DNA of 64,000 bases from Acidimicrobiia bacterium (GTDB lineage Bacteria > Actinomycetota > Acidimicrobiia > Spongiisociales > ZC4RG35). This document shows positions 1 through 64,000 of this stretch, one piece after another. How positions within the stretch are numbered: the stretch's first letter is position 1; each line of letters opens with the position of its first letter. Below the pieces are notes generated by a model. It was not told the origin of the DNA. It saw only the letters and a program-made list of their open reading frames with translations, and did not search any database. Made by a program: the position numbers and the translations under genes. The stretch spans positions 1,760,001 through 1,824,000 of the forward strand of contig OZ244034.1 of assembly GCA_965215185.1 (NCBI GenBank), in the 5' to 3' direction.

Positions 1-47
1 CCATGCCCGTGGGCTTCTTTACTATCGGTGCAGGTAGCCTTGGATAA
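1..47 (+). CDS. 3' end of an upstream gene (hydrophobic C-terminus MPVGFFTIGAGSLG*), possibly a permease; partial
   Basis: Open frame to TAA at 45-47, 3 nt before the next ATG. Confidence 0.4.
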   Translation, partial: MPVGFFTIGAGSLG

Positions 48-50
48 CTA

Positions 51-644
51 ATGGATCTTGAGCACACTTCAGGTTCGCCGTGGGCCAACCTCAATATCCG
101 CACCCGCGTTTCAGGACTCTATGAAACCCGACGCCGGCGCATTCTCGAAGAGCCCCGGGCCGCCTTGGAGAAGTTAAACATCATCTACCAGGTCACCCCG
201 GGTCACCGCCAGGTGAAAGCCTTATTGGACGATGATGTGCAGCTGGCAGTGGGCTTCACCGGCAGGGTCCGCATCTTCGGAGCTCTCCTGGACACCATCT
301 GGGTCACCCTGAAAGGAGAACCGGGCGACAAACCCGAGCGCATCTCCTATAACTTCAAACACAACCGCTTCACCACCCGCTCTTCGAAGCCCTACGTCCA
401 AGCAGTGGCGGAGCGGGCCACCGGGGACTCCCGGGTCCGAAAGCTAATCCCCAACGGAGAACTCAAACAGGTTCAACTCTTGGTGGGACCGGGAGGGCAA
501 AGGGCGGAGATCATTCCGATGCCGGGGACCATCACCGCTATTTTCCTTCCTCCCATGCCCCCCTACTCGGTGCCCATGCGTCAAGAAGAGGCAGACGCCC
601 AGTTGCACCTCCTGCTTCGCCTCACCGAGATTTACGATGGGTAA
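51..644 (+). CDS. Hypothetical protein (197 aa)
   Basis: ORF co-directional with the downstream operon; no motif recognised. Confidence 0.7.
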   Translation: MDLEHTSGSPWANLNIRTRVSGLYETRRRRILEEPRAALEKLNIIYQVTPGHRQVKALLDDDVQLAVGFTGRVRIFGALLDTIWVTLKGEPGDKPERISYNFKHNRFTTRSSKPYVQAVAERATGDSRVRKLIPNGELKQVQLLVGPGGQRAEIIPMPGTITAIFLPPMPPYSVPMRQEEADAQLHLLLRLTEIYDG

Positions 645-710
645 ACTCCAGTCGAACAGTTCCCTTCACCGGACATATCCCAACCTCCTACTACCAAAGG
701 AGCCCGAACG

Positions 711-1658
711 ATGTGCGGGATAGCAGGAAGAATTCTCCGCGAACCTGGCCCGGTAGGCGCTGATCTGGTGGCCATGATGCAAGCCATGGCCCACCGGGGA
801 AGCGATTCCACCGGTTTCGCCCTTTATGGCGACCCAATGCCGGCTGGGTTTGTGGTTCGGGTGGTGAGCGTGAACCGGCGCCGATTGAATCAGGACCTGG
901 ATACGTTCCTCTCGATCTTGAGGGACCACGGATCGGATTTCCTCTCTAGCCCAACGTGGGACGGGTTGAAGCAGCCGCATGTCTCGGTGCGGATGACCAT
1001 CGCCGAACCCGTCTCGGAGTTGACCGAGTGGCTGGATGAGGCAGACGCCATTCCCGGCTTCGAAATCCAGTCGGTGGGACGGAGCCTGGAGATCATCAAA
1101 GATGTCGGCAACGCCGAAGAAGTGATGGAAAAGCACGACTTGGGGAGTTACATCGGCACCCACGGCATTGCCAATGCCCGCATGGCCACCGAATCCAAGG
1201 TGTACCCCACCGCCTCCCACCCTTTCTGGGCCAGGCCCTTTCCGGACATCGCCATCGTCCACAACGGCCAGCTCACCAACTATTGGCTAACCCGGGGGCG
1301 GCTCATCCGGGCCGGTTACCGATTCTTCACCGACAACGACTCCGAGATGATCGCGGTGTGGATCTCCGACCAGATGAACCGGGGCCTCACCCTGGAGGAG
1401 GCCCTCCAGCTGTCACTCACCGAAATGGACGGCGTTTTCACCTATCTGGCCGCCACCCCCTATCAGATGGGCATGGCCAAGGACAAATGGGCGATCAAGC
1501 CCCTGGCCGTGATCCGGGAAAACGGCAACATGGCCACCGCCACCGAAGAGCAGGCGGTGCGCAAGGTATATCGTCAACACCACCCCGTCATCAACTATGA
1601 CGGACCCGCCGAATACACCACCTGGGTATGCCGGCCGGTACCAGCCGTCGCTGCATGA
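711..1658 (+). CDS. Class II glutamine amidotransferase, GlxB / N-methylglutamate synthase subunit A-like
   Basis: N-terminal MCGIAG, HRG.DS.G, ARMATES, HPF, HNG and DSE motifs; AGGAG RBS. Confidence 0.9.
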   Translation: MCGIAGRILREPGPVGADLVAMMQAMAHRGSDSTGFALYGDPMPAGFVVRVVSVNRRRLNQDLDTFLSILRDHGSDFLSSPTWDGLKQPHVSVRMTIAEPVSELTEWLDEADAIPGFEIQSVGRSLEIIKDVGNAEEVMEKHDLGSYIGTHGIANARMATESKVYPTASHPFWARPFPDIAIVHNGQLTNYWLTRGRLIRAGYRFFTDNDSEMIAVWISDQMNRGLTLEEALQLSLTEMDGVFTYLAATPYQMGMAKDKWAIKPLAVIRENGNMATATEEQAVRKVYRQHHPVINYDGPAEYTTWVCRPVPAVAA

Positions 1659-2347
1659 GTGTCGTCACCGTCGAAGTGGGAGACCGTCCCCTTCGGGATG
1701 TCAACCGCGATATTCGCTCCCTGGCGTCCACGGCCTCGGAGATCGTGGTCACCGATCCTCTCTCCCGACACAACCTGGCGGTGGCGTTGACCGAAGACAC
1801 CCCGGTTCGCATCCTCGGCAACGTCGGCTACTACTGCGGTGGGCTCAACAGCGGTGGCGTGATCCACGTGGAAGGAGACTGTGGGTGGGGCGTGGGAGAG
1901 GCCATGGCCCGGGGGAAGATCACCATCGACGGCTATGCCGGGATGAGCGTGGGCGCTTCCATGCGGGGAGGGCTGATCCACATCAAAGGAAATACCGGTC
2001 CGCGGTGCGGGGTGGCCCAGAAGGGCGGAGATATCGTGGTGGAGGGAAGCATCGGTTATCTGAGCGGGTTCATGGCGCACACCGGTCGGATCATCACCCT
2101 GGGTAACGCCGGAGACGCCACCGGAGACTCCCTGTGGGAGGGCGCTGTCTGGGTAGCAGGCGACATCAAGTCGCTGGGGGTGGACAGCCACGCGGTGGAG
2201 CCGCCGCCCGAAGAGGTGGCGGACGTAGAAGAGCTCCTGGCCGGACTGGGTTTGGGAGACTCCACACGCGATTGGAAGAAAGTGGTGTCGGGACAACGAC
2301 TCTGGTATTTCGAAAGTAGGGACGCCACCGCATGGCTGATGATTTGA
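1655..2347 (+). CDS. GXGXG beta-helix protein, GlxC / N-methylglutamate synthase subunit B-like
   Basis: Repeated G.I.I.G..G motifs; ATGA overlap with the upstream gene. Confidence 0.88.
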   Translation: MSVVTVEVGDRPLRDVNRDIRSLASTASEIVVTDPLSRHNLAVALTEDTPVRILGNVGYYCGGLNSGGVIHVEGDCGWGVGEAMARGKITIDGYAGMSVGASMRGGLIHIKGNTGPRCGVAQKGGDIVVEGSIGYLSGFMAHTGRIITLGNAGDATGDSLWEGAVWVAGDIKSLGVDSHAVEPPPEEVADVEELLAGLGLGDSTRDWKKVVSGQRLWYFESRDATAWLMI

Positions 2348-3747
2348 GCATTACCAACTCTCCCAACGGGCTCTCCCACGAGGACCTGGTCGCTCTCCGG
2401 GACGGCGCCATCGACGGGCGCCCGGCGGGCATCCCCTCCTCCTACGACCACGGCGACAGCATCCGCTGGACCCCCAAGGACATCGCCGACATCCACGCCA
2501 TGTCGAGGCTGGGCCGCTACCAAATTCGGGGCTTTACGACCGCCAACCCGAGAATGGCCAACTGGAACGACCTGGTGTTCGTCCCCGCCACCGCCACCCG
2601 GCTTCCCTTGGAGGGATATCGGGAAAGTTGTGAGACCAAGACGGTGCTGGGCGATCGTCCCGGCCTGGTCTCCAAGCCCATAGAACTGGACATTCCCATC
2701 TACGTCGCTTCCATGTCCTTTGGTGCGCTGTCGGCGTCCGCCAAGACCGCCTTGGGAAGGGGGGCCTCCAAGGTGGGCACCATGACCTGCAGCGGAGAGG
2801 GAGGAATGCTCCCGGAGGAGAGGGAAGCCTCCAAGACCATGGTCTACCAGATGACCCCGTCCCGCTACGGGCTGGACCTCGAGCACCTCCGTCAGGCCGA
2901 CGGCATCGAGATCGTAATCGGCCAGGGCGCCAAGCCCGGGACCGGGGGTTTGCTGCTGGGTATGAAGATCTCCGACCGGGTGGCGCGGATGCGTTCACTC
3001 CCGGTTGGGGTCGATCAGCGCTCTACCGTGCGCCATCCTGACTTCCTGGGCGCCGACGACCTGCAGATCAAGATCGAGGAACTTCGGGAAGCCACTGGAT
3101 ACCGGATTCCCATTTTCGTGAAGCTGGGCGCAACCCGCCCCCGTTTCGACGTGGCCATGGCCGCCAAGGTGGCTGACGTGATCGTCCTGGACGGAGCGGA
3201 GGGTGGCACCGGCGCCTCTCCCGAACTGCTGCTGGACCACACCGGCATCCCCACCATGGCAGCCATTCCAGCCGCCCGCGAAGCTTTGGAAGAAAGCGGC
3301 ATGTCCGAAGAGGTGAAACTGGTGGCGGCGGGAGGCATCCGCAACGGCACCGATGCGGCCAAGGCGCTGGCGCTGGGCGCCGATGCGGTGATGATCGGAA
3401 CCGCCGCCCTGATGGCGCTGGGATGCAACTCGCCCCGGTATCTGGAGGACTACCAGAAGATCGGAACCTCTCCCGGAAAGTGTCACCACTGCCACACCGG
3501 CCGTTGCCCGGTGGGGATCACCACCCAGGACCCGGAGTTGGAGACCCGCCTGCACGTGGACGCCGCCGCCGACCGGGTGGCCCGCTATCTGACCGCCATG
3601 ACCATGGAAATCACCATGTTGGCCAAGGCGTGCGGCAAGTCAAGCGTTCACAACCTGGAGATGGAGGACCTTCGGGCCCTGTCCCTTAACTCGTCGGCTC
3701 TTACCGGCGTAAAACTGGCCGGAGTGGACCGGCCCTTCACCTGGTAG
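2332..3747 (+). CDS. FMN-binding glutamate synthase family protein, GlxD / N-methylglutamate synthase subunit C-like
   Basis: SMSFGALS, SGEGG, GQGAKPG.GG, DG.EGGTGA, CHHCHTGRCPVGITTQDP. Confidence 0.92.
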   Translation: MADDLSITNSPNGLSHEDLVALRDGAIDGRPAGIPSSYDHGDSIRWTPKDIADIHAMSRLGRYQIRGFTTANPRMANWNDLVFVPATATRLPLEGYRESCETKTVLGDRPGLVSKPIELDIPIYVASMSFGALSASAKTALGRGASKVGTMTCSGEGGMLPEEREASKTMVYQMTPSRYGLDLEHLRQADGIEIVIGQGAKPGTGGLLLGMKISDRVARMRSLPVGVDQRSTVRHPDFLGADDLQIKIEELREATGYRIPIFVKLGATRPRFDVAMAAKVADVIVLDGAEGGTGASPELLLDHTGIPTMAAIPAAREALEESGMSEEVKLVAAGGIRNGTDAAKALALGADAVMIGTAALMALGCNSPRYLEDYQKIGTSPGKCHHCHTGRCPVGITTQDPELETRLHVDAAADRVARYLTAMTMEITMLAKACGKSSVHNLEMEDLRALSLNSSALTGVKLAGVDRPFTW

Positions 3748-3782
3748 CAGTTCTCCCAAGCAATACCAGGAGGGAGGCATGC

Positions 3783-4598
3783 ATGGATAAGGTTGCAGAC
3801 GGTTGCGACTCCTGGCGGGGCTCGGAGTATCGGGAGAACACCGCTCACCACCGCGCCTTCGACCCGCCGGCCCTGTGGAACCTCGACCTGGACGTAGGCG
3901 ACTCTCTGTTGGATGTGGGATGCGGCGCCGGGGATTTGACCGTGGCCTTGGCCGAGCATTATCCCCGGGCTCAGATGATTGGCATAGACGCCTCTCCCAG
4001 CCAGATCGAACAAGCCCGCCGGCACGGCCATCCGGGCATCCGCTTCGAAAAGCGGCGGGTCCAGGATCTTCAATGGCAAGAGCGCTTCTCGGCGGTGGTT
4101 TCCATCGCCTGCCTGCACTGGATTCCGATCAAGGAACACCCTCTGGTGCTGGAAAGGCTCCACCGTGCCCTGGCACCGGGAGGAAAACTGATCGCCAGTT
4201 TTGCCTCTGAGACCAATATCGCGCAGATCCGAAGAATCATCTTTTCGGTGGCCGTACAGTCTCCCTTCCACGAATACGTCCTAGGTCGTCTGCCACATCA
4301 TCCCTGGCCGTCGCTGGACCGCTACACCGAGATAGTTGCCGCCTCCCCCTTTGGCGGCGCCGAAGAACTGCGTATCGAGACCCAACCTCGTCCCTTCTCT
4401 CACAAACGTCTCATCGGCTGGCTCCGGACTCAGACCCTCACCGGCTACCGACCCCTCCTGCCACCCCACGTCTTCGAAGCGCTGGTGTCCACAGTGGGAG
4501 AGCAGATAGCGGACCTGACCAGGACGGGACCCGACAGCCATGTCGTACCCTTCGTGCGACTGCAACTGCAAGCCCGCCGACCGAGAACCTCTGCATGA
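3783..4598 (+). CDS. Class I SAM-dependent methyltransferase (trans-aconitate methyltransferase-like)
   Basis: LLDVGCGAG, GIDAS, LHW and L.PGG motifs; GGAGG RBS. Confidence 0.85.
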   Translation: MDKVADGCDSWRGSEYRENTAHHRAFDPPALWNLDLDVGDSLLDVGCGAGDLTVALAEHYPRAQMIGIDASPSQIEQARRHGHPGIRFEKRRVQDLQWQERFSAVVSIACLHWIPIKEHPLVLERLHRALAPGGKLIASFASETNIAQIRRIIFSVAVQSPFHEYVLGRLPHHPWPSLDRYTEIVAASPFGGAEELRIETQPRPFSHKRLIGWLRTQTLTGYRPLLPPHVFEALVSTVGEQIADLTRTGPDSHVVPFVRLQLQARRPRTSA

Positions 4599-5443
4599 AC
4601 ACCGCGAATCTGTCCGACTGGGTAGGGAACACCGAGAGCCGCCGCCAGCGGATCGATCCTTGGCCGGTTGCCGCTCTTTCCGCCCTGTTCGATCTACCGG
4701 CGCCAGCTGCGAAAGAGGGAGACCCCCTGCCACCCATGTGGCACTGGCTTTACTTCCTGCCCGCCGCCCGGCGTTCGGAGACCGGAACTGACGGACACCC
4801 TCTCCGGGGAGGTTTCCTTCCCCCCGTACCGCAGAAGAGAAGGATGTTCGCTGGCTGCTCCACCGTCTTCCACCGTCCCCTGCTGGTGGGGGAGACAGCG
4901 CAGCAAAAGGCCATCGTGAAAAGCGTGGTGCGAAAGGAGGGCCGAAGCGGCCTGCTCGTGTTCGTAACCGTCGAATACCAAATCCGGGGAGAAGATGGAC
5001 CGGCACTCACCGAAACCCAGAACCTGATCTACACCGACGCCTCCCCGTCAGATCCGCAGGAACCGCCAGGAGAACCCGGCCCGCCGTCGCGGCCATGGGC
5101 ACATGACATACCCACCGACCCGGTACTCCTGTTCCGCTTCTCGGCCCTCACCAACAACGCCCACCGCATCCACTACGACCAACCCTATGCGACCAGCGTG
5201 GAGGGGTATTCCGGACTGGTGGTCCACGGCCCGCTCATCGCCATGCTCCTGGCCAATCTCCCCCTGCGCAACGGCGTGGACCATCCCGGGCGTTTCGCCT
5301 TCCGGGCACGCTCTCCCTTCTTTTGCGGCGACACCTTACACCTGCGTGGTGGACGCGATGCCCAGACTCCGGATATTCGCTGGACATTGGGCGCCTATTC
5401 GAGTGGGGGCCGGCTCGGGGTTGAAGCGGAGTACTCGGCCTGA
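4595..5443 (+). CDS. Double hot-dog acyl-CoA hydratase (mesaconyl-C4-CoA / itaconyl-CoA hydratase family)
   Basis: LPP.WHWLYF, DGHP.RGGFLPP, RRMFAG, LFRFSALT.N.HRIHYD, LVVHGPL. Confidence 0.88.
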   Translation: MNTANLSDWVGNTESRRQRIDPWPVAALSALFDLPAPAAKEGDPLPPMWHWLYFLPAARRSETGTDGHPLRGGFLPPVPQKRRMFAGCSTVFHRPLLVGETAQQKAIVKSVVRKEGRSGLLVFVTVEYQIRGEDGPALTETQNLIYTDASPSDPQEPPGEPGPPSRPWAHDIPTDPVLLFRFSALTNNAHRIHYDQPYATSVEGYSGLVVHGPLIAMLLANLPLRNGVDHPGRFAFRARSPFFCGDTLHLRGGRDAQTPDIRWTLGAYSSGGRLGVEAEYSA

Positions 5444-5496
5444 TCCATGTCCTCTCACCCAGAGCAGGCACACGTCAGCGATACCCTTTAGGCCCT

Positions 5497-7464
5497 ATGA
5501 GCAGCCAACCCCTCTGGATACCTTCTAAAGAGAGAATCGAAGCTTCGTCCATAACTTGCCTCCGCCGGGAGGTCAACCGGCGATACGGACTGGCGCTTGC
5601 CGACTCTGTCGAACTGCACCGTTGGAGCGTGGAGAATATCGACCGATTCTGGGACACGTCCTGGGACCATGTGGGAGTCTTGGGAGAAAAGGGAGATAGG
5701 ATCTACCTGCCCGGCGACTCGATGACTTCGGCGCGGTTTTTTCCCGACGCCCGTCTCAGCGTCGCCCGGAACCTGTTGGATGGCCGGGGGGTTGACGGTG
5801 ATTCGGTGGCCATCCTGTACCGGCGGGAGGACGGATACACCCAGGATCTGACCTGGAACCAACTGCGATCCCAGGTGGCGGCGGCAGCCGGCGCCCTTTC
5901 CGTCCACGGCGTGGAGGCTGGAGACCGGGTGGCGGCCTGGATGCCCAACCGACCCGAGACGGTGGTGTTGATGATCGCCGCCGCCAGCATCGGCGCCCTG
6001 TTCAGTTCCACCTCGGCCGACTTCGGTGTGGCCGGGGTGGTGGACCGCTTCGGCCAGATAGACCCGGTGCTCTTGCTGGCCACCGACGGGTATCCCTACG
6101 GGGGCAAACCCTTCGACCGGCTGGCGCCCCTCAGGGAGATCCGGGAGGCACTCCCTTCCGTGCGGCGGGTGGTTATCGTCCCCAATCTGGACACCGACCC
6201 GGACTGCACATCCATTCCGGACGCCATTTCCTGGGAGGAGTTCCTGGCCGCCGGTGAGGGCGCGGAGCTACCCACCGACACCTTCCCCTTCGACCATCCC
6301 CTGTTCATTCTTTTCTCCTCGGGAACCACGGGACCTCCCAAGTGCATGGTGCACCGGGCGGCGGGGGTGATGCTCAAGCTCATGCAGGAGCATCAAACTC
6401 AGGTGGACATCCGCACCGGCGACAGGGTGTTCTATTTCACAACCTGCGGGTGGATGATGTGGAACTGGCTGGTCACCGCCCTTGCCTCCGCCGCCAGTAT
6501 CGTCTTATACGACGGCAATCCGTTCCACCCCTCCCCCAGCCATTTGTTTGACCTGATCGACCAGGACGAGATAACCTTGCTGGGGGTCTCGGCCAAGTTC
6601 ATCGACGCGGCCCGCCAAACCGGCATTCGACCCCGGCGGTCGCATAGCCTCGCTTCACTGCGCACCATCTGCTCCACCGGCTCTCCCCTTTCTCCTGAGG
6701 GGTTCGAGTGGGTATACCAAGATGTGAAAGAAGACCTGCACTTGGCCTCCATCTCGGGCGGCACCGATCTGTGCGGGTGTTTCGTGGGAGGTGACCCCAC
6801 CCTCCCGGTGTGGACCGGGGAGATCCAAGGCCCGACCCTGGGCATGGCGGTGGAGGTGTACGACGACCAGGGCCGACCGCTCGCCGGGCCGACCGGTGAA
6901 CTGGTCTGCCGAGAGCCCTTCCCATCCATTCCACTGCGGTTCTGGAACGACCCCGACGGAACCCGCTTCCAGTCAGCCTATTTCGAAAAGTACCCCGGAG
7001 TGTGGACCCACGGCGATTACGCCAATTGGACACCAAACGGCGGGATGGTCATCCACGGTCGTTCCGACGCCACCCTCAACGTGGCGGGAGTACGAATCGG
7101 AACCGCCGAGATCTACCGGCAGGCCGAAGAAGTCCCCGGGGTGGTGGAGGCGATCTGCGTTGCCCAGAAGTGGGAACGGGACACCCGGATGGTGCTGTTC
7201 GTGCGGCTCGAGGAAGGTCAGGAACTAAATGATGGCCTGGTAGCCGAGATCAAGAAACGCCTGCGCCATCACTGCTCTCCCCGGCACGTACCGGCCCTCG
7301 TGTTGGAGGCGCCAGACATCCCACGCACGCGTTCGGGAAAGATCACCGAACTGGCGGTGACCGCGGTGATAAACGGTGACGAGGTGAAGAACACCGAAGC
7401 GTTGGCCAACCCGCAAGCGCTGGCCTATTTCGCAAATCGCCCCGAATTGGCGGGCTGGACCTGA
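5497..7464 (+). CDS. Acetoacetate--CoA ligase
   Basis: ILFSSGTTGPPKC, TTCGWMMWNWL, SISGGTD, GRSDATLN..GVRIGTAEIY. Confidence 0.93.
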   Translation: MSSQPLWIPSKERIEASSITCLRREVNRRYGLALADSVELHRWSVENIDRFWDTSWDHVGVLGEKGDRIYLPGDSMTSARFFPDARLSVARNLLDGRGVDGDSVAILYRREDGYTQDLTWNQLRSQVAAAAGALSVHGVEAGDRVAAWMPNRPETVVLMIAAASIGALFSSTSADFGVAGVVDRFGQIDPVLLLATDGYPYGGKPFDRLAPLREIREALPSVRRVVIVPNLDTDPDCTSIPDAISWEEFLAAGEGAELPTDTFPFDHPLFILFSSGTTGPPKCMVHRAAGVMLKLMQEHQTQVDIRTGDRVFYFTTCGWMMWNWLVTALASAASIVLYDGNPFHPSPSHLFDLIDQDEITLLGVSAKFIDAARQTGIRPRRSHSLASLRTICSTGSPLSPEGFEWVYQDVKEDLHLASISGGTDLCGCFVGGDPTLPVWTGEIQGPTLGMAVEVYDDQGRPLAGPTGELVCREPFPSIPLRFWNDPDGTRFQSAYFEKYPGVWTHGDYANWTPNGGMVIHGRSDATLNVAGVRIGTAEIYRQAEEVPGVVEAICVAQKWERDTRMVLFVRLEEGQELNDGLVAEIKKRLRHHCSPRHVPALVLEAPDIPRTRSGKITELAVTAVINGDEVKNTEALANPQALAYFANRPELAGWT

Positions 7465-7475
7465 TTCGAGGCACT

Positions 7476-8606
7476 ATGGTCTTACCGATCCCGGTGGGAG
7501 TCATAGGGCTGGGAACCATTGCCCAGACCCAGCACCTTCCCAACCTCCTCCAACTGGACAGCCTGTTCCGGGTGTCGGCGGTCGCCGACATCTCCCCGCG
7601 GCTTACCGCCGCCATCGCTGACCGGCTTCCCGGACCTGTCTTCACCTCCACAGACTGGCGAGAGGTTTGCAACCATCCGGCGGTGGAGGCGGTGCTGCTT
7701 CTCACCCCGGGCGCCCACCAGATGATGAGTGAGGAGTCCCTTTTGGCCGGAAAGCACGTTTTTGCAGAAAAGCCGCTGTCGCTGACCGTGGCTGGGACCG
7801 AGCACCTGGCCACATTGGCCAAAGAGAAAGACCGGGTGCTGCAGATCGGTTACATGAAGCTTCATGAACAGGTTCTCCCCCATTTGGTGGCTGGACTGGA
7901 AGCCATTGGCGACCTGCGCCTGATCCGCCACTCGGTCCATCACCCCAGCCATCACTCCCAGCACGCCCATGCGGACATCCTTTCCTTCGACGATTCCGAC
8001 CAGGCGGTCCTGGACACCGCGGAGACCTACGAGCTGGCCCACACCGCCGAGGCGATCGGGGATCTCCCCAACCACTGGGGACGTCTCTACCGCAAGTTCC
8101 TGGCGGGATCGTTGATCCACACCGTGTCACTGCTGCGCACCGCTTTCGGCGAACTTCCCCGCATCACGTTCGCCGAGATATGGCCAGCCGCGGCCCTGCG
8201 ACCCGAAGGGGAGCCGCCCAGTCTCTTCGCCCGTGGGGAACTGGCCAATCAGACCCGAGTGGAGATGAGTTGGCTGTGGCTCCCCTCTTACCCGGCCTAC
8301 CAGGAGCGGCTGGAGGTGCACGGAACCGAGGGCTCCCTGCAGCTGTCCCTACCCCAGCCCTATCTGCGCCACCGGACAGCCGATCTCACCATCCATCACC
8401 GTCAAGCGGCGGCCCGCCACCGGGGCAGCACCGACTCGGCCTTCTTGAGAGAGTTGAGGGCCTTCCACCACGCCATCACCACCGGTGACCATGGCGAGGA
8501 CGCATCTGATACCGCCGCCGACCTCGCCTGCCTGCAGAGGATTCTGGCCACCCTGGTGCAAAGCGCCGATCTGTCCCCAGGCGGCGAGGCCGCGGCAGGC
8601 TGCTGA
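7476..8606 (+). CDS. Gfo/Idh/MocA family oxidoreductase
   Basis: VIGLG.IA Rossmann start, GKHVFAEKP. Confidence 0.88.
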   Translation: MVLPIPVGVIGLGTIAQTQHLPNLLQLDSLFRVSAVADISPRLTAAIADRLPGPVFTSTDWREVCNHPAVEAVLLLTPGAHQMMSEESLLAGKHVFAEKPLSLTVAGTEHLATLAKEKDRVLQIGYMKLHEQVLPHLVAGLEAIGDLRLIRHSVHHPSHHSQHAHADILSFDDSDQAVLDTAETYELAHTAEAIGDLPNHWGRLYRKFLAGSLIHTVSLLRTAFGELPRITFAEIWPAAALRPEGEPPSLFARGELANQTRVEMSWLWLPSYPAYQERLEVHGTEGSLQLSLPQPYLRHRTADLTIHHRQAAARHRGSTDSAFLRELRAFHHAITTGDHGEDASDTAADLACLQRILATLVQSADLSPGGEAAAGC

Positions 8607-8631
8607 CTTCCCTCCCCGCCAAGGTTTACGA

Positions 8632-8669
8632 GGAGGCGAGCTTGACCGACCCCGGTCAAGCTCGCCTCC
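8632..8669. terminator. Perfect 17-bp stem hairpin, probable intrinsic terminator of the 51-8606 operon
   Basis: GGAGGCGAGCTTGACCG-accc-CGGTCAAGCTCGCCTCC, 25 nt after the stop; no U-tract. Confidence 0.7.
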
Positions 8670-8779
8670 ACCGAACGGAATGTGACCTCCAAACCGGCGG
8701 GCACATGGGAACTCGTGCTACTTGGCTAGCCTCAATTCCTTCAGCCGGATTCCAAGCAATATGAGAGGACAACGGCATC

Positions 8780-9718
8780 TTGAACAGTCGGGAAGGCAAA
8801 GATTGGACCACCGACCGCATTCGGGACCTCACGGGCAAGGTGGTGGTGGTGACGGGGGCCAACAGCGGGATCGGGCTGGAGGCTGCCAGAGTGTTGGCCC
8901 GCACAGGCGCCGACACGATCCTGGCCTGCCGATCGGTCGAGCGCGGGCAAAGGGCCATTGACGAAGTCCGAGCCGAGATCCCAGGGTCTACGGTGGAATT
9001 GATGATGCTCGATCTGGGAAGTCTGGCGTCCATAGAACGATTCGCCCGGGCCTTCATCCGATCCCGCCCGCGGCTTGATGTGCTGATCAACAACGCCGGG
9101 ATCATGGCGGTTCCGTATTCGCAGACCGAAGACGGCTTCGAAAGCCAGATGGGCACCAATCATCTGGGACATTTCGCCTTGACCGGTAGGCTGCTTGAAC
9201 TCCTGCTGGCTACAACCGGCGCCCGGGTCGTGACCGTTAGCAGCGTAGCCCATCGCGCCGGGAAGATGGACTTCAGCAATCTGCTCTTCGAGAACCGCGG
9301 CTACTCGCCGTTCCGCGCTTACTGGCGTTCCAAGCTGGCCAACCTGCTCTTCACCTATGAACTTCAGCGACGCTTTGAATCCGCCGGCGCCGACGCGCTG
9401 TCCCTTGCCGCCCATCCGGGATTCTCGTCAACCGACATTGGCCGTCACCTCGGCCGCCATTGGTATTCCCGGCTGGAGCGACCCTTGCTCCACACCTTCT
9501 CGCAGAGACCATCCATGGGCGCCCTGCCAGCCCTGCGGGCCGCGGTTGATTCCAAGGTCAAGGGAGGGCAGTACTACGGTCCGGGCGGTTTTCTGGGTTT
9601 GCGAGGAAGTCCCGTTCTGGTGAAATCAAATGCAGCCTCGCGCAACCAGCAACATGCCCGCCAGCTTTGGCAGGCCTCGGAAAAACTCACCGGCACTCAC
9701 TACTCACAAGTGCAATAA
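8780..9718 (+). CDS. SDR oxidoreductase (retinol dehydrogenase / protochlorophyllide reductase-like)
   Basis: TGANSGIG, NNAG, NHLGHF, Y.RSK. Confidence 0.92.
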   Translation: MNSREGKDWTTDRIRDLTGKVVVVTGANSGIGLEAARVLARTGADTILACRSVERGQRAIDEVRAEIPGSTVELMMLDLGSLASIERFARAFIRSRPRLDVLINNAGIMAVPYSQTEDGFESQMGTNHLGHFALTGRLLELLLATTGARVVTVSSVAHRAGKMDFSNLLFENRGYSPFRAYWRSKLANLLFTYELQRRFESAGADALSLAAHPGFSSTDIGRHLGRHWYSRLERPLLHTFSQRPSMGALPALRAAVDSKVKGGQYYGPGGFLGLRGSPVLVKSNAASRNQQHARQLWQASEKLTGTHYSQVQ

Positions 9719-9869
9719 CACACATCAAATCGTGCCGCCGCAACCCGGCCCCGCACATCGTCTTGAAGAATCTCTTAACAAGACACTGAGATTTGGTTCC
9801 GGCTGCGCTCCGGATGGGTCGGCCGAGCTAAACCTGCAATATGCGACGGGCGGTGTTCCTCGCCTCCCC

Positions 9870-10018
9870 ATCGTCCCCCAAAGTCCCCCCCGAAAACAGC
9901 GGCGAAGAAGCCCACCGCGATCGCTCCATACAAACCGGCAAGAGCGCCTAGACCTGACGCCACCCCCAAATGATCCCTCTAAAACATCCCCGCGAAAAGT
10001 ATGAGAGTCATATCGCAT
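9870..10018 (-). pseudogene. Decayed 5' fragment of a second SulP transporter gene
   Basis: MRYDSHTFRGDVL.G, then in another frame GVASGLGALAGLYGAIAVGFFAAVFGG; matches the N-terminus of the adjacent SulP. Confidence 0.8.
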
Positions 10019-10106
10019 GGCGTTTTGATGCCCCGCGGTTGAGACAGACCCTCCAATAAGGGCAAGGAAGCATCGGCGCCGCCGGCCTGGCATGCGCAAC
10101 TGCGTA

Positions 10107-11798
10107 CTAATCGAGTATCCCCAATGCGATCTCTCGCGCCTCGTCCATGGTGGACACATAGCGATCTTTGGGGATCTTGCGCAGAATGTCCAGCTTTTGG
10201 AAACTCTCGCCAACCGGACCGTCGAGGCCCATCACAATGCATTCGGTGTTTTCTGCGATGGCGACGTCCACCAATCGCTCCACTACGAAGGCGGCGCTGT
10301 CGTCCATGTAGTTGGTGTCGCTGAAATCGAGTATTACGACCTCATGATCCTGGATGTCCACGCCGATGGTGCTGAACATCCGATTGGAGGATGCCACCGT
10401 AAAGGTGCCCCTGAAAGCCACCAAACCCACCCGCGCGGAAAAGGGATCCACGTCATCTGAGAAAAAGTCCAGGTCATCGGAGAGCAGATCAAAAGCATCT
10501 AACAGACCCTCTTCATCTTCGCCTTCTTCTTTCTGGTCGGCCAGGAAACTGATGTCAAGCAGTGGAACCGAGATCACGCTGTCCAATTCCAAGTACTCGA
10601 ACTGGCGGGCACTCACCAAAGCCGCCACGATCAACCCCAGCATGATGGCGCTGAGCAGATCGGCGAACACCGTCAGTCCCAAGGTGATAAGCATCACCAC
10701 CAAGTGTTCCCGCTGCACCTTATGGATACGTTTGATGAATCGCCAATCGATGATATCCCAACCCACCTTCATCAGGATGCCGGCCAGCACCGCATGGGGA
10801 ATCTGTCCGACATAACTTCCGAGACCCAACACCAGGGTCAACAGAACCAACGAACAGAGCACTCCCGACACCGGCGTTCGCCCACCGATGCGGGCGTTCA
10901 CCACCGTGGCCGGAATGTTCCCGGCGCCCGGCATGCCCCCGAACAGTCCGGAAACGATATTCCCCACACCCTGGCCCATCAACTCCCGGTTGGGCTTGTG
11001 GGTAGTCCGAGTTATTGAATCTGCTATCAACGACATGAGCAGGGTGTTGATGGATGCGAGCAGGGCAAGCACCAGCGCCGGTTGAAAGGAACTCACCAGA
11101 TGCTGCAGGACCGTGTGGGTGTCGATAATGTCCGGCAGCCCGGTCGGGACTTCGCCTATCAGCGGCGACCCGGTTAGCCAGACAAGGCCCAGGAGCGTCC
11201 CCACTATCAACGCCGCCAGGCTGGGAGGCAAGAACCGTCTGAGTTTCTTGGGCCAATACACCCCCACCATCAGCGTGATCACGCCAATGGCCAACGAATG
11301 GAAGTTGATGCCACCCATCGCTGCCGGCATGGCCAGGAGCGCTCCCACGGTCCCGCCCCCCGGTGAACCGGCACCCAAGATAGGCAGGACCTGCAGCAGC
11401 ACGATGATCACACCCACACCCGACGTGAAGCCCGATATCACCGAATAGGGCGTGTAGGCCACGTACCGGCCCATCTTTATTGCGCCCAGAACAATCTGGA
11501 TCACGCCGGCCATGATCACTATCGAGAATGCTTCGGTGAGATTCTCCGCATAATTTCCCACCACCACCGCCATCGCCACCGCCATCGGGCCGGTGGGTCC
11601 CGAAATCAAAGAACGCGTCCCCCAGAACAAGGAAGCGAAGAAACCCACTGCGATCGCCCCATACAGGCCGGCGATCACACCCAGGCCCGACACCACCCCG
11701 TAGGCCAGAGCCATGGGCAACAGAACCACGGCCGAAGTGATCCCACCGAGGACATCCCCCCGCGCAACTTGGAGGTCGTATTTCAAAGTTGTCTCCAT
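10107..11798 (-). CDS. SulP family inorganic anion transporter with STAS domain
   Basis: GDVLGGIT.A...LP.ALAYG, GLYGAI, SGPTGP, NRELMGQG; C-terminal DFS...MD.S STAS; start inferred at METTLKY. Confidence 0.93.
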   Translation of the reverse strand: METTLKYDLQVARGDVLGGITSAVVLLPMALAYGVVSGLGVIAGLYGAIAVGFFASLFWGTRSLISGPTGPMAVAMAVVVGNYAENLTEAFSIVIMAGVIQIVLGAIKMGRYVAYTPYSVISGFTSGVGVIIVLLQVLPILGAGSPGGGTVGALLAMPAAMGGINFHSLAIGVITLMVGVYWPKKLRRFLPPSLAALIVGTLLGLVWLTGSPLIGEVPTGLPDIIDTHTVLQHLVSSFQPALVLALLASINTLLMSLIADSITRTTHKPNRELMGQGVGNIVSGLFGGMPGAGNIPATVVNARIGGRTPVSGVLCSLVLLTLVLGLGSYVGQIPHAVLAGILMKVGWDIIDWRFIKRIHKVQREHLVVMLITLGLTVFADLLSAIMLGLIVAALVSARQFEYLELDSVISVPLLDISFLADQKEEGEDEEGLLDAFDLLSDDLDFFSDDVDPFSARVGLVAFRGTFTVASSNRMFSTIGVDIQDHEVVILDFSDTNYMDDSAAFVVERLVDVAIAENTECIVMGLDGPVGESFQKLDILRKIPKDRYVSTMDEAREIALGILD

Positions 11799-11863
11799 CC
11801 CACCGGGCGGCCAAGAAAAATGGTAACCACCCTCGCGGAACAATCGCTTTGTCTAGCCGAGTC

Positions 11864-12151
11864 TTAGCCGATCGCGTCGACCTTTTCTACAAAACGACGG
11901 TCCCTGGGAGAAAGCCCACCCACATCGTGGCTGGTAATGGCCAACTCCACCCGGTTGTAGACATTCGACCACTCGGGATGATGAAACAGGCGCTCGGCGA
12001 TGAGGGCCACATGGGTCATGAAGGCGAAAGCGGCCTGGAAATCGGAAAATTCATAGGAGCGCCGCAACACAACACCATCCCGCCGCCAGTGCGGATGGGC
12101 AGCCAACAGCTGCGCAATCTCCTCTTCGGTGAGAAGGGTCTTGCCGCCCAC
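11864..12151 (-). CDS. Pterin-4a-carbinolamine dehydratase
   Basis: F.DF..AF.FM..VA..AE...HHPEW.NVYN.V...SHD.GGL; GTG start overlaps the upstream TAG. Confidence 0.9.
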
Positions 12152-12600
12152 TATCGAGGCGGCTGCATCAGCTCGATACGGAAACCGTCGGGATCGAGCA
12201 TCATCACCGTCCGGCCCCCCTTGTTCGGGCCTATGGTGGGAGTGACCGGCCGAGAGACCGACCCGACTCCCATAGAGGTCAGTCTTTCGTAAAGCGAATC
12301 GCAGTCGTCGACCCGGAAGGCGAGGTGGGCCGTGCCGGGGTTGGCGGTTGCAGGGTCGATCGCCTGCCGCTCCACATTGCGATACTCCAGGATCTCCAGA
12401 ATGCTGTCGGAGTTGGGCAACCGCAAGATGGCGCCGTGCATGTCCACACCGGGATATCCGGAAAACTCTTCGATGTAGGGAGCTTGGCGGTTCCAACGCA
12501 GGACCAACTCCAGCCCCAGCAGGTCGCTGTAGAACTCCAAGGACGCATCCAGGTCGGTTACCTGTATCCCCGTATGGTGATGGCCGACTATTTCTCCCAC
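12151..12600 (-). CDS. VOC / glyoxalase family protein
   Basis: HHTGIQV.DL..SL.FY, H.AF.V, DPDG..IEL. Confidence 0.9.
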
Positions 12601-12727
12601 TCGAAAACCTCCTTGGGACTCTTACCAAGAACATCATATACCCCGACGGATCGGGCGGGCGGAAGGTCGGCCCGTCCGGTCACAGCCATAGAGCGGAGCG
12701 TCTGTGGTGACGACAGGGTGGTCGGCG

Positions 12728-13471
12728 TCAGAAGGTGGGGGCGTCTGCGCCGAACCACTTCTCTATGAGGGCGTTCAGCGAGCCGTCCTCTGTCATGGAG
12801 TCAATAGCCCCATTCAATTTATCTCTCAGTTCGTCGTCGCCTTCCCGGACACCGACGCCGACTCCGACGCTCAGAATCACCTCAGGACCGAGGATGATGA
12901 GCCTCCCGTCGTTTGCCGCCAAGCTGTCGTTGGCGAACTCCGAGTCGACCAGCGCTGCGTCCACGTCGCCGTTTAGGACCGCCGAAACGAGCTCTTCGGC
13001 CAACCCGTACTCCCGAAGCGACTCCCCGGCTTGGGTCAGATAATCGGCCTGGAGAGTGGCCACTTGGGCGGCGATAGTGCCGTTGACCACCTCTTCGGAC
13101 ACGCCGGACCGGACGATATACACCGACGGGCTGGGCGGTATGTACGGCTGGGTGAAGTCGATCACCTCGTCCCGCTCGTCGTTGATACCCATGCCGGCCA
13201 TGATGGTGTCATAGTTGCCAGCCACCAGATTAGGGATGATGGTTTCCCAGTCGTTCAGCATCCAGGTGCATTCGAGGTCCGAGCGACGGCACAACTCGTC
13301 ACCCAATTCCCGCTCGAACCCGGCGACTTCACCATCCTCGTCGATAAAGTTGTAGGGAGGGTAGAATCCCTCGGTTCCCATCCGGACCGCCGCCGATTGC
13401 CCGGTGCACGACACCGACAAAGCCAGGATCCCTGCCGCGACGAGGACGGTTCTGATCAAGTTCACCTTCAC
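12728..13471 (-). CDS. Amino acid ABC transporter substrate-binding lipoprotein (SBP family 3), orphan
   Basis: Lipobox-like LSVSC, GTEG.YPPYNF, ER...IDFTQPY. Confidence 0.9.
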   Translation of the reverse strand: MKVNLIRTVLVAAGILALSVSCTGQSAAVRMGTEGFYPPYNFIDEDGEVAGFERELGDELCRRSDLECTWMLNDWETIIPNLVAGNYDTIMAGMGINDERDEVIDFTQPYIPPSPSVYIVRSGVSEEVVNGTIAAQVATLQADYLTQAGESLREYGLAEELVSAVLNGDVDAALVDSEFANDSLAANDGRLIILGPEVILSVGVGVGVREGDDELRDKLNGAIDSMTEDGSLNALIEKWFGADAPTF

Positions 13472-13569
13472 GTTCGCGCCGAATCGTACTTCACGTCCTG
13501 GGATCCCGTATTACGAGCCGGCGCTGTTTGAACTCGATGACCGTTGGCGCCCTTGCTTCGGAGCCTCCT

Positions 13570-14718
13570 CTACGCTTGGAAGCCGTCCATGCGGGACAGA
13601 ACATCCAACATGGTCTCATCGGACCCGCCGCCGATCGAGCCCAAGCGGCTGTCCCGGAAGAATCGGGCGGTCCAGGTCTCCTCCATGTACCCGATCCCCC
13701 CATGGAACTGGATCGCCCAGTCGGCCGTCTCCCTCGCCAGCCGGCCCGACTTGAGTTTGGCGATGGTGGCGAACCGCGTGGGGTCCTCTCCCCGCATGTA
13801 GGCCTCGGCGGCGGCGTAGTTGTAGTGACGCAGCAGGTCCAGGTCGGCGGCGAGCTCAGCCAGTCGATAACGGATGTACTGGTGGCTCAGTAACGGCTTG
13901 CCGAACACCTTCCGTTCCCGCAAGTACTGGGCGGTTCGCTTCAGGGCCCGCTCACAGGATCCCACCGTCGAATAGGCGGCCCACATCCTTTCCACCACGA
14001 ACTGGGTCATTTGCTGCTGGAAACCCTTTCCCGCCACCCCGATGGTGTTCGACACCGGCACCGCCAAGTCGGTGAAGGTCAGAAGGCCGGTGTCGGACGC
14101 CCGCATTCCCAGCTTGTCGAGCTTGCGGGAGACTTCGAAGCCCGGCAGGTCGGTTGGGACCACAATCTGGCTCATCCCGCCATGTCCCCCCTCGTCGGAG
14201 GTTCGGGCCAGTAAGCACAGCCAATCGGCCTGCAAACCGTTGGTGATGTACATCTTCGATCCGTTGATGATCCACTGATCGCCGTCTCTCGTCGCCCGGG
14301 TCTTGATGGCCGCCACATCCGACCCGGCGTCGGGTTCAGTAACTGCGATTGAGGTCACCATCTCCCCCCGCAGGGCGGGCCTCAGATAGCGGTGTTTTAG
14401 CTCATCGGATCCATGCTGGTGAAGTGACGGTGTGGCCATATCGACCTGCACTCCCAGCGCCATGCCGATCGACCCGTGATCGGCCCGGCCAAATTCTTCG
14501 GCGAGCACCACCGTGAAGAGATGATCGGCCCCCTGCCCGCCATAGGCGGGATCGTATTCCAGACCCAGGAATCCCAATTTCGCCATCTGACCGAAGATCT
14601 CGTGTAGAGGCATTTGTCCGTCCTGCTCCCATTGCTCTACCCGAGGATTGATCTCCTCCTCCACGAACCGGCGCACCACCTGACGAAACATGTGGTGCTC
14701 TTCGGAGAACGCCATCAT
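13570..14718 (-). CDS. Acyl-CoA dehydrogenase (citronellyl-CoA dehydrogenase-like)
   Basis: TEPDAGSD, NGSKMYITNG, KLGMRASDT, QFHGG.GY, IGGGSDE. Confidence 0.92.
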   Translation of the reverse strand: MMAFSEEHHMFRQVVRRFVEEEINPRVEQWEQDGQMPLHEIFGQMAKLGFLGLEYDPAYGGQGADHLFTVVLAEEFGRADHGSIGMALGVQVDMATPSLHQHGSDELKHRYLRPALRGEMVTSIAVTEPDAGSDVAAIKTRATRDGDQWIINGSKMYITNGLQADWLCLLARTSDEGGHGGMSQIVVPTDLPGFEVSRKLDKLGMRASDTGLLTFTDLAVPVSNTIGVAGKGFQQQMTQFVVERMWAAYSTVGSCERALKRTAQYLRERKVFGKPLLSHQYIRYRLAELAADLDLLRHYNYAAAEAYMRGEDPTRFATIAKLKSGRLARETADWAIQFHGGIGYMEETWTARFFRDSRLGSIGGGSDETMLDVLSRMDGFQA

Positions 14719-14832
14719 CTACTCCTTCGGTTGGATCCGGGTCAAGAGGCCGTCACGCCGCGGCGACAGCCACTCGCACACTCCCTTGCCCATTGAAGTT
14801 ACACCAAAGGGCCTGACCTGCCACTCCCGAAC

Positions 14833-16029
14833 TCAGAGCTCGGCCGAGCGGAAAGCCTCCCGAATACCCACCTTGCTGCCGAAACGCAGCAATCCGCCCA
14901 GATACACTCGCCCCGCCAGCCGAACCATCGCCACGACGGTGAAAGCCATCACCGCCACCGACACCGCCAACTCCCACCACGGGATCGCTTGGAAGGCGAA
15001 TCGGACCGGGACCACGAAGGGGGCGATCGGCGGGATGAAAGTGGAAACCACGGCCAAGGTGCTGGTGGGGTTCCCCACGGCCTGCATGGCGATGACAAAA
15101 CCGGCCACCGCGATCATGGAGATGGGAGCTACCACGCTCTGGGCGTCCTCCGCCCGGGAAACCAGCGCGCCCGCCGCGCCGAAGGCCACCGCGAACAGCG
15201 AATACCCCAGAATGAACCACAGCACCAAAATAAGGATGCTGTCGATCGGAAAGTCCGGCAGATCGAAGACGCCGGTAACCCGTACCCCCACCAGGGCGAT
15301 CACCACCGTCCCCACGAACTGGGCCAGCCCGAGGAGCCCGATCCCCATGATCTTGCCGGCAAGCAACTGCCACGGTTGGAATGCGGCCAGCAACACTTCC
15401 ACCACCCGATTGGTCTTTTCTTCGGTTACGCCGGTCAAAATCATTGATCCGTACAACAGCACCGCCATGTACATCAGAAACAGCCCACCGAAGGCAATAA
15501 TCGTCCGTTCGGCGTTCTCTTCCGGATCGGCGCCCGACAGCGACCGTACCCCCAGGGGATCGGAGGTGAGAATCTCCACCACATCGGCCGCTCCCGAGGC
15601 GACCAGACTTTCGATCTGCACCGAGCGAGCGCCCCGCTGGAGATGTCGCTGGACATCTCCACCTGATTCTCCGTCCGCCCCCCGTACCACTAACTCCCTT
15701 CCCTCCACCAGCACCAAGTCCACCTCGCTCTCGTCGGCCGCTTTCTCGGCGGCGGCCAACGAATCGAATCTGACCATCTCAATGGTGGTCTTCACCTGGC
15801 TGCCCTCATAGTTGGCCAACGCCAGCGCCGCCTCGATCACCGCCTGGTTGCCGTCGCCAACCACACCCACCTCATAGTGGACATCGTCGTCAGCGAAGAC
15901 GATGGGAAGCACCAGACCCGCCGCCACAAACAGCAGAACAATCACGACGGATACGATGAAAGCCCCCGACCGCGACCTCTCCCTTATTTCTCTGCCCATC
16001 ACCAGCCGGATCGCCTGCAGGGAATTCAT
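14833..16029 (-). CDS. ABC-2 type exporter permease (NatB/YhaP-like)
   Basis: EEK.NRVVEVLL, LL.GKI.G, multiple transmembrane segments. Confidence 0.9.
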   Translation of the reverse strand: MNSLQAIRLVMGREIRERSRSGAFIVSVVIVLLFVAAGLVLPIVFADDDVHYEVGVVGDGNQAVIEAALALANYEGSQVKTTIEMVRFDSLAAAEKAADESEVDLVLVEGRELVVRGADGESGGDVQRHLQRGARSVQIESLVASGAADVVEILTSDPLGVRSLSGADPEENAERTIIAFGGLFLMYMAVLLYGSMILTGVTEEKTNRVVEVLLAAFQPWQLLAGKIMGIGLLGLAQFVGTVVIALVGVRVTGVFDLPDFPIDSILILVLWFILGYSLFAVAFGAAGALVSRAEDAQSVVAPISMIAVAGFVIAMQAVGNPTSTLAVVSTFIPPIAPFVVPVRFAFQAIPWWELAVSVAVMAFTVVAMVRLAGRVYLGGLLRFGSKVGIREAFRSAEL

Positions 16030-16916
16030 CGGGTCACCGCTTCACGGAAGAGTTCCGACAGAGAAGGCGCGGAAAAGGTGAAGTGCCTGACATCGCCTCC
16101 CAAGTCGAGCCGAGATACGAGATCACTCAGATCGCCGCCTTTTCTAACCACTATCCGGTGCCGATAACCGTCGAAATCCACCGAGACCACCGCTTCCAGA
16201 CCGCTGATACCCTCAATGCCCCTCGTGCCCATCTCCAATTCGATCACCCAATGAGGAGAGTCTTCTTTTAGCCGGCGCACCTCCCCCGACATGACAATCC
16301 TGCCCCGATTGATGATCGCCACGTCCTGGCAGAGATCCTCCACCGTGTCGAGCTGATGGCTCGAAAACACCACCGCCGCTCCGGCGGCTGCCCGGGCCCG
16401 CAGCACATTGGCCATGGTCTCCACGCCGAAGGGGTCAAGGCCACTGAACGGTTCGTCCAGCACCAACAGCTCAGGATCATGCATCAGGGCCGCGGCCAAC
16501 TGAATGCGCTGTTGGTTTCCATGCGACAGCTTCTCGAGAGGGTCCTTGGCTCTATCGGACAAACCGAGTTCTTCCAGCCATCGCTCGACGGCCGCCTCGG
16601 CTTCGGCAGTGGTCATGCCGTGAATGCGTCCCAGATAGGTAAGCTGTCGACCCACTTTCATCTTCGGGTAGAGGCCCCGCTGCTCCGGCATGTACCCAAA
16701 CCGCAAACGCTGCGACTGTCCCACCGGTTTGCCCCTCCAACTGACGGACCCCTCATCGAGTCGCACCAGATTAAAAACGGATCGCATGGCGGTGGTCTTG
16801 CCCGCTCCGTTGGGGCCCAGGAACCCCAGCATCCGTCCTCGTTCCACTCTGAAACTGCACTCATCCAGGGCCTGCACTTCGCCGTATCGCTTGGAAAGCC
16901 GGCTCAATTTCAGCAT
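16026..16916 (-). CDS. ABC transporter ATP-binding protein
   Basis: GPNGAGKTT, LSHGNQQR, LVLDEPFSGLDP. Confidence 0.93.
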   Translation of the reverse strand: MLKLSRLSKRYGEVQALDECSFRVERGRMLGFLGPNGAGKTTAMRSVFNLVRLDEGSVSWRGKPVGQSQRLRFGYMPEQRGLYPKMKVGRQLTYLGRIHGMTTAEAEAAVERWLEELGLSDRAKDPLEKLSHGNQQRIQLAAALMHDPELLVLDEPFSGLDPFGVETMANVLRARAAAGAAVVFSSHQLDTVEDLCQDVAIINRGRIVMSGEVRRLKEDSPHWVIELEMGTRGIEGISGLEAVVSVDFDGYRHRIVVRKGGDLSDLVSRLDLGGDVRHFTFSAPSLSELFREAVTR

Positions 16917-17081
16917 CAGGTCCCTTTCGCCGTAACAGTTCGCATCATATGTGGGGACCGCACCTATGCAAAAGCGTTTTTCGATGGATTAATACCGGCA
17001 GACCCGGGGGGAGACGCCACAGGGTTGCGCACTTGTCTCCATTTGATTCAATAGCTTTTGTATCAGTAATACTTGATCTAT

Positions 17082-17780
17082 ATGTTGTCTCTGAGAGAGC
17101 GAGCCGGACTGCATGCCGCGCTGGGCGATGCCATTCGCCTGGCGGTGGTGGATCCTATAGCGCTGGGCGACCTGGGAGTGGAAGAACTAAAAGAGATCAC
17201 CGGCGTGGAAGGAAATCTCCTGGCCCATCACCTGAAGGTTCTGGAAAAGGCTCGCCTGGTAAGCCGCCGGACATCAGAAGGGGACGGGCGGCGAAGATAT
17301 GTCTCGTTACGCCACGGCCGCCTGTTCGAACTAATGGCCAGCCCTGCCCTGGACGCTTGTCGGGTGCTGTTCATGTGCGTCCACAACTCGGCCCGCTCCC
17401 AATTTGCGGCAGCCCTGTGGAAAGAAACAACCGGCTATCCGGATATCAGCGCCGGAACCCGTCCCGCTGCGGCGGTCCATCCCCGGGCCGTGGAAGTGGC
17501 GGCGGAACTGAGCATCGACCTGAGCGGCGCGGTCCCCAAGGGCTACCGACAGATCGACCCGGCCCCTGACTTGGTGGTCTCAGTGTGTGATCGCGTCCGT
17601 GAATCAGGCGCCCGGTTCAATGCCCCCCAACTCCACTGGTCGGTCCCCGACCCCGTGGCTCAAGGTGACGCTGCGGCTTTTCGACAGTCTTTCGAAGATA
17701 TCACCCATCGCATGGAGCGGCTGATTCACGCAACCAGGACATCCGCCAACCCCGCACCCAAAACCAATCCAATCCAGTGA
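17082..17780 (+). CDS. ArsR-type HTH fused to an LMW-PTPase / arsenate reductase domain
   Basis: AL.D.IRL, NLLAHHL.VL, then VLFMCVHNSARSQ. Confidence 0.87.
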   Translation: MLSLRERAGLHAALGDAIRLAVVDPIALGDLGVEELKEITGVEGNLLAHHLKVLEKARLVSRRTSEGDGRRRYVSLRHGRLFELMASPALDACRVLFMCVHNSARSQFAAALWKETTGYPDISAGTRPAAAVHPRAVEVAAELSIDLSGAVPKGYRQIDPAPDLVVSVCDRVRESGARFNAPQLHWSVPDPVAQGDAAAFRQSFEDITHRMERLIHATRTSANPAPKTNPIQ

Positions 17781-17793
17781 AGGAGCGCCAACC

Positions 17794-18438
17794 GTGCCAT
17801 TAGAACTTTCCACCGAAGAGACGTTCCTGGTTCGCCAGGCGGCGGTAAGGCTGCAGAACCAGTTCCATGGCAAACTCAACACCGAAACCGTCGAGCGTTT
17901 CATGACCGATTCGCTGGACCACTTGTTGCAAAAGGCCACCACCACCACCACCTGGATAGTGCTGCTGGCCGAACGGTTCGCCGCGCAGCGACTGCGGGCC
18001 GTGGTGCGTCTGCAGACCAGTCCCACCATCCTGAACCCGAGCGTCCTTTTCCTGTGCGTGCACAACGCCGGACGATCCCAGATGGCGGCCGGGTTCATGC
18101 GCGTTTTGTCCGCAGGAATGGTGGACGTCTTCACCGGCGGGTCGGAGCCTGCCGATGACATCAACCACACCGCCGCCCAAGCCATGCTGGAGAAGGGCAT
18201 CAACATCAAGGGTGAGATCCCCCAGCCCTGGGCCGATGAGATCGTTCGAGCCGCCGATGTGGTGATCACCATGGGATGCGGTGACGCCTGTCCCATCTAT
18301 CCCGGCAAACGCTACATCGACTGGGAAGTGGACGACCCCGCCGGAAAGACTCTGGAGAAGGTCCGTCCGATCCGTGACGACCTCGAACAACGGGTCCGTA
18401 CCCTGTTGGCCGACTTGGACGTCGAGCCGGTCTGGTAG
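17794..18438 (+). CDS. arsC: Arsenate reductase (LMWP fold) with N-terminal helical extension
   Basis: VLFLCVHNAGRSQMA, TMGCGDACP, W...DP. Confidence 0.9.
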   Translation: MPLELSTEETFLVRQAAVRLQNQFHGKLNTETVERFMTDSLDHLLQKATTTTTWIVLLAERFAAQRLRAVVRLQTSPTILNPSVLFLCVHNAGRSQMAAGFMRVLSAGMVDVFTGGSEPADDINHTAAQAMLEKGINIKGEIPQPWADEIVRAADVVITMGCGDACPIYPGKRYIDWEVDDPAGKTLEKVRPIRDDLEQRVRTLLADLDVEPVW

Positions 18439-18447
18439 GCCGCTCGT

Positions 18448-19956
18448 TCAGCTAGTCGAACCGGCCTTGGGGCGGGCTTTTTTGCCGTTGAGCACGGCGC
18501 CGATCGGCGTGTAGCGCACAAACGCCTGATAGCACAGCAGCGAGAAGGCCGTCACTCCCGCGGAGATGATCAAAAATTTGACGCCGGCCCCCAGGTTCCA
18601 GTCACGCACCATCAACTGGGCTGCTATTACCAGCGGCAGATGCACCAGATATATCCAGTACGAGGAGTCGGACAAATAACGCACCCCCCGACGCTCCCGG
18701 GGAAGCAACACCCGGAACAACCCCATCAGGCCAAAGCACATCCCCCAGGCGTACAGCACCTGCAGAGCCGCGGCCACCGTCCACTGGAAATCCACAAAGG
18801 TGAAATACAGCCCGCCAGGCAGGACTATCAGAAACGAGACTGACAGAATCAGCCACCACGGCCGCCCGATGGCGTCGACCATCAACTCTCCCTTTCGGCC
18901 CCGACGACCGTACATCAAAGCGCCGAAGGTGAAAAAAGCAGCGTAATAGATCAGCACATGGGGAATAGGCAGCAGACCGGTGGAGGTGTCCGGCCCAAAG
19001 ATGGGATAGGCGCCGCCGTCGGCCATGCGAAGCTGCGGAACCAGGGTCAGGGGGACCATCAACCACATCAACCACCGCGACCAAACCCTTTCACCGGGTC
19101 CTCGCCGGCCAGTCATCGCAGCCACTATCGCAAAACCTGCCACCAACCACAGGAGAAACCACAGGAACCAGAGGTGATGGAATCGGTCGATCCAGGTCGC
19201 AAGACCGTCGTTTCCGCCGGTTTCCTCCGCGCCCTTTCCCCAACCGGGGATTTGCGACCACCGCACCCCCTCAGGTAGAGGCTCGCCTCCCCCGTAGTCG
19301 ACCAGCAAATCGGCCGCCTCCTCATGGCCGAAGTGAAAGGCCAGCCCCAACGGGGTCTCGCCCTCCGAGGCGAAGGCGACCGAGGTCGGCTCGGCGCCCC
19401 GGGACAGCAGCAGTTCCAACATCTCGACGTCGCCCGTGAAAGCTGCGGCGTGGAGAAGGGTCCAACCGCCCGGCTCGGTACGCATGTCAACATCAAAGCC
19501 TCGGTCCAGCAAACCCTCAACACCGGAATCGTCGCCCACAAACACCACGGCGAATATGTCATCTTCTGCCACTGATGCCTTCACTCCCGAGGCGAAGGCC
19601 TGCTCGCTTACCCAGTCTGTCGCCGGAATGATGGTCACCAAGCCGATGATCAGCGGTATCGCCACCCGGCGGAGACGATGACCCAAAAGCGAACTCAGGC
19701 CGCGACGACGCCACAGCATGGAGGTGAAGAACCCGCTCATCAGGAAGAACACCGGCATTCGGAATCCGTGCACCGCCCAGAAAAACTCGTCGTAGGGACC
19801 GTCAAGACTGGAGGTACGGTCTTGCACCACCCAGAACGCCGGGAAAAACGCCAACGAGGTGTGCAACCCGATCCCCAGCAACATGGCGAACCCCCGCAAA
19901 GCGTCAAGGTCATACCGGCGACCCGGCACCGCCGCCGGGATTTCAACAGAACTCAA
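18448..19956 (-). CDS. Acyltransferase-3 (OpgC/MdoC-like) membrane protein with inserted ankyrin repeats
   Basis: RRYDLDALR, H.FRMP.FF..SGFF, HLWFLW.L, SYWIYL.H; internal GWTLLHAAA.TG and GETPL..A...GH; start uncertain. Confidence 0.85.
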   Translation of the reverse strand: MSSVEIPAAVPGRRYDLDALRGFAMLLGIGLHTSLAFFPAFWVVQDRTSSLDGPYDEFFWAVHGFRMPVFFLMSGFFTSMLWRRRGLSSLLGHRLRRVAIPLIIGLVTIIPATDWVSEQAFASGVKASVAEDDIFAVVFVGDDSGVEGLLDRGFDVDMRTEPGGWTLLHAAAFTGDVEMLELLLSRGAEPTSVAFASEGETPLGLAFHFGHEEAADLLVDYGGGEPLPEGVRWSQIPGWGKGAEETGGNDGLATWIDRFHHLWFLWFLLWLVAGFAIVAAMTGRRGPGERVWSRWLMWLMVPLTLVPQLRMADGGAYPIFGPDTSTGLLPIPHVLIYYAAFFTFGALMYGRRGRKGELMVDAIGRPWWLILSVSFLIVLPGGLYFTFVDFQWTVAAALQVLYAWGMCFGLMGLFRVLLPRERRGVRYLSDSSYWIYLVHLPLVIAAQLMVRDWNLGAGVKFLIISAGVTAFSLLCYQAFVRYTPIGAVLNGKKARPKAGSTS

Positions 19957-20300
19957 GAGTTGGACCCGATCATTATTTTGTAGCTGCCCTCCTACGATCT
20001 GCCGACGACACCGTGCGCGATTCCCATTGACAACCGAGTTGTTCCTGGAAATCATGCATTTTGGCACCAGAGATCGAATGTCGTCGGTGTGGACCACAGT
20101 ACCGGACCTCACTCGCAAACTCGGAGGCCACCGAACGACCCGCAGCGGCGTGCTCCAGCCGATTCCAATGGGGTCGGCGAATCGGGTAAGCTTTAGAACA
20201 CCTGATTCCAGGATCCCCTGCTCGTGCCGGGGATCTTCGACTCCGCTCATCGAGCTTGCAAATCCGACCCATGGTCGGCGTCTTATTCATGAGAAACACT

Positions 20301-22172
20301 ATGGATGAATCCCCATATCTGGTCACGCGTTCCGACCTGCGCAATGTGGCGATCATCGCTCATGTGGACCACGGCAAGACCACCCTCGTGGATGCCATGT
20401 TGTGGCAGTCCGGAGCCTTTCGGTCCAATGAAACGGTCGCCGAGCGCGTCATGGACTCAATGGACCTGGAGAGGGAAAAGGGCATTACGATCCTCGCCAA
20501 GAACACCGCCGTCCGCTACTTTCGCGACAGCGGCGAAGAGATCAAGATCAACATTGTCGATACGCCGGGCCACTCCGATTTTGGTGGTGAGGTCGAGCGG
20601 GCCCTGACCATGGTGGACGGTGTCCTCCTGCTGGTTGACTCAAGCGAGGGACCGCTTCCCCAGACGCGTTTTGTTCTCCGCAAGGCGCTGGCGCTGAAGC
20701 TGCCCGTCGTATTGGTGATCAACAAGATCGATCGGCCTGATGCCCGCATCTCGGAAGTAGTCGACGAAGTGTACGAATTGTTCCTCGACCTGGACGCCAC
20801 CCCAGAACAGATCGAATTCCCAATCGTTTACACCAACGCTCGCCGGGGCACGGCAACACTCGATCTCCTACAGGAGGGCACCGACCTGCGCCCCCTGTTC
20901 GAAACGCTGCTCGACACCGTGCAGGCGCCCCGGCACAATCCGGAGCATCCACTTCAAGCCTGGATAACCAACCTTGACTCCAGCCCCTACCTTGGTCGCA
21001 TCGCGATGTGTCGCGTCATGCACGGAACCATTAAGAAGGGGCAGAGCGTCGCCTGGTGCCGCACCGACGGAACCACCACCACCGCCAAAATCACCGAGCT
21101 TTACGTCACCGAGAGTCTCAACCGGGTAGACGCCGAGGAAGCTGGCGCCGGGGAGATCATCGCCATTTCCGGCATCGCCGACATCACTATCGGTGAAACA
21201 ATCGCCGATCTCGCCAACCCCACTCCCCTTCCGGTTATCAAGGTGGACGAGCCCAGCCTGTCGATAACAATGGGAGTCAACTCGTCTCCCATGGCTGGAC
21301 TCGACGGCGATAAGCTCACCGCCCGCCTCATCAAGAATCGCCTCGACGCCGAACTGGTCGGCAACGTGTCGATTCGAGTATTTGACACCGACCGTCCCGA
21401 TACCTGGCAGATTCAGGGACGAGGCGAACTTCAGCTAGCAGTGCTCGTGGAAATCATGCGCCGCGAGGGCTTTGAGATGACCGTCGGCAAGCCCAAGGTC
21501 GTCACCCGCATCATCGACGGGAAACTCCACGAGCCAACGGAGCGCCTCACCATTGATATCCCAGAGAATTTCGTTGGCTCGGTAATCCAACTCCTCGGCC
21601 AGCGCAAAGCTGACTTGGTGAACATGTCGAACCACGGCGCGGGCTGGGTTCGCTTGGACTACATCGTGGCCGCCCGTGGTCTCATCGGCTTCCGCACCGA
21701 ATTCCTCACCGAGACCCAGGGCACCGGCCTCATGGCCAACGTGTTCGAGGGCTACCGCCCCTGGTTGGGCGAGCTTCACACCCGTCGTTCGGGTTCCATT
21801 GTCGCCGACCGCCAGAGCGAGGTTACCAGTTACGCCATAGTCGCCCTACAGGAACGGGCTTCGCTGTTTGTCGCTCCCGGCGACGATGTCTACGGGGGCA
21901 TGGTCGTTGGTGAGAACCCGCGCCCCGAAGACATGGACGTCAACATCTGCCGGGAGAAGAAACAGACCAACGTCCGCGCCTCTGGTTCCGACAACACCGT
22001 CCGCCTGACCCCACCCCGCGTCTTGTCGCTTGAGCAGGCTCTCGAATTCATCGCCGATGACGAATGCGTTGAGGTTACCCCTAACGCTATTCGCCTCCGC
22101 AAGTTGATTCTCGACGCCGGCACCAGAGCCCGCCACAGGAAACGCCGCCAGCACACCCGGCTCGGCGTGTAA
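20301..22172 (+). CDS. typA: Translational GTPase TypA/BipA
   Basis: AHVDHGKTT, ERGITI-like motif, DTPGH.DF, NKID, GRGELQL, EVTP..IRLRK. Confidence 0.97.
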   Translation: MDESPYLVTRSDLRNVAIIAHVDHGKTTLVDAMLWQSGAFRSNETVAERVMDSMDLEREKGITILAKNTAVRYFRDSGEEIKINIVDTPGHSDFGGEVERALTMVDGVLLLVDSSEGPLPQTRFVLRKALALKLPVVLVINKIDRPDARISEVVDEVYELFLDLDATPEQIEFPIVYTNARRGTATLDLLQEGTDLRPLFETLLDTVQAPRHNPEHPLQAWITNLDSSPYLGRIAMCRVMHGTIKKGQSVAWCRTDGTTTTAKITELYVTESLNRVDAEEAGAGEIIAISGIADITIGETIADLANPTPLPVIKVDEPSLSITMGVNSSPMAGLDGDKLTARLIKNRLDAELVGNVSIRVFDTDRPDTWQIQGRGELQLAVLVEIMRREGFEMTVGKPKVVTRIIDGKLHEPTERLTIDIPENFVGSVIQLLGQRKADLVNMSNHGAGWVRLDYIVAARGLIGFRTEFLTETQGTGLMANVFEGYRPWLGELHTRRSGSIVADRQSEVTSYAIVALQERASLFVAPGDDVYGGMVVGENPRPEDMDVNICREKKQTNVRASGSDNTVRLTPPRVLSLEQALEFIADDECVEVTPNAIRLRKLILDAGTRARHRKRRQHTRLGV

Positions 22173-22348
22173 CGCACCGGCTAAGAGCGGTTTAAGAACC
22201 GTCGGCGCCGCGGTGCTGACAACCAAACCATCACGGTGGACTGGTCCAGAGGGATTGTTCTTAACGTAGGACGCTTACGAGGCGTCAACCGTGCCCCCAC
22301 CCAAAGGCGAAGCCCAAGCCTGAGCAACGGCTCTGACCTGGGCTAACT

Positions 22349-22425
<77 letters not shown>

Positions 22426-22492
22426 GTGTGAATGCTCAATCATAGTGGCCGGCCTCAAACCCCCACAACCAGGTTTGGCGGCCGTTCTTCTC

Positions 22493-25402
22493 TCAGCCGG
22501 AGGTGCTCAGCGCCCTCTGCACCAGCCTGGCGGCCTCATCTATCAAACGCTGATACTCCGCCAAGTCTCCCTTCACAAGAGCCTCGTTGGCCCCCTCGAA
22601 AGCGTCCGATGCCTGGGACAGCAACTCTATCACCGCACTCGACAGGGGGACCTGCTCATCGGTTTCGTCTACACCCTCCTCCCGGTCTTCCGGTGCAGGT
22701 GCAGGCCGATCATCCGATCCGAATATCTTGGCCAATGCTCCTTCCAGGGTGTTGTCCCATTCGATGTCATCTCCATGCACCACCACTACCCGGCGGAACT
22801 CGGGGAGACCTCCAGATTCGGCTTCCAGGTAGACGGGCTGAACATAGAGAACCGACTCGTCCACGGGGACTACCAGCATATCTCCCAGCACTACCGCCGA
22901 GCCCTGGCCCCTCCACAAGGTGAACTGCTGGGAAATCTCATCGTCCTGGTCGATCCGGTTACCCACCTGGCCGGTTCCCTCCACCAGCGACCCCTGCGGC
23001 ATGCGATAGTCGAGCAGCCTTCCGTATCGTTCCGGGGTGGAGTCGGCTAGGAGGAACGCCGACATGTTGGGTTTTTCCAACGGGTTGTAGGGCTGCAACA
23101 GCACATAGGAAGTGTCATCTTCACCAGGAATTGTCATTAACAGGTAGTAGGGCAACATCTCCGTGTCGTAAACGACGGAAAACCCCTCCGGGCTGATCCG
23201 GTCGCCCCGCAGCAGTTCAATACGCCGAATGGTGGAAGGGTCGGTGGGAATCGACCAGGCATCATTGCGTTGGAAGAACTGAGTCACATCCACCATGTGA
23301 TAGTCGAGATACAACTCGCTTTGGATCTTGAACAGGTCTTGGGGATAGCGAAAGTGTTCATGCAGACCCGGCGGTATCTTGCTGGCGTCCGTGAACAAGT
23401 CCGGGTACACCCTCCGCCAAGCAGCCACCAAGGGATCCGTTTCGTCCACCACATAAAGCCGGATAGTCCCATCGAAAGCGTCGACGGTGGCTTTCACCGA
23501 GTTTCTTATGTAATTGAAGCCCGACAGGGGAAGCTGCGACACACTCGACAGGCGAGCGGTGTCAAAGCCGCGCAACCCTACTCCGATCGGCTGAGAATAC
23601 GGATAATCCCCACTGATAGCGTACATGTCTACCACCCAGATGATTCTGCCGTCCAGTACCACCGAATAGACGTCGGCGTCAGCTACCAGGAAGGGCGCCA
23701 CCTGCTCTACTCGACTCTGAACATTCCTCTGCATGAGCACCCGACTGTCGGGGTTGATCTGGCTGGAAATCAGAATATTGAGATCACCGTAGCGGAGAGC
23801 AAAGGCCAATCGACGCAGAATCCCCGAGATCTCGACTCCCGCTTCCCCGTCGTAACTGTTGGTGCGGTTGTCGGCTGCTCCTCCCCCACCCTCTTCGGTG
23901 GCAGGATAATCGATCTCCTGTTGTACGGTCCCCGAGCCCACGATAACCGGACGACCCCGCTCATAAGTCTCACCAAAGTAGATCCGCGGCTGGGTCAGTT
24001 GCAGGAGGGGCTCGGTGGTCTCAGGTGGAATGTCGCTAAGCAGGAATTCGGGCTGGCCGTCGACCGCCACGACATTTGCTGGACTCAGCACCGCTCCGAA
24101 CCCGTGGGTATACACCAGCCGCTGATTTTGCCAATCCTGGGCGGGGATGTTGGGCTCATCCAGCTCACGCAGCGCCAACATCACTTGGGTGTCGGTTCCA
24201 CCGATCGGGTATCGGTCGGTATCCACATGATCCACCCGGTAGTAGGTGCGAATCTCCTGGAGCTGCTGATAGGTGCGGTTGAGGACGTCGGGGTCCCACA
24301 GACGAATGTTCCTGATCGTCGCATCGTTACGAGAGATATCGGTGGCATCCAGATCGAAGGAACCGTCGAACGAGCGCACTTCCACCTCGGACAGGCCGTA
24401 CGCGGCGCGGGTGGCGGCAATGTTGCGTTCTATGTAGGGGCCCTCTCTCACCAACTCGTTGGGCTGAACCTGGAATCGCTCAACGATGGCCGGGTAGGCG
24501 AATCCGGCCGCCACCGAGACAAACAGCCAGGCGGCCACCGACACCGCGACCAGGACCCACCCCCGGCGCCAGATGTTGATTATGAAGAGGATGGCGGAGA
24601 ACACCGATACCGCGATCAAGAGGTTGAGAGCTGGGAGCCGAGCGTTGATATCGGTGTAACCGGCACCGAAAACGCTGTTATTGGAATAGAGCAGTTCATA
24701 TGTGTCTATCCGATAAGAAAGAGCTCGCAGCAGGGCGATCGCCGCGGCCAGCGCCGACAGATGCGCCTTGGCTTGGGTGTCAAACCGCGGTAGGCGGCGT
24801 ACAGGAAACTTGATGCCCCCCAGAGCAAAGTAGCTCAATGCCACTGTTACCAAGACAGCGATCGCCACCCCGGTCAGCCAACCGACCATGGTCGACCAAA
24901 GCGGGAGCCGGAACATGAAGAACGACAAGTCCAAACCGAACTGCGGGTCGGTCGTCCCGAAGGGCTGGGAGTTTAGGAAAAGAAGCACCTGGTCGCGCCA
25001 GGCAGACACCCCGATGCCCAACACCAAGGCGGCACCCCCGGCGGCCACCCACTCCACCAACCCTCCTCTCATGCTGACCGCTTGCCGGATCTGAGCCACC
25101 GACTGATCCTCGGGGACCGTGCTGAATGAGGCGAACCGTACCGACAGATAGCGGGCCAGTCTCATGTTCCCCCACACCACCAGGAAGACGACCAGCGCCC
25201 CCAAGAGGCCCAGGGAGGCAGCCCACACCCATCGAATCCACCAGACTCCCGTCTGACCCACGGTGCTGAACCACAGATAGTCGGTCCACACTCTTGACAG
25301 TGCGGTAAAGACTCCGTAAATGATGGCAATGCCCATCATCACCCAAACAAAGCGGCGACGACGTGGGGGCTGAGTCCGGCTGGTGCCGGCAGGGAAGAAC
25401 AT
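22493..25402 (-). CDS. UPF0182 family membrane protein
   Basis: WTDYLWF, DPQFG.D.SF..F.LP, GAGYTD, NIRLWDP, YTHG.G, NYIRNSVKA.VDA.DG. Confidence 0.95.
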   Translation of the reverse strand: MFFPAGTSRTQPPRRRRFVWVMMGIAIIYGVFTALSRVWTDYLWFSTVGQTGVWWIRWVWAASLGLLGALVVFLVVWGNMRLARYLSVRFASFSTVPEDQSVAQIRQAVSMRGGLVEWVAAGGAALVLGIGVSAWRDQVLLFLNSQPFGTTDPQFGLDLSFFMFRLPLWSTMVGWLTGVAIAVLVTVALSYFALGGIKFPVRRLPRFDTQAKAHLSALAAAIALLRALSYRIDTYELLYSNNSVFGAGYTDINARLPALNLLIAVSVFSAILFIINIWRRGWVLVAVSVAAWLFVSVAAGFAYPAIVERFQVQPNELVREGPYIERNIAATRAAYGLSEVEVRSFDGSFDLDATDISRNDATIRNIRLWDPDVLNRTYQQLQEIRTYYRVDHVDTDRYPIGGTDTQVMLALRELDEPNIPAQDWQNQRLVYTHGFGAVLSPANVVAVDGQPEFLLSDIPPETTEPLLQLTQPRIYFGETYERGRPVIVGSGTVQQEIDYPATEEGGGGAADNRTNSYDGEAGVEISGILRRLAFALRYGDLNILISSQINPDSRVLMQRNVQSRVEQVAPFLVADADVYSVVLDGRIIWVVDMYAISGDYPYSQPIGVGLRGFDTARLSSVSQLPLSGFNYIRNSVKATVDAFDGTIRLYVVDETDPLVAAWRRVYPDLFTDASKIPPGLHEHFRYPQDLFKIQSELYLDYHMVDVTQFFQRNDAWSIPTDPSTIRRIELLRGDRISPEGFSVVYDTEMLPYYLLMTIPGEDDTSYVLLQPYNPLEKPNMSAFLLADSTPERYGRLLDYRMPQGSLVEGTGQVGNRIDQDDEISQQFTLWRGQGSAVVLGDMLVVPVDESVLYVQPVYLEAESGGLPEFRRVVVVHGDDIEWDNTLEGALAKIFGSDDRPAPAPEDREEGVDETDEQVPLSSAVIELLSQASDAFEGANEALVKGDLAEYQRLIDEAARLVQRALSTSG

Positions 25403-25745
25403 CAGCCTCCCATTCTACACCTGCTGAACCATGCATATCTCCGAGCCTCTGACCAAAAGTCCGAACAAGCGCATGGAGACAATCGGAGGCTATCCGGGAC
25501 GGACTATCTCTTGTTGATCCAAACTTCCGTTTCCAACCAGTCGAAACGTGATGTCGCACCCCCGTCACCAAATGCGACTGCCCATCGAGGATTTGGCTGT
25601 AAATCACCAGTGCGGTGGCTGCACCTTAAAGCCGGTTTAGGCAGGACCTGCGTGGATTCACGAACACTTTCAGGAACTCTCTCTTCCGATTGCTTGGCCG
25701 GAACGAAAGAAGAGCAGGGGCCCTCCGGTGTCCGGCGCTCCCGGC

Positions 25746-27187
25746 TTATTCGTGATCGGAGTGGTCGTGCAGACAAGTGGGGTGAAGATTCCCTATCGGG
25801 CTGGAGCCGTATGCCCACCACCACCATACGATGCCGTTGTTTGTATGCCTATGGCCCCAGTGCCCTCTTTCAAGACCCCAGGTCCCGTTGTCTTTCTTGA
25901 GGGGTCCTACATAGAGGTAATAACCTATGTCACGATCGACGTGGTCGTGCGGTGCGTCCATTACATCACAGCGATTACTGGTCATGGCCACCGTCCTCCA
26001 ATAGGACTGCACACCACTCCAGTAACCCGGGTCATTCACGCAGGTGTTCCACACAGGGTCATCATCAGCAGGGCCGAATTCGCATTCCTTAATACTGTTA
26101 CTGCTACCCCCATCGTTCTCGCTGTTACGGCTGTTACCGCCGCTGTTGCCGCCGCTGTTACCGCCGCTGTTGCCGCCGCTGTTGCCGCCGCTGTTGCCGC
26201 CGCTGTTGCCGCCGCTGTTGCCGCCGCTGTTGCCGTTATTGCCGTTATTCCCGAGTTGCACATTCTCTTCGGCATCCTCGTTGGTCGTTACATCCTGCCC
26301 GTCCTCACCATCATCACCCTCACCGTTATCACTCTCCCCGTCTCTTACCTGCACGTCCTCACCATCATCCTGCACGTCCTCACCATCATCCTGCACGTCC
26401 TCACCATCATCACCCTCGTCCTGCACGTCCTCACCATCATCACCCTCGTCCTGCACGTCCTCACCATCATCACCCTCACCCTTACTTACCTCCACAACTT
26501 CTCCAGCCTTACCATCATCGCCTTCATCTTCCCCATCACCGCTCTCACCACCTCCTTTAACACCCCCTTGCTCATCCTTCACGTCTTTCTCCTGATCCCC
26601 GCCGTTGCCTTCATCGTCACTCTTCAGATCGATCGGTATGACGCCGGGCCCACCATTTTCATCGTACCCGTACCCACCTTGACCATCCTGCCCATCATCG
26701 CCACCCTCACCATCATCGGCACCCTCGCCATCATCTTCATCCACTCCCATCATCGGCACCCTCACCATCATCGGCACCCTCGCCATCATCATCCACCCCA
26801 TCATCCACCCTCACCATCATCTCCTTCTTGCTCTTGCTCATCTTCGGGACCATCACCATCAGGTTGGCCCGCATCAGAAGGCGTCGTCGTGTCGGTAGTT
26901 GTGGAAGCACTGGCAGCAGTCGTAGTGGTGGAGGTAGCCGATGGCGCCGTAGTCCCAGAACTAATTACATCGGTGTCATTGCTAGTGTCATCGGCAGCAC
27001 TAGTTGAAGCGCCACCCTCCAAAGCAACAAAGGTCTCTCCATCGGTATCCAGAGATTCGAAAAGAGAGTATGCGATCAAACACAATGCAGCAGCCACGAA
27101 CACAGCAATCAAAACCCTCCTTCTCCTTTGAGAAGGTGAGGCAGGGTCGCGGCGCTTGGTCTTGAAGATTTTCATCAGTTTCACCAA
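25746..27187 (-). CDS. Membrane-anchored acidic low-complexity repeat protein, split by frameshift(s) at about 26750-26810
   Basis: Basic N-terminus plus TM helix, S/T linker, DDGE repeats on both sides of the break, GGNS repeats, W/H/C-rich C-terminal domain. Confidence 0.65.
26130..26235. repeat. 12-bp tandem repeat (GCCGCCGCTGTT), about 9 copies, encoding GGNS
   Basis: Directly visible. Confidence 0.95.
26349..26480. repeat. 21/30-bp tandem repeats (CTGCACGTCCTCACCATCATC[ACCCTCGTC]) encoding DVQD(EG)DDGE
   Basis: Directly visible, about 5 units. Confidence 0.9.
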
Positions 27188-27637
27188 AAAACTATGGAGA
27201 TACTGTAAATTGTGCAGGCTGCGAGTGTCTCCGCACGTTCTAATACTAGAGCCAACAAGATGGTTCCAAGCCAGAAAACATTGCTATTGCAAGCCACAAC
27301 TGGCCGCAAAAGCCTCAACACCATTAGGAAACGGACCTTTTTCCCTCGCTTCCTCGGGCTCTTCCCGGCCCGCATGCCCGGTGGGCGAGGCTGATCGCGA
27401 AAAGACCCGAAAAGTTGCGAATAAATTTGGGCGTAGGTTCCGCCTCGGTGCCGAACGGGCTGCCGATCAACAAATCCCAGGTAGATCGGCCTTTGAGCTA
27501 ATACCCGCGAAGAGGCCCTCGATTCAGTCCCAGGGGTTACAGAATTCCAAGGGACGAGGGCGCCGTTTGCCACCAAATGGGTCTGACCTGCCGATTCGTT
27601 GGCCAGGTGGTGTCTTGGGCCCTCATCTCGAAAAGGC

Positions 27638-27673
27638 TTGACCCCGGGCGACGGGAGTGTTACATTAATGTAA
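27638..27673 (+). promoter_or_regulatory. Sigma70-type promoter of nrdJ with an overlapping palindrome
   Basis: TTGACC-17 nt-TACATT with TG extension; perfect palindrome TTACATTAATGTAA at 27660-27673. Confidence 0.65.
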
Positions 27674-27761
27674 TTCCCTACTACTTACAGGGGCGATCCG
27701 GGGCGGCGCCTTGGGAAGACCGATGCTATCTATTAAAGGAATGGGCCAGGAGGAGGCAGAC

Positions 27762-30700
27762 GTGAGCGAAGGACTAAAAGTAAACCGGCGCTTCACGCGC
27801 CTGGGAGAGGACCCCTATCAAACTGTGGCTTGGGGGAGAAGAGACACTCGGATCACCAACCCCGATGGCTCGGTGGTGTTCGAAATGAAAGACGCTGAGA
27901 TACCGGCGGGCTGGTCGCAAGTGGCCGCCGACATTATGGTCTCCAAATATTTCCGCAAGGCCGGGGTACCGCTCGACGGCGAAAGCGGGACCCTCTTGGA
28001 CGAAGACGATCAGCCTCGGCTCGGCTCAGAGCACTCGGCCCGCCAGGTATTTGACCGGTTGGCAGGCACCTGGCGGTGGTGGGGGGAAAGGCATGGGTTT
28101 TTTGACTCTTCTGAGGATGCCCAGGCTTTCGAGGACGAAATCAAATACATGCTTTGCCATCAGATGGCCGCTCCCAACTCTCCACAGTGGTTCAATACCG
28201 GCCTCAACTGGGCCTATGGCCTGACCGGACCGGCGCAAGGCTTCTGGTACGTTGATCCGCAGACCGAGAAAATGACTGTCTCGCCCGACTCGTATTCCCG
28301 GCCCGCCCCGCACGCCTGTTTCATCCTCAAGGTCGAGGATGACCTGGTCAACCCAGGAGGAATAATGGACCTGTGGCTTCGGGAAGCCCGCATCTTCAAG
28401 TTCGGATCGGGCGCCGGATCCAACTTTTCGGCCATTCGGGCGGAGGGCGAGAAGCTGTCGGGCGGCGGCAGTTCCTCGGGAGTCATGTCTTTTCTCAAGA
28501 TCGGGGACCGGGCGGCCGGCGCCATCAAGTCGGGCGGAACAACCCGCCGGGCAGCCAAGATGGTGATTCTGGACATCGACCATCCCGACATTGAGGAGTT
28601 CGTTAACTGGAAGAAGTTCGAAGAGAACAAAGCCCGCATCCTGATTGAGCAGGGCGGCTTTCCCGCCGACTTCAACGGTGAGGCCTACGCCACCATTTCG
28701 GGACAGAACTCCAACAACTCGGTGCGGGTCACCGACGATTTCATCGAGGCGGTGGATACCGGCCGCGATTGGAGCTTGACCGGACGCACCACGGGCAAAG
28801 TCATGAAGACGGTCTCCGCCGAGCACCTGTGGAACACCATCGCCGAGGCTGCCTGGGCCTGCGCTGATCCCGGAGTGCAGTTCGACACCACCACCAACGA
28901 ATGGCACACCTGCCCGGCTGGCGGACGCATTCGCGCCTCCAATCCTTGCTCGGAGTACATGTTCTTGGACAACACCGCCTGCAACCTGGCTTCTTTGAAC
29001 CTGGCCGCCTTCCACGATGACCGCACTGGCGGGTTCGACATAGACGGTTATCTGCACGCCATACGGTTGTGGACGATCGTGTTGGAGATCTCGGTGACCA
29101 TGGCTCATTTCCCGTCTCAGGCGATCGCCCAGGGGTCCTATGACTATCGCACCCTGGGGTTGGGCTACGCCAACCTCGGTTCGCTTCTAATGCGACAAGG
29201 CATCCCCTACGACTCTCCCCGAGGCCGCGCTATCGCGGGCGCCCTGACTTCCATTCTCACCGGGCACGCCTACGCCACCTCCGCAGAGATGGCGTCAGCC
29301 ATTGGGACTTTTCCCCGTTTCGAGGAGAATCGGCAGGCGATGTTAAGGGTGATCCGCAACCATCGGCGCGCCGCCTACGACACTCCCCTTTCCGAATACG
29401 AAGGTATCTCCCAGGCAGTGGCCGGCATCAGCCGTAGGCACTGCCCCGCAGATTTGTCCCAAGCCGCCCGCGAGGTGTGGGACTCTGCCTTGGAGTTGGG
29501 ATCACGCAACGGTTACCGCAACGCCCAAACAACTTGCCTGGCGCCCACTGGGACAATCGGCCTCCTGATGGATTGTGACACCACCGGGGTGGAACCTGAT
29601 TTTGCTCTGGTCAAGTTCAAGAAGCTGGCGGGGGGCGGGTATTTCAAGATTGTCAACCAGTCGGTGGGACCGGCTCTCGACGCTCTTGGCTACTCCCCCG
29701 ATCAAAAGCGGGACATCATCACTTATGTGATGGGAACCCCGTCTCTGAGCGGTTCTCCTCACGTCAACCGCAGAAGCCTTCGTTCACATGGTTTCACCGA
29801 TGACGAGTTGGATCGGATTGAGGAGTCTCTCTCTGAGGTGTTCGAGTTGAGACATGCTTTCAACGCTTTGGTGGTTGGTGAGTCGACGCTTCGGCGCCTG
29901 GGGGTCGAGCCCTCCCAGTATCAGCGGTTCGATTTCGACCTGCTGGCCTTCTTGGGATTCACTCCCGAACAGATCGACGCGGCCAGCGATCACATCTGTG
30001 GATATCAGACCATCGAGGGAGCACCCCACCTGAGAGATGAACACCTCCCGGTGTTCGACACCGCCAACCGCAACGGTCGGCATGGAAAGCGGTTCATTTA
30101 CCACAACGGTCATATTCGGATGATGGCCGCCGCCCAGTCTTTCATCTCCGGCGCCATCTCCAAGACCATCAACATGCCCAACGAGGTAACTCCCACCGAT
30201 ATCAAAGAGGCCTACCACTTGTCCTGGAAACTGGGTCTCAAGTCGATTGCCCTCTATCGAGACGGTTCCAAGGCCTCCCAACCCCTTTCATCGTCCAGCG
30301 ATGACGCGGCCGGAGAAGACGACCCGGCCACCTTGGAGTTGGAAGAAGCGCTCGGCATCGAGCACCGGCTGGCCTACGGGCCTCTCCCGGAAGGGACCTC
30401 CCCCTCGCAGGCTTATCGCCCGGGTATGAATCCTCCACGGTTCCTGCTGTCCCCCCGCAGGCAAGGATGGACCCGCGAAGCGCGGGTGGGCGGCCACAAA
30501 CTCTTCGTCCGCACCGGCGAATACGACGACGGCACCCTCGGAGAACTGTTCATCGACTTGGCCAAGGAAGGCGCCACCTTACGCGGCATACTCTCCTGTT
30601 TCGCTATTGCGGTCTCCAAGGGCCTCCAATACGGGGTGCCGCTCGAAGAGTACGTGGACACCTTCATCTACCAGACTTTCGAGCCCCGGGGCCTGGTGCA

Positions 30701-31103
30701 GAACCACCCCAACATCAAGATGGCCTCCTCTATGGTGGACTACATCTTCCGAGCTTTGGCCATCGAATACCTCGGTAGGGACGATCTGGGACAGGTGCCA
30801 CCCGCGGCCCCGAGAGAACTGCCCGAAGAACCCCACCCGGTGGTGAAAGACCGGGGAAGGCAGTTGGCTCTCGACGCCGCCCGCGAGGAAGGCAACGTGG
30901 AAGCGGTCAAAGTCGCCGCCCAGTTCGTGGAGTCCGCGGCTGACACGCTATTGGAAATGTTTCCCCAGACGTCTTCGGCTCAGATTGCGCTCAGCCAGAT
31001 GATGGGAGACGCCCCCATGTGTGACGAGTGCGGACACATCACCGTCCGCAACGGCAGTTGCTATCGCTGCCTCAACTGCGGGGCTTCCCTCGGCTGCAGC
31101 TAA
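27762..31103 (+). CDS. nrdJ: Adenosylcobalamin-dependent (class II) ribonucleotide reductase
   Basis: PNSPQWFN, ACFI, SGGTTRRAAKM, SNPCSEY, APTGTI, ISKTINMP, TSCPD-type tail with CDECG..C..C; GGAGG RBS before GTG. Confidence 0.95.
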   Translation: MSEGLKVNRRFTRLGEDPYQTVAWGRRDTRITNPDGSVVFEMKDAEIPAGWSQVAADIMVSKYFRKAGVPLDGESGTLLDEDDQPRLGSEHSARQVFDRLAGTWRWWGERHGFFDSSEDAQAFEDEIKYMLCHQMAAPNSPQWFNTGLNWAYGLTGPAQGFWYVDPQTEKMTVSPDSYSRPAPHACFILKVEDDLVNPGGIMDLWLREARIFKFGSGAGSNFSAIRAEGEKLSGGGSSSGVMSFLKIGDRAAGAIKSGGTTRRAAKMVILDIDHPDIEEFVNWKKFEENKARILIEQGGFPADFNGEAYATISGQNSNNSVRVTDDFIEAVDTGRDWSLTGRTTGKVMKTVSAEHLWNTIAEAAWACADPGVQFDTTTNEWHTCPAGGRIRASNPCSEYMFLDNTACNLASLNLAAFHDDRTGGFDIDGYLHAIRLWTIVLEISVTMAHFPSQAIAQGSYDYRTLGLGYANLGSLLMRQGIPYDSPRGRAIAGALTSILTGHAYATSAEMASAIGTFPRFEENRQAMLRVIRNHRRAAYDTPLSEYEGISQAVAGISRRHCPADLSQAAREVWDSALELGSRNGYRNAQTTCLAPTGTIGLLMDCDTTGVEPDFALVKFKKLAGGGYFKIVNQSVGPALDALGYSPDQKRDIITYVMGTPSLSGSPHVNRRSLRSHGFTDDELDRIEESLSEVFELRHAFNALVVGESTLRRLGVEPSQYQRFDFDLLAFLGFTPEQIDAASDHICGYQTIEGAPHLRDEHLPVFDTANRNGRHGKRFIYHNGHIRMMAAAQSFISGAISKTINMPNEVTPTDIKEAYHLSWKLGLKSIALYRDGSKASQPLSSSSDDAAGEDDPATLELEEALGIEHRLAYGPLPEGTSPSQAYRPGMNPPRFLLSPRRQGWTREARVGGHKLFVRTGEYDDGTLGELFIDLAKEGATLRGILSCFAIAVSKGLQYGVPLEEYVDTFIYQTFEPRGLVQNHPNIKMASSMVDYIFRALAIEYLGRDDLGQVPPAAPRELPEEPHPVVKDRGRQLALDAAREEGNVEAVKVAAQFVESAADTLLEMFPQTSSAQIALSQMMGDAPMCDECGHITVRNGSCYRCLNCGASLGCS

Positions 31104-31107
31104 GCGA

Positions 31108-31545
31108 ATGGCCTCTGTTACTCACATTCACCTGGCCTCCGCCCACCGGGGCGACCTGACCCCCATCTCCGAGGTCCGGGCGGTGGAAGGAAAGGGTTTG
31201 GAAGGTGATCGATACCTGGGAACCACCCGCAATGTGACGATGGTGGCCGAGGGAGAGTTGGCCGCCGCCGCCGATCAGTTGGGATATTCCATTCCACCGG
31301 GGGCCACCCGCCGCAACATCACGGTGGACACCGAACGCCTTCCCCGCACCACCGGAACGCTCATCCACATAGGTGAAGCGACCCTGTCGGTATGGCGGGA
31401 TTGCCCTCCGTGTGAGCGGATGTACCAGACGGTCGGCCCCCTGGCGCGAGAGGCTCTGATCGAAAGAGCAGGCATCGCCGCCCAGGTGGTAACAGGTGGA
31501 ATCATCCGCGTCGGCGACCCGGTCCGCATCGAGTCCTCTTCCTGA
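31108..31545 (+). CDS. MOSC domain protein
   Basis: GL.GDRY, RRNI.V, C.PC..M, GGII..GD. Confidence 0.88.
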   Translation: MASVTHIHLASAHRGDLTPISEVRAVEGKGLEGDRYLGTTRNVTMVAEGELAAAADQLGYSIPPGATRRNITVDTERLPRTTGTLIHIGEATLSVWRDCPPCERMYQTVGPLAREALIERAGIAAQVVTGGIIRVGDPVRIESSS

Positions 31546-31608
31546 CCCCCCTAGAGGAGAAGGGTCCAGGAAGACCTGCGTTGCCCGCGCACGGGTAGCC
31601 TATTTCGA

Positions 31609-32535
31609 ATGTTCGAATCACTGGTGGTCGGAAGACAGCTAACCAAGAAGTTTGGAAAATTCACCGCGGTCGACAACATCGACTTTGGCATCAACGCCGG
31701 CGAAGCTTTCGGATTCCTGGGACCCAACGGAGCAGGCAAGAGTTCCACCATGCGGATGATCGGCGCCGTCTCTCCTCCCACTTCCGGACATCTGCGGGTG
31801 CTGGGGATGGACCCCATGACGGAGGGGATAAAGATTCGGGGCCGATTGGGGGTGGTCCCCCAAGATGACAATCTCGACCGGGAGCTATCGGTCTACGAGA
31901 ACCTCCTCACTTACGGACGCTATTTCAACATGGCCCGCGCCGAGATAGACCGCCGGGTCGCCGAGTTGTTGGAGTTCGTTCAACTCACCGAGCGACGCGA
32001 TGACCGGGTGGATCCCCTGTCGGGCGGAATGAAACGACGGCTGATCATCGCCCGCGGCCTGATCAACCAGCCCGAGTTGCTAATACTCGACGAGCCCACC
32101 ACCGGTCTCGATCCCCAGGCTCGTCATGTGGTCTGGGATCGTCTCTATCAACTCAAGCAGAAAGGTGTCACGCTCATCATCACCACCCATTACATGGACG
32201 AAGCCGAGCAACTCTGCGACCGGCTGGTAGTGATGGACAAAGGACGGATCGTCGCCGAGGGATCCCCCCGGGATCTCATCAAGCGTTATTCCACCCGGGA
32301 TGTGCTGGAGATGCGTTTCGAGGCCAATGCCCATCAGCGGGTCATGCCCATCATCGAGGAAGTGGCCGAACGAACCGAGAACCTGGCCGACAGGGTGATG
32401 ATCTACACCCAAAACGCCGATGAAACCGCCGCCAGGTTAGGCCGACGGGGGGTTCACCCCATCTCAACCCTCATCCGTCGCTCCACTTTGGAAGATGTAT
32501 TCCTGCGACTCACCGGCCGTCGACTCATCGAATGA
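31609..32535 (+). CDS. ABC exporter ATP-binding protein (NodI/DrrA-like)
   Basis: GPNGAGKSS, LSGGMKRRL, LDEPTTGLDPQAR, TTHYMDEAE. Confidence 0.93.
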   Translation: MFESLVVGRQLTKKFGKFTAVDNIDFGINAGEAFGFLGPNGAGKSSTMRMIGAVSPPTSGHLRVLGMDPMTEGIKIRGRLGVVPQDDNLDRELSVYENLLTYGRYFNMARAEIDRRVAELLEFVQLTERRDDRVDPLSGGMKRRLIIARGLINQPELLILDEPTTGLDPQARHVVWDRLYQLKQKGVTLIITTHYMDEAEQLCDRLVVMDKGRIVAEGSPRDLIKRYSTRDVLEMRFEANAHQRVMPIIEEVAERTENLADRVMIYTQNADETAARLGRRGVHPISTLIRRSTLEDVFLRLTGRRLIE

Positions 32536-33308
32536 ACACCCCCCGGGCGCTGCTGGTGGTGGAAGCAGAATATCGCTTCTACCGGCGCACCTGGCGGGGA
32601 ACGGTGCTGACCACTTGGTTGCGTCCCATTCTCTTTTTGTTGGCCATGGGAATGGGCCTGGGGACCCTGATCGACCGGAACGCCAATCAGGTCCTGGGAG
32701 ACGGCGGCTACCTGACCTTCCTCGCTCCCGGGTTGATGGCCGCCTCCGCCATGCAGACCGCTATTACGGAATCGTCCTGGCCGGTGCGGACCGGGGTCAA
32801 GTGGCGGAAGAACTACTGGGCTCAGATTTCCACTCCCATCACCCCCAACGACCTGCTGACCGGCTTGATGATCTGGGTTTTCATCAGGTTGGTGTTCGTC
32901 TCCACCGCCTTTGCCGTGGTGATCTGGATATTCGGAGCAGCGCCCTTCGGTAAAAGCCTGGCCGCCGTTCCGGCCGCGGCGCTCACCGGCATGGCTTTTT
33001 CCTCCCCCATGGCTGCATTCGCGGCTTGGATCAAAGAGGACTCGACGATGATCGCCGTGTTCCGATTCAGCATCATCCCCCTGTTTTTGTTCTCGGGTGC
33101 CTTTTTCCCTATCGATCAACTCCCTGACTTCCTGGAGCCCTTGGTGATGATCAGTCCCGCCTGGCACGGCGTGGAGTTGTGTCGTTGGATCGTCATCGGG
33201 ACTCCCCTCACCCTCTCGGTATGGACGCAGGTGGGTTATCTGCTGGCGGCGACGACGGCAGGATGGTGGGCGGCGTCCCGCCAGCTCACCAGGAGGCTCA
33301 TCATATGA
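32532..33308 (+). CDS. ABC-2 permease (NodJ-like)
   Basis: YL.FLAPGL.A, PLFLFSG.FFP. Confidence 0.9.
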   Translation: MNTPRALLVVEAEYRFYRRTWRGTVLTTWLRPILFLLAMGMGLGTLIDRNANQVLGDGGYLTFLAPGLMAASAMQTAITESSWPVRTGVKWRKNYWAQISTPITPNDLLTGLMIWVFIRLVFVSTAFAVVIWIFGAAPFGKSLAAVPAAALTGMAFSSPMAAFAAWIKEDSTMIAVFRFSIIPLFLFSGAFFPIDQLPDFLEPLVMISPAWHGVELCRWIVIGTPLTLSVWTQVGYLLAATTAGWWAASRQLTRRLII

Positions 33309-34111
33309 GTCTGCTTCTGGCCAGGCTGTTTCCGCCCCAGTCCCGTCCCACCCGCCGCGCCAGTCGCCTTCTCCAGCGCAACCTCTTGGTTTACAAGCAC
33401 ATTTGGTTGGTGGTGGTCGCCGGGTTCGGCGAGCCGATCTTCTACCTGTTCGCGGTGGGAGTCGGTTTGGGAAGTTTCGTGGGAGACATCACCACTACCG
33501 ATGGGCAGACCCTTACCTACGCCGCGTTCGTGGCGCCCGGTCTTCTGGCCGCCTCCGCCATGAACGGGGCGGTCATTGAATCCACTTTCCCCATCTTCTT
33601 CAAACTCCACTACAACCGCACCTACGACGCCGTCCTGGCCACTCCCATGCGGGTGGCGGACATCACCGTGGGAGAGATTCTGTGGGCGCAGCTGCGAGCC
33701 GGTATCTACTCCCTCGGTTTCCTGGCGCTGATGTACATCACCGGATTGACCTCTTCGCCGTGGGCGCTGGGCGCGGTGCTCGGCGCTCTCCTGGTGGGTT
33801 TCACATTTTCGGCCGCCGGTTTCGCGGCGGTCACCTTCATGCGCACCTGGCACGACTTCGACATGATCCAGTTGGTGATCCTGCCCCTTTTCCTTTTTTC
33901 CGGCACCTTCTATCCTCTCAGTGTGTACCCGCCCTTTCTTCAACCAATAATGCAGATCTCTCCCCTCTATCACGGAACGGAACTGTTGAGGGCCTTCACC
34001 CTGGGTCAGTTCGACTGGACGCTGGTCGTGCACGTGGGCGTGTTGTTGCTCATGGGAGGGGTGGGCATCGCCATCGTCTCCCGCCGGCTGGTGGGAACAC
34101 TGCTGAAATGA
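33305..34111 (+). CDS. ABC-2 permease (NodJ-like), second subunit
   Basis: EP.FYL, Y..FVAPGL.A, LPLFLFSGTFYP; ATGA coupling. Confidence 0.9.
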   Translation: MSLLLARLFPPQSRPTRRASRLLQRNLLVYKHIWLVVVAGFGEPIFYLFAVGVGLGSFVGDITTTDGQTLTYAAFVAPGLLAASAMNGAVIESTFPIFFKLHYNRTYDAVLATPMRVADITVGEILWAQLRAGIYSLGFLALMYITGLTSSPWALGAVLGALLVGFTFSAAGFAAVTFMRTWHDFDMIQLVILPLFLFSGTFYPLSVYPPFLQPIMQISPLYHGTELLRAFTLGQFDWTLVVHVGVLLLMGGVGIAIVSRRLVGTLLK

Positions 34112-35148
34112 ACTCCGACAACCTCAGCAGCAGAATCCACCAGGCGCTTTTCACCAAGGCCTCCGACGAAGAGGAAACCGAGTCGGGCGCCCTGCCCAAC
34201 AGTTTGCGCATCGACCTGTATCGGTGGATGCGCCTCACCCGCACTCTGGACGACACCATGGTGACAATGTGGAAACAGGGAAGGGGGCTGGGGGGCACTT
34301 TCAGCGGCAAAGGTCATGAAGCCATCAGCGTGGCGATGGGAATGGCCCTGGGTCCCGACGATGTCATCGCCCCCATGCACCGCGACGTCGGCGCCTATCT
34401 GGTCAGGGGCATGACCCCGGCCAGGGTGTTCGGCAACTTGCTGGGCAGGGAGATTGGTCCCAGCCGGGGAAGGGACGCCAATCTTCACGGCATGGGAGAC
34501 CTGAGCCTGGGGATCATCGGGTACGTCTCCCACATTCCCCAGCAACTGCCCCTCAGCCTGGGGGTGGCGATGGCCTTCAAATACCGCAACGAACCCCGGG
34601 TGGCGCTCACCGTGGTGGGCGACGGGGGGACCTGCACCGGCTCCTATCACGAGTCGCTGAACATGGCCGCTCTCTACCAAGCGCCCCTGGTGCTGATCAT
34701 CGAGAACAACCAATACGCCTATTCCACTCCCCTTGACCAGCAGATGGCCAACTTCGACATCACCGAGCGAGCCGCCGGCTATGGACTCCCCGCCCACCGG
34801 CAGGACGGAAACGACGTGGAAGCCATGTACGGCTCTATCAAAGCCGCCGTGGACCAGGCCCGCCAGGGCGGCGGACCCAGCGTCATCGAAGCGCGGACCA
34901 TGCGCATGCTGGGCCACGCCATCCACGACGGCGCCGAATACGTACCCCCGCAGCTTCTGGAAAAGTGGGCGGCCCGTGATCCGCTGATTCTGCACCGTCG
35001 GCAACTCACCGAAGAGAAAGTGGCCGATGAGACCCGCCTGGACGAGATAGACGCCTGGGCCGAGGCCGAGATCGAAGCGGCGGTGGCCGAGGCGGAGGCC
35101 GCGCCCTGGCCAGATCCGGGCACCGTCACAGAACGGGTCTATGCATGA
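34108..35148 (+). CDS. TPP-dependent 2-oxoacid dehydrogenase E1 alpha subunit
   Basis: GHEA, GDG TPP motif followed by ENNQYAYST, R..GH. Confidence 0.92.
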   Translation: MNSDNLSSRIHQALFTKASDEEETESGALPNSLRIDLYRWMRLTRTLDDTMVTMWKQGRGLGGTFSGKGHEAISVAMGMALGPDDVIAPMHRDVGAYLVRGMTPARVFGNLLGREIGPSRGRDANLHGMGDLSLGIIGYVSHIPQQLPLSLGVAMAFKYRNEPRVALTVVGDGGTCTGSYHESLNMAALYQAPLVLIIENNQYAYSTPLDQQMANFDITERAAGYGLPAHRQDGNDVEAMYGSIKAAVDQARQGGGPSVIEARTMRMLGHAIHDGAEYVPPQLLEKWAARDPLILHRRQLTEEKVADETRLDEIDAWAEAEIEAAVAEAEAAPWPDPGTVTERVYA

Positions 35149-36122
35149 GAGAACTCACCTACCTGCAGGCCATCTCGGACGCCATCGCCCACGAAATGGA
35201 CAGAGACCCCGCCGTGCTGGTGCTCGGCGAGGATGTGGGGGGCGAATTCGGAGGAGCCTTCAAGGTCACCAAGGGGTTGGCCGCCCGTTTCGGAGACCGC
35301 CGGGTGATCAACACTCCCATCGCCGAGCTTTCGTTCATCGGCATGGCCAACGGTATGGCGCTGATGGGCCTGCGTCCCATCATTGAGGTGCAGTTCGCTG
35401 ATTTCATCTCCTCGGGATTCGATTCGATCGTCCAATCCGCCGCCACCATCCACTACCGCTTCGGAGGTGCGGTCCCCTGGGTGATCCGTGCTCCTTCCGA
35501 CGGCGGGATCCGCTCGGGTCCCTTTCACAGCCAGAATCCCGAAGCCTGGTTCGTCCACACCCCCGGCCTCAAAGTGGTGGCGCCCTCCAATCCCGCCGAC
35601 GCCAAGGGCCTTTTGTGTGCGGCGATTCGCGACCCCAACCCGGTGATCTATTTCGAGGCCAAGCCGCTGTACCGGTCGCTGCGGGGACCGGTGCCCACCG
35701 GTGAGCATCTGGTCCCCATCGGGAAAGCCAAGGTGGTCAGAGAGGGCATCCATCTCACCATCATTGCCTACGGCGCTCAGGTCCCCCAGGCGCTCTCGGC
35801 CGCCCAGACACTCAGCGCCGAGGGAATCGAGGCGGAGGTGGTGGATCTGCGCACCCTGAAGCCTCTTGACTTCTCCACGGTCGCCGACAGCGTCACCCGC
35901 ACCTCTAGAGCCTTGGTGGTCCACTCTGCCAATCGGCTGGCCGGAGTGGGCGCCGAGGTGGCCGCCCGCCTCGCCGAAGACTGTTTCGAGTGGTTGGACG
36001 CCCCGGTCACCCGACTGGGCGGCCTTGACACTCCCGTCCCGTTCAGCCCTCCCCTCGAGGACGCCTACCGGCCCAACGCCGCCAAGATCGTCACCGCCGC
36101 TCGCAAGCTGGCCGCCTACTAG
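35145..36122 (+). CDS. 2-oxoacid dehydrogenase E1 beta subunit
   Basis: GEDV, TPIAE, EVQFADF, HSQ.PE, DLRTL.PLD. Confidence 0.93.
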   Translation: MRELTYLQAISDAIAHEMDRDPAVLVLGEDVGGEFGGAFKVTKGLAARFGDRRVINTPIAELSFIGMANGMALMGLRPIIEVQFADFISSGFDSIVQSAATIHYRFGGAVPWVIRAPSDGGIRSGPFHSQNPEAWFVHTPGLKVVAPSNPADAKGLLCAAIRDPNPVIYFEAKPLYRSLRGPVPTGEHLVPIGKAKVVREGIHLTIIAYGAQVPQALSAAQTLSAEGIEAEVVDLRTLKPLDFSTVADSVTRTSRALVVHSANRLAGVGAEVAARLAEDCFEWLDAPVTRLGGLDTPVPFSPPLEDAYRPNAAKIVTAARKLAAY

Positions 36123-36177
36123 AGCTCGTCCGCGCCTTCCACGGTCGGTGATTCTCGGGTCCCCTGCCAGGTCTACT

Positions 36178-38448
36178 ATGGGCGGGATGCAGAGTTCCAT
36201 TATCGGCGCGGCCGTCAAGCGTGTGGAGGACCCGCGGCTCATCACTGGACGGGGACGGTTCGTGGGCAACATCTCCCGACCCGACGCCCTGTGGATGAAA
36301 GTGGTGCGCTCCGACCTCCCCCACGGGATCATCACCGACATCGACATCGAGGAGGCCTTGGATTCTCCGGGGGTGGTGGCGGTCTTCACCGCGGCCGACC
36401 TGGGATTGCGGTCACTGCCGGTGGGATCACCAGGCGCCGACCCCGGCTTCAGCCAGCCGGTGCCCGCTTCTGACCGGGTGCGTTTCACCGGAGAGGCGGT
36501 GGCGGTGGTGATTGCCGAAACCAATCAGCAGGCCGCCGACGCCGCCAAGATGGTGTGGGTCGACATTGACCCCCTGCCCGCCGTGACCAGCCCCATCGAC
36601 GCCATGGCCGAGGGCGCCCCGCTGCTGTTCCCCGAGGTGGGAACCAACGTGGCACTCGACACCAGCATCACCGACCCCACCGAAGATCCCCTCGCCGAGG
36701 CGGAGGTAGTGATCCGCGCCCAGTTCTACAACCAAAGGGTGGCCGGGGTTCCCCTTGAGAACAGCAATACCCTGGCCGTCCCCGATGAGGAGCGCCTGGA
36801 TGTCTGGGCGGGTTCCCAAAACGCTTTCGTTCACCGCAACTCCATTGCCCGCAGTCTGGGAATCGACCGTGATCTGGTGCGGTTCAGGGTGCCTGACATG
36901 GGCGGGGGGTTCGGGGTGAAGATCGCCCCCATGCCCGAGCAGATCCTGTGTGCCGCCGCCGCCTACCGTCTGAGACGACCCGTGCGCTGGCAGGAAACCC
37001 GCGAGGAGAACTTGCTGAGCCTTCCTCACGGTCGTGGTCACCACCAAACCGTGGAACTGGGCGCCCGCCGGGACGGGACGCTCACCGGGCTTCGGGTGCA
37101 TGTGGTGGCCGAATCGGGCGCCTATGTGTATTTCGGCGCGTTTCTCCCCGAATTCAGCATCATGGTGGCCAACGGCGCCTACCACATTCCCCGGGTGCAG
37201 TTCACCTATCAATCGGTGGTGTCCAACACCTGCCCCATCAACGCCTACCGGGGAGCGGGCCGGCCCGAGGCGACCGCCCTTCTGGAACGGTGCATGGACC
37301 TGCTGGCCGACCAACTGGGCATGGACCCCGCCGAGATCCGTCGGCGCAACTTCCTGCAGCCCGATCAGTTCCCCTACCGGACCCCCACCAATCAGCTATA
37401 CGACTCGGGTAACTATGAGAAAGCGCTGGATCGGGCCCTGGAGATGGTCGGTTACCAGGCTCTGCGCCGACAACAAGCCGAGCGGGTGGCGCGGGGCGAC
37501 CAATGGCGGCTGGGAGTGGGAATCAGCAGTTATGTGGAGATCACCGCCCCCGTGGGGAGAAGCGAGTGGGGTTCGGTCACTGTCCGCGAGGACAACATCA
37601 TTGAGTTGGCCACCGGCCTCTCCTCCCACGGGCAGGGTCACGAAACCTCCCTCACCCAGATCGTGGCCGAAGTGATGCAGGTCCCCATGGATCGGATCAT
37701 CTACATCCAGGGCGACACGGGCCGGGTGGCCCAAGGGGGCGGCACCATGGGATCCCGTTCTTTGCAGCTGGGCGGGTCGGCGATCCTGGAAGCCGGTCAG
37801 CAGGTGGTGGAAAAGGCGAGGAAGCTCTTTGCAGAGTTGCAGGAGGCCGCGCTGGAGGACGTGGTGATCACCAAGGAGGGGACGGTGGCGGTGGCCGGTT
37901 CGCCCGACACCGCGATGACCTGGGGAGAGTTGGCGCGGGTCAGCAACGAGGGGCTGTCTTCGCAGCTATCCCTCGACCAGCCGGAGGCGACCTTTCCTTT
38001 CGGAACCCACATTGCGGTGGTAGAGGTGGACATTGAGACCGGCGACGTGCATTATTTGCGCCACGTGGCGGTGGACGACTGCGGAAGGATCATCAACCGC
38101 CGGATGGTGGACGGGCAAGTGCACGGTGGAGTGGCCCAGGCCGCCGGGCAGGCGCTGTTGGAGCAGGTCCTCTACGATTCGGAGGCCAATCCGCTCACCA
38201 GCAACCTCACCACCTATCTGGTGCCCACCGCCGCCAATCTGCCATCCATCGAGATCGACCACACCATCACCCCCACCACCCAGAACGCCATGGGGGTCAA
38301 AGGCATCGGAGAGGCGGGAACCATCGGCGCCACCCCCGCCATCCAAAACGCCGTCCTCGATGCCCTGCGGCCCTTGGGAGTAACCCACCTCGACATGCCC
38401 CTCACTCCCTCCCGGGTATGGCAGGCTATCGACGAAGCAACCCGGTAG
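36178..38448 (+). CDS. Xanthine dehydrogenase family molybdopterin subunit (form II CoxL/CutL-like)
   Basis: R.EDPRL.TG, GGGFG.K, AYRGAGRPE, HGQGHET, GT.GSRS, GQ.HGG, KG.GEAG. Confidence 0.92.
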   Translation: MGGMQSSIIGAAVKRVEDPRLITGRGRFVGNISRPDALWMKVVRSDLPHGIITDIDIEEALDSPGVVAVFTAADLGLRSLPVGSPGADPGFSQPVPASDRVRFTGEAVAVVIAETNQQAADAAKMVWVDIDPLPAVTSPIDAMAEGAPLLFPEVGTNVALDTSITDPTEDPLAEAEVVIRAQFYNQRVAGVPLENSNTLAVPDEERLDVWAGSQNAFVHRNSIARSLGIDRDLVRFRVPDMGGGFGVKIAPMPEQILCAAAAYRLRRPVRWQETREENLLSLPHGRGHHQTVELGARRDGTLTGLRVHVVAESGAYVYFGAFLPEFSIMVANGAYHIPRVQFTYQSVVSNTCPINAYRGAGRPEATALLERCMDLLADQLGMDPAEIRRRNFLQPDQFPYRTPTNQLYDSGNYEKALDRALEMVGYQALRRQQAERVARGDQWRLGVGISSYVEITAPVGRSEWGSVTVREDNIIELATGLSSHGQGHETSLTQIVAEVMQVPMDRIIYIQGDTGRVAQGGGTMGSRSLQLGGSAILEAGQQVVEKARKLFAELQEAALEDVVITKEGTVAVAGSPDTAMTWGELARVSNEGLSSQLSLDQPEATFPFGTHIAVVEVDIETGDVHYLRHVAVDDCGRIINRRMVDGQVHGGVAQAAGQALLEQVLYDSEANPLTSNLTTYLVPTAANLPSIEIDHTITPTTQNAMGVKGIGEAGTIGATPAIQNAVLDALRPLGVTHLDMPLTPSRVWQAIDEATR

Positions 38449-38873
38449 CCACCCTCGGCCAGGTAAGACGGCCCACAACCGGCGGGCGGCTTGCACCGCT
38501 TCACAAAAAGCCGCGAAATTTCTCCGGGACGGGAAGGTTCCCGTTTGGGCCCTCCCCCGCCACCACCGACCATATTGAAGTCGCGAAAAACTGCCTTGAT
38601 GGATTGTCGTCGACCTGACCTCAAGCGGTTCGAGGGAGCTCCGGAGCCCCGAACGGGACGGGTTTGTAGCTTCTGGCAGTATGTGCCAGGAACGGGCCGG
38701 CCTTCAAGACCTGGCCGGCGGTTTTCTTGCCAATCTTTAAAGAAGGGCGGCGAGGCGGGCCTACCAAGGGTGAACTCTCGCGAATGGAGACGAGGGTTCG
38801 CGAGAGGTAGGTTTCCCCCAAAGCAGTGAGCCCGCCTTCCGCCGGTCTAAATTTTTGACAAGGGCCTAGTCGG

Positions 38874-39953
38874 TTACACCTCCACGTTGCCCACAATGAA
38901 AGCCTCCAATGCGTCACGTGCTTGTTCATCTCGCATCTGCTGGGGAGGCGACTTCATGAAATAGGCGCTGGCCTCATGGAGCGGACCGGACACTCCCCGG
39001 TCCAGACCCAACTTGGCGCAACGAAGCGCATCGATCACCACCCCCGCCGAGTTGGGGCTGTCCCAAACTTCCAGTTTCACCTCGGCGTTGAGGGGAGTAT
39101 CACCGAAGGCGGTTCCCTCCAGGCGAATGTGCGCCCACTTGCGGTCGGTCAACCAGGGAACATGATCCGAAGGACCGATATGGACATCTTCCACCGGTGT
39201 TCGGGTCTGCAACTGGCTGGTGACCGCTTTGGTCTTGGATTCTTTCTTCGACACCAGCCGACTTCTTTCCAGCATGTTCAAAAAGTCGGTGTTGCCGCCG
39301 AAATTGAGTTGATAGGTGCGGTCCACCTTCACCCCCCGGTCCTGGAAGAGGTTCACCAGGGTGCGGTGCAAGATGGTGGCGCCCACCTGTGATTTGATGT
39401 CGTCGCCCACGATGGGAACTCCCGCCGCGCGGAACCGGTCGGCCCATTCGGGGGTGCGGGCGATGAACACGGGAATGCAATTGACGAAGGCACAACCTGC
39501 CGCCATAGCCTGTTCCGCATAGAATTCGGTGGCCTTCTGCGATCCGACCGGCAGATAGGAGACCACGACGTCGACCCGGGCCTTCCGAAGCTCCTCTGCG
39601 ACATCCACCTCGGGAATCGCCGATTCCTCCACCAGGTCGGCCAGATAGGACCCGATCCCATCCAGGGTGGGGCCTCGCTGCACGGTGACATCCAGGTGCG
39701 ATACATCAGCAAAGGTGATGGTGTTGTTCTGTCCCCCGGCGATTGCCTTGGACAGGTCTTGGCCTACTTTGGTGGCGTCCACGTCGAAAGCAGCCACAAA
39801 CCGAATGTCGCTGATGTGGTATCCGCCCAGTGTGGCGTGCATGAGCCCGGGAATCATTTGATCGACCGGAGCGTCCTGGTAGAACTCGACTCCCTGCACC
39901 AGGGACGAGGCACAGTTGCCCACCCCGACGATCGCAACCCTTATTTCTTTCAC
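38874..39953 (-). CDS. ino1: Inositol-3-phosphate synthase
   Basis: [47 protein letters not shown]. Confidence 0.96.
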
Positions 39954-40034
39954 TGTGAAATGCCCTTCATGTTTGACTGACGTAGTTTGCCAGAATCATT
40001 TCGATTAGTCAAATAGATGGTTACATTACTATTG

Positions 40035-40049
40035 ATAGAATATATTTAT
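40035..40049. promoter_or_regulatory. Putative LTTR box (ATAG-N7-TTAT, T-N11-A) in the AT-rich divergent ino1/LysR spacer
   Basis: Motif overlaps the LysR start codon. Confidence 0.5.
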
Positions 40050-40890
40050 GGATATCCCCTCTCTCAACCTCAGAAGCCTGCGATACCTCCTAGAGGTAGA
40101 ACAACGCGGCTCCTTCACCGAGGCGGCGTTGGAGCTGCGGATCAGCCAACCCGCTCTCTCCCATTCCCTGGCTGAGCTGTCCAAACGTCTGGGAGCCCCC
40201 CTGTTCAGGAAACAGGGACGGCAACGGGTGCTCACCGAAGCGGGAGAGCGGGCGGCGCGTTACGCCGACCATGTACTCGGACAGACCATCGACCTGCTCC
40301 GGTGGCTCGAAAGTTGGGAACGAGGGCAAGTGGGCACCTTACGGGTGGGGATGATCGACACCGCCGGGCTCTACACGCTGCCCGCCGGTCTATCGCAATT
40401 GCGTGAAGAGCACGCCACCATCGATCTACAACTGGTAGTGGCTGACTCAGCAGCGTTGCTGTCGATGCTGGACAGCTATCAGATCGACCTGGCCTTCGTG
40501 GTGGGACCAGCCGGGCCCCGATACAACTGCGTGCCCATCACCGCTGAGCGGATGCATATCTACTCCCCGATAGGATCCGACTCCGAGCCGGAGGGCTGGG
40601 CGCTTTTTCCTCCCGGCTCCCGCACCCGCCTGTTGGTCGACCAGGGCTTGGCGCAACTGGGCATCAGACCCCAGGTCGCCTTGGAATCCACCAATCCGAG
40701 GATGCTTCGCCAGATGGCGGTGTTGGGTTACGCTCGCACGGTCCTCCCCCAGGAGGTGGCGGCTTCGGGAAGTGACGCCCTCCCCTTGGCGGAAGGCCCA
40801 CTGGTGGCGCTTCGCAGGATTGAGGGCGTGTGGAGGAAAGACTCCGAACTCGACCCCCGAGCTCAAAGACTGCTCAGGCTGGTGAGGTGA
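40048..40890 (+). CDS. LysR family transcriptional regulator
   Basis: GSFT.AA..L.ISQPALS, LG.PLF.R, G.LRVG. Confidence 0.93.
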   Translation: MDIPSLNLRSLRYLLEVEQRGSFTEAALELRISQPALSHSLAELSKRLGAPLFRKQGRQRVLTEAGERAARYADHVLGQTIDLLRWLESWERGQVGTLRVGMIDTAGLYTLPAGLSQLREEHATIDLQLVVADSAALLSMLDSYQIDLAFVVGPAGPRYNCVPITAERMHIYSPIGSDSEPEGWALFPPGSRTRLLVDQGLAQLGIRPQVALESTNPRMLRQMAVLGYARTVLPQEVAASGSDALPLAEGPLVALRRIEGVWRKDSELDPRAQRLLRLVR

Positions 40891-41655
40891 TCACACCCGG
40901 CGGACGCCCGCCAGGTATTGGGTCATTGCGTCTTTGAGGAAACCGTCCATGCCGGTGGCGATATACCGGGCGCCCTTGCCGATCCACTCCTCGGCGGCCT
41001 CCACAGTGCCGGCGTAGATCCCAAAAACCTTATCCGAACCGGCCACAGCCGCGGCCACCCTGTCGATGGCCTCCACCAGCCGGGGATGGTTCCCTTGGCC
41101 GGCCAGCCCCATCGACTGGGAGAGGTCGGTGGGTCCCACGAACAACACATCAAGATCGTCGACCTCCAGGTACTCATCGATAGCCTCAACCGCCTCTAGG
41201 GTCTCGATATGAATAATGGTCAGCGTCTCCCGGTTGGACCGGGCGATGTATTCATCGAGGGGATCGGTGATGCCGTACCCGCCCCTACGGTTGCCGGCCA
41301 GCCCCCGCACCCCCCGGGGGTGGTATTTGACCGAACGCACCGCCTGCTCGGCCTCGGACCCGCTGTTCACCCACGGGACATGCACCCCGTGAGCCCCGGC
41401 ATCCAGAAAACGCAGGATGGAATGGGGAACATTGGCGGGCACCCTGGCGATGGGAGTGACGCCGTGCAACTCCACAGCGCGGGAAAGGTCGGAGATGTCC
41501 GTCGCTTCCACCGGACCGTGCTCGCCGTCGAAAATCACGAAATCCCAGCCCAACAGCGCCAGGTATTCCGCCAAATCGGGGACGGCATGCCTCAGAAAAC
41601 ACCCCACCACCGTCTCGCCGGCAGCCAGTTTGGCCTTGGTGAGGTTGCGAATCAT
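40891..41655 (-). CDS. HpcH/HpaI aldolase family protein
   Basis: D.EHG, LDAGA.G..VP, G.RG, IET, F.GP.DLS. Confidence 0.92.
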   Translation of the reverse strand: MIRNLTKAKLAAGETVVGCFLRHAVPDLAEYLALLGWDFVIFDGEHGPVEATDISDLSRAVELHGVTPIARVPANVPHSILRFLDAGAHGVHVPWVNSGSEAEQAVRSVKYHPRGVRGLAGNRRGGYGITDPLDEYIARSNRETLTIIHIETLEAVEAIDEYLEVDDLDVLFVGPTDLSQSMGLAGQGNHPRLVEAIDRVAAAVAGSDKVFGIYAGTVEAAEEWIGKGARYIATGMDGFLKDAMTQYLAGVRRV

Positions 41656-42542
41656 CCCGCGAAAGTCGGCTCAGGAAGACCTGAGCATCCCGGATCAAAG
41701 GCAAACAATCCGCCGTCGAGGCCCGGTTGGGCCTCCTCCGGGGAGACCGCTCCGGCGCCCAGGCAGGTAACGAACATGGTGCCCAGACCCGACCCCCCGA
41801 AGGCCGGCATGGTGGGGACGCTCACCGGGAACCGAATCAACCGGTCGAGTTCTCCCCGAGGATTCAGACGGGCCAGTTGCCCTCCCCGCACCAGCGCCAC
41901 CCAGTAGCACCCCGACGCATCCACCGTCGCCCCGTCGGGACGGCCGGCCACATCGAAAAACTCCGCGAACACCCGCCGGTTGGTGGGCACGCCTTCGTCG
42001 GGGTCATAGTCAAAGGCCCACACCGTCTCCGCCCAGGTGTCGGCGTGATACATGGTGCGCCCATCGGGCGAGAACGCCAGCCCGTTGGAGACCCCCAGGC
42101 CGGTCAAAAAGGTGCTTACCCTCAAATCCGCATCGAGCCGGTGGAGTCGGCCCGCCGCGATCTTGTCGGAGGTCGGATCGTGCATGCTCCCCGCCCAGAA
42201 TCGCCCCTGCCGATCACAGCGCGAGTCGTTTAGTCGATTGCGAGGCAGATCCGGCTCGGGATCCGGTGCCAGCGGGTTGAGTTCCTCAGAGTCGGGACAG
42301 AACCCATGAAAGCCGTCGTCGGTGGCCACCACCAACCCCCCGTCCCGGCGCACCGCCAAGGCGGCGGGTTTGCGAGGCACCGGGCTGGAATGGTCTTGGT
42401 TGGCGACCGGGTCATAACAATGGATGGCCCGGCCGTTGATGTCCACCCACCACAGCACTTCCCGGTCAACATCCCAAACCGGGCTTTCCCCCAGTTGGGC
42501 ATCGGCGGGAACTACACAGTCGAATTGAGGTATTTGGCTCAT
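41652..42542 (-). CDS. SMP-30/gluconolactonase family protein
   Basis: LGESP.W, R.ND...D..GRFW, NGLAFSPD, PDG..VD..G. Confidence 0.93.
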   Translation of the reverse strand: MSQIPQFDCVVPADAQLGESPVWDVDREVLWWVDINGRAIHCYDPVANQDHSSPVPRKPAALAVRRDGGLVVATDDGFHGFCPDSEELNPLAPDPEPDLPRNRLNDSRCDRQGRFWAGSMHDPTSDKIAAGRLHRLDADLRVSTFLTGLGVSNGLAFSPDGRTMYHADTWAETVWAFDYDPDEGVPTNRRVFAEFFDVAGRPDGATVDASGCYWVALVRGGQLARLNPRGELDRLIRFPVSVPTMPAFGGSGLGTMFVTCLGAGAVSPEEAQPGLDGGLFAFDPGCSGLPEPTFAG

Positions 42543-42749
42543 CCCACCGACATTTTACCCGCAGCAAATCGGTTCGCTGGCAGCGCCGCCGGAACCAATC
42601 CTGAGGAGCCTGGACAGCCGCGGCGCCATATATCACAAGGAGAGATCCGGACACCATAGGATTATCGGGCCATCGCCGAGGATTACCCCCTTCATCGTCT
42701 CTTGGTTTACGGAGAGTCGAGGTGGTCGGTTACGGAGAGAAACTCCCCA

Positions 42750-44168
42750 TGCGGCGAGCGGATCGGAGTTATCGGCGCCGTGACCCCCTGGCTGGGGAAC
42801 ATCTCGAGTCCTCGCAATGTCGTAGTTTCCGCAGTGCTGCCGGCGGTGGCCGCGGAGGCCGCCAAACTGACCGCCGACGGAGTAAACAAGATCATCTTGG
42901 TCAGCCATCTCCAGGACGTGGAGGAAGAGGTGGCGTTGGTCGCAGACCTCACCGACGTGGACGTGGTGATAGCCGGTGGCGGGGACGACCTGCTGCGCAA
43001 CGAGGGCGACAGTTGCATGCCGGACGAGGAGCCGTATGACGTCTATCCGATGAGGATCACCGACGCGTCGGGCACCGAGGTGCCAGTGATAACCGCTCCC
43101 GGCGGGTACCGGTGCATCGGCGAACTGTCGGTGACCTTCGACGCCGACGGCAACATCACCAGCTCCTCGGGACGTTCGATCGGAGTGGGCTTCGATGTTG
43201 TCCCCGACCCCGGAGTGCAGGCCAGCGTGATCGACCCCCTGACGGCGGCGGTAGCCGAGATAGACGCCGATGTGATCGGCGTGAGCCAGGTGGACTTGGA
43301 CGGTCGCAGGTCGATGGTGCGCACCACCGACACCAACGTGGGGAACCTGTTGGCGGACGCCATTCGCGCAACAGCCACTCATTTGTCGGCTGGCTTCGGC
43401 ATTTCAGCGCCCCAGGTGGCGGTGACCAACGGCGGCGGCATTCGCAACGACTCGCTAATCCCCGCCGGCGACGTCACCACCGGAATAACCTGGGATATCG
43501 CCCCCTTCAACAACTTTGTGGTGGTGGGTGAAGTGCCCCGCGAGACCCTTCGCGCCCTCTTGGAGCAAGCGGTGAGCAGCGTGCCCGGCGCTGGCGGGCA
43601 GTTTGCCCAAGTCTCGGGTTTCACTTTCGACTACGATCCGACCGCCGCGGCTCGGGAGGTCGACCGGTCGGGCGACTGCTCGGTGATCGGATCACCCGGC
43701 GGACGGGTGCGCAACGTCACCCTTGACGACGGGACTGTGATCGTCAGCGACGGTTCGGTGGTCCCCGGCGCTTCGGTGATGCTGGCCATCGTCGACTTTT
43801 TGGCCAACGGCGGAGACTGCTATCCCCTGACGGAAGTGGAGACCACCCGGCTGGGAGTCACCTACCAGCAGGCCCTCGCCAACTACATAGCAGGAGATCT
43901 GGGCGGCGTGATCGGCGCCGACGACTATCCCACCGACGGCGGCGGCAGGATCACCGCCCTGGAGGCGACGGAGGCCGCCGGCACCCGCTCCTACACGGTT
44001 CGCCCCGGCGACTCTCTGCGCAAGATCGCCCAATCCCTGCTGGGATCAGAACTCCGCTGGCCAGAGATATTCGCCCTTAACCAAGGCAATACCCAAGCCG
44101 ACGGACGCACCCTGACCAACCCCAACCTGATCCACATCGGTTGGATTCTGGAAATCCCCGCCGCCTGA
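42750..44168 (+). pseudogene. N-terminally truncated 5'-nucleotidase/UshA-family protein with C-terminal LysM domain
   Basis: Similarity starts at GERIGVIG..TP; has GNLLADA, NGGGIR, PF.N, QVSG and YTVRPGDSL..IA...W.EI..LN; lacks a signal peptide and the DxH/GD/GNHE motifs. Confidence 0.75.
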
Positions 44169-44189
44169 CTTAACCAAACCCGCCGTCTT

Positions 44190-44221
44190 ACCCGCCCCCC
44201 GCGCCACCGTGGGGGGCGGGT
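44190..44221. terminator. GC-rich hairpin after the nucleotidase gene
   Basis: ACCCGCCCCCC...GGGGGGCGGGT. Confidence 0.65.
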
Positions 44222-44299
44222 CGGACCCTCACCCTGAAGGATCTATTGCGTTCCGTGCAGTCCGGACTCAAGAGCTTTATCACCACCGGAGCGTCGGCC

Positions 44300-44536
44300 G
44301 ACAGGTTGCTCTGGGGATCAGACAACATTGTCTTAGAATCCGGGCGCGCCGAACGCCGTCGGCGACTACTCTCCTGCACCAAGCAAACAGAGTCAATCTC
44401 GCGAAGGGAGGCCGCACAATTGTGTGAGATCGACCCACACCAGGCCAGTCGCCTGCTCCGAGAATCGCGAGACGACGGCGAACTGGTAATGGTCGGTAAA
44501 CGGCGCGGCGCCCGATATGTCCTCCCCGCGGGGTAA
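44300..44536 (+). pseudogene. C-terminal winged-helix remnant of an AlbA/RecG-C-type regulator
   Basis: ISRREAAQLCEI...QASRLL......GEL...G.RRGARY; no intact N-terminus. Confidence 0.55.
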
Positions 44537-44747
44537 CCCCCTCGCCACCCCCACTCTGGTGGTGGGCATCGCGTCACTGGCAGTGTATCCGCTGGACTCC
44601 ATCCGGTTGAGCTTTGCCCTGGGCGCCCTCGCCTCGGTGATGGGGTCGGTGGCCGTACGGCGGGATCACAAGCTGAAACGAGCGGGGATCGGAATGGTGT
44701 TGGGACTCATCGCATTCATAACCAGCGGATTACCCATCCGCTTCTAG
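44517..44747 (+). CDS. Small hydrophobic membrane protein (76 aa), possibly a fragment
   Basis: Three hydrophobic stretches. Confidence 0.4.
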   Translation: MSSPRGNPLATPTLVVGIASLAVYPLDSIRLSFALGALASVMGSVAVRRDHKLKRAGIGMVLGLIAFITSGLPIRF

Positions 44748-45119
44748 GTCGAACCCGCCACGAAACCAGCAAACGTTGACGACCCGGAAGGGCCGGCGCA
44801 GAGTTGGGCAACTCCCACAGAATCACCCGAAGCTGGGAAAAATACCCCCGGTCAGAGGTTGACCCCGGCCAGTTAACCAACTCATACTGGCCACAGCCGC
44901 AAAACAAATGGCGGTCCTGGTCCCGAGCTCACCAGACCGCGGTTACAAGACACGAAATCTGGTTCCCTACTGATATGGGTCAACGCGATTTCACAACGGA
45001 ACGGAGGTGGCGGGGGAGGGTACCCGACAGGGGGGAAATAGGCCCGCGAATTTCGCGACTTAACAAAGACATGAACTGTGGCAGCGCCGAGGCGGCGCCT
45101 TATCGGTCACATGGCGTGG

Positions 45120-47509
45120 TTATGACGCCGATCCCACCATTTCGCCCAGCTTCATAAGGTAGCCAACGCGAGCCTCGGTGGAAATGTACTTTGGATTGCT
45201 TGCGTCGTCACCCAGCTTTTGCCGGAGGCTCCTTACCACCGTCCGCATAGGCCGCAAGTCACCGCTGTTACCCGGACCCCACACCTCGCGCAACAGATGT
45301 CGGTAGGGGAGCACCTGCCCCGCGTGGACTGAAAGCTCATACAGCATCCGGTACTCGATGCCGGTCAGATGCACGGAACGTCCGTCCATAGTCACTTCAC
45401 GTTTTGCAAAGTGGATGTGAAGATCACCAAGAACATACTCTTCGGCGTTTTTGGCGGGGCGGGGCGCTTCTCGCCTTCTCAGGCCGGCCTCGATCCTGGC
45501 CCCCAGTTCCGTCGGCGAGAAGGGCTTGACAATGTAATCGACGGCCCCCAGGGCCAGGGCCCGGGCAATAATCTCATCCTGGCCGTAGACCGACAGGAAG
45601 ATAACCGGCACGTCTAAGGGGCGGAAGAAGTTCTCCATCAGTTCCAGACCGTCGGTCCCTGGGAGCATCAAGTCGAGCAGCACCAGATGGGGCTTTTCTT
45701 CCTCCATCAAGCGGCCAATCTCCTCCGCATCGCCGGTCAGAATGGGTATGTAGCCCGCTTTCGTCAGGGCATCCCGAACGTACTTGAGAGCATGGGGGTC
45801 GTCGTCCACCGCCAGTATCCGTTTCCGGTCGGATGCGGTGTGGTTTCCGAGCGCGGGGTGCAGGTCGGGTAGGAGCGTTTCCTTAACTGCCGGAATATTG
45901 AATAGGAACCGGCTTCCCAGGCCCGGGCCGTCGCTCTCGGCCCAGATACGACCCCCGTGGGCCTCCACTATCCCCCTGCCAATGGCCAGGCCCAAACCCG
46001 TTCCCTCCAGGTTCCTATCCCCATCCCTGCCGCGGAGCCGAGAAAACTTCCTGAACAGGTGGGGCAGGCGTTCGGCCGGCAAACCTGCACCGTCGTCGGC
46101 GACCGACACCGATACAAAGACCCCCTCCAGCATGGCGGTCACCCGGATGGGCGAAGAGTCGGCCGAGTGCCTGGCAGCGTTGGAGAGCAGGTTGTCCAGC
46201 ACTTGGACGATGCGGCGGCGGTCGGCCATCACCGACGGCAGATCGGAGGGTAGATCGATGTGGAGGTTGTGCCGGCCCCCTCCGCTGAGAAAGCAGGTCC
46301 TGGCCTGGTCGACTAGTACCGCCACGCTGGTGGGTTCGGTGGCCAAGGGCAGTGCACCGGTCTCGATCAGAGCAACATCCAACAGGTCGCGGATCAAGAA
46401 CCGCATTTGGTTGGACTGATCAAGAATGATGCGGTGGAATTGGGCCGTCTCGGCGGGGTGAAGATCAGAGGACTCTTGGAGCAGCGTCTCGGCGGAACCC
46501 TTGATAGTGCTCAACGGAGTGCGCAACTCGTGGCTCACCATGCCCAGGAACTCGGCTCGCAGCCGCTGGATTTCCCTCATGGGGGCCAGATCCTGCAGGG
46601 TCATGACGAAGGATTCCACCGTGCCATCATCGGACCGCACCGGGGTGGCGTTCAGGAGAGCGCTGACGCTGCGGCCGTCGGGAACCTGGATGGTGATCTC
46701 CTCGGCCCGCACTGTCTGCCCGGAAAGGAGCATCTTGGTCGCAAAGCACTTGGAAGGGGGGCAATTCCCCCCTTCCGCACGCCGGACCGTTATAACGTCT
46801 AGGAGTTCCTTGGCCGGCCGTCCCGGTTCCTGCAGATTGCTGATCATCCTTTCGGCCTCCCGATTGACCGACACCAGGTCCCCGGTCCTTACGTCGAACA
46901 CCAAGACACCCACCGGAGAAGTGTTGATCAAAGTCTCCAGATCGGTTCTGGCCCGTTGTTCATCCCGGTGTCGGCGGGCATTGGCGATGACCATCCCCGC
47001 CTGGGATGCGAACATCACCAGGGTCTCCTCGTCTTCAGGGGTGAACTCCCCGCCAGGGTTCTTTATGGCCAGGAAGATGAAGCCAACGCCCTTGCCCCGG
47101 CGTCGGATTGGCGCCACCAGAAAAGGCAACGCGCCACTGAATTTGCCCGGCGGGGAGAACTCTGGCAACCCCAGCCCCCGTGTGAAGCTATGGAAGTCCG
47201 GCAACCGCAGCGGTTGTTCCATATCTACCAGGGCCTGGTAATACAGCAGGCCATCGGGCAGGATTTCAAGGTCCCGGTGTTCCTGCGGGGTCATTCCCGA
47301 GGTGACAAAGAACTTCGCATGCCCCGCTTCATCTACCAGAGCGATGCCGCCATAGCGGGCCTCGGTCAGCGTCCGGGCGCTGTATACACCTCATCAAGGA
47401 CATTGTCCAAATCCAGGCTCTCGTTGATCCGGAGGCTGGCTTGACTCAGTCTGGTTAGCCGGTCCCGTAACGCCTGGTTCTCCCGAGCCACATCGTCGTT
47501 GTCTCTCAT
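45120..47509 (-). CDS. Soluble hybrid sensor kinase-response regulator (GAF-PAS-HisKA-HATPase-REC-OmpR wHTH); frameshift at about 47385
   Basis: MRDNDD..LRINESLDL in one frame continues as SARTLTEARYG in another; SHELRTPL, NLLSNA, D.G.G, GTGLGL, VDDD, LDLMLP, KPF, LRQKLGD. Confidence 0.88.
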
Positions 47510-47601
47510 TTCAACCACCGGAATTGTAACCTGAACCAGGGCTTATGCCCTGTTGAACCGCCTGCCGGGAAACTAGGTCGATCAGCAACTGAGCAAGGTG
47601 A

Positions 47602-48396
47602 TCAGGTCCTCCCCGAGGGAGGACGGCCCGGGCCGGGGGGGCCGGCATAGGCTTGGGCGATCTGCATCCAGCGGGCGGCGAGATTGCCTTCTATGACCAG
47701 ACGGGTGTCGTCGGGATGGCGGCGCTGGGTCACCACCAGGCAGAAGTCCAGAAGCGGGCCGGTGACACAAGCTTGCGCGGTGTCGTTCCAGACCCGGGTA
47801 CGCCCCGACGAGCCCCGTAGCGCCACCCGCACCCGCTTTTCGGGCACCGGCAAGCCCCGGTTGCGAAAGCTCCAGGAAAAGGTCTTGATGCCCAACTCCG
47901 CCACGTGATAGATGCGATCGGTCAGCGGGTACGGCACACCCAACGCCTCGGCCACGTCCTGGCCGTGCGCCCAGTTCTCCATCAGCCGGGCCTGCGCCGA
48001 GGAATGCGCCTTCATCGGTGGCCCGTACCAGGGAAGCCGCTGATCGGGATCAGCCCCACCCATGGCGGCATGCAACTGGGCCCGCGCCCTTCTCCACCAG
48101 TCCAGGAGTTCGGACCCTTCCATCCCCCGACCCGTAGCCATGATCTCGTCCTCAACGCCCCACGGATCCTCGGACGCCATCAACTCGGCCACCATTGCCA
48201 CGAACCCCTCGGGATCGGTCACCGTCTGTGCCGCCTTCTCGTCGAAATAGGCCAGATGGCTGATCTGATCGGTCACATTCCACCCTTCCGATGGAGTTGC
48301 GGTCGCCCAACCGGACTCGTCCAGATCCGCCACCAAGCTGTCGAGTGCTTCCTGCTCACCGGCCAGATCGGCCAGCACCGACTGCATACCCGCCAC
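47602..48396 (-). CDS. TIGR03084-type / MDMPI (mycothiol-dependent maleylpyruvate isomerase) family metal-binding protein
   Basis: TP.EGW...QI.HLA.FD, PWYGPPM, ARLME.WAHGQD, AQA.AGPPG. Confidence 0.88.
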   Translation of the reverse strand: MAGMQSVLADLAGEQEALDSLVADLDESGWATATPSEGWNVTDQISHLAYFDEKAAQTVTDPEGFVAMVAELMASEDPWGVEDEIMATGRGMEGSELLDWWRRARAQLHAAMGGADPDQRLPWYGPPMKAHSSAQARLMENWAHGQDVAEALGVPYPLTDRIYHVAELGIKTFSWSFRNRGLPVPEKRVRVALRGSSGRTRVWNDTAQACVTGPLLDFCLVVTQRRHPDDTRLVIEGNLAARWMQIAQAYAGPPGPGRPPSGRT

Positions 48397-49291
48397 TACA
48401 GCGGAGCCTTCCCCACCTTTTCGCCGACCATGTGCTCCAGGGCCTTCACCAGACCATGGTTGCCCTCCGCTCCCAGGCCCCTGTGTTGCAACGCCCGATA
48501 AAGCTGGAACACCAATGCGGTTCCCGGCAGGGGAACCCCCAATTCGTCAGCCGCCTCCAGCACCAACCGCAGATCCTTTTGCTGCAGATCGATGGTGAAA
48601 CCGGGACGCCAATCCCGCACGATCATCTGCGGGCCCCGGTTGGCCAACATCCAAGAAGTCGCCGCGCCGGCGGTCACCGCCGACAGAGTCGACTCCAACT
48701 CCAGCCCGCCGATCTCGGCAAACAACAATGCCTCCGACGCCGCCAACTGGTTCACCGCCACCAGCACCTGGTTGACCAGTTTCACCATCTGCCCCGAGCC
48801 CACCGGACCGGTGTGGGTGATGTTCTTTCCCATCACCTCCAGATACGGGCGCACCCGATCGAGGTCCGAAGCCTCACCTCCCACCATGATCGACAGGGTT
48901 CCAAGCTCTGCTCCCTCGTTTCCCCCGCTCACCGGACCGTCCAGCCACGAAGACCCCGCCTCTTCGGCCAGGCTCGCCAGTCGCCGGGTCTCCGACGGGC
49001 TGATGGTGGAGTGATCAACCACCACCGAACCGGGCGACAACCCGGCCAGGATTCCGTCGGGTCCCTCGGTGACCGCCACCACGTCGGGAGTGTCGGAAAC
49101 GCAAATCAACACCACCGTGGACCGCTCCGCCACCTCCCGGGCCGATCCTGCCGCCGAGGCGCCCAGGTCGATGACCGGCGCCATCCGGGAGGCAGTGCGG
49201 TTCCACACCACCACGTCATAGCCGGCCCGCACCAGGTTGGCGGCCATTCCTCCTCCCATTATCCCCAACCCTATAAATCCAAGCTTCTCAC

Positions 49292-49295
<4 letters not shown>
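48396..49295 (-). CDS. 3-hydroxyisobutyrate dehydrogenase family NAD(P)-dependent oxidoreductase
   Basis: GFIGLGIMG, D.STISP, D.PVSGG, K..NQ, KDL. Confidence 0.93.
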
Positions 49296-51260
<1,965 letters not shown>

Positions 51261-51264
<4 letters not shown>

Positions 51265-52046
51265 AACGACGGCGCCTCGATCCCCAGCCGGGCCTGCAAC
51301 CGACTCATCCCCGCCAGCCAACGGTCGTAGTCGGTGGCCTTGCCTGCAAAGTACTCACTCACTTCCGGATGGGGAAGGATCAAAAAGCTCTCGGCCCGCA
51401 GGCCTTCCACCACCGCCTCGGCCACCTGATCAGCCGACAATCCCACCTGGTGCGCCATAGCCATCATTCCCGCCGGCAGCAGATCATCCAAAAGCCCCGT
51501 GAACACGAACTGCGGGCACAGCGTCGAGACCTTCAAACCCTGGTCGGCGTAGGTGATCTGCAGCCACTCGGCCAACGCCACCACCGCGTGCTTGGTCACC
51601 GAATAGGCCGCTGCTCCGAAGTTGGTCAAAAGCCCCGCCGCCGAGGCGGTGTGCAACAGATACCCCTCGCCGCGCGCCAGCATCCCGGGCAGCACCGCCC
51701 GCGCCGCGTAAACATGGGACATGAAGTTGATTTCCCAGATGCGCTGCCAGTCCTCATCAGACGTCTCCACTCCCCCCTCCATCCCGATCCCGGCGTTGGC
51801 GCAATACAGGTCGATGGGACCCAACCGATCCTCCACTTCGGTAACAACGCTCTGCGTATCGGATTCGTTGGCCACATTGGCCCCGAACCACAACCCGCCG
51901 ATCTCTTCTCCCACCCGGCCAGCGGCGTCTCCGTCCAGGTCCACCACCGCCACCCGGGCGCCCTCGGAAGAAAACCGACGGCACAAACCCTCTCCGATCC
52001 CGTTCCCCCCGCCGGTCACCACTACCACCCGATCAGCCAATTCCAT
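51261..52046 (-). CDS. SDR family oxidoreductase
   Basis: TGG..GIG, NAG, YSVTK. Confidence 0.92.
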
Positions 52047-52189
52047 GTTCGGTTCGCTCCTTGATAGTTTCTAGGCTCCCCATTTTGGCAGATCCGCCAC
52101 CGCACCGGACCGCCCACAGACTCAAACCTCCACTCCCATCCCGAGTGGGCGAATCTAGGATAGGCGTCAACTGCCAGAAGGGGAGCGAC

Positions 52190-52372
52190 ATGGCACAGAT
52201 CAAAAAGCCAATCGATGAGAGCACTTCCGCAAACAGCGATGGCCAAGACCAACAGGGGAGGGACTTTCCGCCGTTGCGGGAGACAATCCATTCTTCGGAA
52301 AAGCGCTGGGACCTCATACAAACGGAGATAGCCCGTCACCAGGATGTTCTGGCTGAACTCGCCGACTCTTGA
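52190..52372 (+). CDS. Putative antitoxin partner of Doc (60 aa)
   Basis: GGGAG RBS, TTGA overlap with the toxin gene, C-terminal helix ARHQDVLAELAD. Confidence 0.6.
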   Translation: MAQIKKPIDESTSANSDGQDQQGRDFPPLRETIHSSEKRWDLIQTEIARHQDVLAELADS

Positions 52373-52755
52373 AAGAGCCGAACTGGGTATCTGAGAACGA
52401 GGCAATAGCCTTGCATGACGAGGCTCTCCTCAATCACGGCGGATCGCCGGGGATACGAGACCGGCGACTGCTGGAATCGGCACTGGCGCGGCCTCGTCAG
52501 ATACTGGCCTATGCCAGCAACCCGAACATCGTGGAATTAGCCGCCGCTTACACAACTGGAATTGTCAAAAACCACCCTTTCGTGGACGGCAACAAACGGA
52601 CCGGATATTCTGTAGCGGTCGCCTTCCTGATTCTGAACGGTTATCGCATCGCTGCCACCGGCGGAATGAAAGAGGCTGTGGTCAACCTGGTGGAGGGATC
52701 GTTGAGCGAAGCGGATTTCGCCGCCTTCCTGGGATCGGCCGTCGAGCCCTCGTAG
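52369..52755 (+). CDS. doc: Death-on-curing (Doc/Fic) family toxin
   Basis: GG.PGIRD..LLESALARP, HPFVDGNKRT. Confidence 0.92.
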   Translation: MKEPNWVSENEAIALHDEALLNHGGSPGIRDRRLLESALARPRQILAYASNPNIVELAAAYTTGIVKNHPFVDGNKRTGYSVAVAFLILNGYRIAATGGMKEAVVNLVEGSLSEADFAAFLGSAVEPS

Positions 52756-52843
52756 TCCCCGGCCCGAATCTTTCACCACAACCCAGAACCCTGTTCCTCC
52801 AACGAGTTCGGAAAGAACGTCCCGGGCTATAGGGAAAACGGGT

Positions 52844-53818
52844 TCAACCGCGCCGAAAGTGCGGAATCACCTCCGCCGCGAACAGTTCCAGCAACTCCTC
52901 GAAGCGGTCGAAATCCGAACGCAGATCAACCATGAAGTGATCCACGCCCCGGGCGTCGAAGTCGCCCACCCGCTCCACGATCTCGGGGATGTCCCCCGCC
53001 ACCAAGATCCCGCGCAGATCATCGAAGCTGCGATATCCCCCCGGCGGGGCTATCCAGAACCTGCTCCCTTCCGACGAACTGGAAAGCGCCGAAATATCCA
53101 GCCCGGCCAGCGCCTCGGCCTTGGTGCGGGCGATGCGCAGGCGAGGGATCACCCCCACCACGCAGGGCGGGCGTCCCCACTCGGCTTCCTTCTCCCGCAG
53201 ATAAGCCAGCCGGTCGTCGAAGGTGGGAAAGGGCATTCCCCCCGGCAGCCACCCGTCACACCACTGTGCGGCCCGGCGCACCGCCGCGCGGGTGGTGCCC
53301 CCGTACCAGATGGGCAGACCTCCCGCCGGACGGGGATGCATGGTCACCGCCTCCACTTGGAACATCCCGCCCGAGAAGTCCACCTGCTCCTGCGTGAAGG
53401 CCTCTCGCCAGATGCGGATGGTCTCGGTGACGATCTCCACCTTGCGATCCGGATCGAGCCCGGCCGCTTCGATCTCGGCCTCGAAGTGGCCGGCGCCGAT
53501 CCCGGCCACCACCCGGTCCCCTCCGGCCAGAAAGTCAAGCGACATCAGTTCTTTGGCGCTCTTGAGGGGCCAGCGGATGGGAATCAACACCGCGGTCCCC
53601 AGCTTGATCCGCTGGGTGACCCCCGCCGCCGCCGCCAGAGTGAGGGTGGCGTCCAAGAAAGTTAGATCGGCGGCCTCGTGGCGGTGAGGCGTCCAGATCA
53701 GGTGATCGCGCACCCACAGCGCGTCGTAATCCAGCCGCTCGGCCAACCGGGCGCCGCGAAGCAAAAGCTCCCGAGACGCCTCCCGTCCGAAATGGGGAAG
53801 CATCACCCCAAAAGTCAT
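52844..53818 (-). CDS. LLM class flavin/F420-dependent oxidoreductase
   Basis: FGV.LP, AE.L.YD..WV.DH, T.RI.LGT.V, PIW.GG, DGW.P. Confidence 0.9.
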   Translation of the reverse strand: MTFGVMLPHFGREASRELLLRGARLAERLDYDALWVRDHLIWTPHRHEAADLTFLDATLTLAAAAGVTQRIKLGTAVLIPIRWPLKSAKELMSLDFLAGGDRVVAGIGAGHFEAEIEAAGLDPDRKVEIVTETIRIWREAFTQEQVDFSGGMFQVEAVTMHPRPAGGLPIWYGGTTRAAVRRAAQWCDGWLPGGMPFPTFDDRLAYLREKEAEWGRPPCVVGVIPRLRIARTKAEALAGLDISALSSSSEGSRFWIAPPGGYRSFDDLRGILVAGDIPEIVERVGDFDARGVDHFMVDLRSDFDRFEELLELFAAEVIPHFRRG

Positions 53819-53853
53819 TCCTCGTTCGGTCCGCCGCAGCGCGTCGTAGCGCC

Positions 53854-54651
53854 TCACTCGTCTTGGACTTCCCAACGCCGGAAGAAGGTCTGGAAGCGGT
53901 TCATCCCGGCGGTGATCGCCACCGCCAGAAGCGTTATGAAGATGATGGGGACGAACATGTTGGCCATCTGGAATTTGTTGGCGTATCGGATCACCAACCC
54001 GCCCAGTCCGGTGATCACCACGATGATCTCCGCTCCGATCACTCCCACCAGCGCGTGGGAGAGCCCGATCCGCAAACCGGCGAAGATCAGCGGCAGCGCC
54101 CCGGGGATCACCACGGAGGTGGCGATCTTGCGTCGGGTGGCGCAGAAGGAGCGGCCCACTTCCACCAACTCCTCGTCGACGTTCTTCACTCCGGTGGCGG
54201 TGTTGTAGATGATGGGAAACACCGAGGCCAGGATCACCAGCACCACCCGGATCCGGTCGTTGATGCCGAACCAGATGACCAGCACCGGGATCAGCGCGAT
54301 GGACGGCAGGGCGTACATCAGGGTCACGTAGGGTTCCAGCACGTACTCGGCCAGCCGGGAGCGGCCCATCACCATCCCCACCAGCAGCCCGATCACAATC
54401 GCTGCTCCAAAACCCAGGAAGAACGCCCGGGCGGTCACCAGGGCCTCAGCAAAGATCACCCCTTCCACGAAGGTGAGCTCCCAAAAGGCTCTCAGTATCT
54501 CCGAGGGGGGCGCGGCCAGCGCGCGGCTCTGGGCGCGGGTGGATATCTCCCAGAAGCCGAACAGCACCACCGCGAACCCGATCCGCACCATCCAGTCGAC
54601 CAGCGTCCGCCGGCCGGTCAAGTCCAGGACGGGAGTTTTCATTCTTGCCAT
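53854..54651 (-). CDS. NitT/TauT family ABC permease
   Basis: P.IALIP...IWFG, EAA-like loop, V.IPGALP.IF.GLR. Confidence 0.92.
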   Translation of the reverse strand: MARMKTPVLDLTGRRTLVDWMVRIGFAVVLFGFWEISTRAQSRALAAPPSEILRAFWELTFVEGVIFAEALVTARAFFLGFGAAIVIGLLVGMVMGRSRLAEYVLEPYVTLMYALPSIALIPVLVIWFGINDRIRVVLVILASVFPIIYNTATGVKNVDEELVEVGRSFCATRRKIATSVVIPGALPLIFAGLRIGLSHALVGVIGAEIIVVITGLGGLVIRYANKFQMANMFVPIIFITLLAVAITAGMNRFQTFFRRWEVQDE

Positions 54652-55415
54652 GGGGTGAGCTTTCTCTCCGCGTACAGCAGCGACCGGGTGAGGATGATGC
54701 TCACCAGCCCCAACAGCAATACCGGGCCGAACAGCTTCTCAGACTGAAAGAAGCGCCCGAACGTCAAGAGCAGAGCGCCCACCCCCGCCGCTCCGGCGGT
54801 CATCTCCGCCACGATCACTCCCACCAGCGCCCTGATGATGCCCACTCTCATCCCCACGAAGATGCCGGGGATGGAGCCGGGAACCAGCACGGTGCGGGTG
54901 ATGTCCCACCGACTGGCGGTGAATGAGCGGGCCGTCTCCTCCAGTTCGGCCGAGACCGTGTTGACCGCCGCGTAGGTGTTGATGATGATGGGAAAGATGG
55001 AGGCGAGCACACTCATCATCACCCGCAGGTTGAAGCCGATCCCGATCAGCAATATGACCAGGGGGATCAGGGTGATCCGGGGAGTGGAGTAAAGGGCTGC
55101 CACATAGGGATCCAAGGCCACCTTGACCACCCGAATCCGCGCCATCCCGAACCCGACCAGGATGCCGCCGATCACCGAGATGGCATATCCCACTCCCACC
55201 GCTTTGAAGGTCTCCACAAAAGCGGGGATGATCCGATCAAGATTGTCAATGAAGGCCGCTCCTATCTCCCACGGATAGGACGCCCAGCGGGGCGCCGCCC
55301 GGCCCGCCAGTTCCCAGGCGCCCACTACCAACACCACCGAGGCCACTCTCACCAATCTGGGCTGAACCCGCCATCCTCCGATCGACAGGCGGACTTCACT
55401 AGCCAGGGTGGTCAT
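54639..55415 (-). CDS. NitT/TauT family ABC permease
   Basis: P.I.LIP, ETARSF.A, PG.IP.IF.G.R, AEM. Confidence 0.92.
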   Translation of the reverse strand: MTTLASEVRLSIGGWRVQPRLVRVASVVLVVGAWELAGRAAPRWASYPWEIGAAFIDNLDRIIPAFVETFKAVGVGYAISVIGGILVGFGMARIRVVKVALDPYVAALYSTPRITLIPLVILLIGIGFNLRVMMSVLASIFPIIINTYAAVNTVSAELEETARSFTASRWDITRTVLVPGSIPGIFVGMRVGIIRALVGVIVAEMTAGAAGVGALLLTFGRFFQSEKLFGPVLLLGLVSIILTRSLLYAERKLTPWQE

Positions 55416-56170
55416 CGCTTACCGATCTCTTCCTCCAAAAGCAGCCACACCTGGTTGCGCAGTTCCGCAAAGCGCGGGTCGGCCCGCACTACGGTGGTCG
55501 AGCGGGGACGCTCGAACGGCACCTGGTATTCCACCAGCACGCGGCCCGGGTTATTTCCCATCACCACGATCCGGTCCGACAGGTAGATCGCCTCGTCAAT
55601 GGAGTGGGTGACGAACAGCACGGTTAGGTCCTGAGAGGCGGCGATCCGAGCCAACTCGTCCTGGAGGTACTCCCGGGTGAGGGCGTCCAGGGATCCGAAC
55701 GGCTCGTCCATCAGCATCAGCCGGGGCTCGGTGGCCAAGGCCCGGGCCAGCCCCACCCGCTGCTTCATCCCTCCCGAGATCTGCGACGGATAATGGTTTT
55801 CGTATCCATCCAGGTCCAACAGCCGCAAGAAATGGGCAGCCTTTTCCAGGCGCTCGGCCTTGGAAACCCCCTGCACCTCCAGCCCGTAGGCCACGTTGTT
55901 GATGGCGGTTCGCCAGGGAAGCAGGTTGAAATGCTGGAACACCATCGCCTTTTCGCGGGAAGGACCCGTGCTTTCCTTGCCTTCCAGCCACACATTCCCG
56001 CCGGTTTGCGGCAAGAGGCCCGCCACGATCTTGAGGAGGGTGGTCTTCCCGCATCCGCTGGGGCCAAGCAAGGATACGAACTCGCCCTGGCCCACCCGCA
56101 GGTCCAACTTCTCCAGCACCCAGGGGCCTTCGGCTGTAAACCGCTTATCTACCGACTGTACTGATAACAC
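55412..56170 (-). CDS. NitT/TauT family ABC ATP-binding protein
   Basis: GPSGCGKTT, ISGGMKQR, MDEPF..LD, VTHSIDEA. Confidence 0.94.
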   Translation of the reverse strand: MLSVQSVDKRFTAEGPWVLEKLDLRVGQGEFVSLLGPSGCGKTTLLKIVAGLLPQTGGNVWLEGKESTGPSREKAMVFQHFNLLPWRTAINNVAYGLEVQGVSKAERLEKAAHFLRLLDLDGYENHYPSQISGGMKQRVGLARALATEPRLMLMDEPFGSLDALTREYLQDELARIAASQDLTVLFVTHSIDEAIYLSDRIVVMGNNPGRVLVEYQVPFERPRSTTVVRADPRFAELRNQVWLLLEEEIGKR

Positions 56171-56358
56171 TGATACCTCGATTCAGCGTGAGGATGGAAC
56201 GCAAACTCTACTTTGCTAGGCATCCCAGGAGCACCCACAAGGGAAAACGCTCATAAAGACCGCGCGCCCTCTCCCCCATCCAGAAGTGCTCCAAACCTGA
56301 GAATATCCCTCCTAAGTCGCGAAACCGCCGGTCGCCGTCTGCCGCCCCTGTTCACAGG

Positions 56359-57609
56359 TCAGCCACCGCCGTTGAACACCACCGGGTAGCTGAGCCAGCG
56401 GGTCCACCGCTTGGTCTTGGTATCGGGCACGGGAGGCTTGTCGGGGTGGGGCCCCACGCCGCGCTCGAACACCGCTTGCAAAGCGATCGGCACCATCCCG
56501 TAAAGGTGGCTGTCACCGGGCGGCGTTCCCCGACGCTGCGGCAGGCCCACCGCCAAGGTCCGTCCGATGCAAAAGTGCATGCCCGCCCCGAAGCTGAGCC
56601 CATAGGGAGGAATCCCGTCGGGAACTTCCCGGTTGGGGTTGAAAAGCGCCGCGTCGGGTCCGTAGGCGACCGGGTCGGTGTTGGCCGAGATGGTGTCGAG
56701 CACGCACACCACTCCCTTGGGCACCTGCCTGCCCGCCACCTCGGTGTCGACCAGCGCCCGGCGCAGGATACCCGGGTTGGTGGGACGGACCCGAAGCGCC
56801 TCGTGGACGCACCGCTGGGCAAAAGCCGGATCGTCAACCACCCGCTCCCGATCCTCGGGGTGATCGCGGCACCAGGCAAAGATCAGATGGGAGGTGTTGG
56901 TGAGCGTCTGCGTGCTGGTGTGGGCGCCGGCGGAGAAAAACAGAGTGGATTCCCGCTCGATGAGGTCGGTGTCCATCCCCGAGGTGGGCTGGTTGACCAA
57001 CAAGGTGGTCAAAAGGTCATATAAGAGGTCCACATCCTCCCCCGCTGCCCGGCGCTCCACCTGCGACGCCCGGTCCTCTCGCGACTCGGTCATGAACTCC
57101 GAGCGGAACTCGGCGAAGACTTTGCGCATCTGCGCCTTGATCACCTCGGGGTCTTCTTTGGCCGCGTCGATGGCGCCTCCCAGCGCGAACTGGTGAAGAA
57201 AGTAGCGAAGGCGCTGGCGATCGTTGATCGAATCCCAGTTGAAGTCGATCCCGGCGGTGCGGCAAGCCAACACCACATTGAAGAGCCCCCCGATCTCCAT
57301 CAGATCAGACTCGAGCGGATCTACGAACTTTTCCAGCGTGTGCGCCACGATGCCGGGAAACATCTCGTTCTCGTAAAGCTCGAACATATCCCGGCGGAAC
57401 AGCCGGTTCTCCATGCGGCGACGTTCCCGATGCTCGGCGCCGTGCAACACCGATAAGGTGCCCTCTTTCAGATTGCCCGTCTCGAAGCGTTCCCGGTCGA
57501 GGCTGCGCGACAGGTCGTTGTTGGTAAGCGCTCCTCGGACCGCTTCGTAGCCGGTCAGGGTGATGCTCTCAAAACCTGCCGGTCCTTCCATGCCTTGGGC
57601 GCCTTCCAT
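56359..57609 (-). CDS. Cytochrome P450
   Basis: H...RR, AGAHTS I-helix, EALR, AN.DP, FGAGMHFCIG heme motif. Confidence 0.92.
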   Translation of the reverse strand: MEGAQGMEGPAGFESITLTGYEAVRGALTNNDLSRSLDRERFETGNLKEGTLSVLHGAEHRERRRMENRLFRRDMFELYENEMFPGIVAHTLEKFVDPLESDLMEIGGLFNVVLACRTAGIDFNWDSINDRQRLRYFLHQFALGGAIDAAKEDPEVIKAQMRKVFAEFRSEFMTESREDRASQVERRAAGEDVDLLYDLLTTLLVNQPTSGMDTDLIERESTLFFSAGAHTSTQTLTNTSHLIFAWCRDHPEDRERVVDDPAFAQRCVHEALRVRPTNPGILRRALVDTEVAGRQVPKGVVCVLDTISANTDPVAYGPDAALFNPNREVPDGIPPYGLSFGAGMHFCIGRTLAVGLPQRRGTPPGDSHLYGMVPIALQAVFERGVGPHPDKPPVPDTKTKRWTRWLSYPVVFNGGG

Positions 57610-57845
57610 CAGCAGCCACCCACCCCGTTCGAGCCGTTCGAGCCGGAGGTCAAGGTAATCGCCCCCGACGGGCAGTTCTCCACCGTCCCGGCCAGCATGG
57701 CGGTTGCGGCGTTCTCGACTCCCCCCTCCACCAATGTCGGTTGCCCCTCATCGTCGAACTCGTACACATCAGGAGCGAAAAGCACACACTCGCCGCTCTG
57801 ATAGCAATAGTTGTGGTCGATCTCTATTCGGTCACCCGCGGCCAT
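57609..57845 (-). CDS. Ferredoxin ([3Fe-4S]-type, P450-associated)
   Basis: CYQSGEC...AP.V...D, CPSGAI; 1-nt overlap with the P450 gene. Confidence 0.9.
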   Translation of the reverse strand: MAAGDRIEIDHNYCYQSGECVLFAPDVYEFDDEGQPTLVEGGVENAATAMLAGTVENCPSGAITLTSGSNGSNGVGGC

Positions 57846-57928
57846 CCATTTTCCTTTCTGGGATAACTCACCGATGGCTCACGGCCACCGGAGAGCTTCC
57901 AACCTCCGGGACCCTAAGGGCCCAATTC

Positions 57929-57983
57929 CAATCGGAGGGCGGTGTCCTCCCCGCTTTGGAGAAGGACACCGCTCCCCGGATTG
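57929..57983. terminator. Long imperfect hairpin downstream of the binding-protein gene (mRNA stabiliser or partial terminator)
   Basis: caatc..GCGGTGTCCT-loop-AGGACACCGC..gattg. Confidence 0.55.
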
Positions 57984-58035
57984 CGGCTTTTCCTCCCAGC
58001 CGTAAACCGACCGGGAGAACAAACGCCGTTAGTCG

Positions 58036-59043
58036 TTACTGCCTACCGTTGCGCTCCAGGTAGTCGTCCACGTAGTCGGTCACCACCCAGTTGGCCGGAT
58101 CTTCCACCGTGGGAGGCAGGTTGCCCACCTCTTGCTCGATGGAAATGGTGGCGTTCATAAGCGATGGCTCCAGACCGCCGTTCACCGCGAACAGCCCGAT
58201 CCGAATGAACTCGTCATAGGCGCGGCTCTTGGCCGCATCGGACAGTCCCTCGGTCACTTCGGCAGCAGCTGCAATGTACTCGGCCTTGTTGCCGTTCGCC
58301 CAGCGCACCGAGTCGATGAACCCGTCGATGGCCAGTTGCGCCAGGTTGGGATTCTCCTCCAGCCAGGCCCGGTCGACCCACACTCCGTGGAACAGGTAGG
58401 CGCCCACCGCGTCAGCTATCACATAGAGCGGGTAAAGACCCTGCTCCACCGCGTTGAAGCCTTCGGCAAAGTGTGCCGCGCCAGCTGCGGTCTGCCCAGA
58501 GACCAAAGCGGCCATCCGTGCGCCGGTGCCACCCACCTCGACAAACTCGAGGTCGTCGATGTTGATGCCTTCCCTGGTGAGGGCGGCCACCGACAGCGAG
58601 GTGCTAACCGATCCCGGTCCGGCGGTGCCGATCTGGCGGCCGTACAACTGTTCCAACTCGGTCACATCCGGTGAGGACACCAACAGGTAGTCCGACTGTT
58701 GGACATCGCCGGCGATCATCACCACGTCGGCGCCGGTCTCTTCACGCAGGAAAATGCCCGGAGGCACCTGTCCCACCACCATGTCGACATCTCCGGAAAC
58801 CAAGGCCCGGAAGGGCGGGGAGGTTCCTTCGAAGATAATCGCCTCGGCGTCTATGCCGTGGTCCGTATTGAGGTCATCTAACCAAGTGAAGTTCATAATC
58901 TGAGTGAAGTCGGGCTGCCCGGAAAAACCGACCTTGAGGGAACTGGCTTCTGGATCATCGGATCCACAAGCCGCCGCCACCAAGGCCAAAGCGGCGAACA
59001 GCACCGCCGCCTTTACTACAGAACGCTTCCTACTGCCAATCAT
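58036..59043 (-). CDS. NMT1/SsuA-like ABC substrate-binding lipoprotein
   Basis: Lipobox AAAC, AL.SGD.D, L.G..IG, R.AAL.SG. Confidence 0.9.
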   Translation of the reverse strand: MIGSRKRSVVKAAVLFAALALVAAACGSDDPEASSLKVGFSGQPDFTQIMNFTWLDDLNTDHGIDAEAIIFEGTSPPFRALVSGDVDMVVGQVPPGIFLREETGADVVMIAGDVQQSDYLLVSSPDVTELEQLYGRQIGTAGPGSVSTSLSVAALTREGINIDDLEFVEVGGTGARMAALVSGQTAAGAAHFAEGFNAVEQGLYPLYVIADAVGAYLFHGVWVDRAWLEENPNLAQLAIDGFIDSVRWANGNKAEYIAAAAEVTEGLSDAAKSRAYDEFIRIGLFAVNGGLEPSLMNATISIEQEVGNLPPTVEDPANWVVTDYVDDYLERNGRQ

Positions 59044-59202
59044 TGTTGTTTTCTCCTGAATCTCTATACACCAAGAGAGCGGACTTTCCAGCCGCCATCT
59101 TCTTGTTCACGGTACTAGAAAACACCCGCCCCCACGCTGGAAAGGCGGGAAGTTTTTGGACCTGCCTCCCATGATACGCCGGTGCCTTCTCAGCCCAGCA
59201 TG

Positions 59203-59364
59203 CCCATCAAAGCGATCAAGGCGCCGAGGCCTCATCTCCAACCCACCAACCTGACTCACCATCTCGGTGCGCACCTTCTCGACCTCCAAGCGGACCCCAT
59301 GGATCTGCTCCCTCAGGTCGCCTTGGGCCTCGTCCTTTTGTTCCTGCAACTCGATTGCCGTCAT
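59203..59364 (-). pseudogene. Small coiled-coil plus C-terminal TM protein (DUF1640/CCDC90-like), frameshifted or deleted
   Basis: LREQI..VR.EVEKVRTEM..LEMR, then GLGALIALMGMLG* in another frame; GGAGG RBS. Confidence 0.45.
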
Positions 59365-59478
59365 GCTGTATCCTCCCGTGTCCGACTGTTACCTCCCGGG
59401 GTTGACCACCAACGCCTGTTCCCTCACATCATAAGGACGCCCGAGTCGAAATCTAGCCCCTGGTACCCTTCTCCTCCT

Positions 59479-60240
59479 ATGAAAATGTTCGACCTGACCG
59501 GCAAAGTGGCCGTGGTCACCGGGGGCAACCGGGGGATCGGATTGGGGATGGCCCGCGGGCTGGCCAAGGCGGGCGCGGCAGTGGCGATATGGGGACGTAA
59601 TGAGGAATACAACCAGGCCGCCGTCCAACAATTAAAGGATCTGGGCGCCGAGGCTCTCCCGGTGCCTTGCGACGTCGCCTCCGAAGAGCAGGTCGAGGCG
59701 GCCGCGGCGGCCACCTTCGACCACTTCGGACAAGTCGACTCGATCTTCGCCAACGCCGGCATCGGCCGAAGTGCCCTCTTTCCCGACCTGCACCTAAAAG
59801 CCTGGGAGAAGGTGATGGCCGTCAACGCCACCGGAACCATGCTGGCCATCCGCTCGGTGACCCCCGCCATGATCGAACAGGGCGACGGAGGAACAATCGT
59901 GGTCACCTCCTCCATCTCCGCCCACTTCGGGATCCCCTATCTCCCCCACTACGCGGCCAGCAAAGCCGCTCAACTGGGACTGGTCCGCACCCTGGCGGTG
60001 TCACTGGCCCCCCACCACATCCGAGTCAACGCGGTGAGCCCGGGATGGATCGCCACCGAAATGACCGGACCCGAACAAAACCGCGGCGACTTCACCCAAT
60101 ATATTAACGACAGGGTCCCCTTGGCCCGGTGGGGAACCATCGAAGAGTTCGAAGGCATCGCCGTCTACCTGGCCTCCGACGCCTCCGCTTTCACCACCGG
60201 CGCCGAAATCCGCATCGACGGGGGCTTCTCGGTCTATTAA
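59479..60240 (+). CDS. SDR family oxidoreductase
   Basis: FDLTGKVAVVTGGNRGIG, NAG, YAASK, PG.I.T, DGG. Confidence 0.93.
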   Translation: MKMFDLTGKVAVVTGGNRGIGLGMARGLAKAGAAVAIWGRNEEYNQAAVQQLKDLGAEALPVPCDVASEEQVEAAAAATFDHFGQVDSIFANAGIGRSALFPDLHLKAWEKVMAVNATGTMLAIRSVTPAMIEQGDGGTIVVTSSISAHFGIPYLPHYAASKAAQLGLVRTLAVSLAPHHIRVNAVSPGWIATEMTGPEQNRGDFTQYINDRVPLARWGTIEEFEGIAVYLASDASAFTTGAEIRIDGGFSVY

Positions 60241-60615
60241 CCCCCGGTAAGGTCTTGATACTTGTCGGGGGCAGTGTGTGTGACGTTTGTTGAGTTGCCC
60301 GCCTCCCGATGGTAAATGCAAGCTTGCTATAAGGAGGTAAGTGAACCGCACCTCTCCCGAGATGCGGGCTAACAACCTGAACCGGCTGGCTGGTCGAGCT
60401 TCATAAGCCCGCGTTGGGCCAGTCCGAAAATGCCCCGGCTTACCCCCGAGTCGAGCACCGAGTCCTCGGCCAGCAACGCCGTGATCTTCGGCTTGGCCGC
60501 CGGGTGTGGCAAGGCTCGTGACCGCGCTAGTTGGGCTGTCTGGTGTCCCGCCAGAGCCGGACAGGAAGAACCGTTTGCGTTGCTATGTCACGATTGGCAA
60601 GGGCACACCGGCGCC

Positions 60616-60941
60616 TCATAGCCCTCTTTTGTCCAAGGCTTTGAGCAGTTCCTCGGTTTTGTCTTCCAAGCGTTGCACGTCCTCGACGTCCGGCCCGAAC
60701 CTCGGCTCGCGAACATGGGGAGGGTCTCGGTGAGACACGGGTTCTCTAGTGCCGAACCGGCGTCGTCGAGTTCGTAAAACTCGATTGTCCACTGGCACGG
60801 TTGGGAAAAACTTCCCGGCATGAACGCCTTGACTAGATAGCCGGCCTCTTCGAACGAGCCGTACAAAACGAGCGGTTCTGCCCCCGGCGTTGAATCTGAC
60901 GTCACGCCTTCGACGATAACACTTCCGAGAGGTTTGTCCAC
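60616..60941 (-). CDS. Hypothetical protein, probably frameshifted near 60715
   Basis: ORF 60588-60941 continues more naturally as EPRFGPDVEDVQRLEDKTEELLKALDKRGL in the 60616 frame. Confidence 0.5.
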
Positions 60942-60969
60942 TCGTGTCGTCTAATAGCCAAGCCCTTTC

Positions 60970-60990
60970 TGTCCGGTAACTTGCAGGGCT
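60970..60990 (+). repeat. Putative recombination site A: TGTCCGGTAACTTGCAGGGCT
   Basis: Intergenic; 12-mer identical to sites B and C. Confidence 0.8.
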
Positions 60991-61011
60991 CGTCGGTAGC
61001 CTCCTCTTTTA

Positions 61012-61392
61012 ATGGCAACCCCGAGTCCCGATCTCCTGCCTTCGATCGGCACCACCGTCGAGTGGCTGCAGCAACTGGACAACTACGAACTCAGTTACGG
61101 TGTCATGCCTCCAGAGCTGCTGTGCGGCCGCCAGAGCCCGGCATACCTGGCACTGGCCTATGCCCGCTCCCTGGGGGGGGTTTCCGGTCTTTGTGGCCAC
61201 GACGAATGGTCCGAGTGGACTTCGGAGGAGATGGAACAGGCGATCTGGTGGCTAATCGGGTTCTTCGAGGATCCCGGGTTCTTCCGGTTCTTGGAAGCCA
61301 ACGGCTGGCCCGACGGGTGGGCTCCCCCGCCGATTCCCCAGATTTCGGGAGTGGAAGCCGAGCAGCACCCCGAGTGCCGCTGCTCGGGGTAG
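61012..61392 (+). CDS. Hypothetical protein (126 aa), cargo between sites A and B
   Basis: ORF fills the inter-site interval; followed by a GGCCC-tttc-GGGCC hairpin. Confidence 0.6.
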   Translation: MATPSPDLLPSIGTTVEWLQQLDNYELSYGVMPPELLCGRQSPAYLALAYARSLGGVSGLCGHDEWSEWTSEEMEQAIWWLIGFFEDPGFFRFLEANGWPDGWAPPPIPQISGVEAEQHPECRCSG

Positions 61393-61421
61393 CGGCCCTT
61401 TCGGGCCAGGGTCGCTCCAAC

Positions 61422-61435
61422 TGTCCGGTAACTGC
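61422..61435 (+). repeat. Putative recombination site B: TGTCCGGTAACTGC
   Basis: Intergenic direct copy. Confidence 0.8.
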
Positions 61436-61497
61436 TCGGCCCCTGCCAATGCGGATGTTTTCTTACTTGGGTTCCTACTTTTAATAGGGTTAGCGGT

Positions 61498-61710
61498 ATG
61501 AAGATCAGTATCAGTCTGTCCAGCGAAGATCTCGAGTTTCTCGACAGATACAAGCGTGTTCACCAGGCGTCCCGGTCGGCTGCTGTACGGCGGGCTGTAA
61601 GGCTTCTCCGCCTGTCCGAGTTGTCATCGGACTACGCGGCGGCGTTTGATGAGTGGGCCGATCATGGCCACAACGAGGCGTGGGATGCCACCGTTGCCGA
61701 CGGGGTTTAG
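61498..61710 (+). CDS. Ribbon-helix-helix antitoxin (MazE9-like)
   Basis: MKISISLS.ED..FLD.Y.......SRSA....AV..LR...L..DYA.A..EW. Confidence 0.88.
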   Translation: MKISISLSSEDLEFLDRYKRVHQASRSAAVRRAVRLLRLSELSSDYAAAFDEWADHGHNEAWDATVADGV

Positions 61711-61713
61711 TTG

Positions 61714-62060
61714 ATGCGTCGCGGAGACATCCGCGTCGTGAATCTCGGTAACGTCGTCGGTGTCGAGTCAGCCCGGATCCGGCCGGCTGTGATCGTCAGC
61801 AATGACGGCGCCAACACGATTGCGGCACGGCTTGGACGTGGGGTTGTCACAGTCGTTCCTGTCACGTCGAACACGAAACGGGTTTACCCGTTCCAGGTTC
61901 TGTTAGACGCCGCCGAGACGGGACTAGACCGCGATTCCAAGGCACAAGCCGAACAGGTGAGATCGGTCGCTGTCGAAAGGGTCGGCAACCTGATCGGTCA
62001 CATGCCTGGGGATATCTGGGCCAACTCGACGACGCGCTCCGGCTCCACCTGGCCATCTGA
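61714..62060 (+). CDS. mazF: PemK/MazF family endoribonuclease toxin; frameshift near 62020
   Basis: MRRGDI..V.L....G.E....RPAVIVSND, VVPVTSN, DSKAQAEQVRSV; canonical tail QLDDALRLHLAI* lies in a shifted frame ending at 62060. Confidence 0.88.
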
Positions 62061-62078
62061 GTCGGAAACACGGCTTCG

Positions 62079-62097
62079 TGTCCGGTAACTGCCAGGG
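62079..62097 (+). repeat. Putative recombination site C: TGTCCGGTAACTGCCAGGG
   Basis: Between the corrected mazF stop and the recombinase; 17/19 identical to site A. Confidence 0.8.
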
Positions 62098-62159
62098 GAT
62101 AGCCCGAGAAGAAAAACAGCCGACTTGTCTCTGCCGTCGGGTAGGTTTCGGGAGAGTTT

Positions 62160-63140
62160 ATGCGCCTGGCTCAACCCCCATCCGAACCCCGCGCTGTCGC
62201 AGTGGTGTCGGTGGAGACGGCTGCCAATTTGGCGGGGTCTCGTGCGGTTGAGACTCGTCGTGCTTATCGGCGGATGGTCGCCCGGTGGGCCGCTTGGGCT
62301 ACCAGTCGGGGTGCTTGGCCGAAGACGTGGGAGCCGCCTCCGTCGGATGGTTGGCGGGCTGCCACCGCCGGGGACATGGCTGATTGGCTTTCTTTTCTGG
62401 CTTCCGAGGGTCTAGGGATCTCTGCGGTGCGTATAGCCCGTGCTGCAGTGTCGGCCGCGCATCGGGAGGGTGCCAGCCTCCAGGTGCTGGCCGGCGGGGA
62501 GGGCTTGGCTGATCCGGCGCAGGATTGGTTGGTGTCCGCCACGATCGGCGGGATCGCCCGCCGATCGGACCCACCGTCCCAGGCGCCCGGGCTTCGCGTT
62601 CATGGGTTCGCTCGGATCCTGGCAGTGGTGGAACTTGAGGCCACCCCGGCCACTCCCCGGGGACGCCGTGCCATCCGCGACGCGGCGCTTCTGTGGATAA
62701 TGCGCGACGGGCTGTTACGCCGAGGAGAAGCCGCAGCACTGCAGTGGGACGACCTGGCTGTCGAGGAAGACGGCTCAGGCAGGCTCACCGTGCGGCGTTC
62801 CAAGACCGACCAGACCGGCGAAGGAGCAGTGCTGTGGATCAGCCCCCCCGCCACCGAAGCCTTGCAACGCTGGCGAGAAATAGCCGCCAGGCCCTCGATG
62901 TTCGATCTGACCGGCCGTTCAGTAGGACGGGTGGTCACCCGCCGCGCCGAGGCGGTGGGCCTTTCGGCCTCAGGCCATTCGCTGCGGGTGGGCATGGCCC
63001 AGGACCTGGCCGCCGCCGGCGCCAACTTCCCCGAGCTCTGCCAGGCGGGACGGTGGCAATCACCCACAACGGCCATTCGATATATCCGTTCCCAGACAGC
63101 CGACCGGGGAGCGGTGGCCCGCTACTACCGCCGCCCCTAA
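62160..63140 (+). CDS. Tyrosine recombinase (Cre-like)
   Basis: RD.ALL....DGLLRR.E, SKTDQ.GEG, GHSLRVG, GRW and RY: the R-K-H-R-W-Y catalytic set. Confidence 0.93.
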   Translation: MRLAQPPSEPRAVAVVSVETAANLAGSRAVETRRAYRRMVARWAAWATSRGAWPKTWEPPPSDGWRAATAGDMADWLSFLASEGLGISAVRIARAAVSAAHREGASLQVLAGGEGLADPAQDWLVSATIGGIARRSDPPSQAPGLRVHGFARILAVVELEATPATPRGRRAIRDAALLWIMRDGLLRRGEAAALQWDDLAVEEDGSGRLTVRRSKTDQTGEGAVLWISPPATEALQRWREIAARPSMFDLTGRSVGRVVTRRAEAVGLSASGHSLRVGMAQDLAAAGANFPELCQAGRWQSPTTAIRYIRSQTADRGAVARYYRRP

Positions 63141-63151
63141 AGAAATCCCTC

Positions 63152-63179
63152 GTGTCCTCAAAAGAAAATTACCGGACAC
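63152..63179 (-). repeat. Putative recombination site D: 28-bp 11-6-11 imperfect palindrome GTGTCCTCAAA-AGAAAA-TTACCGGACAC
   Basis: Right arm is the reverse complement of GTGTCCGGTAA; 11 nt after the recombinase stop. Confidence 0.7.
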
Positions 63180-63265
63180 AAAATCGCTCTCGAGGCCGGG
63201 GGTCCGAGGGGGTCCAAATGGGTTCGCCTCGTGTTAGCAAGCCGAGGCATTTACCCGAGCTGCCC

Positions 63266-63286
63266 AGCCCTGCCATTATCCGGACA
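63266..63286 (-). repeat. Putative recombination site E, reverse complement TGTCCGGATAATGGCAGGGCT
   Basis: 17/21 identical to site A, inverted orientation. Confidence 0.7.
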
Positions 63287-63547
63287 CAATTTCTCGGGGT
63301 CCGAAAGGATCCCTTTGGGGTTCGTATAATTAGGGTTGCCTCAAACTAGCAAGCTTGCGGCACCGCGGTTGGGGGTTCGCCGGTTTGTTTCGGCGGCCCC
63401 TGACCCTTTTTTATCACAGGCGGGTAACACCCGGGTGGGGGTGGCGTCTTGAAGGGTGTCGAGGGAACAGGCGCCGGCGTTTGTTTTTGCTGGTGGAGTT
63501 CCCCTCCGACTGCAATTGCAATCTATTTTTGAGAGGAAAAAAGCTTT

Positions 63548-64000
63548 ATGTTTGCTTTTTTTAACCGTTCTCGGCGGCACGTAGCGGTGCTGGCAGCTCT
63601 GGCCATGTTGGCCAGTGTGCTGGTCGCAGCGCCGGCTGTTGCTGCTGAGGACCCGGAACCGGACTACGAGGCTACTTTGATGCGTGCGGTGGATGCGCCG
63701 TCTGCGGGGTTCACTGATGTTCCCTCCGGTCACGCAACGCTGGTGACATTGACTGTATCGCCTATTACGGGATCACCAAGGGCACTTCGGCGACCACCTA
63801 TGCGCCGTTGATGTCAGTGACCCGTGAGCACATGGCGCTGTTCCTGATTCGCCTGGCCGGCCTGGTGGGGATCGACGTCCCCGACGCTGGTGACACCGGC
63901 TTCACCGACACCGGTGAGCTGTCGGGCAAGTCGCAGGCTGCGATCAGCCAGTTGCGCCAGTTGGAGATCACCTCCGGCACTTCGACCACCACCTATTCGC
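63548..64000 (+). CDS. Secreted S-layer homology (SLH) domain protein, 5' part; frameshift at about 63736; runs off the window
   Basis: Signal peptide ..AAPAVA-A; FTDVP..H then, in a shifted frame, DIDCIAYYGITKG...TYAP...VTREHMALFL.RL and a second FTD...AI.QL..L.IT.G. Confidence 0.85.

What the first reader, a model, noticed from the sequence alone, without database searches (positions are those of the whole stretch)
60970..63286. Candidate cassette-array system: Cre-like recombinase with cargo genes separated by repeated sites
Seen: the exact 12-mer TGTCCGGTAACT occurs three times in direct orientation (60970, 61422, 62079). Each copy is intergenic (taking the corrected mazF stop), and together they delimit a 452-bp unit with one orphan gene and a 657-bp unit with an RHH-MazF pair, directly upstream of a tyrosine recombinase. 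Sites A and C extend to 17/19 identity. Two inverted copies follow the recombinase (63167-63178 and 63266-63286; the latter is 17/21 identical to A). Known: integrons, pdif modules and shufflons use tyrosine recombinases and repeated sites, and toxin-antitoxin pairs are typical cassette cargo. This enzyme is Cre-like (catalytic W, SKTDQ), and the sites do not look like attC (no GTTRRRY/RYYYAAC) or XerCD dif. Inference: an uncharacterised gene-capture or shuffling platform.
Basis: partly seen in the sequence, partly recalled or inferred. Interest (0 to 1): 0.9.

Follow-up and report, generated by a model that had tools for sequence, protein, structure and literature searches.

The report
Cre-like recombinase with lox-bounded gene modules
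A Cre-type DNA recombinase in an uncultured Acidimicrobiia genome lies in a short row of one-gene modules separated by copies of its likely target site, and related genomes show these modules have moved at that site, so it resembles a small, partly decayed relative of integron cassettes or dif modules.

Summary
TGTCCGGTAACT occurs exactly three times in direct order, at 60970, 61422 and 62079. Two inverted, degenerate copies follow a 326-aa tyrosine recombinase, and chance does not explain the cluster.

The enzyme is Cre-type. It has the R-K-H-R-W-Y residues, and Cre is the best match by both sequence and fold.

The motif is one arm plus spacer (TGTCCGGTAA + CTGCCA) of a lox-like site. A congener carries a version with both arms. 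The same arms flank a 6-7 bp spacer directly upstream of related recombinase genes in Alphaproteobacteria; I confirmed a plasmid location only for Komagataeibacter.

Comparative evidence supports movement at the site:
- A 1.49-kb module holding only the paralogous recombinase sits in a second locus of this genome, exactly at a site that is single and empty in a congener.
- The MazEF module occurs in 11 of 16 congeners in different contexts, with homology starting right after site B.

Other points weaken the integron-like reading:
- Sites A, B and C have one good arm and three different spacers.
- C lies inside the MazEF unit in two congeners.
- mazF is frameshifted, the arrays hold only 2-3 modules, and no activity is shown.

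Verdict: the "capture or shuffling platform" reading is partly supported. I rate it a new variant of a known kind, of moderate interest.

The parts
60244..60346 (+). Conserved ~100-bp promoter/RBS-like element, ending in AAGGAGG plus 9 nt. In five congeners it directly precedes an SLH-domain surface-protein gene.
   Evidence: Found in 10 of 16 congeners, one copy each except G004 with two. In G004, G008, G016, G009 and G012 it is followed by TT+ATG of an SLH gene. In G002 it is contiguous with the homologue of window 63546-64000. That it is a promoter is my inference.
60444..60507 (-). Remnant of a TacA (DUF1778) antitoxin gene.
   Evidence: It is 89.6% identical to G000 2499911-2499977, which lies inside an ORF with PF08681 TacA1, E 1.3e-12. 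TacA homologues occur in 12 of 16 congeners. The rest of 60347-60975 has no match in any of them.
60588..60941 (-). ORF of 117 aa with no family; possibly frameshifted.
   Evidence: Searches give no family hit. It is unique to this genome among the 17 of the genus.
60970..60985 (+). Site A: arm TGTCCGGTAA plus spacer CTTGCA, with no recognisable second arm.
   Evidence: In one run a metagenome unitig ends exactly at 60981 and an alternative path leads towards mazE.
61012..61392 (+). Orphan ORF of 126 aa (module 1 cargo).
   Evidence: No Pfam or NCBIfam hit. The search of 5.8 billion proteins found only itself plus one 24%-coverage hit. Absent from all 16 congeners.
61403..61448 (+). Site B, extended form: 19 bp, then arm TGTCCGGTAA (61422-61431), then CTGCTCGGCCC, then CTGCCA (61443-61448).
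   Evidence: It aligns over about 55 bp with the site that ends the recombinase module in G000 locus 2. MazEF homology to congeners starts at 61443-61450 in 6 of 11.
61498..61710 (+). mazE-like ribbon-helix-helix antitoxin, 70 aa.
   Evidence: PF01402 RHH_1, E 1.2e-6. NF050104 MazE antitoxin, E 0.0012, below its cut-off.
61711..62060 (+). mazF/PemK toxin gene with a 1-nt frameshift near 62016. The conserved C-terminus and stop (62058-60) are in another frame.
   Evidence: PF02452, E 5.9e-20. The frame is read. Contigs carrying an extra A after 62016 exist in four runs, alongside the window's form.
62079..62094 (+). Site C: arm TGTCCGGTAA plus the consensus spacer CTGCCA.
   Evidence: Homology to the G002 copies ends at 62091, inside the spacer. 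Homology to G011 and G007 runs on to 62128-62131.
62160..63140 (+). Cre-type tyrosine recombinase, 326 aa, with R187, K215, H273, R276, W299 and Y308.
   Evidence: PF00589, E 2e-10. All 17 PDB sequence hits are Cre or Tre. The six residues are invariant in 67 family members. The model has pLDDT 87.4 and its best Foldseek matches are Cre or Tre.
63153..63178 (.). Site D: the only 10-6-10 two-arm site in the window. It reads TGTCCTCAAA (7 of 10 to the arm), AGAAAA, TTACCGGACA, and starts 13 bp after the recombinase stop.
   Evidence: I13, I22. A site stands in the same position and strand after the close-clade recombinases of locus 2 and G011 and near the split recombinase gene on G013 contig C48.
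63260..63286 (+). Site E: CTGCCCAGCC, then spacer CTGCCA, then right arm TTATCCGGACA (one inserted T). The left arm is missing.
   Evidence: I3, I10. It is homologous to the right half of the two-arm site of G011, but there the recombinase lies in the opposite orientation to the SLH gene. The 100 bp after D and after E are diverged tandem copies.
63548..64000 (+). 5' part of an SLH-domain surface-protein gene. It is frameshifted as assembled and runs off the window.
   Evidence: Indels at 63675 and 63692 appear in all contigs of four runs, so the frameshift may be an assembly error.

Best explanation
The locus is a small array of modules of one gene or one toxin-antitoxin pair, made and rearranged by a Cre-type tyrosine recombinase acting on lox-like sites. 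The core site is an arm TGTCCGGTAA, a 6-bp spacer (consensus CTGCCA) and an inverted arm TTACCGGACA.

Most chromosomal copies keep only one good arm plus the spacer. This is what hybrid junctions look like after a circle recombines with a weak or secondary site.

Inferred mechanism: two directly repeated sites recombine and release a circle that carries one site. The circle re-enters at any other site, so modules accumulate head to tail.

The recombinase gene with its flanking site is itself such a module. The passive modules are MazEF, TacAT, an alpha/beta-hydrolase, an XRE-HTH gene and the orphan ORF, and they would be moved in trans.

Shown: the sites, the enzyme type, and cross-genome breakpoints at the sites. 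Inferred: binding, strand exchange in the spacer, circular intermediates and present-day activity.

The window copy looks partly decayed. Its three spacers differ, mazF is frameshifted and TacA is only a remnant.
For: 1. Enzyme. The recombinase has R187-K215-H273-R276-W299-Y308, invariant in 67 relatives. Cre or Tre are the only PDB sequence hits, 17 of 17, best E 3.8e-14. They are also every listed Foldseek match down to rank 30 (E 4.9e-15, TM 0.69), ahead of XerA at 2.6e-8 and the integron integrase at 1.8e-7.

2. Site. G011 has both arms, TGTCCGGTAA-15 nt-TTACCGGACA, 250-290 bp upstream of its 76%-identical recombinase. Of 80 listed loci from a scan of species-representative genomes for these two arms, 18 have a related tyrosine-recombinase ORF (my family HMM, E 1e-9 to 1e-90) within about 0-215 bp. 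These are in Acetobacteraceae, Rhizobiaceae/Hyphomicrobiales and Rhodobacteraceae, with 6-7 bp spacers. The Acetobacteraceae form is on six Komagataeibacter plasmids.

3. Precise insertion. In G000 locus 2, a 1.49-kb segment holding only the paralogous recombinase (69.5% aa identity) is flanked by direct TGTCCGRYAACTGCC. G011 has one uninterrupted site there, with flanks 97.2% and 90.9% identical. G011's own copy of the module (93%) sits about 2 kb away, between two other sites.

4. MazEF module. It is present in 11 of 16 congeners at 86-97% identity, with at least 8 different left flanks. The arm directly precedes it in 4, with degenerate forms in 2 more. Homology to the window starts at 61443-61450 in those 6. 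Homology to the G002 copies ends inside the spacer of C.

5. Other arrays. Locus 2 holds hydrolase, recombinase and TacAT between sites 1537 and 1487 bp apart. G011 holds TacAT, an HTH gene and the recombinase.

6. Exchange between loci. A mazF segment is 97.4% identical between the two G000 loci, while the recombinases are 77% identical at the DNA level.

7. Inversion. The recombinase is inverted relative to the orthologous SLH gene between G000 and G011, with one breakpoint at site E.

8. Distribution. Sites with at most 1 mismatch to the 15-mer occur only in G000 (8), G011 (3), G013 (1), G002 (2) and G005 (1) of 17 genomes.
Against: - A, B and C have no second arm: 0-4 of 10 matches by my count on the sequences.
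- Their spacers differ at 2 positions from one another. In Cre, unlike spacers block recombination (PMC10250229, passages read).
- The two-arm site of G011 has a 15-nt centre, not 6-8 nt.
- C plus 40 bp to its right is part of the MazEF unit in G011 and G007.
- The window's recombinase joins that flank at about 62131 with no site at the junction.
- G002, G005 and G006 have good sites but only 43-47%-identical recombinases.
- The 43-48% clade of the same genus shows no such site near its genes.
- None of 80 more distant metagenomic relatives has it.
- One exact 15-mer lies inside an Obg-like gene.
- Only six module types and arrays of at most 3 modules were seen.
- The orphan ORF may not be a gene.
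- The insertion in locus 2 could equally be a deletion in G011.
Confidence: 0.6

Rival explanations
1. These are relics of integrated plasmid-like DNA. On this reading the family is a Cre/loxP-like plasmid multimer-resolution system carried together with addiction modules. The chromosomal sites are dead scars of past integrations and later rearrangements, with no present function and no role in gene capture.
For: Relatives at 27-37% identity sit on alphaproteobacterial plasmids. Four of the six Komagataeibacter plasmids with the site carry it once, and two carry it twice. On the one I inspected (pKE1446-2) it lies about 50-75 bp upstream of the recombinase gene, next to a Fic gene. A Roseomonas plasmid has a related 10-6-10 site just before the gene, with a RelE/ParE pair nearby. 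Signs of decay in the window are the mazF frameshift, the TacA remnant, three different spacers, and recombinase fragments 4-14 kb downstream.
Against: Two full-length recombinase paralogues keep all six catalytic residues. The recombinase module occupies different places in G000 and G011, whose flanks are 91-97% identical, so movement is recent. One run has an alternative path that leaves the window's sequence exactly at site A (weak, see the full report).
Confidence: 0.22
2. The recombinase mainly serves surface-protein variation. It would invert or swap DNA upstream of SLH-domain (S-layer-type) genes, and the toxin-antitoxin modules would be hitch-hikers in that recombination zone.
For: An SLH gene 5' end lies within 1.5 kb of the recombinase in 11 of 20 recombinase loci of the genus, either tandem or divergent. 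In two loci it lies on both sides, facing outward. G012 has four SLH 5' units and three recombinases within 20 kb. Relative to G002, the window's 3.2 kb (60347-63545) lies exactly between the conserved SLH promoter/RBS element and the SLH start codon. Sites E and the G011 two-arm site stand about 260 bp upstream of orthologous SLH genes, and the recombinase is inverted between these two genomes.
Against: No pair of matching inverted sites flanks a promoter. The spacers of C and D differ (CTGCCA against TTTTCT on the same strand). No site could be defined for the 43-48% clade that makes up most of the SLH-linked genes. The uninterrupted promoter-SLH form in the read contigs carries 21 nt that are absent from G000, so it comes from another strain and is not a switched state of this one.
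Confidence: 0.12
3. The motif is a regulatory site, such as an operator of the antitoxin or another repressor, or a promoter element, repeated in front of small operons.
For: A, B and C lie 42, 76 and 81 bp upstream of the next start codon on the same strand. The full form is a palindrome, as operators often are.
Against: The same motif also stands downstream of genes and on the opposite strand, as in D and the locus-2 sites. Homology between genomes breaks at it. It sits next to tyrosine-recombinase genes in other phyla. The consensus promoter scan finds nothing at the sites.
Confidence: 0.04

Closest known systems
Cre/loxP of phage P1 and other Cre-type recombinases with lox-like sites (PMC10250229)
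   Same: Same catalytic hexad with Trp, and Cre is the best match by sequence and fold. The target is built from inverted arms around a short asymmetric spacer and lies next to the gene. The cited paper finds predicted targets in this way (passages read).
   Different: Arms are about 10 bp with a 6-7 bp spacer (15 nt in G011), not 13-15 bp arms with an 8 bp spacer. In the window most sites have one arm only. They lie between chromosomal gene modules rather than as a single resolution site.
Integrons (IntI, attI, attC cassettes), including toxin-antitoxin cassettes of chromosomal integrons (10.1101/2022.08.03.502626, listing and abstract start only)
   Same: Small, mostly single-gene units lie head to tail and are separated by a repeated recombination site. 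A tyrosine recombinase is adjacent. Toxin-antitoxin pairs are among the cargo, and content differs between related genomes.
   Different: The enzyme is Cre-type, not IntI. The sites are short duplex-type core sites without a folded attC structure. There is no attI/Pc platform with a divergent integrase. The recombinase gene is itself a movable unit. Arrays hold at most 3 units.
dif modules of Acinetobacter plasmids (PMC6449649, PMC13141974; listing and abstract starts only)
   Same: Discrete modules, often toxin-antitoxin pairs, are bounded by short recombinase core sites. They are found in many contexts, and movement is inferred from comparative breakpoints.
   Different: dif modules use the host XerC/XerD and 28-bp sites in alternating orientation on plasmids (recalled). 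Here a dedicated Cre-type enzyme is encoded within the array, the sites are direct repeats, and the arrays are chromosomal.
Shufflons (Rci recombinase and sfx sites of IncI plasmids; recalled, no paper read here)
   Same: A tyrosine recombinase acts on many sites in which one arm and the spacer are conserved and the other arm is not.
   Different: Shufflon sites are inverted and lie inside one gene's 3' end, so they only invert segments. Here the sites are mostly direct and lie between whole genes.

Membership tests
Cre-type tyrosine site-specific recombinase | Catalytic residues Arg-Lys-His-Arg-Trp-Tyr, with Trp in place of the second His | tested here: met
   R187, K215, H273, R276, W299 and Y308 align to the Cre motifs and are invariant in 67 relatives.
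Cre-type tyrosine site-specific recombinase | Two-domain Cre fold | tested here: met
   The AlphaFold2 model has pLDDT 87.4. Every listed Foldseek PDB match down to rank 30 is Cre or Tre, with E 4.9e-15 and TM 0.69.
Cre-type tyrosine site-specific recombinase | Target site of two inverted arms around a 6-8 bp asymmetric spacer | tested here: inconclusive
   Met by site D (10-6-10, left arm 7 of 10) and by relatives on plasmids. The G011 two-arm site has a 15-nt centre. A, B, C and E have one arm only.
Cre-type tyrosine site-specific recombinase | Recombination between two sites without accessory factors | not testable with these tools
   Needs an assay.
Integron | IntI-type integrase | tested here: not met
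   No integron-integrase model reaches its threshold. The only NCBIfam hits are XerC at 16.8 bits and XerA at 16.1 bits, far below their cut-offs. The VchIntIA structure ranks 40th, at E 1.8e-7 against 4.9e-15 for Cre. The IntI-specific insertion was not examined residue by residue.
Integron | attC sites: imperfect palindromes that fold as single strands | tested here: not met
   The ssDNA folds of A-E have z-scores of -1.9 to +1.4 against shuffles. No attC covariance model was available.
Integron | attI and promoter beside a divergent integrase, with the array downstream | tested here: not met
   The recombinase is co-directional with the modules and follows them. In locus 2 and G011 it lies between modules.
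Integron | Cassette content varies between related genomes, with breakpoints at the sites | tested here: met
   The exception is site C in G011 and G007.
Xer-dependent dif modules | Modules bounded by XerC/XerD-type 11-6-11 sites in alternating orientation and moved by host Xer | tested here: not met
   The sites are direct repeats of a single arm type, and a dedicated Cre-type gene lies in the array. The genome's own dif and Xer genes were not examined.
Shufflon | Inverted sites inside the 3' part of one gene, giving alternative C-termini | tested here: not met
   The sites lie between complete genes and are mostly direct.
Type II toxin-antitoxin MazEF | Adjacent RHH antitoxin and PemK/MazF toxin genes | tested here: met
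   PF01402 at E 1.2e-6 and PF02452 at E 5.9e-20. The toxin gene is frameshifted near 62016.

The most novel reading that the evidence does not exclude
This is a self-contained 'lox cassette' system. A Cre-type recombinase gene is itself one cassette, and it moves itself and passive single-gene cassettes between short half-lox sites. Arrays build up directly behind the strong promoter/RBS of an S-layer-type (SLH) gene, so captured genes could be expressed from it, much as integron cassettes are from Pc. Because the same 10-bp arms occur next to related recombinases in Alphaproteobacteria, some of them on plasmids, this could be the visible tip of a wide, unstudied family of Cre/lox-type module exchangers.
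Probability: 0.15. Interest if true: 0.8.

Novelty: new variant of a known kind. Interest (0 to 1): 0.55.

Why it matters
If the enzyme is active on these sites, this would be a third natural way of moving gene modules by site-specific recombination, beside integron cassettes and Xer-dependent dif modules. It would use duplex lox-like sites and a Cre-type enzyme that travels as one of its own modules.

It would also give a natural example of stable, one-armed lox junctions. It would explain how toxin-antitoxin pairs move within a genus of uncultured Acidimicrobiia. And it would supply a new recombinase/target pair (about 10-bp arms, 6-bp spacer) outside the 13-15 bp arm and 8 bp spacer search space used to mine Cre-type tools (PMC10250229).

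The link to SLH surface-protein genes, if functional, would bear on surface variation in these bacteria.

If the sites are dead scars, the locus is an ordinary decayed mobile-element patch.

Tried and rejected
Leads that went nowhere:
- attC-like folding of the sites gave no stable structure.
- The consensus promoter and terminator scan found nothing at the sites.
- The motif is not in the paper library. A search of four motif strings in any position found 174 papers; I saw the 20 listed titles and read one passage. The one bacterial hit is a PCR primer.
- A search on tyrosine recombinase, toxin-antitoxin, cassette and Cre-like returned only integron, Tn3 and dif papers.
- Supplementary tables of PMC10250229, with about 500 predicted recombinase/target pairs, could not be seen and might hold a related pair.
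- Metagenome contigs gave no close relative of the recombinase. The first scan found none. The second, with an alignment, gave 80 loci at 22-48% identity, and none had the arms.
- I found no shared palindrome in the recombinase-SLH intergenic regions of the 43-48% clade.
- Other G000 motif copies look unrelated. 1095239 and 1111488 lie in a 530-bp repeat near transposase genes. 2982271 lies inside an Obg-like gene. 2582765 lies after an SLH/LRR gene.
- An inverted E-like unit at the left end of the island (60347-60405) gave only a weak alignment, score 30-32, and I dropped it.

Read data (Logan contigs only, so no depths or absences are claimed):
- Contigs in X6 and X9 join 60346 to 63571/2 with 22-23 other letters. 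The shorter side is only 25 nt. Those letters are absent from G000 at up to 3 mismatches. I read this as another strain or species with the uninterrupted promoter-SLH arrangement, not as a switch in this strain.
- A single X7 contig joins 60981 to 61491, with a 30-nt side and unknown letters between. It is used only as a weak hint.

Full report
**Observation.** The 12-mer TGTCCGGTAACT stands at 60970, 61422 and 62079 on the + strand. A one-mismatch copy lies inverted at 63167-63178. A 24-nt arm at 63266-63289 is 79% complementary to site A.

At up to two mismatches the window count is unremarkable, 6 against 2.9 expected. The exact, clustered triple is not. None of 40 Markov simulations of the window gave any such triple, and the window's other clustered triples all belong to tandem coding repeats at 26.1-26.8 kb.

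The window is G000:C1:1760001-1824000 of a 3.12-Mb single-contig genome. The 12-mer is expected 0.17 times in that genome and occurs five times.

- an ORF of 126 aa with no relatives anywhere;
- an RHH/PemK (MazEF) pair whose toxin gene has a 1-nt frameshift near 62016;
- a 326-aa tyrosine recombinase.

**The enzyme.** All 17 PDB sequence hits are Cre or its engineered variants, best E 3.8e-14, and the alignment places H273, R276, W299 and Y308 on Cre's His-Arg-Trp-Tyr. R187, K215, H273, R276, W299 and Y308 are invariant in an alignment of 67 relatives.

A confident model (pLDDT 87.4) matches Cre or Tre chains in every listed position down to rank 30 (E 4.9e-15, TM 0.69). XerA, lambda Int and the integron integrase follow at E 1e-7 to 1e-8. 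"Cre-like" is therefore correct, and "integron integrase" is not.

**The site.** Extending the repeats gives a consensus arm TGTCCGGTAA followed by CTGCCA.

The genome holds a second intact paralogue at 2500978-2501943, 69.5% identical. Three one- or zero-mismatch copies of the 15-mer stand around it in direct order, at 2503548, 2502011 and 2500524.

In the congener G011, an Acidimicrobiia MAG by its record title, a 76%-identical recombinase has a site with both arms 250-290 bp upstream. It reads TGTCCGGTAA, 15 nt, TTACCGGACA.

I scanned one genome per prokaryote species for the two arms 4-16 nt apart and found 116 stretches. In 18 of the 80 listed, a tyrosine-recombinase ORF recognised by my HMM of this family lies within about 0-215 bp:
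- in Acetobacteraceae the spacer is 6 nt and the gene is 31% identical;
- in Rhizobiaceae/Hyphomicrobiales the spacer is 7 nt and the palindrome touches the start of the ORF;
- there is one Rhodobacteraceae locus, and G011 itself.

The remaining listed loci had no such gene in the stretch held. Many of them are longer hairpins that contain the pattern.

The Acetobacteraceae form sits on six Komagataeibacter plasmids, four with one copy and two with two. A Roseomonas plasmid has a related 10-6-10 site just before its gene. The arm is thus the binding-site type of a wide Cre-related family, and the family's usual arrangement is one two-arm site beside the gene, as with loxP and cre.

In the window only site D (63153-63178; 7 of 10, 6-nt spacer, 10 of 10) has two arms. 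A, B and C have the left arm and a spacer. E has a spacer and the right arm.

**Evidence that modules move at the site.**

(i) In motif orientation, G011 reads left flank, then TGTCCGGTGACTGCCA, then right flank. G000 locus 2 reads the same left flank, the site, 1.49 kb holding only the recombinase gene, a second site, and the same right flank. The flanks are 90.9% and 97.2% identical. G011's 93%-identical copy of the module lies about 2 kb away, between two other sites.

(ii) The MazEF unit occurs in 11 of 16 congeners at 86-97% identity, with at least eight different left flanks.
- In G002, G011 and G006 an exact arm precedes it directly. In G009 the arm has two mismatches, and G001 has a degenerate form.
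- Homology to the window begins at 61443-61450, directly after the CTGCCA of site B, in G002 (first copy), G011, G006, G001 and G009. Including the second G002 copy, that is six places.
- Homology to two G002 copies ends at 62091, inside the spacer of C.

(iii) Site B and the site that ends the locus-2 recombinase module share about 55 bp.

(iv) A mazF segment is 97.4% identical between the two G000 loci, while the recombinase genes are 77% identical.

(v) Window site E and the SLH gene after it are orthologous to the right half of G011's two-arm site and its SLH gene (80% over 2.4 kb). The recombinase lies in the opposite orientation.

(vi) Module content between sites:
- window: orphan, MazEF;
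- locus 2: alpha/beta-hydrolase, recombinase, TacAT;
- G011: TacAT, an XRE-HTH gene, recombinase.

(vii) Copies of the 15-mer with at most one mismatch occur in 5 of 17 genomes of the genus. These include all three with the close-clade enzyme.

**Evidence against an integron-like platform.**
- A, B and C have no second arm, and their spacers are CTTGCA, CTGCTC and CTGCCA. For Cre, unlike spacers prevent exchange (PMC10250229, passages).
- In G011, G007 and a third G002 copy, site C and about 40 bp after it are part of the MazEF unit.
- The window's recombinase keeps only about 35 bp of its native upstream region. It is joined to that MazEF flank near 62131, with no site at the joint.
- G002, G005 and G006 have good sites but only 43-47%-identical recombinases.
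- For the 43-48% clade, present in 13 of 16 congeners and in 0 of 44 genomes of other genera searched, I could define no site.
- The recombinase is not a fixed neighbour of an attI-like site. It is itself flanked by sites.
- The ssDNA folds of the sites are no better than shuffles.
- Nothing shows present activity.
- The read contigs give only hints. In one run a unitig ends at 60981, the last base of the 12-mer of A, and another path leads on to mazE sequence at 61491. That contig has a 30-nt side and unknown letters between. In another run a unitig starts at 62079, the first base of C.

**Context.** Window 60244-60346 is a conserved element ending in a strong RBS. In G004, G008, G016, G009 and G012 it directly precedes the start codon of an SLH-domain gene. 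In G002 the element and the homologue of window 63546-64000 are contiguous.

Relative to these genomes, the whole 3.2 kb at 60347-63545 lies between that element and the SLH start codon. This stretch holds the TacA remnant, a unique ORF, A, the orphan, B, MazEF, C, the recombinase, D and E.

Contigs in two runs show the uninterrupted form. They carry letters absent from G000, so they come from another strain.

SLH gene starts lie within 1.5 kb of the recombinase in 11 of 20 recombinase loci of the genus. This raises a second possible role in surface-protein variation. I could not test it further.

**Conclusion.** The most likely reading (about 0.6) is a Cre-type recombinase with lox-like core sites that has moved small modules, its own gene included, and has built short direct arrays. 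The window copy is partly decayed.

The main rival (about 0.2) is that these are inactive scars of plasmid-derived resolution and addiction modules.

The closest known systems are Cre/loxP for enzyme and site type, and integron cassettes and Acinetobacter dif modules for module logic (listings and abstract starts only). It fails the defining tests of both of the latter, so I class it as a new variant of a known kind.

Noticed in passing
window 60244-60346 and 63548-64000; loci L176, L179, L184, L185, L187: A conserved promoter/RBS-like element, found in 10 of 16 congeners and as one copy in 9 of them, directly precedes an SLH-domain gene in five congeners. In the window it is cut off from the SLH ORF by 3.2 kb of mobile modules.
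   Followed up: partly
loci L035-L038 (G012, G003, G009) and L013-L032: Recombinase paralogues of the 43-48% clade cluster with several SLH-gene 5' units of about 830 bp at 70-80% identity. In two loci outward-facing SLH genes lie on both sides of the recombinase. This layout would suit surface-protein switching.
   Followed up: partly
G000:C1:1827626-1828061 and 1835759-1836214 (L010 3626-4061 and 11759-12214): Inverted repeats of about 440-460 bp (78% identical), made of recombinase 3' fragments plus flank, bracket about 8 kb that holds proA-like and nuoA-D-like genes. A further frameshifted recombinase lies at 1836689-1837541.
   Followed up: no
window 63675-63735: All contigs of four public runs differ from the window by small indels at 63675 and 63692. 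The frameshifts in the SLH gene may therefore be assembly errors rather than decay.
   Followed up: no
window 26137-26224 and 26300-26810: Tandem repeats with a 12-bp period, plus repeats of roughly 21-55 bp that appear to lie within coding sequence, account for all other clustered repeated 12-mers in the window.
   Followed up: no
G000:C1:2982271-2982285: An exact copy of the 15-mer TGTCCGGTAACTGCC lies inside an Obg-like GTPase ORF. The expected genome count is 0.005, so either this is a rare coincidence or the site has a reason to be there.
   Followed up: partly
loci L060, L061, L074, L081, L098, L101, L136 and others (Pseudohongiella/Pseudomonadales): The same two arms with a 6-nt spacer (TCTTTA or its complement), flanked by TTAA-like bases, recur in many gammaproteobacterial genomes. 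My HMM found no recombinase within the 8-kb stretches held.
   Followed up: no
L059 800-2035 and L191 1570-2763; G000:C1:2503488-2504150: A Fic/DOC gene lies divergent from the site-bearing recombinase on Komagataeibacter plasmids. A Fic fragment lies at the edge of the G000 locus-2 array.
   Followed up: no
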